Origin: Fibrobacter succinogenes subsp. succinogenes S85
GTDB lineage: Bacteria > Fibrobacterota > Fibrobacteria > Fibrobacterales > Fibrobacteraceae
NCBI RefSeq assembly: GCF_000146505.1
Contig: NC_017448.1
Coordinates: 1,980,001-2,012,000, forward strand
Direction of reading: 5' to 3'
DNA: 32,000 nucleotides
The notes under the pieces were generated by a model. It was not told where the DNA came from. It saw only the letters and a list, made by a program, of their open reading frames with translations, and made no database searches. Of the stretch, positions 1 to 32,000 are shown piece by piece (the first letter of the stretch is position 1; the number at the start of each line of letters is the position of its first letter). Made by a program: the position numbers and the translations under genes.

Positions 1-1419
1 TCAATCTTGTATGCCGGAGAGTGGTCGAGGTGACGGCCCGTACCCGGGTGTTCCTGCTGACCGGTCATAGCGGTAATGCTGTTGTCGAGAATGACGACGA
101 CGTGGCCAGTTTCCGGACGGTTATAACCCGCTTCCACAAGGCCGGTGATGCCACTGTGAACAAACGTAGAGTCGCCAATCACGGAGACAACGCGCTTTGC
201 CTGTTCGCGCGGGAGCACGTTACGGAGACCGATACCCATACCGATTGCGGCACCCATGTCAATCATGTAGTCCATGGCGCTGATGGGCGGGAGAGCGGCC
301 AGCGTGTAGCAGCCGATGTCACCGGAAACGATGCAGTCGAGTTCCTTGAGAACTGCGAAGGAACTGCGGTGCGGGCAGCCCGGGCAGAGCATAGGCGGCT
401 TACCCTTGACCGGAACCGGATCCGGGTTCTTGTCGCCAGCGATAATGCGGCGGACGCGGTTCACGTCGAGTTCACCAAAGCGGAAAATCGGGTCAAACTT
501 GCTTTCGCACTGGATGCCAGCGGCCTTGATGTTTTCAGCAAGCCACGGGTCGTTTTCTTCGATGACCATGAGGCGCTTGCCTTCGAACTTCTTCGCGAAA
601 TCCTTGATGAGCTGCATCGGCAGCGGGTAGGTCATACCGAGCTTGAGGATGCTTGCTTCCGGGGCGGCTTCGCGAACGTGGTGGTAGCTGATGCCGCTCA
701 CGATGATACCGAAATCAGCGCTACGCATTTCGACCTTGTTCGGGCCTTCAGCAACGTTCCATGCTTCCATTTCGTCCATCTTGGCGCGGAGGCGACGGCC
801 AGCCGGCTTCGAGAATCCCGGCACCATCACATGCTGTGCGATGTTGCGTTCAAAGTTCGGCACCATTGCCGGGAGTTCTTCCTTCGGCACGACGATGGAC
901 TTGGAATGGTCCACGCGGGTGGTCATGCGGAGGATGACAGGAATCTTGAACTTTTCACTCGTCTGCATGGCGATGCGGAAGAAGTCGTAGGCTTCCTGGG
1001 AGTTGGACGGTTCGAACATCGGGCAAACGGATGCCTTGGCGTGGTTACGCGTATCCTGTTCGTTCTGGGAGCTGCCCTGACCCGGGTCATCGGCAACAAT
1101 CCACACCATGCCGCCATCAACACCCGTGTAAGTTGCAGTATAAAGAACATCACTTGCCACATTCAAGCCAACCATCTTCATGGTGACAACACTGCGGGCG
1201 TGTCCAAAAGCGGCACCGAGAGCGACTTCGGCAGCGACCTTTTCGTTCGGAGCCCACTGGGCATAGCCACCCAGTTCAGAGTAATCTTCCAAGATTTCGG
1301 TGGAAGGAGTTCCCCGGATAACCTGCGGCAAGCTGCACATTGCAATGACGCATGGAAAGGGAAATGGCTTCGTTGCCCGAAATCAGCATCTTTTTCGCAT
1401 TTGGATCAAAAGCTGGCAT
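1..1419 (-). CDS. iorA: indolepyruvate:ferredoxin oxidoreductase alpha subunit (IorA-like, 2-oxoacid:ferredoxin oxidoreductase family). The 3' end runs off the window, and the frame is interrupted by an apparent 1-nt insertion near 1310-1315.
   Basis: Minus-strand translation from the ATG at 1419 gives MPAFDPNAKKMLISGNEAISLSMRHCNVQLAAGYPG. After a 1-nt frame change at the TT/CCCC run (1310-1315) it continues TPSTEILEDYSELGGYAQWAPNEKVAAEVALGAAF...PMLCPGCPHRSSF...GDIGCYTL...VIGDSTFVHSG...ILDNSITAMTGQQEHPGTG to position 3. The GNEA..YPGTPSTE N-terminus and the TPP-binding GDS..H and DN..TAMTG motifs are typical of IorA/PFOR-type enzymes. The listed + ORF 21..1421 is its antisense shadow. Confidence 0.8.
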
Positions 1420-1654
1420 GATATTCCTTTTTTGTTTTAATCGTTTTTTAAACGAACTGCAATATAGAAAAAAGGATTGCGCGGGATCCTCGCCGATCCT
1501 TGCAACAACACGTTTGGACTACATTTTCGTATTTATCAGTCGTAATCCAACACATCGATGTACTATCTAGCAGCCATTAAACAAAAAATCTACAAATCAA
1601 CACACTCAGCAAAATTGGTCTCGACCACTTCCTTTTTTGCTATATTACAACCAA

Positions 1655-2146
1655 ATGAATAATGAAAGAAAAACATTCTACACCTTTGCTGTTTTTGCAG
1701 CACTATTCCTCAACGGATGCGCATCTATCTTTTTCTCGACTTTGAATCTACAACATGTCACTGTCGTGGCTGATGACGATGACGCATACGACTTTTATGT
1801 AAATGGAATCCTTAAATGCGAAAATACGAACGAGTGTGACTTTTACCGTTCCACGATTTCGCGATGCCAGTTGACCATTGAAGCAAAAATTGACGAAGTA
1901 GTCTTGGGCACGGAAAAATATGGCTACTGGAAAGAATATTCCTTCATCGAGCAGATGTTTCGAAACAAGGATGATGACGAAAAGGAGAAGAAGTGCCCCG
2001 AGGGCCTCTTCAGCGGGGCTCAAGCGGTTGTGAAAATCAATCAAGAAACAAAGAAACGCGAGAGTGCCGCCAGGGAAAGGGCATGGCTTAAAAATTCTGA
2101 TACACAGTGGGAGGCATCCCCTCACCGTTCAAATTTTGCAAAATAG
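1655..2146 (+). CDS. hypothetical lipoprotein
   Basis: Taking the ATG at 1655 gives MNNERKTFYTFAVFAALFLNGC, a signal peptide with a lipobox-like LNGC. I recognise no catalytic motif. It lies 45 nt upstream of the flavodiiron gene on the same strand. Confidence 0.55.
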   Translation: MNNERKTFYTFAVFAALFLNGCASIFFSTLNLQHVTVVADDDDAYDFYVNGILKCENTNECDFYRSTISRCQLTIEAKIDEVVLGTEKYGYWKEYSFIEQMFRNKDDDEKEKKCPEGLFSGAQAVVKINQETKKRESAARERAWLKNSDTQWEASPHRSNFAK

Positions 2147-2191
2147 GGTCTAATAAAATACTATTATTCCTACAAACCTTTGGAGGTAATC

Positions 2192-3367
2192 ATGAACGTT
2201 TTAAATTTTAGTGATAGCATCAAGTTTGTCGGTGTGGATGATCGCGAGATTGATCTTTTTGAAGGGCAGTATAAAGTTCCCGATGGAATTTCTTACAATT
2301 CTTTTGTGATTTTTGATGAAAAGATTGCTGTGACGGACTCGGTCGATGCACACAAAGTATCGGAATGGTTGCAGAATATCGAAAACGCATTGCAGGGCAA
2401 AACGCCCGACTACTTGATTGTCCACCATTTGGAACCCGACCACGCCGGAGGCTTTCTCGAATTTATCAAGAAGTACCCGGACGCAACCATCGCCGCATCT
2501 GCAAAGGCACTTGCGTTCATTCCGCAGTTCGTCAAGCTCCCCGAGGGCACAAAGACGCTCACGCTCAAGGATGGTGACACGCTTTCGCTCGGCAAACACA
2601 CGCTAAAGTTTATCGCGGCCCCGATGGTCCATTGGCCTGAAGTCTTGCTCAGCTATGACGAATCCGAAAAGATTCTGTTCTCCGCCGATGCGTTCGGCAC
2701 ATTCGGACTTTCTGGCAAGCTCGGCGAAGACTGGGTGAGCGAAGCAAGACGTTACTATATCAACATCGTCGGGAAATACGGCATGCAGGTGCAGGGCGTG
2801 TTGAAGAAGCTCGCGGGCATCGAAGTCAAGACGATTTGTCCGTTGCACGGTCCGGTTATTACAGACAATTTAAACTTCTACATTGACAAGTACAACACCT
2901 GGAGCAGCTATGCGCCTGAAACACAAGGCGTATTTGTCGCTTACGCAGGCGTTTACGGCCACACGGCAGAAGCCGCGAAAAAGCTCGCCGAATCGCTCCG
3001 TAAAAAAGGCGTTGACGTGACGATTATGGACTTGGCACGCACGTACTCTTCGGAGACGGTCGCACAGGCATTCCGCTATAGCCATCTCGCCGTATGCGCG
3101 ACAACGCTTGATGCCGGGCTCTTCCCCGCTGCCGAAAAGTTCCTCACGCACATCAAGGCGAAAAACTACAGCAACCGCAAAGTGGGCATTGTCGAAAACG
3201 GCACGTGGGCTCCGATGGCAGCCAAGAAAATGCACGAGATTCTTGACACGCTCAAGAACGTGACATTCTGCGAAACAACGGTCACACTCAAGTCCGCCCT
3301 CGACGAGACTTCTGCCGCAAAACTCGAAGAACTCGCTATAGAATTCGCGAAGGATTTGGGGAAATAG
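2192..3367 (+). CDS. fprA: flavodiiron protein (FprA-family A-type flavoprotein; metallo-beta-lactamase-like domain plus flavodoxin domain)
   Basis: HHLEPDHAGG carries the H-x-E-x-D-H diiron ligand motif. The C-terminal flavodoxin-like segment is GVFVAYAGVYGHTAEAAKKLAESLRKKG. At 391 aa from this start, the length is typical. GGAGG at 2182-2186 sits 5 nt before the ATG at 2192, so the TTG at 2180 in the ORF track is less likely. Confidence 0.85.
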   Translation: MNVLNFSDSIKFVGVDDREIDLFEGQYKVPDGISYNSFVIFDEKIAVTDSVDAHKVSEWLQNIENALQGKTPDYLIVHHLEPDHAGGFLEFIKKYPDATIAASAKALAFIPQFVKLPEGTKTLTLKDGDTLSLGKHTLKFIAAPMVHWPEVLLSYDESEKILFSADAFGTFGLSGKLGEDWVSEARRYYINIVGKYGMQVQGVLKKLAGIEVKTICPLHGPVITDNLNFYIDKYNTWSSYAPETQGVFVAYAGVYGHTAEAAKKLAESLRKKGVDVTIMDLARTYSSETVAQAFRYSHLAVCATTLDAGLFPAAEKFLTHIKAKNYSNRKVGIVENGTWAPMAAKKMHEILDTLKNVTFCETTVTLKSALDETSAAKLEELAIEFAKDLGK

Positions 3368-3399
3368 AACTTAGTTGGCAAAACTTAGAGCTTAGAAAA
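3365..3399 (+). repeat. TAG-heptad element, copy A (TAGAACT TAGTTGG CAAAACT TAGAGCT TAGAAAA). The first TAG is the fprA stop codon.
   Basis: TAG triplets at 3365, 3372, 3386 and 3393 are all in 7-nt register. The stretch 3372-3397 matches 9006-9031 at 25 of 26 positions. Confidence 0.75.
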
Positions 3400-3400
3400 A

Positions 3401-3422
3401 AGTCGGCCTCCGCCGACTTTTT
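3401..3422 (+). terminator. rho-independent terminator of fprA
   Basis: Stem AGTCGGC (3401-3407), loop CTCC, stem GCCGACT (3412-3418), followed by a T-run, with an A-run upstream. Confidence 0.8.
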
Positions 3423-3546
3423 CGTTTAGAGTTAGCCATTTTTTGCAAATTCAAGCATTAGTTTGACTTTTATCAACAAAATATTACGCCAACATTTGTT
3501 TTAAAAGTGAAATTTTATATTTTTCTCCAAAAGGAGATTTTATTTT

Positions 3547-5319
3547 ATGTGGATATCTAAAAAGTTATTCGCACTTGCAGTTGGAACTTGTTCACTTTTC
3601 GCAGCATGCGGCCAAGATTCCAATCCCAGCAATTTTTCATCGGGGAGCGACACACCCAACACCCCAAAGTTTGAAGCATTCAGCTGCCAGGAAGTTTCTG
3701 ACCCCAGCGTTTCGGCAGAACTGGAAAAAGCAAAGGCGAATATCGCAGACATCCTAAAAGATATCGGCAAAGGCAATTTCAAGAGCGCACAGGTCGTTAG
3801 CGCACAGACTAAAAGTTCATTCAAGAGTGTCCTTGACAAATACCCGGGCAACTGCGAAGCCCAGCTCGGCTACGCCTTGAGCATCATCACCGACCTCGTC
3901 AACAATAAGGATATCAAGTCGTTCATCGACACCGTCCAGAACAAAATTGACCTGGACGATATGGGTGTAAGGGATTTCAACCAGCTTCTCATTACAAGTG
4001 ACGGAAAGTTGCTCACCAGCTTTGCCCAGGAAGCCATGGCTCAGGCAATCCCGTCCATGGACTCGGCAATCATCTACATGAAGAACATTGTCGGCGATGA
4101 CAAGTTTACTTGCAACTACACTTACAAAGACAAGACTTACGAGCTGGACCGCGGTGAATTCGCACCGGCACTCGCCGCCATGTTCGTGACCAAGGCAATC
4201 CTCACATTCGGCGCAAGCATCAACATTGATTTTTCAACCGACAACAAGTACGACTGGGTCAACGACAACCGATTCACCGCCCACGAAATCACCGAATCCG
4301 GAGCACGTACAATCATTTCGCTGATGAGCAAGGAAAGTGCCTTCTCCAGAGTCTACAGCAACTGGACCTCCCGCTATACCGACATCCCGAACTTACTTGA
4401 TACCGCCATCGCATTTGTAGAAGTCGGCCTGCAATACGGCATTGACGAAGCCAAGACGGGACGCACCACACAGAAAAACGACCCCTACATTGTTGGCGAC
4501 GATGAAATGTCCGACGTAAGCGTTCGCGATTTCAAGAAGGCCATTGACTCATTGGAACACTACCGCGAATCTTTGCACACCGGTGTTACCATCACACTCC
4601 CGCACGGCACCAAGCTCGTCGTGAACCTCGCCAAGTTCTTCCAGATTACAGATGGATATCAGCAATACCTCCCCTACCACAAATTCAACGACGCCTCGAT
4701 CTGGAACATCCCGGTTGAAGGTTTTGAATGGTCCACAGATTTCGGATATCACGGAGTTACTTACGCCGAAAACGATCTTATTGATGCGGTAAGATACCAA
4801 GTCGAAAAAGCAATCAAGTTCGATTATTTCCACGCCCACGCAAACCAGGACTATCGCAATCCAGAAAAACATTACTTCTGCCTCAACTACGAAATTGGCG
4901 ATGAACGATTTGACAAATGCTACGACTTGCTGTTCAACAACTGCGAAGTATCCTTCTCTCCGATTTCCAGCAACTACTACAATGACGATATCGTAACATT
5001 CGTCCCAAGTCCTGTCAAGCTGAACTCTTCCGTGTGCAAGGTTGAAAACGGCATCCACCTCTTTGCTAACGCTTACCTCGACGACGTTCCGAATGCATTC
5101 TACTTCACCGACGCTTCGGGCAACAAGACGATTTCGTACCAGAAGCTCGCTAACGGAAAACTGACCGCCGACGGCAAGGAATACAAGGACTACACGTTTG
5201 ACGATATGCAGAACTACATCTTCTTCCCGGATGTTACATTCGGTGGAGCATTCCCAGGCATGACAGCAGACGCATTCTGGAAACTCCTCAAGACGGAATT
5301 CCGCGATAACGAAGATTAA
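3547..5319 (+). CDS. large hypothetical lipoprotein (590 aa)
   Basis: MWISKKLFALAVGTCSLFAACGQ is a signal peptide with a lipobox Cys. AGGAG lies about 10 nt upstream of the ATG. I recognise no catalytic motif. The N-terminal third looks helical and the C-terminal part is rich in Cys and aromatic residues. Confidence 0.7.
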   Translation: MWISKKLFALAVGTCSLFAACGQDSNPSNFSSGSDTPNTPKFEAFSCQEVSDPSVSAELEKAKANIADILKDIGKGNFKSAQVVSAQTKSSFKSVLDKYPGNCEAQLGYALSIITDLVNNKDIKSFIDTVQNKIDLDDMGVRDFNQLLITSDGKLLTSFAQEAMAQAIPSMDSAIIYMKNIVGDDKFTCNYTYKDKTYELDRGEFAPALAAMFVTKAILTFGASINIDFSTDNKYDWVNDNRFTAHEITESGARTIISLMSKESAFSRVYSNWTSRYTDIPNLLDTAIAFVEVGLQYGIDEAKTGRTTQKNDPYIVGDDEMSDVSVRDFKKAIDSLEHYRESLHTGVTITLPHGTKLVVNLAKFFQITDGYQQYLPYHKFNDASIWNIPVEGFEWSTDFGYHGVTYAENDLIDAVRYQVEKAIKFDYFHAHANQDYRNPEKHYFCLNYEIGDERFDKCYDLLFNNCEVSFSPISSNYYNDDIVTFVPSPVKLNSSVCKVENGIHLFANAYLDDVPNAFYFTDASGNKTISYQKLANGKLTADGKEYKDYTFDDMQNYIFFPDVTFGGAFPGMTADAFWKLLKTEFRDNED

Positions 5320-5324
5320 GATTA

Positions 5325-6767
5325 GTGGCTAACACTAGAAGAACTATACTTGCACTTGGGCTTGTCGCGATTCAGGCCCTAGCGGCAAGAAACGTCGGGC
5401 TCGCCGATTGCGGCGGGCTTTTTTTGCTACACCAAAAAGACAAGCATTTTGCGGCAAAAGGGTGCAGCATCAGGGACACGTTCAGCATCAAAAACTTTGA
5501 TGTTTATGGTTCCATACAACATATAGAAATCCACTCCCGGTACACCGAAAACAACTGGCACCTCAAAACTGCAAGCAAACAGACCATCGCAAATGCGGGA
5601 TTTGAAAGCCATTTTAAAAACTATTCCCTGGGCCTAGATGTAAGCACCCTGCCGATGGTCATGCCCAAAGCATCGTTCCATCGTGACGATTCCCTGTTCA
5701 CCGCAAAAGCCCGCTTTGCATTCGGCTCCGTAGATTTAGGCACAATCAGTTGGGTTCCCATAAAACAGACAGAGTTGATAAGCACCATTCCTGTGGATTG
5801 GGAATCGCACTTTGTCTATAGTGAACTTTCGGCGGGTTCCAAAATAAAGAACCATTACATTAATTTATCCCTAAACCACATTCGGACACTCCCACGCAAT
5901 CCGGACAAGGAATACTACCTGAGAGATTCCGCAAGCGTCCTCGTTTTAAACGGCGAATACGGATACGCCTTCAGCAATTCACGCCTTGATGCGGGCTACA
6001 CCTACATAGGCGCCGACATGACGGTTTACGGGATTTACCACGAAGAAACAAGCCGCAAGCGTTTCATGTACCTTCCGATAGAAGCAAGCGTCCACATGAG
6101 CTACGCCAGATGGCAATGGGAAAATTTGTGGACACATTTGGAGCTCATGCATATTTCAGGGAAAGTATTTTCGAACCAGGAACGATTTTACGAAACTCTC
6201 GCCCTTAACCGGGCTCTCCCCGGCTCTGTCCTCAAGGGACTCTCGTTCTCGTTTTTGCAGAGGACATTCCGTGCCAACGCAGAACTGGACGCATCCGCAA
6301 TCGTAAGCGGAGCCTCTTACTACTGGAAAAAAGGCAAGCGCTACATCTTTAAGCCAAGCGTTGAACTGGACTTTTTCGGGGCTAGCGGAGAAGTGAACAT
6401 ACAGAAGGAAATTGAAACGGTCATCCTGACAACCCACCAGATTACAAACGAAAAAACGTTACGTAAGGTAAGTGGCATCGGAAGCATTCTCTCCCTCGGC
6501 ATTGAGCTGCAAAAAGAAGGACCGGTCAGCGTTTCACTCCAGTACGGAATTTCACAAATCATTCCATTTTACGTGGACTACAAAGACTACCTCGCCGATT
6601 CCGATGGCGACAGCAACTCCAAACCTTCAGGGGGCATCATAGGCTCTATCGTGAACCCGAACGAACAAGTCGCAAAGGACAAGAGCGGTTCACTGGAACG
6701 CAGCGCTTCGGCATTGCTGTTCCGTAATGGTTTTGCAACGCACCTGGGAATTGCGGTAAAGTTCTAA
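5325..6767 (+). CDS. putative outer-membrane beta-barrel protein
   Basis: The GTG start sits 5 nt after the preceding stop. The signal peptide is MANTRRTILALGLVAIQALA. Alternating hydrophobic strands run throughout, and the C-terminus ...HLGIAVKF ends in the aromatic residue typical of BAM substrates. The start codon is uncertain. Confidence 0.55.
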   Translation: MANTRRTILALGLVAIQALAARNVGLADCGGLFLLHQKDKHFAAKGCSIRDTFSIKNFDVYGSIQHIEIHSRYTENNWHLKTASKQTIANAGFESHFKNYSLGLDVSTLPMVMPKASFHRDDSLFTAKARFAFGSVDLGTISWVPIKQTELISTIPVDWESHFVYSELSAGSKIKNHYINLSLNHIRTLPRNPDKEYYLRDSASVLVLNGEYGYAFSNSRLDAGYTYIGADMTVYGIYHEETSRKRFMYLPIEASVHMSYARWQWENLWTHLELMHISGKVFSNQERFYETLALNRALPGSVLKGLSFSFLQRTFRANAELDASAIVSGASYYWKKGKRYIFKPSVELDFFGASGEVNIQKEIETVILTTHQITNEKTLRKVSGIGSILSLGIELQKEGPVSVSLQYGISQIIPFYVDYKDYLADSDGDSNSKPSGGIIGSIVNPNEQVAKDKSGSLERSASALLFRNGFATHLGIAVKF

Positions 6768-6770
6768 TAC

Positions 6771-6794
6771 AAAAAATACCCGCTCAACGGCGGG
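6771..6794 (-). terminator. probable intrinsic terminator for the minus-strand gene 6830..7177
   Basis: CCCGC (6779-6783) pairs with GCGGG (6790-6794) across a 6-nt loop. On the minus strand it is followed by TATTTTTT. The stem is short, so confidence is moderate. Confidence 0.5.
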
Positions 6795-6829
6795 CATCAC
6801 TAGATAATAACGGGGTACCGCTTCGCCAG

Positions 6830-7177
6830 TTATTTCTTGCTGGCTAGTTCCTCTTCGAGTTTCTTGTTGCGGCTGTCCTGCATTTCGCAGATATTCTTGA
6901 GGTTGTTGATTTCTGCGTTCTGCTTGGCCACCTGGTCCTTGAGATCTTCGCACTTGGCAGCGTAGGTCTGTTCGGATTCAATGCGGCTGTTCAGTTCCTT
7001 GCGGAGGCTATCCACGGAATTGCGGAGCTTTTCGACGGCATCGTCGGCATCCTTGATGACCGGATTGTCGCAGACTCCGTCTTCATCGCAAGAGCAGCAC
7101 TTAAAAAATTTCTTCGTCACGGCAACAGTCGCTGCGGCACCGAGAATGGCACCGACTAAAAAGCTATTCGTCTTCAT
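6830..7177 (-). CDS. small membrane-anchored coiled-coil protein with a juxtamembrane Cys cluster
   Basis: The ATG at 7177 has AAGGAG 7 nt upstream. The N-terminal TM segment is FLVGAILGAAATVAV, followed by KCCSCDEDGVCDN and then a heptad-like charged region (EKLRNSVDSLRKELNSRIESEQ...LEEELASKK). Confidence 0.6.
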   Translation of the reverse strand: MKTNSFLVGAILGAAATVAVTKKFFKCCSCDEDGVCDNPVIKDADDAVEKLRNSVDSLRKELNSRIESEQTYAAKCEDLKDQVAKQNAEINNLKNICEMQDSRNKKLEEELASKK

Positions 7178-7226
7178 GGTCAAACTCCTTGTAATTAAAT
7201 CCTCCTAATAATATCCATTAAAAAAA

Positions 7227-7347
7227 CGGGAAAGTCAAGATTTTTTTAGAAAAAAGGAGATTCCCGCTCGTCCCCGTCAAGCGAGGACAGGTAGGCGGGA
7301 ATAACAGACGAGAAAAAAGCGGGAATGACTAGCGAGCAAGCCGGGAT
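7227..7347. repeat. cluster of CGGGA(A/T) motifs (4 direct, 1 inverted) in a divergent promoter region
   Basis: CGGGAAA at 7227, inverted ATTCCCG at 7260-7266, CGGGAAT at 7296 and 7320, and CGGGAT at 7342. The last three are spaced 24 and 22 nt apart, and two are followed by (A/G)CGAG. The cluster ends 16 nt upstream of the putative -35. Confidence 0.6.
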
Positions 7348-7362
7348 GCCAAAAACAAAAAC

Positions 7363-7391
7363 TTGCAAAATCAGTACAAAAATCTTATATT
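7363..7391 (+). promoter_or_regulatory. sigma70-like promoter for the GGDEF gene
   Basis: TTGCAA (7363-7368), a 17-nt spacer, then TATATT (7386-7391), 24 nt before the ATG at 7416. Confidence 0.4.
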
Positions 7392-7415
7392 AATTTAAAA
7401 TACTTCAAGGTGTAT

Positions 7416-9008
7416 ATGGTCGATCCTCTTTATTCCGTGCTAGCTTTTACCTGTGCGTTCGTCTTGCTGATTTTCAAGAATCAGTTTAGAATCGTATTGG
7501 ACAAAAGCGAAAAAACGGACAAGGACTTCTTGTACCTTGCCAACTGGGTGATTGTATTTTGCCTCCAGGACGGTATCTGGGGGATTTTCGGCTGCGGAGC
7601 TATCAAGAACAACTTCCTGCTTTTCCTGTCATCCTCGTTTTTCCATGCGGCAGCCGCTGTCATGGCCTTTATCTGGCTCAACTACATATTGAATTTCATC
7701 AACATCGAGCGCGAAAAGGCTATTCCCGCCAAGATGTTGTCCCTAGCGCTAGTCATATTCCAGCTAGTCCTTCTTTTGATGAATTTCAGGTCAAGTTTTC
7801 TTTTCGGCATCAGCGACGAGGGCACCTACATCGTCATGAACGGGAGAAACCTGCTATATTACAGCCAATATTTCACATTCTTCGTCATTGCAATTTTTCT
7901 GGTTTACAAAACAGCGAGCGCAAAAAAGACAAGCGCCCGCAAACACTATGCCGCAGGGTTCCTGTTTATTTCGGCACCGGTCCTGTGCGGTTTTCTGCAA
8001 AGGGAATTTCCATTTTCTCCGTGTGATTCCATCGGATCCATGCTCGGCTGCTGTACCATCTATGCATTTTTCATCTCGAAAATTAGCCGCAACAGGGACT
8101 TGTCACAAAAGGCGGTCATCATCGCAGGGCTTTCTTCGGACTACGACGTGGTCGTGTACGTCAATATTCCCAAGAACCAAGCCAAGTTCTACCAGATCAG
8201 CGAAAAGTTTACTCCGCTCCTGTGGGAAGGTCGCAATTCCACCAACCCCAAGGATTTTGACAACTTTATGAAGCGCATTTACGTTCCAAACGAATTTAGC
8301 GAATTTATCGAAAAATCAACCATTGACAAGTGCATTGAGCTTTTACAGACGGCCCCCTATTACACCATTCCGTTCCTCGCCAGCGTCAACGGACAGATTG
8401 AGCATTACCGCCTGAAAATCGCAAGCGACAAAAGCAACGCCCAGGGGTTCATTATCGGCATTATCAATGTCGAAGAGGAACATCGTCTAGAAGAAACCGC
8501 ACAACGCTTGAGAAAGGATCTCCAGCATACAAAGCTCATTGCGAACAAAGACCCGCTCACAGGAGTCGGGAGCGCCGCCGCGTTCAAGGCGAAATGCGAA
8601 CTGATTGACAACGAAATCAAGGCCAAGGACAAAATAAAATTCGCGCTTGTAGAATGCGACGTCAACGACCTGAAGGTTATCAACGATACGTTCGGGCACG
8701 ACATGGGCGATGAATATCTCAAGAACTGCAGCAAGGTTTTCTGCAATGTTTTCAGCCACAGCCCGGTTTTCCGCATCGGCGGTGATGAATTTGTCATCAT
8801 CCTTTTCGGCGAACAGTACGAAAAACGCGCAGAACTTTTCGAAAAGCTGAAATCATCAGTGAATCGCAAGCCTGACGCCCCAAAGGAGAGCATTTCGTTT
8901 GCGGCAGGCATGGCGGATTACAGCAGCAAAATTGACGAATGCGTGAAGGACGTGCTCAAGAGAGCCGACACGTTCATGTATATAGACAAGGGTAAACTGA
9001 AAAGCTAG
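7416..9008 (+). CDS. membrane-bound diguanylate cyclase (multi-TM N-terminus, PAS-like sensory module, GGDEF domain)
   Basis: About 6 hydrophobic helices fill the first 220 aa or so. The GGDEF domain reads DPLTGVGSAAAF...DVNDLKVINDTFGHDMGDEYL...FRIGGDEFVIILFG...RADTFMYIDKG, with the GGDEF active-site motif intact. The ATG at 7416 is preferred over the GTG at 7410. Confidence 0.85.
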   Translation: MVDPLYSVLAFTCAFVLLIFKNQFRIVLDKSEKTDKDFLYLANWVIVFCLQDGIWGIFGCGAIKNNFLLFLSSSFFHAAAAVMAFIWLNYILNFINIEREKAIPAKMLSLALVIFQLVLLLMNFRSSFLFGISDEGTYIVMNGRNLLYYSQYFTFFVIAIFLVYKTASAKKTSARKHYAAGFLFISAPVLCGFLQREFPFSPCDSIGSMLGCCTIYAFFISKISRNRDLSQKAVIIAGLSSDYDVVVYVNIPKNQAKFYQISEKFTPLLWEGRNSTNPKDFDNFMKRIYVPNEFSEFIEKSTIDKCIELLQTAPYYTIPFLASVNGQIEHYRLKIASDKSNAQGFIIGIINVEEEHRLEETAQRLRKDLQHTKLIANKDPLTGVGSAAAFKAKCELIDNEIKAKDKIKFALVECDVNDLKVINDTFGHDMGDEYLKNCSKVFCNVFSHSPVFRIGGDEFVIILFGEQYEKRAELFEKLKSSVNRKPDAPKESISFAAGMADYSSKIDECVKDVLKRADTFMYIDKGKLKS

Positions 9009-9042
9009 TTGGCAGAACTTAGAGCTTAGAACTTAGTACTAG
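9006..9042 (+). repeat. TAG-heptad element, copy B (TAGTTGG CAGAACT TAGAGCT TAGAACT TAGTACT AG). The first TAG is the GGDEF gene stop codon.
   Basis: TAG at 9006, 9020, 9027 and 9034 in 7-nt register, plus one at 9040. This is a near-identical copy of 3372-3397. Confidence 0.75.
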
Positions 9043-9089
9043 TCAGTATTTTGTGCAGGGAACTCTCCGCCAACGCGGAGAGAAGACAC

Positions 9090-9122
9090 AAAAAACCCCG
9101 GGTCTTTCGACTCGGGGCTTTT
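9090..9122. terminator. bidirectional intrinsic terminator (tRNA-Ser on the minus strand, GGDEF gene on the plus strand)
   Basis: A6-CCCCGGG-TCTTTCGA-CTCGGGG-CTTTT. On the minus strand the hairpin is followed by TTTTTTG, directly after the tRNA 3' end. A second perfect hairpin, CTCTCCGC-CAAC-GCGGAGAG, lies at 9063-9082. Confidence 0.7.
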
Positions 9123-9125
9123 CAG

Positions 9126-9214
9126 CGGGAAGAGCGAGATTCGAACTCGCGATAGGATTTAGTCCTATACGTCCTTAGCAGGGACGCGCCTTCGGCCAAC
9201 TCGGCCATCTTCCC
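9126..9214 (-). tRNA. tRNA-Ser: tRNA-Ser (anticodon GCU), class II with a long variable arm; CCA is not encoded
   Basis: The minus strand reads GGGAAGA TG GCC GAGTTGGCCGAA GGC G CGTCC CTGCTAA GGACG TATAGGACTAAATCCTATC GCGAG TTCGAAT CTCGC TCTTCCC G. It has a 7-bp acceptor stem, a 5-bp anticodon stem with loop C-T-GCT-A-A, and a T-loop TTCGAAT. Confidence 0.93.
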
Positions 9215-9229
9215 ATCTTGGGGACACTA

Positions 9230-9258
9230 ATTTTAACAAAATTTCGGCAAAATTTCAA
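9230..9258 (-). promoter_or_regulatory. sigma70-like promoter for tRNA-Ser
   Basis: On the minus strand: TTGAAA (9258-9253), a 17-nt spacer, then TAAAAT (9235-9230), 15 nt upstream of the mature tRNA 5' end. Confidence 0.5.
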
Positions 9259-9391
9259 GGGGTAACAGCCAAATTCATTATTTTTCCACAAAAATGGGCC
9301 TATTTTTTACATATTACGGGCCTCCGGGCAGGCCACCCCTCCAAAAGTTTTATATCTTGTAAGTCGTTAATACTCAATAATTTACGTAAAT

Positions 9392-12300
9392 ATGAATAAG
9401 TTTGTTAAAATCATCGTCGCATTCTTCCTTGTAGCCTTGATTTGCTACATCCCCTTTTATATAGTCGTGTTCAAGATCCTTCCCGAACGCGACCCGGACA
9501 ACCAATTCAACCGCGCCAATATCTTGCAGGTTCTCTCTGGCGAAACCCGAGTCTTTTACGAAGACGGCGAAAACCTGCTCGGAGCATTCTTTGACGCGAA
9601 CCACCGAGTGTACGTGCCTTATGGCGATATCCCGGTCAACCTGATCAACGCCCTTATCGCCGCCGAAGACTCCCGTTACTGGACCCACAACGGTTACGAC
9701 CTCAAGGGTTTCATGCGCGCCATGGTCAATAACATCAAATCAGGGCGTGTCAGCCAGGGCGGATCCTCACTCACGCAGCAGGCCGTCAAGAACATTTTTG
9801 GTCGTGAAGAACGTAGCATCAAGGAAAAGCTCAAGGAATTCCTGAACGCACTCCGCATGGAAAAGCACTTTTCCAAGGAAGACATCCTGGAATTTTACCT
9901 GAACCAGTTCCACGTCTCGGGTACGGGTAAAGGCGTGGCTATCGCAGCCCAGTACTTCTTCAACAAGGAACTCAAGGACCTGACGCTCGCCGAATGCGCT
10001 TTCATCGCAGGCTCGGTCAAGGGACCGTTCAACTACGACCCGTTTATCCAGCGCACCGAAGAACGCAGGCAAAAGGCAATCAAACGCGGCGAGACGCGAC
10101 TCCGCTACGTACTCGGACGCATGGTCGAAGAGGGCTACATCGAGCAGGCCGACATGGATGCAGCCACCGCAAAGCCCTTGGAATTCAACCACGGCAATTT
10201 CCGTTTCACGATGAGCACGACGCTCGAACGCTTGGAAGAACGCCTTGACAGCGATTTTTTCCACGAACTTTTCCAAAAGGAAGGCATCGAAGACTGGCGC
10301 AAGGCTCAACTCGAAATCACAACGACTTTGAACGCCAAATCGCAGGATGCCGCCAAACGCGCATTGCAGACAAACATCAGTAACTTGCAATTACAGCTCG
10401 GCGGTTTTGTACTCCCGAAGGCTCAATTTGCAAACCGCGCCCGCAACGCTCGCAAGGGCGATTACCTCTACGGCGCCGTGGATAGTGTTTTCTACGATAC
10501 GACCGGCAGACTGCAATCGCTCAAGTTGAACTTCGGGCAGCTCAAGGGCATTGTCACGGAGCAATCCGTAAACGACTTTGCCAAGCTCGCCGGTGGCGAT
10601 GTGAACAAGATTCTTGCAACTCAGCTCAAGCCGGGAGCCATCCTCCTCGTGAGCATCATCGACGAAACCCCGATTGACGGTTACGCACAGTGCAAAATTG
10701 AAACGGAACCGGTGCTGCAAGGCGCACTCGTCGCCATCCAGAACGGCAAGGTGCTCGCGAGCCAAGGCGGTTTCCACAACACGGGATTTGACCGTAGCTT
10801 CAAGGCACTCCGCCAACTCGGTTCTAGCTGGAAGCCGATTCTTTACGCTCTCGCCCTCAAGTACCACTGGAACTACCTCGACAATCTTGAAAACGAATTC
10901 AACGCTTTCCAGTACGGGAATCAATTCTACTTCCCGCGCCCGGACCACAAGAACAAGGGTGACGTTGTCAGCATTGCATGGGCCGCTACGCGTTCCGAAA
11001 ACATCGCTAGTATTTGGCTTTTGGAACACCTTCTGGACAAGCTCTCGGACAAGGAATTCGAAGACGTTGCCCGAGAAAACGGCTTTGCCCGCAATCCGGA
11101 CGAAGAACGCATCAAGTTCGTGGAACGTTTGCGCGACAAGTTCGGCCTCATGATGAAGGAAGACGTCAAGCGCGAAATCGAATTCACGAAGGCACGCGAT
11201 GCGCTCGTGGAACGTTATATGAACGACGGCAAGGTATTGCAGGCCCGCGCCGTGCAGAACTTGCGCTACGGCACGTTTACGGACATTGGTTTGAAACAAG
11301 CGAAGCGCGATCCGAAAATCACGAAGTACGTGAACCACAACTTCAAGCGTTACTCTGAAATCTGGCGCGCCCGCGAAATCCAGGAACTCGACCCGGATGA
11401 ATCGACAAAGCTGTTGCCGCTCGATTCCGTACAGCTGATTGAAAACTTTACGCTTGCCGACTTTAAGCGTTTGAATGCCATGATTGAACCGGTCGATAGC
11501 GATGCAGATTACTTTGACATGGCTCATCTGCGTTACTGGCCGGATTACCGCCGTGCGCTTGCGATGGCCGACTACGCCCGCTTTGCCAACGAAATCGGCA
11601 TCCACCAGAAATTGCAGAAAGTGTTCAGTATGCCGCTCGGCGTGAACGATATTACGCTTGCCGAAATCACGACCGCCTACCAGACGCTCCTCACAGGTAA
11701 GATTTTCAAGTGCAAGGACGCGAACTGGACCGAAGCCTGCTTTATCAAGGAAATCAGAAACCGCGATGGCCGTACGATTTTCAGGAACAAGATGGAATCG
11801 ATGACGGTGCTCGACGATACCGTGACAACGCAGATGGGCGTGATGTTGCGCTCCGTGTTCACGAACGGTACGGCACACAGCCAGCTCACCGCGCTTAGCG
11901 TCAAGAATCCTGAAGGTGCATCGAAGCTCCGCTATCCGGTAATGGGTAAGACGGGTACAACAAACGATTACCGCAACGTGGCGTTCCTTGGAGCGCTCCC
12001 GACGTACGTCAAAGAAAAGAACGGCATTGCATTGGATTCCGTGATTGCCATTGGTAGCTATGTGGGCTTTGACGACAACAAGCCTTTGAAATCAGGACGC
12101 ACGCGTATTGCAGGCGCCTCGGGTGGTTTGCCGCAGTGGGCTTCTTTTGCAAAGGAAGAAATAGACATTCTCGGCATCCCGAAGCAAATCGACTTCCTAG
12201 ACATTTCGATGATCGCCACGGGCGAAGTGCCGTTGATGCTGACAAACGAACGTGGAGAACTCACGGTGGACCCGATGACCGGTGAAGCTTTGGTAAACGG

Positions 12301-12784
12301 CGAAAAAGGCCGCCCGCTCCCGTGGCTCGATGTGCCAGGATTCACGCCACCGCAAGTGCAAAAGATTGCCGCCGAAACAATTGCAAAATCTGGAATTGTC
12401 GTGAGCTTGCCGATGCCGCAAGCAAGCACGCCACCGCAAACCGGAAACGCAACAGATTCCGCGATGGTTAAAGCACAAGAAGCCGCACCCAGTGTCGCAC
12501 AGCCCGCTACTGCGCAAGCTGGGACAGCGCCAATCACAAGTGCGCCGAAGCCGCAGCAAGTCATCCCTGCTGATGCAAGGCCAGTTTCAGAAGTCATGAA
12601 GGCAGATTCCATCAAGAAGGCAACGGAAGCCGCAAAGCAGATTCCGCTTAATCCGCAGCAGACGTTCACGCCAGTTCAGCCGCCAAAACCGCAGGCCGCC
12701 ATGCCCAAGGATGATGACTGGGATTTGCCCGAAAACTTCAGCAGCAAAAATGCATTCGTACCCATCGAAGCCGATGCTGAGTAA
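9392..12784 (+). CDS. class A penicillin-binding protein (PBP1A-type bifunctional glycosyltransferase/transpeptidase), unusually long at 1130 aa
   Basis: GT51 motifs: EDSRYWTHNGYD, GGSSLTQQ and KEDILEFYLNQ. Transpeptidase motifs: SSWK (Ser478), SEN (Ser535) and KTGTT (Lys853). It has an N-terminal TM anchor and a Pro/Gln/Ala-rich low-complexity C-terminal tail. Confidence 0.9.
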   Translation: MNKFVKIIVAFFLVALICYIPFYIVVFKILPERDPDNQFNRANILQVLSGETRVFYEDGENLLGAFFDANHRVYVPYGDIPVNLINALIAAEDSRYWTHNGYDLKGFMRAMVNNIKSGRVSQGGSSLTQQAVKNIFGREERSIKEKLKEFLNALRMEKHFSKEDILEFYLNQFHVSGTGKGVAIAAQYFFNKELKDLTLAECAFIAGSVKGPFNYDPFIQRTEERRQKAIKRGETRLRYVLGRMVEEGYIEQADMDAATAKPLEFNHGNFRFTMSTTLERLEERLDSDFFHELFQKEGIEDWRKAQLEITTTLNAKSQDAAKRALQTNISNLQLQLGGFVLPKAQFANRARNARKGDYLYGAVDSVFYDTTGRLQSLKLNFGQLKGIVTEQSVNDFAKLAGGDVNKILATQLKPGAILLVSIIDETPIDGYAQCKIETEPVLQGALVAIQNGKVLASQGGFHNTGFDRSFKALRQLGSSWKPILYALALKYHWNYLDNLENEFNAFQYGNQFYFPRPDHKNKGDVVSIAWAATRSENIASIWLLEHLLDKLSDKEFEDVARENGFARNPDEERIKFVERLRDKFGLMMKEDVKREIEFTKARDALVERYMNDGKVLQARAVQNLRYGTFTDIGLKQAKRDPKITKYVNHNFKRYSEIWRAREIQELDPDESTKLLPLDSVQLIENFTLADFKRLNAMIEPVDSDADYFDMAHLRYWPDYRRALAMADYARFANEIGIHQKLQKVFSMPLGVNDITLAEITTAYQTLLTGKIFKCKDANWTEACFIKEIRNRDGRTIFRNKMESMTVLDDTVTTQMGVMLRSVFTNGTAHSQLTALSVKNPEGASKLRYPVMGKTGTTNDYRNVAFLGALPTYVKEKNGIALDSVIAIGSYVGFDDNKPLKSGRTRIAGASGGLPQWASFAKEEIDILGIPKQIDFLDISMIATGEVPLMLTNERGELTVDPMTGEALVNGEKGRPLPWLDVPGFTPPQVQKIAAETIAKSGIVVSLPMPQASTPPQTGNATDSAMVKAQEAAPSVAQPATAQAGTAPITSAPKPQQVIPADARPVSEVMKADSIKKATEAAKQIPLNPQQTFTPVQPPKPQAAMPKDDDWDLPENFSSKNAFVPIEADAE

Positions 12785-12822
12785 TTGCTATTTTTGTTCA
12801 CGATTAAAAAACGGAGTGTTTC

Positions 12823-14100
12823 ATGTCTAAATCAACGGTTTTCGTTCAGGCAGCCACATTCGCCGCAGCGTTCTCGCTCACCGCATGTATCGGGACTAAT
12901 CAATGCCCTTCTCCAGACGTAAAGCCTACTGAAACTCCGTTCACTAAAGTCATCGGGCAAGATACAGTCCAGTCTGCAGAAACGCAGACCGGCAAGTATT
13001 CCGAGATGCAGGTCGTCACCGGCGATAGCGCTTCGCAGATTCTTGACCAGTTCAAACTCTCAACGCCCGACCAGATTTTGACTCCGGAACAGACGCCGAC
13101 CATTCTCGTACAGACTCGAGTCGATACGGTCTTGATGATGTTGCCGCCGTGCGACAAGACGCACTTTTCGCATTGTACGCTCGAAACGACGATGGACCCG
13201 TACAAGGCATTCCCAGCACTCGCCAATTACGTCTTTAGCTACGCCGACACACTCAGCCGCGCCGGTCAAACGGACTCCGCCTCCGTCATCTTGAACAGTT
13301 TCTCGACAATGGCTCCAATGTGGGAAAAATGGCAAGCGCATTCGGACACGCTCCGCGATGCTTTCGGCAAGCGCCGCGAAGAAAAGGCAAAAGAATTTGA
13401 GTCAATGGCACTCCAGATTCAGAACATGAACCGCGTGCAAGCCTCATACAGCATGGTCGCCGAAACCGCAGACAGTTTGATTGCGCAGCTCGCTCCGGGT
13501 GACTCGCTCGCAAACTGGGCTAAAGACCAAAAGAAAATCGCTTATTCGAACACGCTCAAGAAGGCCTCTAAAGAATTTGACGCCATCAAAGTTCTCGCTG
13601 ACGAAAAGGCACAATTCGCCGAAGCCCGTAAGCAGACCGAAACATTCCGCATCCGCTACCGCGATTTCGAAGACACACTCCATGTGCAAGCATTCTTGAA
13701 TCACGTTGACGAGCTTGAAAAGGCAACCGATTCCGAGACCGCCAAAATGTGGGAAAAACAGGACCCTGCCGCAGCACTCGCCAAGGTTGACACGCTTATT
13801 GCAAACGAAAAGTTTGACAAGGCCAAGGATTTGCTGAACAAACTCAAGACGAGCAAGCTCCGCAAGGAAGCAAATGAAAAGTACATCGTCCTTGCCGATG
13901 CCTACTGCAACAAACAGCGCAAAACAACATCGCAGATTTTTGCCAAGTCCTTGAAGCAAACGGACGAAGAAAAGAAAAAGAAATTGCTGAACGACGCCAT
14001 CGCACCACTCAACAAGTGTCTTGCGGAATTCCCAGAAACAACGCAACGCGAGAAAGTCGAAAGCAACAGAAAGTTTATTGAAAAGGAACTCGCCAAGTGA
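12823..14100 (+). CDS. hypothetical lipoprotein with a helical, Lys/Glu-rich C-terminal half
   Basis: MSKSTVFVQAATFAAAFSLTAC carries the lipobox LTAC. ACGGAG lies upstream of the ATG. It starts 38 nt downstream of the PBP gene on the same strand. The C-terminal part looks like long helices or TPR-like repeats. Confidence 0.65.
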   Translation: MSKSTVFVQAATFAAAFSLTACIGTNQCPSPDVKPTETPFTKVIGQDTVQSAETQTGKYSEMQVVTGDSASQILDQFKLSTPDQILTPEQTPTILVQTRVDTVLMMLPPCDKTHFSHCTLETTMDPYKAFPALANYVFSYADTLSRAGQTDSASVILNSFSTMAPMWEKWQAHSDTLRDAFGKRREEKAKEFESMALQIQNMNRVQASYSMVAETADSLIAQLAPGDSLANWAKDQKKIAYSNTLKKASKEFDAIKVLADEKAQFAEARKQTETFRIRYRDFEDTLHVQAFLNHVDELEKATDSETAKMWEKQDPAAALAKVDTLIANEKFDKAKDLLNKLKTSKLRKEANEKYIVLADAYCNKQRKTTSQIFAKSLKQTDEEKKKKLLNDAIAPLNKCLAEFPETTQREKVESNRKFIEKELAK

Positions 14101-14867
14101 CAGACTGGTGGAATTACGCCCAGTACCCGGCGTTCTTTATTTTGGGTGCAGTCGTAAGCCTCATCAACAGCATCGCAGGTGGCGGTTCTACGCTTAGCCT
14201 CCCCATCATGATTTTCCTCGGGCTCCCCGCGACTGTTGCAAACGGCACGAACCGCATCGGGCTCATCATCGGGAATTTCAGCAGTGCCTACAACCTTGCG
14301 CGTCACGGTTACCTGAACAAGAAGATATTCTTCCAGCTACTGCTGCCGACATTCTTCGGCGCACTCCTTGGCGCATGCTTCCTTGTCCGCATCGGAGACA
14401 AGCTCTTCCAGGCGATTCTCGCGGTTGTCATTTGCCTTGTGGTGGTCATGAGCAACTTGCGCAAGGACATTCTCGGAAAGCCTCCCGAGAACCCGCCCGA
14501 AAAACTCACCGTCAAAGGCGCCCTCGGATTTTTCGCCATCGCTGTCTATGGATGCATTGTGCAGGTGGGCGTTGGGTTCGTGCAAATATTTGGACTCACG
14601 CGGTACACCGGACTAGACCCAATTCACGTGAACGCCATCAAGAATGCGCTCACGAACGTGTTTCTCATTGTAAGCACGGTCGCGCTGGGCCTCGCCGGAA
14701 AAATCGATTGGCCCGTTGCGATTATCATGGCGGCAGGCGCATGGTTCGGCGGCTACCTCGGCAGTTTCACGCAGCGCAAAAAAGGCAACAAGTTCATCCA
14801 GCGGTTCATCAGCGTATGTAGCATCGGCATGGCGATTGCACTCGTGGTGGACTTGGTGATGAAATAG
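14097..14867 (+). CDS. TSUP (TauE/SafE, DUF81) family anion-exporter-like membrane permease
   Basis: INSIAGGGSTLSLPIMIFLGLPATVANGTNRIG is a typical TSUP signature. There are about 7-8 TM segments. The GTG start overlaps the upstream stop (GTGA), which suggests translational coupling. Confidence 0.8.
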   Translation: MTDWWNYAQYPAFFILGAVVSLINSIAGGGSTLSLPIMIFLGLPATVANGTNRIGLIIGNFSSAYNLARHGYLNKKIFFQLLLPTFFGALLGACFLVRIGDKLFQAILAVVICLVVVMSNLRKDILGKPPENPPEKLTVKGALGFFAIAVYGCIVQVGVGFVQIFGLTRYTGLDPIHVNAIKNALTNVFLIVSTVALGLAGKIDWPVAIIMAAGAWFGGYLGSFTQRKKGNKFIQRFISVCSIGMAIALVVDLVMK

Positions 14868-14869
14868 CC

Positions 14870-15814
14870 CTAGCTCACCGGATTTCTGTGACTTTCGAAG
14901 AGTTGCCGTAGATTCACGGCATCTCTTTTTTCTTGCTCCGTTTTGAGGTCTTCCATAATCTGTGCGAAATAAGCGGCGCGCCCTGCATCTTTTGCAAGGA
15001 AGGCGTCTTCGTAACTGTCTTGCGCCACAGCAACGACTTCTGGATTGAAGGTTGGCATAAACCCATATTTTTTGCAAGTTTCAATCATGTCGTCATCGTT
15101 TATGCTGCTGTAGTCAAAATTCGTGCGTTTAAGGAGCATGACCATATCGCCAACGATTTCGATGAGCACATTTTCAGAAGACGAAAAACGCGACCGTAAA
15201 AAACTGCAATACACAGCCACATCGTACATCTTTTTGTATATAAAATAATCCTTCAAAAAGCGGAAGCAATGGATCATATCGCTAGAGCGATACGTGTACT
15301 TCATGGCAGAAACGATTTCCTTGAGCAAGTTCTCCCAACGGCCTTCGGCACTGCAAAGCATCGCATACAAGATTCTGCATTTTGCAGAGGTCGGGTTCCA
15401 CTGGACGGCTTCGGTCACGCCTTTCAACGCCGTAGAGTAGTCGCCCAAATCCAATGCAGCAAGCGCATACTGGCGATAGATCCAGTCCATCGGGCAGACG
15501 AGGCTGACATTCTTTATCTGTTGCGACGGGTTCTGGTAAAAATGTTGATAAAGCACCCATTCCATTTCGTCCGAGATAGCGACGTAGCTAACATCATCAC
15601 TAGACACAAATGGATGTTCTTTAAGAACCTGCATTAGCGGTTCAAGAATCTTCAGCGACTTTTCATAGTCCTTATTCTTGTACGCATCCAGGGACAAACT
15701 CAAAATTTCCATCACGCCTTTTCGGCCGCCAATATCTTCGAGCTTCTTGCTCATGATGGCGGACTTGATTTGGAAGAGGTCTTCCTGATTTTTGGCGTCT
15801 TCGATGGATATCAT
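14870..15814 (-). CDS. hypothetical cytoplasmic helical-repeat (TPR-like) protein
   Basis: A 314-aa ORF with helical-repeat character (YKNKDYEKSLKILEPL, ALDLGDYSTALKGVTEAVQWNP). It has no signal peptide and I recognise no catalytic motif. Confidence 0.55.
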   Translation of the reverse strand: MISIEDAKNQEDLFQIKSAIMSKKLEDIGGRKGVMEILSLSLDAYKNKDYEKSLKILEPLMQVLKEHPFVSSDDVSYVAISDEMEWVLYQHFYQNPSQQIKNVSLVCPMDWIYRQYALAALDLGDYSTALKGVTEAVQWNPTSAKCRILYAMLCSAEGRWENLLKEIVSAMKYTYRSSDMIHCFRFLKDYFIYKKMYDVAVYCSFLRSRFSSSENVLIEIVGDMVMLLKRTNFDYSSINDDDMIETCKKYGFMPTFNPEVVAVAQDSYEDAFLAKDAGRAAYFAQIMEDLKTEQEKRDAVNLRQLFESHRNPVS

Positions 15815-15886
15815 AGTCTACTTTCAAAAAAGTTCTTTAATAAAATACACTATTTTGAAAGCAATAGGCAATCCCCCAAAGAAAGA

Positions 15887-16252
15887 CTACACACGCTTTT
15901 TACGGCGTTTCTTTTTTGGCTTGAGGCGTTCGCCAAGACCTGCACGCAGTGCGCCTTCTAATGCAGGATCACCCGCAGCAAGGAGTTCCTTTTGCGGGCG
16001 CTTGAGCTTTTTAATGCGAGCCTCTAGGCGGAGCGCTTCTTCGCGAGTTTCAAGTTCGAATGTTTGTAAAATGCATTCCGGCGGAAACGCTTTGGTAAAT
16101 CTCGCGCCACGCCCACTGCAATGCTCTTCATAGCGGGCGTCGACATCCACGGCGTAGCCCGTGTAAATGCGGTCACCCTTGCAACGGAGCATGTAGACGA
16201 AGTGAGCCTTGGTCATTACCGTATATGGAGATGCCGGCTCGGAGGCCGGCAT
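15887..16252 (-). CDS. GIY-YIG nuclease-superfamily small protein (UPF0213/YhbQ-like) with a Lys/Arg-rich C-terminal tail
   Basis: The core is FVYMLRCKGDRIYTGYAVDVDARYEEHCSGRGARFTKAFPP...ETREEALRLEARIKKL (GIY...YTG, R, E). The tail is KPKKKRRKKRV. The start could be the ATG at 16252 (AGGAA 4 nt upstream) or the ATG at 16216; the TTG at 16300 in the ORF track would overlap nhaA and is unlikely. Confidence 0.75.
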   Translation of the reverse strand: MPASEPASPYTVMTKAHFVYMLRCKGDRIYTGYAVDVDARYEEHCSGRGARFTKAFPPECILQTFELETREEALRLEARIKKLKRPQKELLAAGDPALEGALRAGLGERLKPKKKRRKKRV

Positions 16253-16255
16253 GAC

Positions 16256-16283
16256 ATTCCTAAGTTCTAAACTCCACCAACTA
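16256..16283 (-). repeat. TAG-heptad element, copy C (minus strand: TAGTTGG TGGAGTT TAGAACT TAGGAAT). The first TAG is the nhaA stop codon.
   Basis: It has the same TAGTTGG head and the same TAG spacing (14 then 7 nt) as copies A and B. The last heptad supplies the AGGAA Shine-Dalgarno-like sequence for the ATG at 16252. Confidence 0.7.
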
Positions 16284-17609
16284 TTCTTTCTTAGACACAA
16301 TGCTCATGTAGATGGTACCGAGGATGGCTGCGCTAAAGCTTCCAAGGAGGATACCAAGCTTTGCAGAATCCTTGTTTGCACCGTCTTCAAACGCAAGACC
16401 AGCGACAAAGAGAGCCATCGTAAAACCGATACCGGCAAGCATGCCACCACCCCAAAGGACCTTCCAGGAGTAGCTCGGCTTCTTGGAAACACCAATTTTC
16501 ACAGACAAGAGGCTGAAGAGGAAAATACCAATCGGCTTACCGAAAATGAGGGCAAGAGCCACGGCGCCAAGCACAGGCACGTCAAGACCACCGAGCTTGA
16601 TTTCAACACCGGCATTTGAAAGAGCAAAGAGCGGCATAATACCAAAGTTCACCCACGGCACAAGCGGCTTGTACAAGCGTTCCTGCATCGAGACGCTTTC
16701 ACGGGCGCCACGCTGGAGGAGGCTGAACACGCGATACTTTTCTTCGCCAGAGACCTTAGCATCGCCAGAGAGCACGTTACCCACGCTGTTGGCAAAGCTT
16801 GCAACCTTGCCCTTTGCGACCACGGCCTTAGCCGGCACGGAAAGACCGAGGAGCACGCCAGCAATTGTCGGATGCACACCGGACTTCACGAAGAACGCCC
16901 AAATAGCGATGCCAATCACGCCATGCAAGAGCAAATTGCGCACGCCCACGCGGAACAGCACGTTAATCAAAATGAGGAGCACAAAAGCCGTCCCAAGAGC
17001 AACAAAGTTGATGCCGTCGCCGCTCGGGTAGCCAATCGCAATCACGAGGATTGCACCGATATCGTCCGCAATAGCAAGGGTCAAAATCATCACGCGGAGC
17101 GCATGCGGAACCTTCTTGCCGAGAATCGCCATGCAGCCCACCACAAACGCGATATCCGTCGCCGTCGGGATTCCCCAGCCGTGAGATGTCCCCGCCGGGC
17201 AAAGCGTCAAGTAAATCAGCGCCGGGAAAAGCATACCGCCAGCAGCCGCAATAATCGGGAGACTCGCCGCCTTCGGATCGCGGAGTTCGCCATAAGTCAT
17301 TTCGCCCTTGACCTCAAGCCCGATATTGAAGAAGAATATCGTCATCAACGCATCATTGATGAACCAATGCAAGTCACCAGCGCCCACCCAGCTGCCAATC
17401 GTCACCACGAACGGCAAATGCCAAAAGTGCTCGTACGATGACGGACTCAAGTTCGCCCAGATGAGAGCCGCAAGCGTCATAATGATAAGCACTATGCCGC
17501 CCGTCGTCTCCACCTTCATCAGGCGCTCGATCGGGGTGATGATCTTACGTACCGGGGTTTCCGGAAACATATCTTCAATTTTATCGCTGCTTGTTACTCG
17601 TGCTGACAT
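16281..17609 (-). CDS. nhaA: Na+/H+ antiporter NhaA
   Basis: ETTGGIVLIIMTLAALIWANLSPSSYEHFWH..., the conserved LAIADDIGAI double-Asp motif, about 12 TM segments, 442 aa. Confidence 0.9.
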   Translation of the reverse strand: MSARVTSSDKIEDMFPETPVRKIITPIERLMKVETTGGIVLIIMTLAALIWANLSPSSYEHFWHLPFVVTIGSWVGAGDLHWFINDALMTIFFFNIGLEVKGEMTYGELRDPKAASLPIIAAAGGMLFPALIYLTLCPAGTSHGWGIPTATDIAFVVGCMAILGKKVPHALRVMILTLAIADDIGAILVIAIGYPSGDGINFVALGTAFVLLILINVLFRVGVRNLLLHGVIGIAIWAFFVKSGVHPTIAGVLLGLSVPAKAVVAKGKVASFANSVGNVLSGDAKVSGEEKYRVFSLLQRGARESVSMQERLYKPLVPWVNFGIMPLFALSNAGVEIKLGGLDVPVLGAVALALIFGKPIGIFLFSLLSVKIGVSKKPSYSWKVLWGGGMLAGIGFTMALFVAGLAFEDGANKDSAKLGILLGSFSAAILGTIYMSIVSKKE

Positions 17610-17696
17610 ATGCTTTTCAATATAGATAAGTTTTTACATTTTTTTGGAGCCATACCGCCGTTGTAACAGATAAATAGGAATAAAACTACAAGTCCG

Positions 17697-20600
17697 TTAC
17701 AAGAACATCGTCAGGACATCCTTCAGTTTTTCAATACTGACCGGTTTTGCGATATGCTCGTTCATGCCCACCTCAAAAGAAGCCCTACAGTCTTCGTCAA
17801 AAGCGTTCGCCGTCATGGCAATAATCGGAATTTCCGCAACGTCCTTGTTCTTTAGGGCTCGAATGCGCTTTGTAGCCTCATAGCCATCCATTACCGGCAT
17901 GCGGACGTCCATCAAAACCACGTCAAACGGTCTCGTTTCCGCCTTAGAAAGCATTTTCACGGCGATATCACCATCTTCTACCGCAGTCACGATAAAGCCG
18001 TTATCCTGGAGGATTTCCATCGCAATTTCACGGTTGAGGATATTGTCTTCGACCAGCAAAATCTTCTTTCCGGCAAATCCGGAGTTGACAACAGCATTGC
18101 TTTCATCATTTTTCTTTGACTGCACAAGCTTAAATTCAAACGTCATCGTCACTTCGGTACCGACATGCAGGCGGCTTGCAATTTCAATCTGGCCGCCCAT
18201 CATTTCGACAGAATTCTTCGTGATGGCAAGTCCAAGGCCCATGCCGCGGACATCTCTCGACACCGTAGATTCCCTTGCAAACGGTTCGTAAACCGTCTTC
18301 AGGAACTCTTCACTCATGCCGATACCGTTATCCTTGATGCGGAACTCGTAGGCAGCATAGCTTGACTTCGTAAGCGGAGTTTCCTTGACGCTCATCGAAA
18401 TGGAACCGCCTTCCTTTGTAAACTTGATGGCATTTGAAAGCACCTTGAGAAGTGCCTGGCGCAAGCGTTCCCTATCGCAGACAACTTCATCATCATTGAT
18501 ATCGACACAATCCAGTTCAAACTTGAGGTCCTTCGCCTGCAAGTCATTGCGGATATCGCGTTCCACCTCATGAACCAATTCAAACAAGTGCATTGGAGCT
18601 TCCTTGAGGTCAAACTTGCCCGATTCAATGCGGCTCATGTCAAGAATGTCGTTGATAATCGAAAGCAGGCGATCGGAGCTCTGGTCAATTTTCACCAAGC
18701 AATCCTTCACGCGTTCCGCATCACCCAAATGCGTCGAGGCAATTGACGTAAGGCCAATGACTGCGTTAAGCGGCGTACGGATTTCATGGCTTATGCTGTT
18801 GAGGAATTCCTTTTTCGCGCTGTTTGCCGCCTGAGCCGCCGAGAGAGCCTGTTTCAAGGCCTCGGCCTGGGTTTCCAGTTGTTCCTTCTGTTCCAGCTGC
18901 AAACGCGTGGATTCGTCAACGCTGATAAAGCCCGCCACAATCTGTTTTTGCGCATCGGCAGCCTTACCCGCAATCACAAACTTGAGCTGCCAATATTCCA
19001 CGGCGCTCCCAATAACCATCCTGTAGTTGACGTAATAAGCATTCTTTTTAGAAAGCTTTTCGTTAACGACTTCACGCGATGTCATTTCAAGGAACATCTT
19101 GCGGTCATCAGGGTGAACAAGCGTATTCGCAATCAACTTCAGGCGGTCTTCAAAATTCCCGACCTTTTTCCAGTTCGGATTATCGGCCCAGTTGTTCTTC
19201 TTCACATAATAAAGATGGTCTTCGCGCGTGGACGGGTTGATGAAGCTCACGAGCGTAAAGTCTTCCGAAAGGCCCTTGATCACTGAAAGTCTTTCACGTT
19301 CTGCTTCGATGGCCACCTTCTCGTCATTCACGTCCTCGACGCCAATAAGCACGTAACCGCCGCCCTTGCCATCGGCAAGGCCAATCAGCGTATGGCGCAG
19401 CCAGACCCAGTTGCCGTTGATAAACCAGCGCATGTCCACAACTTTACGGGATTCATTCGAACCCATCATTTCAAGGAACGCTTCCTTGTTAAACACGCTA
19501 TGGCAAAGTTCCAAATCGTCCTTGTGGATTTTCGTGAGCTCGTCATTGTTCATGATGTCATAGAGCGAAACGTTGCAGTCAAAACGGCTCAGGATTTCCT
19601 TGTACAAGTCGTTCATCGCGCTCGGGTAAACCACATACGACCCCGATTCCGGATTCACGTAATAGATATGGATAAAGTTCTTGGACAGAAGGCCCAAAAG
19701 TTTCATCTGCATATAACGGACCTTGCCCACGTCATCCTGTTGCATGCGATCAGATTCGCCCGCAAAGCTACGGACGGCCACACGGCAAAGCAACACGAAA
19801 TAAGCGCCACAGAACAATAGGACAGCAATTCCAAAGCACAGCAAAATGAAACGGACTTTATGGACAGCCGCCATCGCCACCTTTTCTGGGGACGAAATCA
19901 CGACACTCCAGTGGTTTACTGCCATCGGCTTATAGAAGAAACAGTTTACCTCTTCCCAATAATTTTCAACGCAGGCCCTGCCGGTCTTTCCCGCCAATAT
20001 GCTATCAACAATCGCCGAGAACAGACCATTTTCGTTGTCCATCTCATTCAAGTAGTCACGAATGCCCTTGAGCGAATCGTGCTTCGAATCCGTAATAAAC
20101 CTGCCGTCATCGCGGTTGACGACATACAGAAACATGTTACGGTTGAAACGCTTGTCATTACGCAGATACTGGTGGATGGCCTCCAGGCCAAAGCTCCAGA
20201 ACACAACAGCGACAGTACGCCCATGACTCTTGACAGGCACAAAATGGAACAGGAGCTTTTCTTCCTGCTTATCGCTTTCCAACTTGACCTTCACATGCGA
20301 TTCAAGAGATGATTCCTCCTCATAGGAAAGTCCCATCGGAGATGATGCAGTCACAACGCCATCTGGCATTATAACGGTATCGCCAGGCAAGAGGAGGCTG
20401 ATTTTCTGGTCCCGCAAAAACGGCTGCATATCGTTCAGCTTCGTCTGCAAGCTGTCTGTCGAATAGTCATCACGATCCTTGAGAGCATCCGCCACAAACT
20501 GGAGCGTTCCGCCATAGTGCAGGTTGTTCATGACAAATTCGCTTGACGCCACCTCGGCATTTTCCTGAAGCCTGCTAAAACAGCCATTTTCAACAATTTT

Positions 20601-20723
20601 CAACACCTTCTGGCTGATAAACAAAAAAGCCGCAACCGTCAATACAACGAGAATCACCGCAAAAACAAGGTGATCCCGATGAATCACCTTTTCGCTATGG
20701 ATACCATCAATATTCTTTATCAT
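17697..20723 (-). CDS. hybrid sensor histidine kinase/response regulator: two TM segments flanking an extracytoplasmic sensor domain, two PAS-like modules, HisKA, HATPase_c and REC
   Basis: TM segments at about aa 20-40 and 290-315. H-box SHEIRTPLNAV. HATPase G-boxes DNGIGM and GMGLGLAI. REC domain KKILLVEDNILNREI...DVVLMDVRMPVMDG...IIAMTANAF. Confidence 0.9.
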   Translation of the reverse strand: MIKNIDGIHSEKVIHRDHLVFAVILVVLTVAAFLFISQKVLKIVENGCFSRLQENAEVASSEFVMNNLHYGGTLQFVADALKDRDDYSTDSLQTKLNDMQPFLRDQKISLLLPGDTVIMPDGVVTASSPMGLSYEEESSLESHVKVKLESDKQEEKLLFHFVPVKSHGRTVAVVFWSFGLEAIHQYLRNDKRFNRNMFLYVVNRDDGRFITDSKHDSLKGIRDYLNEMDNENGLFSAIVDSILAGKTGRACVENYWEEVNCFFYKPMAVNHWSVVISSPEKVAMAAVHKVRFILLCFGIAVLLFCGAYFVLLCRVAVRSFAGESDRMQQDDVGKVRYMQMKLLGLLSKNFIHIYYVNPESGSYVVYPSAMNDLYKEILSRFDCNVSLYDIMNNDELTKIHKDDLELCHSVFNKEAFLEMMGSNESRKVVDMRWFINGNWVWLRHTLIGLADGKGGGYVLIGVEDVNDEKVAIEAERERLSVIKGLSEDFTLVSFINPSTREDHLYYVKKNNWADNPNWKKVGNFEDRLKLIANTLVHPDDRKMFLEMTSREVVNEKLSKKNAYYVNYRMVIGSAVEYWQLKFVIAGKAADAQKQIVAGFISVDESTRLQLEQKEQLETQAEALKQALSAAQAANSAKKEFLNSISHEIRTPLNAVIGLTSIASTHLGDAERVKDCLVKIDQSSDRLLSIINDILDMSRIESGKFDLKEAPMHLFELVHEVERDIRNDLQAKDLKFELDCVDINDDEVVCDRERLRQALLKVLSNAIKFTKEGGSISMSVKETPLTKSSYAAYEFRIKDNGIGMSEEFLKTVYEPFARESTVSRDVRGMGLGLAITKNSVEMMGGQIEIASRLHVGTEVTMTFEFKLVQSKKNDESNAVVNSGFAGKKILLVEDNILNREIAMEILQDNGFIVTAVEDGDIAVKMLSKAETRPFDVVLMDVRMPVMDGYEATKRIRALKNKDVAEIPIIAMTANAFDEDCRASFEVGMNEHIAKPVSIEKLKDVLTMFL

Positions 20724-20730
20724 TCAGTCA

Positions 20731-23700
20731 TCACTTTTTAAGGAATCTTGACAAAATATACTTCATTTTATCAAAGTTTATCGGCTTTGAAATATGCTCA
20801 TCCATGCCTGCGTCAAGAGCCGCCTTGCGGTCTTCCTCAAAAGCATTCGCCGTCATGGCGATAATCGGGATGCGAGACTGATACCCCGCCGGAAGCACAC
20901 GGATAGCACGCGTTGCCGCATAGCCATCCATGACAGGCATCTGCACATCCATCAATACAATATCGTACTGTCCCGGCACGGACTGCCGAACAAGTTCAAC
21001 AGCCTCCTCACCGTTTTCAGCCGTAAAGACCTCAAAGCCGTTATCTTCAAGGAGATCGCACGCAATCTGACGATTCATCTCGTTGTCTTCGACAAGCAAC
21101 ACTTTCTTGCCCGTAAAATCGAAGTTTTCCGATTCCATCCGGGCGCGAATCCTTGCACTACCATGCAGCTTGAAATCCAAATCGATGACGACTTCCGTAC
21201 CCTTGTTCTCTTCGCTGAAGATCTCAATACGACCGCCCATCATTTCCACAATATTTTTAGTAATGGACATGCCAAGGCCAGTCCCCTGGATTCCGCTCAC
21301 CGTCGAAGAATTGGCTCGCGTAAACGGCTCGTAAATCGTCTTCAGGAAGTCCGGATTCATGCCCATGCCATTGTCGCGGATGCGGAATTCATACATTGAC
21401 GAATCCGGCTTCATTGATTCCTTTTCGGAAATATGCATATGGATGGAGCCACCCGCCTGCGTGTACTTGATAGCATTCGAGAGGACGTTTAAGAGCACCT
21501 GATTGAGGCGCAACTTGTCGCAGACGATTCCCGACTCGCTGATATCCATTTCCACATCGAACACGAGATTTTTCGCATTGACATCCGCCTGCACAATATC
21601 CTTGAGCGCATTGACAATTTCAACCAGGTCTTCGTTCTTTTCGGACAGTACCATCTTGCCCGATTCAATACGGCTCATGTCAAGGACATCGTTAATGAGC
21701 GAGAGCAAGTGATTCGAGCTCTGTCCAAGCTTGTGCAGGTAATCCAGCACCTGATCCTTTTCATCAATATGCGCCATCGCAAGATCCGTAAAACCCACAA
21801 TAGCATTCATCGGCGTACGGATATCGTGACTCATGTTCGAAAGGAACGTCGTCTTTGCACGGTCCGAAGACTGCGCCATTGAAAGCGCCTTCTGGAGCAT
21901 CACCTGTTGCTTTTCAAGCAAGTCGTTCTGCTCGGCAATCTTCGCATCCAGTTCTAGCTTTTCAACCTGGTCGTCGCTCAGGAGCATAAACGAGAGCACA
22001 AACGATACGACTTCGCCGTCTTCATTTCGCTCAATAGTCGTGAACTTCGCGCGCAGCCATTCCCCGCTCGCAATCTTGAATTCCAGGTCACGCTGGTTGG
22101 CTTCCTTCAAGAAGTTCTGCACAAAGAACAGATTCGAAAGCTTATGCCATTCCGCCTTGAATTCATCCAGAACCAAGCCGCAAATTTGTTTGACTTCGGA
22201 AGAATAGGAACTGTAAAGCGGACGCTTTTCAACCCACGGAACATTTGACGCCTTAATCGTACGGAACGAATTGTCCTCGACGTTCACAAAGTAGATGGAC
22301 ACATAGTCATCGTACAAGATGTCGTTCACAAAGTCCTTGAGAATGAGGTCGTCCTTTTCGGCAAAGCCAAGCGCCACCGCCCTCGGGCTATCAAATTCAC
22401 CGCCCACCTTCACAAACTTCATTTCGCAATAGTGCGGTCTGCCCTCGACATCGCCACGGTACGTGGTGATAAACGCCTTTTGCTGAGCAAGCTCCCTCTT
22501 GATATTGTCCAGAGCCCCGGCCCTGCGCATCATCTCGCGGTCGCGTTCCCACACGACTCCACCGACATATTCATCAAACGCCTCGGAATACGAGACCCCC
22601 GAACGGAAACGGCTACCGAACAGCGATTCCGACTTCTTGTTCATCGAATACGGAGTAATGGTATCCTTTTCAAGATCAATGTAGTAGACCGCCGAATATT
22701 CCGACGCCAGGATATCAATGATTTCCAAATCCTGTTCAATCTTTTTCTGGTGCATGCGCGCCATACGGATTTGCTCATCCTTGTCGGCAAAGCCTATGAC
22801 AAAAGCCTTCTGCTTCTTGTTAGCGGCAACCACCTTGCATTCGCAAAATTTGTCCGTACAGCTGACAAACTCAAAACTTGTAATGCCGTTCTTTTGGAGG
22901 AGCTGCTTCAAGCTCTTCACCGCAAGATTCTTAGAGACAGACACCTTGCTTTCCGCAGCGACAACCTTGTTGACAATAACGCCAATCGCATCGTTATACG
23001 ACATGCCGTTAATGGAATTGCCAATTAACTTCTGGATGTTCGCATTCAGCTTGTGGACCGTCACGCAGTCCGTTTCCAGGTCGCAATAGAAAATACACGA
23101 GTAGTCCGACGCCAAAAGTGACGTCACGGCGGCATCTTCGTCCATGCGCTTTCTGCGGTTGATTTCGTTTTCGGCAAAACCCGCCACAAGTTTCAAGACG
23201 GCAAAGTTCTTTTGCGATTCCTTGGGATTGTCCAAAACGAGGAAGCTGTAACGCTGTTCATTTGAAACAATCGTCGAAACGCTTATGCTCTTGATATCTA
23301 GAACCGGCAGCGACTGATACAGCCTTTCCCAAACGCCATATTCATCGTTCTGAGATTCAAGATAAACGGCATCCATGTCGCCCACGGATTCAATCCACGG
23401 ATTGATTATCTCCAATGGAATATGCTGGAGCCCCGCCTTGTTGGGCCTCACACCTTTACGGCACCATTCATAAGTGCTACTGAGGTATTCCCTTCCCTTG
23501 TCGCATTCCAGGATGTACGCCCTATCGGCATCGTAATACGAAGCAAGCGTTGCAAGCAGTTCTTCGATAGCGTCCTTGGAACGATTTTCCTTATAGAGAA
23601 CATCGATGCAATCGCGAATCGCGGCATCCTGTTTCTGCTGTTCCGAGACGTTATAAGCGACCAACATCGCCTGGTATTCGTTCAGGATTTCGTTCTTGGA

Positions 23701-24513
23701 AACGTAGCAGACAAAGCGGCTGTAATGCCAACCGATGTGCGGCGAATAAAAACGGCAAGTGTATTCAGGGATGGAATCACCTTTCTTGACCTGGTCAATG
23801 AGCGACTTCGCCGAGAGGTGCTGTACAAAAGCCTTCCGATATTCCTTATCCACGAGCTGGTCGGCAATCTTCTCGATAATGGCATCGTAATGCGGAAAGT
23901 CTTCGCCAAACGAATCGCTCACGTCAACGGACTTACCTTCAATAATCTGGATAAAGGGGCGAGAGACTTTGCCCTCCGACAAGTTCACCTTGAAATAGCT
24001 ATACGCCTTATCGAGAATCGCCTTCCCATAAAGTTTTTCGTTGAGCGCGCTCTGCAAGCGTTCCCGCTTTGTATCAAGATCCATCGTCTTGATTTCGTTG
24101 CGGAGCTCCTCTTCAGTAGTCTTCTGGATGAGCGCAAGCTCCGTGATATCCTTGTGCCAGCCTTCGAGCCTCACCCCTTTCTTATAATCGTAATTGCGGG
24201 TACCACCACAGCGGACAAAACGGACACGTCCATCAGGAGCATGCCAAGGGTACTGGATTTCGGGAGCCTCGCCTGCACTCATCTTGTCAACATACGCCTT
24301 GACCTCGGCAAAATGTTCCGGGTCAATATTATCAAACCAGGCGTGGAAAATATCTTCGGCAGAAACACCCTCTTCAAGCCCAAGCAACTTGAGCATAGTC
24401 GAATTCGCGGTCATGCGCGGAGCACAGCCGTCGTCAATTTCGACAGCCCAAAGCCCTATGCCTACCCCGTCCAAGATATTTGTTGTCAACGGTATCGAGT
24501 GTTCATCAGCCAT
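20731..24513 (-). CDS. cytoplasmic hybrid sensor histidine kinase/response regulator: PAS, repeated PAS-like modules, GAF-like domain, HisKA, HATPase_c and REC
   Basis: No TM segment. N-terminal PAS (GIGLWAVEID...WHKDITE). H-box SHDIRTPMNAI. HATPase motifs DNGMGM and GTGLGMSI. REC domain KKVLLVEDNEMNRQI...DIVLMDVQMPVMDG...IIAMTANAF. Its stop lies 7 nt before the next kinase's ATG. Confidence 0.9.
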   Translation of the reverse strand: MADEHSIPLTTNILDGVGIGLWAVEIDDGCAPRMTANSTMLKLLGLEEGVSAEDIFHAWFDNIDPEHFAEVKAYVDKMSAGEAPEIQYPWHAPDGRVRFVRCGGTRNYDYKKGVRLEGWHKDITELALIQKTTEEELRNEIKTMDLDTKRERLQSALNEKLYGKAILDKAYSYFKVNLSEGKVSRPFIQIIEGKSVDVSDSFGEDFPHYDAIIEKIADQLVDKEYRKAFVQHLSAKSLIDQVKKGDSIPEYTCRFYSPHIGWHYSRFVCYVSKNEILNEYQAMLVAYNVSEQQKQDAAIRDCIDVLYKENRSKDAIEELLATLASYYDADRAYILECDKGREYLSSTYEWCRKGVRPNKAGLQHIPLEIINPWIESVGDMDAVYLESQNDEYGVWERLYQSLPVLDIKSISVSTIVSNEQRYSFLVLDNPKESQKNFAVLKLVAGFAENEINRRKRMDEDAAVTSLLASDYSCIFYCDLETDCVTVHKLNANIQKLIGNSINGMSYNDAIGVIVNKVVAAESKVSVSKNLAVKSLKQLLQKNGITSFEFVSCTDKFCECKVVAANKKQKAFVIGFADKDEQIRMARMHQKKIEQDLEIIDILASEYSAVYYIDLEKDTITPYSMNKKSESLFGSRFRSGVSYSEAFDEYVGGVVWERDREMMRRAGALDNIKRELAQQKAFITTYRGDVEGRPHYCEMKFVKVGGEFDSPRAVALGFAEKDDLILKDFVNDILYDDYVSIYFVNVEDNSFRTIKASNVPWVEKRPLYSSYSSEVKQICGLVLDEFKAEWHKLSNLFFVQNFLKEANQRDLEFKIASGEWLRAKFTTIERNEDGEVVSFVLSFMLLSDDQVEKLELDAKIAEQNDLLEKQQVMLQKALSMAQSSDRAKTTFLSNMSHDIRTPMNAIVGFTDLAMAHIDEKDQVLDYLHKLGQSSNHLLSLINDVLDMSRIESGKMVLSEKNEDLVEIVNALKDIVQADVNAKNLVFDVEMDISESGIVCDKLRLNQVLLNVLSNAIKYTQAGGSIHMHISEKESMKPDSSMYEFRIRDNGMGMNPDFLKTIYEPFTRANSSTVSGIQGTGLGMSITKNIVEMMGGRIEIFSEENKGTEVVIDLDFKLHGSARIRARMESENFDFTGKKVLLVEDNEMNRQIACDLLEDNGFEVFTAENGEEAVELVRQSVPGQYDIVLMDVQMPVMDGYAATRAIRVLPAGYQSRIPIIAMTANAFEEDRKAALDAGMDEHISKPINFDKMKYILSRFLKK

Positions 24514-24543
24514 AAATTGCTTCCCATATCCTATCTTATAAAA

Positions 24544-24571
24544 ATAATACGTTTTATTATTAAAATTTCAA
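24544..24571 (-). promoter_or_regulatory. sigma70-like promoter for the kinase pair
   Basis: On the minus strand: TTGAAA (24571-24566), a 16-nt spacer, then TATTAT (24549-24544), about 30 nt upstream of the ATG at 24513. Confidence 0.4.
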
Positions 24572-24655
24572 ATCAGTGAAAATATTTATGTCAAGCTAAA
24601 CAACACTTTCTCCGGACATTTAAACCACTTTTCCAGAAAAAAGTCCAAAAAAAAC

Positions 24656-24695
24656 AAAAAAAATCCGGACGTCTTGCGGCATCCGGACTTTTTTT
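24656..24695 (-). terminator. intrinsic terminator after the Prs-like gene
   Basis: Two copies of the self-complementary TCCGGA (24664-24669 and 24682-24687) pair, and an inner G-C/T-G/C-G extension closes a TTGC loop. It is flanked by A8 and T7, so on the minus strand the hairpin is followed by T8. Confidence 0.7.
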
Positions 24696-24711
24696 CCATA
24701 TACAGACTCTA

Positions 24712-25878
24712 TTAGAAGAATGCAGGCGGCCAACGCGGGTTCTTCGAGGACATATCAATCTTGTAGAAGTCCTTCTCGAAGCGGCCATCGTCCATGCCGT
24801 ACATCTGCATCACGTGGCGAGCAATCCACTTGCCGAGCTTCAAGACAGTGAGCTTCTTCCTCAGGCGGCCCTGGCAGTCACGGTTCATGATATCCGGGAG
24901 CGTAGAGGTCGTGAGGATTTCATCGATAGCCGGGCTGTTGAGCTTTTCGCGGGCTTCGGCACTGGTGTGGAAGTGCGTAACACCGAAGCAGACGCGGTTC
25001 GGGTTGCCCTTCTTGATGTGTTCGCAGCACTGCACAATCGTCGTACCGGTACGGACCATGTCGTCGAACACGATCACGTCCTTGCCTTCGATTTCTTCGA
25101 TGCTGATGTCGGAGAGTTCCGGGTTGAAGGTCATGGAAATTTCACGTTCGCCAGTACGGACCTTGTCCATAACGACGCGCTTGCATTCCGGGAGCTGGAG
25201 AGCGTCGAACACGGCGTTCATGAACGGGCGTGCGCCCTTGTCCGGGGAGACAATCACGAGATTGTTGCCGTCCTTACCGGTCTGGACAAAGTTGCTGTTC
25301 TTGATGTAGTGGGCGTAAACGTCCGTCGGGATCAAGTTGTGGAAGTTGCCTTCGAAAATTTCGTTGAAGAGGTTCTGCACCTTGATGCTGTGGTTGTGGC
25401 AGGTGACAACGGCATCGACACCAGCAGTCTTCAAAAGCTGGGCGTAAAGGAGGCTCGTGAATGCCTGGCCGTCGAACTTCTTGAGGTCAATGTCCGGGCG
25501 ATCCTTTTCGAGTTCACCGATGCGGTGCGGGCCGCGGTCCTGGGCGCTGTAGAAGAGGTCCGGTTCAACCAAGACGACCTGTTCTGCACCGTTGTCCTTG
25601 GCGGCGCGAGCGAGGATGCAGTTACGCATGGCGTAGTCGTTACGGCTACGTTCATGGTTAGAAACAGAGCAAATCAAGACAATCTTGCCTTCCAGGCGTT
25701 TGCCGATATGTTCCAAGTCGTCCATATCCAGCATGTAGCGGGGGCAGAATTCGGAGTTGGCGAAAGTCTTCAGGGAGACCACGTCGGAGATATCTTCACG
25801 GAGACCGATGTACTGAGCCATGTCGATGGCAAACGGATCATCGGTAAAGTTGCCGGTCACGATAAAACGATCTGACAT
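24712..25878 (-). CDS. divergent ribose-phosphate pyrophosphokinase (Prs)-family protein, 388 aa
   Basis: PRPP-binding loop VIVFDDMVRTGTT. VSPDKGARPF matches the Prs VSPDxGG region. LVEPDLFYSAQDRG matches the Prs PYxxYARQDR flexible-loop region. It carries extra internal and C-terminal segments compared with canonical Prs. Confidence 0.7.
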   Translation of the reverse strand: MSDRFIVTGNFTDDPFAIDMAQYIGLREDISDVVSLKTFANSEFCPRYMLDMDDLEHIGKRLEGKIVLICSVSNHERSRNDYAMRNCILARAAKDNGAEQVVLVEPDLFYSAQDRGPHRIGELEKDRPDIDLKKFDGQAFTSLLYAQLLKTAGVDAVVTCHNHSIKVQNLFNEIFEGNFHNLIPTDVYAHYIKNSNFVQTGKDGNNLVIVSPDKGARPFMNAVFDALQLPECKRVVMDKVRTGEREISMTFNPELSDISIEEIEGKDVIVFDDMVRTGTTIVQCCEHIKKGNPNRVCFGVTHFHTSAEAREKLNSPAIDEILTTSTLPDIMNRDCQGRLRKKLTVLKLGKWIARHVMQMYGMDDGRFEKDFYKIDMSSKNPRWPPAFF

Positions 25879-25977
25879 TTTCCTAGCCTTGATTTAAGGG
25901 TTGTTTTTGTGTTATTGCCAAATATAGTTAGAATCTATCCACGTTTCAAGTTTAAGGGCAAGAAAATCACCAAATGC

Positions 25978-26010
25978 AAAAAGCCCCGGCTTAACGCCGA
26001 GGCTCTTTTT
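25978..26010 (-). terminator. intrinsic terminator after eno (structure is bidirectional)
   Basis: AGCCCCGGC-TTAAC-GCCGAGGCT (25982-26004) forms a 9-bp stem with one G-T pair. It is flanked by A4 and T5. Confidence 0.7.
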
Positions 26011-26054
26011 AGATACTTTGTTCTAAAACGACAGTCGCAGTCGCGACGTTCGCC

Positions 26055-27479
26055 TTACTTGGACTTCTTGCAGCCCTTCTTGCAAGCAGCCTTGGCCGGG
26101 GCCTTAGCAGCCTTGCAGTTCTTGCGCGGATCGCCAGCGTAGACAGCAGCCTTGCCGAGTTCTTCTTCGATGCGGAGGAGGCGGTTGTACTTGCAGACGC
26201 GGTCCGTACGAGAGAGGGAACCAGTCTTGATCTGGCCAGCGGCAGTACCGACGGCGAGGTCAGCAATGAAGGTGTCTTCGGTTTCGCCAGAACGGTGAGA
26301 AACGATCGGAGCATAGCCTTCAACCTGAGCGCGCTTGATAGCAGCGAGGGTTTCAGAAACAGAACCGACCTGGTTCACCTTGATGAGGATAGCGTTAGCG
26401 ATGCCAGCCTTGATGCCTTCGTCGAAGATGGTCGGGTTCGTAACGAACAGGTCGTCACCCACGAGGTTGATCTTGCCACCGAGCTTGTCGGTAAGAACCT
26501 TCCAACCTGCCCAGTCAGCTTCATCGAGACCGTCTTCAATGGAGAAGATGGAGTACTTGTCGATGAGCTTTTCATAGAGCTTGACCATGTCAGCAGACTT
26601 GACAGTCTTCTTGGTGCTCTTCTTGAACGTGTAGGTAACAGCCTTGGAGCCTTCCTTTTCAGTTTCCTTGTCGCAGAATTCGGAAGAAGCAACGTCAAGA
26701 GCGATCTTGATGTCCTTGCCGAAAACGTAACCAGCGTTTTCAGTAGCGGTCTTCAAAGCAGCGAGAGCCTTTTCGAGGGTCATCACGTCCTTGATTTCGT
26801 AACCGAACTTGTTCTTAGCCGGCTTGATAGCAACGCCCGGAGCAAAGCCACCTTCGTCACCAACCGTCGTATCGAAACCACCCTTCTTGAGGACAGCCTT
26901 AAGAGCGTGGAAGATTTCGGTCACCATCTGGAGACCCTTGGAGAAAGTCTTAGCGCCAACCGGAGCGATCATGAATTCCTGGAAGTCGATCGGAGCGGAA
27001 GAGTGAGCACCACCGTTGATCACGTTGCACATCGGGCACGGGAGGGTGAGCTTTTCAGTGCCATGGAGCTTAGCAATGTACTGGTAAAGCGGAAGGCCAG
27101 CATCCTTAGCAGCAGCAACGCAAACAGCCATGGAAACGCCGAGGATAGCGTTTGCACCGAGCGTGTTCTTGAGCATGCGGTTGCCGTCGAGTTCGATCAT
27201 AGCGTCATCAACTTCAGTCTGCTTGGACGGATCCATGCCAACGATCTTCTTAGCGATCTTGGTGTTGACGTTCTTCACGGCAGTGAGAGTGCCCTTGCCG
27301 AGATAGGTCTTCTTGTCGCCGTCGCGGAGTTCGCAAGCTTCGCGTTCACCGGTGGAAGCACCACTCGGAACAGCTGCGTGACCAACGATACCGTTGTCAA
27401 GAGTGACATCGACTTCGAGAGACGGATTGCCACGGGAATCCAAAATCTGACGAGCCCAAACTTTAGCGATTTTAGCCAT
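26055..27479 (-). CDS. eno: enolase (phosphopyruvate hydratase) with short insertions and a Lys/Cys-rich C-terminal extension
   Basis: [25 protein letters not shown]...[10 protein letters not shown]...[49 protein letters not shown]. At 474 aa it is longer than usual. Confidence 0.95.
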
Positions 27480-27583
27480 TTTATTAACCTTCTGTTAAAG
27501 TGAAAATTTTTTGTGCTTTAAATATAAAAAAGTAGGAAGTTTGCAGTAGACAGTAAGAAGAAAAAATGTGAAGATTTCGTTGT

Positions 27584-27625
27584 TAGCGATTAGTCATTGG
27601 TCATTAGTTGTTAGTCATTAGTTAA
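27584..27625 (+). repeat. six-unit heptad tandem array TAGCGAT TAGTCAT TGGTCAT TAGTTGT TAGTCAT TAGTTAA
   Basis: Exact 7-nt periodicity, read directly from the sequence. The unit TAGTTGT matches the TAGTTGG head of elements A-C at 6 of 7 positions. It lies on the strand opposite both flanking genes. Confidence 0.75.
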
Positions 27626-27670
27626 TGTTTCTTCGTCATCCTGACGACCAAAGGAAGGATCCAGTGATTT

Positions 27671-28402
27671 TTACTTATGACCGCCGAAAATTCCTAACTG
27701 TACGAACGCTCCAAAAAGAAAGCGTTGGTTCGTAATTTCAACATGGCCTCCTAAATCAAGGTAAGCACTTTTTGACAATACAAACCTTACTCCCATTGCT
27801 TGCGACCAGCCAAATTCCCAACCATACGACGAACTTAAACCACTAAATAAGTAATCCACAAAATGATGCGTTTCAAACAATCCTATTCTAGCATTTTCCG
27901 TTAATGACAAATACGTATTACCATTTACAACAGATGCCAATACAACCCAAAAAGATTCAAACGTCTCCGTACGTCCCATTAAAGATATTAAGAGCATGAA
28001 CAAACAATCATCTGAAATAAAGCCTCGTTGAAAATCTATATCAAGATATCCAAAAGCAAAACCAAAACTAATCCATTTATTTTTAAACAGCTCATGAGGA
28101 TTTTCTCTTCCTCCAAACAATCTAAGTTGCAATATAGTCGGTCCCGCATAAGCAGCCTCAATTGTAAACCCCGATGGATAATAAGGATTAATTACATCTA
28201 CAGAATCTAAATTTTGAGATATCCCCGCATCAACACTTTCAACTTTATTCGTATTGACAATGGTGTTTGTATCAACATCATTCGCTAAGGATATTTTCGA
28301 AAGCGAATCAGTCACCAACGAGTCCTGCAAATCCAGCGCAGGTTCCAGCGCAAAAACTGGCGCCGTGAGCATCAAAACAATTATTACAAGTAAACTACGC
28401 AT
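27671..28402 (-). CDS. secreted hypothetical protein, possibly a small beta-barrel or outer-membrane protein
   Basis: Signal peptide MRSLLVIIVLMLTAPVFA-LE. The C-terminal 150 aa or so show alternating hydrophobic strands (WISFGFAFGYLDIDF, MGVRFVLSKSAYLDLGGHVEI). The start overlaps the upstream stop by 8 nt (ATGCGTAG). The coding sequence is AT-rich. Confidence 0.55.
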   Translation of the reverse strand: MRSLLVIIVLMLTAPVFALEPALDLQDSLVTDSLSKISLANDVDTNTIVNTNKVESVDAGISQNLDSVDVINPYYPSGFTIEAAYAGPTILQLRLFGGRENPHELFKNKWISFGFAFGYLDIDFQRGFISDDCLFMLLISLMGRTETFESFWVVLASVVNGNTYLSLTENARIGLFETHHFVDYLFSGLSSSYGWEFGWSQAMGVRFVLSKSAYLDLGGHVEITNQRFLFGAFVQLGIFGGHK

Positions 28403-29501
28403 GCTTTAAAAATCCGCTTGAATCTACACATCCACGCTTAAGCATTACCAATTCCCATTTTCCGTTTTTCTTGGATAAATAGTAACACCTTCCTAAATCA
28501 CCCTCTTCCCCTACACTCAATATTACCATATCATGAGTTTTGTTGAACAAGGCACTTCGCATGATCGGAAACGAATCGAAATGAAAACCGTTTCCCCAAA
28601 GAAGCGGCACGACAGAAATCATCGGATACCAGAAAGGGTATTTTCCTAAAAAGAAAGTATATGAATATATCTCTTGGCGAGACACACGAACCTTCGTTTT
28701 CATAAAATTCTTCAACAAAGTATGATATTCCTTGTTTAGAACAAGAATCTGTTGGCCCATCGGTGTTTTGCTTAAGCAAGCTGATTTCGTTTCTTTCCAT
28801 GCGTCTAGCTTTATACGATGCCGATCAATTTTATCCAATTCATTCATATCAGAAGCAGAAGTATCAACATAAAACACCTGCATAGTTTGGACAAAATAAT
28901 TAACAGTATGTACACTACTAGAATCTTCTTTCATGCCGGATATAGCCTCTTCAAGCGGAACACTCCAAATCTCAGCGTTCTCGGCGCTATCCCGTTGATT
29001 TTGAACAGCCCGCATTGAATCCGGATTTTCTCTACGCCTTTCTAAATCATCAAGAATATCATCAATACCAAACAGCTTAACTTTCTGCATCTTTTCATAT
29101 AAAAACGCCTGAAGAGAATCCCGTTTTTCCCTATTAAGAATATAATGATACTTACGCTTAGCATCAAACTCCATTACAACTTTATAAATTTCGCGTAATT
29201 CAGCCGCCAAAGAATCATCCGGCGCAACCGTCCCACAAAGAGAATCCGAAGTCAATTTCCATCTCGCAAAAAAGTGGTCCCTGTAATCGTCCATGGAATC
29301 GCGCAGCAGAGTATCATTCGCCGCCTTATACTGCTCGTAAAATTTATACGCACGCGTAAGGACCGTATCCAAAGGCAGTCCTTTTAACGCCTCAAAGCGT
29401 TTTGCTTTTCGTACTTCATCTTCATTGGACTGCGAACACCCGACAAGGAACAACGCTATCAATAAAAACGGCAGCCAACACAATTTCAAAAATTTCATCA
29501 T
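28395..29501 (-). CDS. hypothetical lipoprotein (368 aa)
   Basis: MMKFLKLCWLPFLLIALFLVGC carries the lipobox LVGC. I recognise no domain. The gene is AT-rich and sits 7 nt after the upstream gene's stop. Confidence 0.6.
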   Translation of the reverse strand: MMKFLKLCWLPFLLIALFLVGCSQSNEDEVRKAKRFEALKGLPLDTVLTRAYKFYEQYKAANDTLLRDSMDDYRDHFFARWKLTSDSLCGTVAPDDSLAAELREIYKVVMEFDAKRKYHYILNREKRDSLQAFLYEKMQKVKLFGIDDILDDLERRRENPDSMRAVQNQRDSAENAEIWSVPLEEAISGMKEDSSSVHTVNYFVQTMQVFYVDTSASDMNELDKIDRHRIKLDAWKETKSACLSKTPMGQQILVLNKEYHTLLKNFMKTKVRVSRQEIYSYTFFLGKYPFWYPMISVVPLLWGNGFHFDSFPIMRSALFNKTHDMVILSVGEEGDLGRCYYLSKKNGKWELVMLKRGCVDSSGFLKHA

Positions 29502-29508
29502 TTAACGC

Positions 29509-30132
29509 CTAGTACGTCTTATGGCTCTTCACAATATCCAACAAAATTTTTTCGATATCCGTCTCGCGATTTTTTTGGTTGACTTCAACCGTGAAATAGT
29601 TTTTGTTCTTTGTCATGAGCACCGCGTACGCAACGCTGTACGAGCCGTTTGAAGTCACCATCCAAGCAAACGCATCGTCATCCTGCCTTTCGAATTTCGT
29701 CTCGCTATACTGAATCGGCTTATCAGAATTTTCAGCTTTAGTCATCGTCTTGTAATGATCGAAAAGCCCCACGAGAATCAACGAATCCGACTGACCAAAA
29801 TCCACACCGCTTTCGGTTTCAAGACTTTCGAACAAGCTCTTAGTCTGACCATCAATCGCCACCTTCACATACGAATCAGCCGCACCTTCTGCAAGCTCTA
29901 TCCGCGTATTTACACCTTCCTTCTTTTGAATTTTAAGAGGCACCCATTCAGCAGACGGGAGTTCAAAAGTGAGCGGTTCAGGATACGGGACATCCAATTT
30001 AAACACCGGGCTCCCCGTCCAAAAAGACGTTGTCTTATGAAGAATGATATCGTTATGGTTCTTGGCACAACCGCCAAGGAACAGCAACGAAGCTGAAAAT
30101 AGAAGTACGATGGATTTCTTTATGGTTTTCAT
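29509..30132 (-). CDS. hypothetical lipoprotein (207 aa)
   Basis: MKTIKKSIVLLFSASLLFLGGC carries the lipobox LGGC. AGGA lies upstream. It starts 29 nt after the regulator's stop on the same strand. Confidence 0.6.
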   Translation of the reverse strand: MKTIKKSIVLLFSASLLFLGGCAKNHNDIILHKTTSFWTGSPVFKLDVPYPEPLTFELPSAEWVPLKIQKKEGVNTRIELAEGAADSYVKVAIDGQTKSLFESLETESGVDFGQSDSLILVGLFDHYKTMTKAENSDKPIQYSETKFERQDDDAFAWMVTSNGSYSVAYAVLMTKNKNYFTVEVNQKNRETDIEKILLDIVKSHKTY

Positions 30133-30161
30133 GATTAAAAATTCCTTTATAAAAAAATACT

Positions 30162-31478
30162 TTATTTCTCTACAACATGTCCCGATAGCTCACGGAAATC
30201 GCCTTTTTTATACAAGGTAATACCCGGCGAAACCAAGTGAAACACAGACTGTTCAGCAAGCGTTTCCACGTTGAACTCGAAAGAATCCAGGCGGTTGCGG
30301 TAGCTGTCCGTAGAGTTATCAAACGAAACCATGTAAGGCGGGCGTGGAATCTTGCCCTGGTTCGCAAGCGAAACAAGCTCAACTCCGACCCTGTCGTTAG
30401 AAACAACCCACGCATCCACAGGCGGGATTTTTTTCACGAGCGACATTAAAATTTGTCTATAACGGGCATGTGCACGCGGTTCCTGCATAAAGTCATAAGG
30501 GCTCGCATGCGATGCATCAGTCGCCTCGAACACTTCAAGTCCCACATTCTTGAGACCTTTCAAGCGGTCCCTCGACCACATGCTCATGTGATACGGAGAA
30601 ACAAAGGCTATCCGCGTCAAGCCTTTTTTCTTCAGAAAACGCCCGACAATGCGTCCCGGGAACTCACCAAAGGCGAGGTTGAAAAACGCAAATCGCTTTT
30701 CTTTTTTCAACGCACGCGGAATGTCGTACAGCGGATGTTCCCACCACACTGCCACAGGGAAGCGCGTCGTCGCAAGCTTTGTAAATAACTTATTGATATT
30801 GAACACAAGCATCGTCGAGACAATCGCGCCAAAACATTCACGGCAATCTTCAAGCCTGATGCGGTTGCCGTTTGCATCCAAAAATGCGCCCTCTTCTTCG
30901 TAATAGCCAAGCGCCTTGACATTTAAGTTATTGCGATGCGCCTCCACATAGACTTTCTGCATAAACGAAAGTTCACGTTCGCCAAGGCAATTAAAATCCC
31001 CGTTAGGGTCACAACGCATGATCAGGAGAATTTCCGTCGTTTCAGAAGTCACCCGTGCACTAGCAAAATAATATCGCCCTTGCCCCTTGCGTTCTAGAGT
31101 CCCTTTCGCACGGAGCTGCTCCAGCGTACGCCGCATTGTCCCCAAAGTAGTCGCATAAGACAGACACATGTCCTTGATTGATGGAAGCGGATTATCGACC
31201 GAAATTTTTCCCGATTTCCAAGCATCCAACAATAAACGCTCTACGCGTTCTGTTTCGTACTCGCGTGCAGAGGCCTCGATTTTAGGCTTCGTTCCCCAAA
31301 AAAATCCATTGCCATGTTCCGCATAAATTTTCCCTTGAGAGGCAAGCTTCTTGTATGCACGGAAAACGGTGAACGTCGACGCCCCCGAAGATGCAGCCAC
31401 CTCGCGCACGGACGGGAGCCGGTCTCCATCCTTGAAATTAGACGATCCAATCCACTTGCAAAAATCTTCGACTGTCAT
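30162..31478 (-). CDS. transcriptional regulator with two tandem GntR-type winged-helix domains and a LacI/PBP1-type ligand-binding domain
   Basis: wHTH 1: DRLPSVREVAASSGASTFTVFRAYKKLASQGKIYAEHGNGFFWG. wHTH 2: NPLPSIKDMCLSYATTLGTMRRTLEQLRAKGTLERKGQGRYYFA. The C-terminal part resembles a periplasmic-binding-protein fold (RIAFVSPYH..., AWVVSNDRVGVELVSLANQGKIPRPPYMVSFDNS). The ATG at 31478 is preferred over the upstream alternative start at 31490. Confidence 0.75.
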   Translation of the reverse strand: MTVEDFCKWIGSSNFKDGDRLPSVREVAASSGASTFTVFRAYKKLASQGKIYAEHGNGFFWGTKPKIEASAREYETERVERLLLDAWKSGKISVDNPLPSIKDMCLSYATTLGTMRRTLEQLRAKGTLERKGQGRYYFASARVTSETTEILLIMRCDPNGDFNCLGERELSFMQKVYVEAHRNNLNVKALGYYEEEGAFLDANGNRIRLEDCRECFGAIVSTMLVFNINKLFTKLATTRFPVAVWWEHPLYDIPRALKKEKRFAFFNLAFGEFPGRIVGRFLKKKGLTRIAFVSPYHMSMWSRDRLKGLKNVGLEVFEATDASHASPYDFMQEPRAHARYRQILMSLVKKIPPVDAWVVSNDRVGVELVSLANQGKIPRPPYMVSFDNSTDSYRNRLDSFEFNVETLAEQSVFHLVSPGITLYKKGDFRELSGHVVEK

Positions 31479-31604
31479 GGTGAACCTCAATATAACACTA
31501 GATACACTATAACACGAACATACAAAAATTTCAACTACAGGGAACGCCTAGTAACCTAATTTAAGTAAGGAAACAAAATACAATCTTTGAATATCGAGGC
31601 TACT

Positions 31605-32000
31605 ATGTTCAAATCACTACTCTTCACATTAGGGATCTTGCCTATGACTGCTTTAGCATTCCAAATCGGCGCCTGGGTCGGTGGCCCCGGCCAATACCCG
31701 CAGCCCACTCAAGAAAACGTGCAGGCATTCCAAGATTTGCAGGGCTCGCATATCGACCTCATCAGTTACTTTGCGCTCTTCGACATCAACGATTGGAACG
31801 CAACCGAAGAGTACGCAAACGTCGCGAAAGACAACGGCTCCACGCTTGTGGTGACCTGGATGGCAAACGGCTACAACGCGCAAGATTTGGTGGACGGCAA
31901 GGCCGACGAATATATCCGCGACTACGCCAAGGGTGTTAAAGGCTATGGCGAAGAAATCTGGCTCAGGCCGCTCCACGAAGCGAACGGCGACTGGTACGAC
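31605..32000 (+). CDS. secreted glycoside hydrolase family 26-like protein (mannanase/beta-glucanase type); N-terminal part only
   Basis: Signal peptide MFKSLLFTLGILPMTALA-FQ. The segment EIWLRPLHEANGDWYD resembles the GH26 (F/L)RPLHEMNGxW region that contains the acid/base Glu. The ORF is open to the window edge. Confidence 0.6.
   Translation, partial: MFKSLLFTLGILPMTALAFQIGAWVGGPGQYPQPTQENVQAFQDLQGSHIDLISYFALFDINDWNATEEYANVAKDNGSTLVVTWMANGYNAQDLVDGKADEYIRDYAKGVKGYGEEIWLRPLHEANGDWYD

Follow-up and report, generated by a model that had tools for sequence, protein, structure and literature searches.

Heptad arrays at Fibrobacter succinogenes stop codons as probable members of a dispersed, fast-turnover intergenic repeat family

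We found that three TAG-rich heptad arrays at the ends of unrelated genes in Fibrobacter succinogenes subsp. succinogenes S85 are best explained, with a probability that we put at about 0.58, as members of a dispersed family of intergenic heptanucleotide arrays that turns over quickly and has no dedicated regulatory function, or a generic spacer effect at most. The family is kin in kind to the cyanobacterial STRRs, the TAACTGA repeats of Beggiatoaceae and the GGGAATC repeats of Xanthomonas, a class already known. The copies are not a special 3′-end signal. The stretch of DNA analysed, hereafter the window, is 32,000 nucleotides long (NC_017448.1, positions 1,980,001 to 2,012,000). An initial annotation had described three copies of TAGTTGG-N7-TAG-N4-TAG in it, each on the coding strand of its upstream gene, and all three are present:

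3365–3399, plus strand: copy A, TAGAACT TAGTTGG CAAAACT TAGAGCT TAGAAAA
9006–9042, plus strand: copy B, TAGTTGG CAGAACT TAGAGCT TAGAACT TAGTACT AG
16283–16256, minus strand: copy C, TAGTTGG TGGAGTT TAGAACT TAGGAAT

The long open reading frames upstream of A, B and C terminate at 3367, 9008 and 16281. According to Pfam, they encode an FprA-type flavoprotein (fprA-like gene, 2192–3367), a GGDEF protein (7416–9008) and NhaA (nhaA, 16281–17609, minus strand). The first TAG of each copy is the stop codon of its gene (3365–3367 in A, 9006–9008 in B and 16283–16281 in C). These ends bear out the earlier reading that the stop codon opens the element in B and C and lies one heptad upstream of TAGTTGG in A. 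The 25/26 identity between A and B, which had also been claimed, holds over TAGTTGGCARAACTTAGAGCTTAGAA.

TAGTTGG alone is not enriched in the window (3 observed, 2.1 expected). The composite TAGTTGG-N7-TAG-N4-TAG matched three times, compared with 0.00 in 100 shuffles; TAGAACTTAG, with at most one mismatch, matched seven times against 0.82 expected, and TAG-N4-TAG-N4-TAG twice against 0.05. Six of the seven TAG-N4-TAG pairs fall within the 7.5% of the window that is intergenic, and TRF reported period 7 at 9014–9040 and at 27589–27622. Across the whole window, Rfam at the gathering threshold returned nothing except a tRNA-Ser, and no family for the arrays. The absence of an inverted repeat, noted previously, was borne out: the minimum free energies of the array RNAs are −1.2 to −3.4 kcal/mol, and folding is no stronger than in shuffles (z +0.3 to +1.4, with copy B at +1.4).

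A fourth array, absent from the initial annotation, lies approximately 100 nt upstream of enolase (26055–27479, minus strand). Read on the minus strand, which is sense for both flanking genes, it consists of TAATGAC/TAACAAC units. This array and the elements that neighbour the four arrays are:

3402–3422, plus strand: intrinsic terminator hairpin directly 3′ of copy A, GTCGGC-CTCC-GCCGAC followed by a T run
9063–9082: hairpin after copy B, CTCTCCGC-CAAC-GCGGAGAG
9096–9118: A- and T-flanked terminator hairpin, separating the GGDEF gene from the convergent tRNA-Ser
9125–9214, minus strand: tRNA-Ser, convergent to the GGDEF gene
16227–16255, minus strand: REP-like palindrome abutting the tail of copy C, GTCATGCCGGC-CTCCGA-GCCGGCATCTCC
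27579–27625, plus strand: fourth heptad array, TTAGCGA TTAGTCA TTGGTCA TTAGTTG TTAGTCA TTAG
27635–27668, plus strand: second REP-like element, adjoining the fourth array, GTCATCCTGA...GGATCCAGTGAT

The palindrome at 16227–16255 belongs to a GTCAT... family that frequently follows array tails: 23 of 162 arrays have GTCAT within 20 nt past the tail, where the background is 1.8%. The family of the 27635–27668 element likewise recurs next to arrays in Fibrobacter MAGs. The GTCAT... elements fold, yet they are units separate from the arrays. Array density in S85 is modest, with four array loci in 48 kb and none in the 16 kb that flank the window. Two ideas about local folding were rejected. An inverted 11-mer that could serve as a hairpin partner lies within 200 nt in only 13 of 139 arrays and in no window copy. 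Nor do arrays act as spacers before unusually strong hairpins, as the 70 nt downstream have a median of −16.0 kcal/mol, compared with −13.9 kcal/mol after ordinary stops (p = 0.54).

A motif scan of a genome collection returned 119 loci, chiefly in Fibrobacter and Hallerella MAGs, with up to 18 per MAG. Most loci in relatives were picked through the motif, and gene calls there were based on open reading frames; L-numbers (L206, L216 and so on) label the loci compared. We counted 108 tandem arrays of period 7 in 661 kb of Fibrobacter DNA, against at most five for each of periods 5, 6 and 8–12. Nearly all are intergenic (103 of the 108, and 137 of 139 TAG arrays). The commonest units are TAGAACT (99), TAGAGCT (67) and TAGTTGG (38), and the consensus is (TAGARCT)0–1 TAGTTGG YAGARCT TAGARCT TAG..., mostly with 4–5 units and ranging from 3 to 9. 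A T precedes 60% of the TAGs, giving CTAA on the complementary strand. Neither the exact array strings nor anything relevant on Fibrobacter repeats appeared in the literature searched.

In unit 2, the positions that the search pattern left free are 95–100% conserved, save for two: the triplet begins with C in 45%, T in 39% and G in 12% of copies, and the fifth base is A in 73% and G in 24%. The AG of each triplet is near-invariant, even where the search left it free (98–99%). Because the spacer bases are conserved like the triplet, these arrays constitute a copied sequence family and not a TAG-N4 code. Unit number shifts in 7-nt steps, as slipped-strand mispairing would yield. A single 31-mer may recur unchanged at as many as 10 loci, and head variants are genome-specific (Fisher p = 0.002); identical multi-unit strings at unrelated loci, together with these genome-specific variants, indicate copying between sites. 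Such strings are often accompanied by GTCAT... palindromes.

The orientation of an array depends on the gene boundary next to it. Of the 67 TAG-sense arrays at Fibrobacter loci, 44 are no more than 30 nt past the upstream stop and 23 furnish the stop codon itself; in the opposite orientation, only 6 of 51 are so near. CTAA-sense arrays lie within 30 nt before a start codon in 25 of 56 cases, against 5 of 73 (Mann–Whitney p = 3e-7 and 9e-11 for the two comparisons). The 5′ (TAG, G-rich) end faces the gene boundary. The same polarity is seen in intergenic regions chosen without the motif, and at loci selected by protein, independently of the motif, all seven arrays are TAG-sense and within 21 nt of the stop. 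The stop-codon enrichment and same-strand bias suspected from the three copies are therefore found beyond the window. Arrays occur in all four arrangements of flanking genes, 25 of them between divergent genes, and paired arrays are head-out in 14 cases and head-in in 2. The same placement rule has been published for heptamers free of stops (PMC4692102), so that it attaches to heptamer arrays as such rather than to TAG. We also rejected a KOPS-like, replication-oriented reading and a promoter reading, as orientation goes with the adjacent gene boundary and does not keep to one strand.

Conservation at orthologous gene ends, which the initial annotation had proposed as a check, was not found for A and B: both are missing from orthologues of 75–95% protein identity. 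The orthologous site has no copy A in L126, L127, L206 and L213–L217. In L206 and L213–L215 the terminator after fprA (3402–3422 in the window) is the same despite the missing array, and fprA orthologues of 95% identity carry a palindrome in place of the array before this terminator; the slot in relatives holds GGAGATGCC...GGCATGAC elements related to the palindrome at 16227–16255. Copy B is identical in L206/L207 and absent in L210 and L213–L218. The GGDEF site has empty (TAA, 2 nt, terminator), palindrome and array alleles, and the stop codon in L216–L218 is directly followed by the terminator, that is, an empty site. At nhaA, orthologous arrays of 4–5 units are present in L206, L216 and L040, and in L213/L214 the TAG-heptad array at this stop is a different one. 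L208 and L209 differ in having four and five units.

One possible explanation for such alleles is a non-autonomous, MITE- or REPIN-like mobile element that inserts beside gene ends; the arrays would be its arms or fragments, and A, B and C half-elements. The excess of head-out pairs is consistent with this, as are the fixed-orientation linkage to GTCAT... palindromes, the genome-specific variants, the filled, empty and alternative alleles at orthologous slots, and a repeat of approximately 120–130 nt in Hallerella and related MAGs that has a TAG-array arm, a CTAA-array arm and a conserved core. We nevertheless consider it quite improbable. Only the 13 of 139 arrays mentioned above have an inverted partner; the window copies show no partner, no target-site duplication and no terminal inverted repeats that could be recognised, and no duplication was definable when filled and empty sites were compared. 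No transposase or RAYT gene was linked to the arrays in this analysis, the viral contigs scanned for the motif gave no match, and length changes in 7-nt steps are what satellites, not MITEs, typically show. Of the alternatives offered earlier, the one nearest to the data is that the copies mark the target, or are a relic, of a small mobile repeat. On how arrays spread, a mobile element and the passive repeat family that we favour overlap.

We also considered whether the arrays are multi-frame stop cassettes, with TAG on one strand and TAA from TTAG on the other, that end read-through or frameshifted ribosomes before the terminator or the next cistron. Three consecutive heptads give TAG in every frame, the T that precedes 60% of TAGs places CTAA opposite, and arrays abut both stop and start codons. 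Copies A, B and C each have an in-frame TAG seven codons past the stop. A stop is present on at least one strand in 92 of the 108 period-7 arrays and on both in 71, whereas by rough arithmetic random heptamers would give about 49% and 8%, respectively. However, all three frames are stopped in copy B only, so the multi-frame stop buffer proposed previously is weak; A and C each leave one frame open, and do so on both strands. In addition, the unit-2 triplet starts with C or G in 57% of copies, and close relatives manage without arrays. Stop-free heptamer families (AGACGAG and AATTCCG) are present in the same genomes, and the Xanthomonas and Nostoc heptamers share the placement rule (PMC4692102). 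A bacterial survey reported no selection for fail-safe additional stops (PMC6764699). Altogether, we regard the stop-cassette function as very improbable. A mini-ORF (TTG GCA GAA CTT AGA GCT TAG) or read-through peptide was dropped from consideration, as copy A uses another frame and arrays occur in both orientations.

HutP binds the hut leader of Bacillus subtilis at two sets of three UAG triplets, with 4 nt between triplets, which lie in the 5′ leader and overlap the regulated terminator of the hut operon; HutP is not known outside Bacillales. The site of TRAP (MtrB) comprises 9–11 (G/U)AG triplets at a spacing of 2–3 nt. The initial annotation had likened the copies to such sites on the strength of three UAGs at 4-nt spacing, but that pattern is present in one of the three: UAG-N4-UAG-N4-UAG occurs once, in copy B at 9020–9036, and no more than two UAGs follow one another in A or C. 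This single set differs from the HutP arrangement in that the arrays lie past the GGDEF, fprA and nhaA stops and not in a 5′ leader before a regulated terminator, and arrays are also found in antisense orientation. The window contains no hut genes and no hut operon context. The 4-nt spacing and the 3–5 triplets per window copy also depart from the TRAP definition. A HutP/TRAP-like 3′-UTR site is thus unsupported, given that arrays also precede starts in the opposite orientation, that A and B are missing in orthologues and that unit number varies from 3 to 9.

In a broader form of this idea, the arrays would be cis sites for a putative oligomeric or cooperative single-strand binder (HutP/TRAP-like, cold-shock, S1 or other) that reads NAG every 7 nt and marks gene boundaries, affecting termination, re-initiation or mRNA stability. 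Consistent with such a binder, the period is strictly 7, the AG of the triplet is near-invariant, the arrays are unstructured and hence accessible, and their placement at stops and starts depends on orientation. The nhaA stop retains TAG heptads whose spacers differ by lineage, the same units recur at gene boundaries in Peribacteria and SR1, and binding by S1, Csp or CsrA has been proposed for the analogous TAACTGA repeats (PMC4679880). By contrast, spacers as conserved as the triplet point to common descent, A and B have been gained or lost among close relatives with no sign of compensation, and three consecutive UAGs occur in B only. Either strand serves as sense according to context, so that a single RNA-binding protein would be unable to read all arrays. 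With the HutP and TRAP definitions also unmatched and no candidate protein put forward, we think that a dedicated binder is unlikely.

The unit vocabulary TAGTTGG, TAGAACT and TAGAGCT is common to Fibrobacterota and candidate-phyla bacteria. In Peribacteria, SR1 and other phyla, the three units occur at gene boundaries with no further shared DNA. We rejected mis-binned Fibrobacter contigs as the source of the matches in Peribacteria, SR1 and other phyla, in view of their GC content (0.37–0.42, compared with 0.50) and of the blastn comparison with Fibrobacter, in which the matches were mostly the 32–47 nt arrays, with weak ones over conserved genes such as enolase. A cyanobacterial motif match (L010) sits inside heptamer arrays. 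Three shared units at gene boundaries in these phyla are hard to explain by neutral drift alone. It is conceivable, although we would call it a long shot, that TAG-phased arrays are gene-boundary punctuation, in which a putative conserved single-strand factor would read NAG once per 7 nt; 3′ UTRs would begin with UAG arrays and 5′ UTRs end with the complementary CUAA arrays. If true, this punctuation system would tune termination, re-initiation or mRNA end stability. Separately, GCTTAGTTGGTAGAGC matches the D-arm of Fibrobacter tRNA-Lys and tRNA-Phe at 15 of 16 positions; judging from this match, the unit vocabulary may be derived from, or mimic, a tRNA D-arm.

Heptamer repeats of this kind have been described in other bacteria. 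The GGGAATC and GGGGA(C/T)T repeats of Xanthomonas and Nostoc (Rehm et al. 2015) have period-7 units, preferably about four, and are strongly intergenic; their G-rich strand is the coding strand within 50 bp past a stop, stop overlap included, and the non-coding strand within 50 bp before an open reading frame (PMC4692102). Their length varies between close relatives (PMC4692102). Fibrobacter arrays share the period, intergenic bias, polarity rule and length variation with GGGAATC. However, their units differ and have no G3 tracts, and thus no G-quadruplexes; most bear TAG (CTAA opposite), and so also supply stops; and arrays between divergent genes (25 cases) are not obviously depleted.

The TAACTGA repeats of marine Beggiatoaceae, some Cyanobacteria and Bacteroidetes (MacGregor 2015) come in sets of 2–6 copies with mixed heptamers, are patchy across phyla and intergenic, overlap the ends of open reading frames by a few codons only, stop all frames in one orientation and in many cases lie directly before start codons (PMC4679880). 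CTAA-sense arrays before starts in Fibrobacter and Peribacteria resemble them, although the unit sequence in Fibrobacter is different. Most Beggiatoaceae sets precede starts in the stop-containing orientation, whereas Fibrobacter arrays are commonest at the stop codon and those near starts are complementary.

STRRs (Mazel et al. 1990) and LSSRs (Mrazek et al. 2007), as outlined in PMC4679880 and PMC4692102, are dispersed intergenic heptanucleotide tandems; heptamers are the most abundant LSSR class, and polymerase slippage has been proposed for changes in unit number. The Fibrobacter arrays agree with this class in their period of 7, dispersed non-coding copies, 7-nt unit polymorphism and placement according to the rule of Rehm et al. 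Unlike it, they are short and imperfect, with a defined, non-periodic TAGTTGG head and unit order, and in behaviour are closer to a dispersed repeat element than to a pure microsatellite. Similar to proteobacterial REP, BIME and REPIN sequences, they are abundant, intergenic, often just past stops and found as singlets and inverted pairs, with genome-specific variants, fast gain and loss and, here, mosaics with GTCAT... palindromic units. They differ from these in being tandem heptads that are neither palindromic nor folding.

How a passive family could appear anchored at stop codons may be pictured as follows. With a TAG in almost every unit, an open reading frame that abuts an array would terminate inside it; several proteins do carry array-encoded tails (...NLELRA, ...ELRT and ...VTSY, each ending at the stop). 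If useless spacer were deleted and such C-terminal tails selected against, the first in-frame TAG would become the stop, and the arrays would seem anchored there. In the mRNA, the array would then be an unstructured 28–37 nt between the stop codon and the downstream hairpin. Besides the units shared with other phyla, two observations stand against the passive reading. The stop is the first, second or third TAG of the array in a ratio of 15:5:3, that is, the first more often than a random frame predicts, and almost every array in the motif-independent loci begins at the stop. This excess requires targeted insertion, selection for compactness or a stop-adjacent function. TAG heptads with unrelated units at the nhaA stop across lineages could likewise mean that the TAG period-7 feature itself is kept.

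Among the long simple repeats of prokaryotes, intergenic heptamers are the commonest, and the question of their function dates to the cyanobacterial STRRs. The Fibrobacter family adds to them a cultivable, well-studied rumen bacterium, F. succinogenes S85, with arrays located right on stop codons. Because filled, empty and alternative alleles exist naturally at one site, deletion and reporter tests, together with Term-seq, are directly informative. For annotation, arrays supply stops and can append short array-encoded tails to proteins, and they are hot spots for assembly and indel differences. The placement rule is now seen in three unrelated phyla, with units that do or do not contain stops, which points to a general cause.

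The three copies (A, B and C) of the TAGTTGG-N7-TAG-N4-TAG element reported in the initial annotation were found with exactly the sequences and positions it gave, and a fourth array of tandem 7-nt units (heptads) lies about 100 nt upstream of the enolase gene:

3365-3399, plus strand: copy A, TAGAACT TAGTTGG CAAAACT TAGAGCT TAGAAAA, followed by a terminator hairpin
9006-9042, plus strand: copy B, TAGTTGG CAGAACT TAGAGCT TAGAACT TAGTACT AG, followed by a hairpin and a terminator hairpin, between the GGDEF gene and a convergent tRNA-Ser gene
16283-16256, minus strand: copy C, TAGTTGG TGGAGTT TAGAACT TAGGAAT
16227-16255, minus strand: REP-like palindrome GTCATGCC...GGCATCTCC, after copy C
27579-27625: fourth array, with TAATGAC/TAACAAC units on the minus strand (gene sense) and TTAG heptads on the plus strand
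27635-27668, plus strand: palindromic element GTCATCCTGA...GGATCCAGTGAT, adjoining the fourth array and recurring beside arrays in many Fibrobacter MAGs

The long ORFs upstream of A, B and C, whose products carry FprA-type (Lactamase_B/ODP/flavodoxin), GGDEF and Na_H_antiport_1 domains, respectively, terminate at 3367, 9008 and 16281, which makes the leading TAG of every array a stop codon. A GC-rich hairpin lies 3' of each copy. TAGTTGG alone occurs in the window at chance level (3 versus 2.1 expected); the composite TAGTTGG-N7-TAG-N4-TAG occurs 3 times (0.00 expected), TAGAACTTAG with at most one mismatch 7 times (0.82 expected) and TAG-N4-TAG-N4-TAG twice (0.05 expected). Six of seven TAG-N4-TAG pairs fall in intergenic DNA, which makes up about 7.5% of the window, and the remaining one within a tRNA. 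The window is 99.98% identical to the Fibrobacter succinogenes S85 record CP001792.1 (~1,533,285-1,565,284), with a few substitutions and one indel. The GGDEF ORF (7416-9008) and a histidine-kinase ORF (17697-20723), both unbroken in the window, are split in the CP001792.1 gene calls near ~8475 (353 + 166 aa) and at ~17789-18003 (918 + 97 aa), which suggests frameshift or sequencing differences between the S85 assemblies.

The element recurs beyond S85. A single scan across 185,579 species-representative genomes, using the pattern TAGTTGG-N6-TTAGANCTTAG, returned 119 loci; Fibrobacter, Hallerella or Fibrobacterales MAGs account for 87, and a MAG holds at most 18. In 661 kb of Fibrobacter DNA from these loci, we found 108 arrays of period 7 (103 intergenic), 0-5 of periods 5, 6 and 8-12, and no other common period. 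TAG-phased units were few in kind (TAGAACT 99, TAGAGCT 67, TAGTTGG 38, TAGTTAC 21, TAGGGAT 16, TAGGAAG 13 and others), and T preceded 60% of array TAGs, giving CTAA on the opposite strand. The same 31-mer could be shared by as many as 10 loci. Unit 2 was unconstrained in the search pattern; its AGA.C bases were 95-100% conserved, and its triplet began with C in 45%, T in 39% and G in 12%; head variants were genome-specific (14 T + 4 C in one MAG versus 2 T + 10 C in another, p = 0.002). The heptad element is a defined sequence rather than a TAG-N4 code, and the HutP/TRAP-like RNA site first hypothesised was not upheld. Array RNA was unstructured (folding z +0.3 to +1.4), and for intergenic TAACTGA heptamers, binding of S1, Csp or CsrA has been proposed (MacGregor 2015; PMC4679880); we regard a site for a single-strand binding protein as unlikely.

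The intergenic mosaics combine several heptamer families with the palindromic families GTCATCCTGA...GGATCCAGTGA and GTCATGCC...GGCATCTCC. Stop-free AGACGAG/GACGAAA and AATTCCG families form arrays in the same mosaics (for example, loci L008, L033, L051, L083, L092, L117 and L123), a few of them within predicted ORFs. In arrays of the form TAGAGCT TAGTTGG TAGAGCT (for example, L019, L031 and L044), GCTTAGTTGGTAGAGC matches the D-arm GCTCAGTTGGTAGAGC of Fibrobacter tRNA-Lys(CTT) and tRNA-Phe at 15/16 positions (chance ~0.002, a rough post-hoc estimate); the window copies (TTGGCAGAAC, TTGGTGGAGT) are less D-arm-like.

The arrays have a clear polarity, with the 5' end of the TAG strand (the head) adjoining a gene boundary. 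Consistent with the stop anchoring and same-strand bias claimed initially, an upstream stop lay within 30 nt of 44/67 arrays in TAG sense to the neighbouring gene versus 6/51 in CTAA sense (p = 3e-7). A downstream predicted start lay within 30 nt of 25/56 CTAA-sense versus 5/73 TAG-sense arrays (p = 9e-11); starts were those of the longest ORFs, so the distances are approximate, with the orientation asymmetry unaffected. Both asymmetries persisted in intergenic regions without motif selection (12/15 versus 2/19, and 12/21 versus 2/15). At loci retrieved by a protein query instead of the motif (L206, L208, L213 and L216), all seven arrays were TAG-sense and within 21 nt of a stop, most starting at it. 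Where two arrays shared a region, 14 pairs were head-out versus 2 head-in. Flanking genes took all orientations relative to the TAG strand (+/+ 38, -/- 26, -/+ 25, +/- 19); the arrays, found in every type of intergenic region, are therefore not specific to 3' ends. Stop anchoring with same-strand bias is one half of a more general placement rule.

An array TAG served as the stop codon in 23 cases, the first, second and third TAG in a ratio of 15:5:3. Use of the first exceeds the random-frame expectation, which leaves room for functional readings. Array-encoded residues form the C-termini of several proteins (...NLELRA*, ...ELRT*, ...VTSY*), showing that ORFs simply run into arrays. A stop triplet was present on at least one strand in 92/108 period-7 arrays and on both in 71; among the three window copies only B stops all frames, A and C each leaving one frame open on both strands. 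Ho and Hurst 2019 (PMC6764699) report no evidence of selection for fail-safe additional stops in bacteria, and we consider a translational stop or insulator cassette very unlikely. TAG stops are unusually common in general (9/21 window genes; 29% of the 791 genes called as ORFs at Fibrobacter loci, with TAA 50% and TGA 21%), array-derived TAGs being a minority of them.

Conservation at orthologous gene ends held only in part. The GGDEF array is identical in S85 and L206/L207, and the nhaA array has four units in S85 and L206 and five in L216 and L040. In L213/L214 the nhaA stop carries a different array, TAGGATT TAGGAGT TAGGGAA, at the same position; this retention of TAG heptads despite unrelated spacers also leaves room for a functional reading. 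By contrast, the fprA array is missing from the 95%-identity orthologues L126 and L127 and from the more distant syntenic L206 and L213-L217, where the stop is TAA or TAG TAG; the same terminator persists in L206 and L213-L215, with GGAGATGCC...GGCATGAC-type palindromes in the array's place. The GGDEF site is empty in L216-L218 (TAA, 2 nt, then the terminator beside tRNA-Ser), holds 53 nt of different sequence in L213-L215, and has TAG plus a palindrome in L210 (88% identity). At another gene, the arrays of L208 and L209 are exactly one unit apart in length. Such gain, loss and exchange, with 7-nt steps, mark the stop-to-terminator slot as a hot spot.

GTCAT lay within 20 nt past the array tail in 23/162 cases, compared with 1.8% as background; the remaining three combinations of orientation stayed at the background level. 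The arrays might also be MITE- or REPIN-like half-elements, a reading that overlaps the explanation we prefer on how they spread; we think this rather improbable.

REP-like palindromes (GTCATGCC-stem-loop-GGCATCTCC; in the opposite orientation, GGAGATGCC...GGCATGAC), of fixed orientation relative to array tails, fill array slots in other strains, after fprA and GGDEF orthologues (L126, L206, L210, L213-L217). A palindromic dispersed repeat of ~120-130 nt, in which a conserved core separates a TAG-array arm (TCAGAGCTTAGTTGGGAGAACTTAGAGCTTAGAA) from a CTAA-array arm, recurs at L026, L027, L029, L034, L037, L043, L049, L052, L053, L057, L066, L090, L093, L094, L099, L109, L118, L124 and L125. It is carried by Hallerella and Fibrobacter MAGs and also by 'cleanbin' assemblies named Methanomethylophilaceae, Sodaliphilus and Eggerthellaceae, which casts doubt on those names.

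More distantly, the units TAGTTGG, TAGAACT and TAGAGCT are also present in MAGs assigned to Peribacteria (8 loci in 4 MAGs: L012, L035, L056, L060, L062, L069, L073, L077), SR1 (L018, L089), Kapaibacteriota, Iainarchaeum and others (distant loci also include L032 and L080), and this shared vocabulary across phyla likewise leaves room for functional readings. Locus GC was 0.37-0.42 in Peribacteria and 0.37-0.40 in SR1, versus 0.50 in Fibrobacter; the Kapaibacteriota (0.61) and Iainarchaeum (0.54) loci were not low-GC. Similarity to Fibrobacter DNA was mostly confined to the 32-47 nt arrays, with otherwise weak matches over conserved genes, which rules out simple mis-binning. In Peribacteria, 11/14 arrays had the head no more than 8 nt from a gene boundary, often 1-6 nt before an opposite-strand ATG. 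Arrays in distant MAGs generally sit 1-8 nt away from a boundary, in many cases directly 5' of such an ATG, at the ribosome-binding-site position.

Similar repeats have been described, although our literature search found no paper containing the Fibrobacter strings. GGGAATC and GGGGA(C/T)T heptamers of Xanthomonas and Nostoc, intergenically biased and preferring four units, place the G-rich strand sense within 50 bp after stops (stop overlap included) or antisense within 50 bp upstream of ORFs; their length varies among closely related genomes, and the study identified no function for them (Rehm et al. 2015; PMC4692102). They follow the same placement rule with units lacking a stop codon, which means that the rule does not concern TAG. 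The TAACTGA heptamers stop all frames, are patchily spread across phyla and often lie directly 5' of start codons (PMC4679880). As cited in both papers, Mrazek et al. 2007 found heptamers to be the most abundant long simple repeats, with polymerase slippage as their source.

Established here are period 7, dispersal, defined sequence, 7-nt indels, gain and loss at orthologous sites, the polarity rule and ORFs ending in arrays. We favour, with a probability of roughly 0.58, an intergenic family of heptamer repeats that is dispersed and evolves fast. Slippage would change unit number, and copy-and-paste, possibly along with the GTCAT palindromes, would spread the arrays; stop anchoring may result from TAGs in all frames, combined with deletion of spacer and selection against tails that arrays encode, and a dedicated regulatory role would be absent. 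The arrays belong to a known class of heptamer repeats, to which the Fibrobacter family is new. Its main value is as an experimentally tractable example of the gene-boundary rule that heptamer repeats follow.
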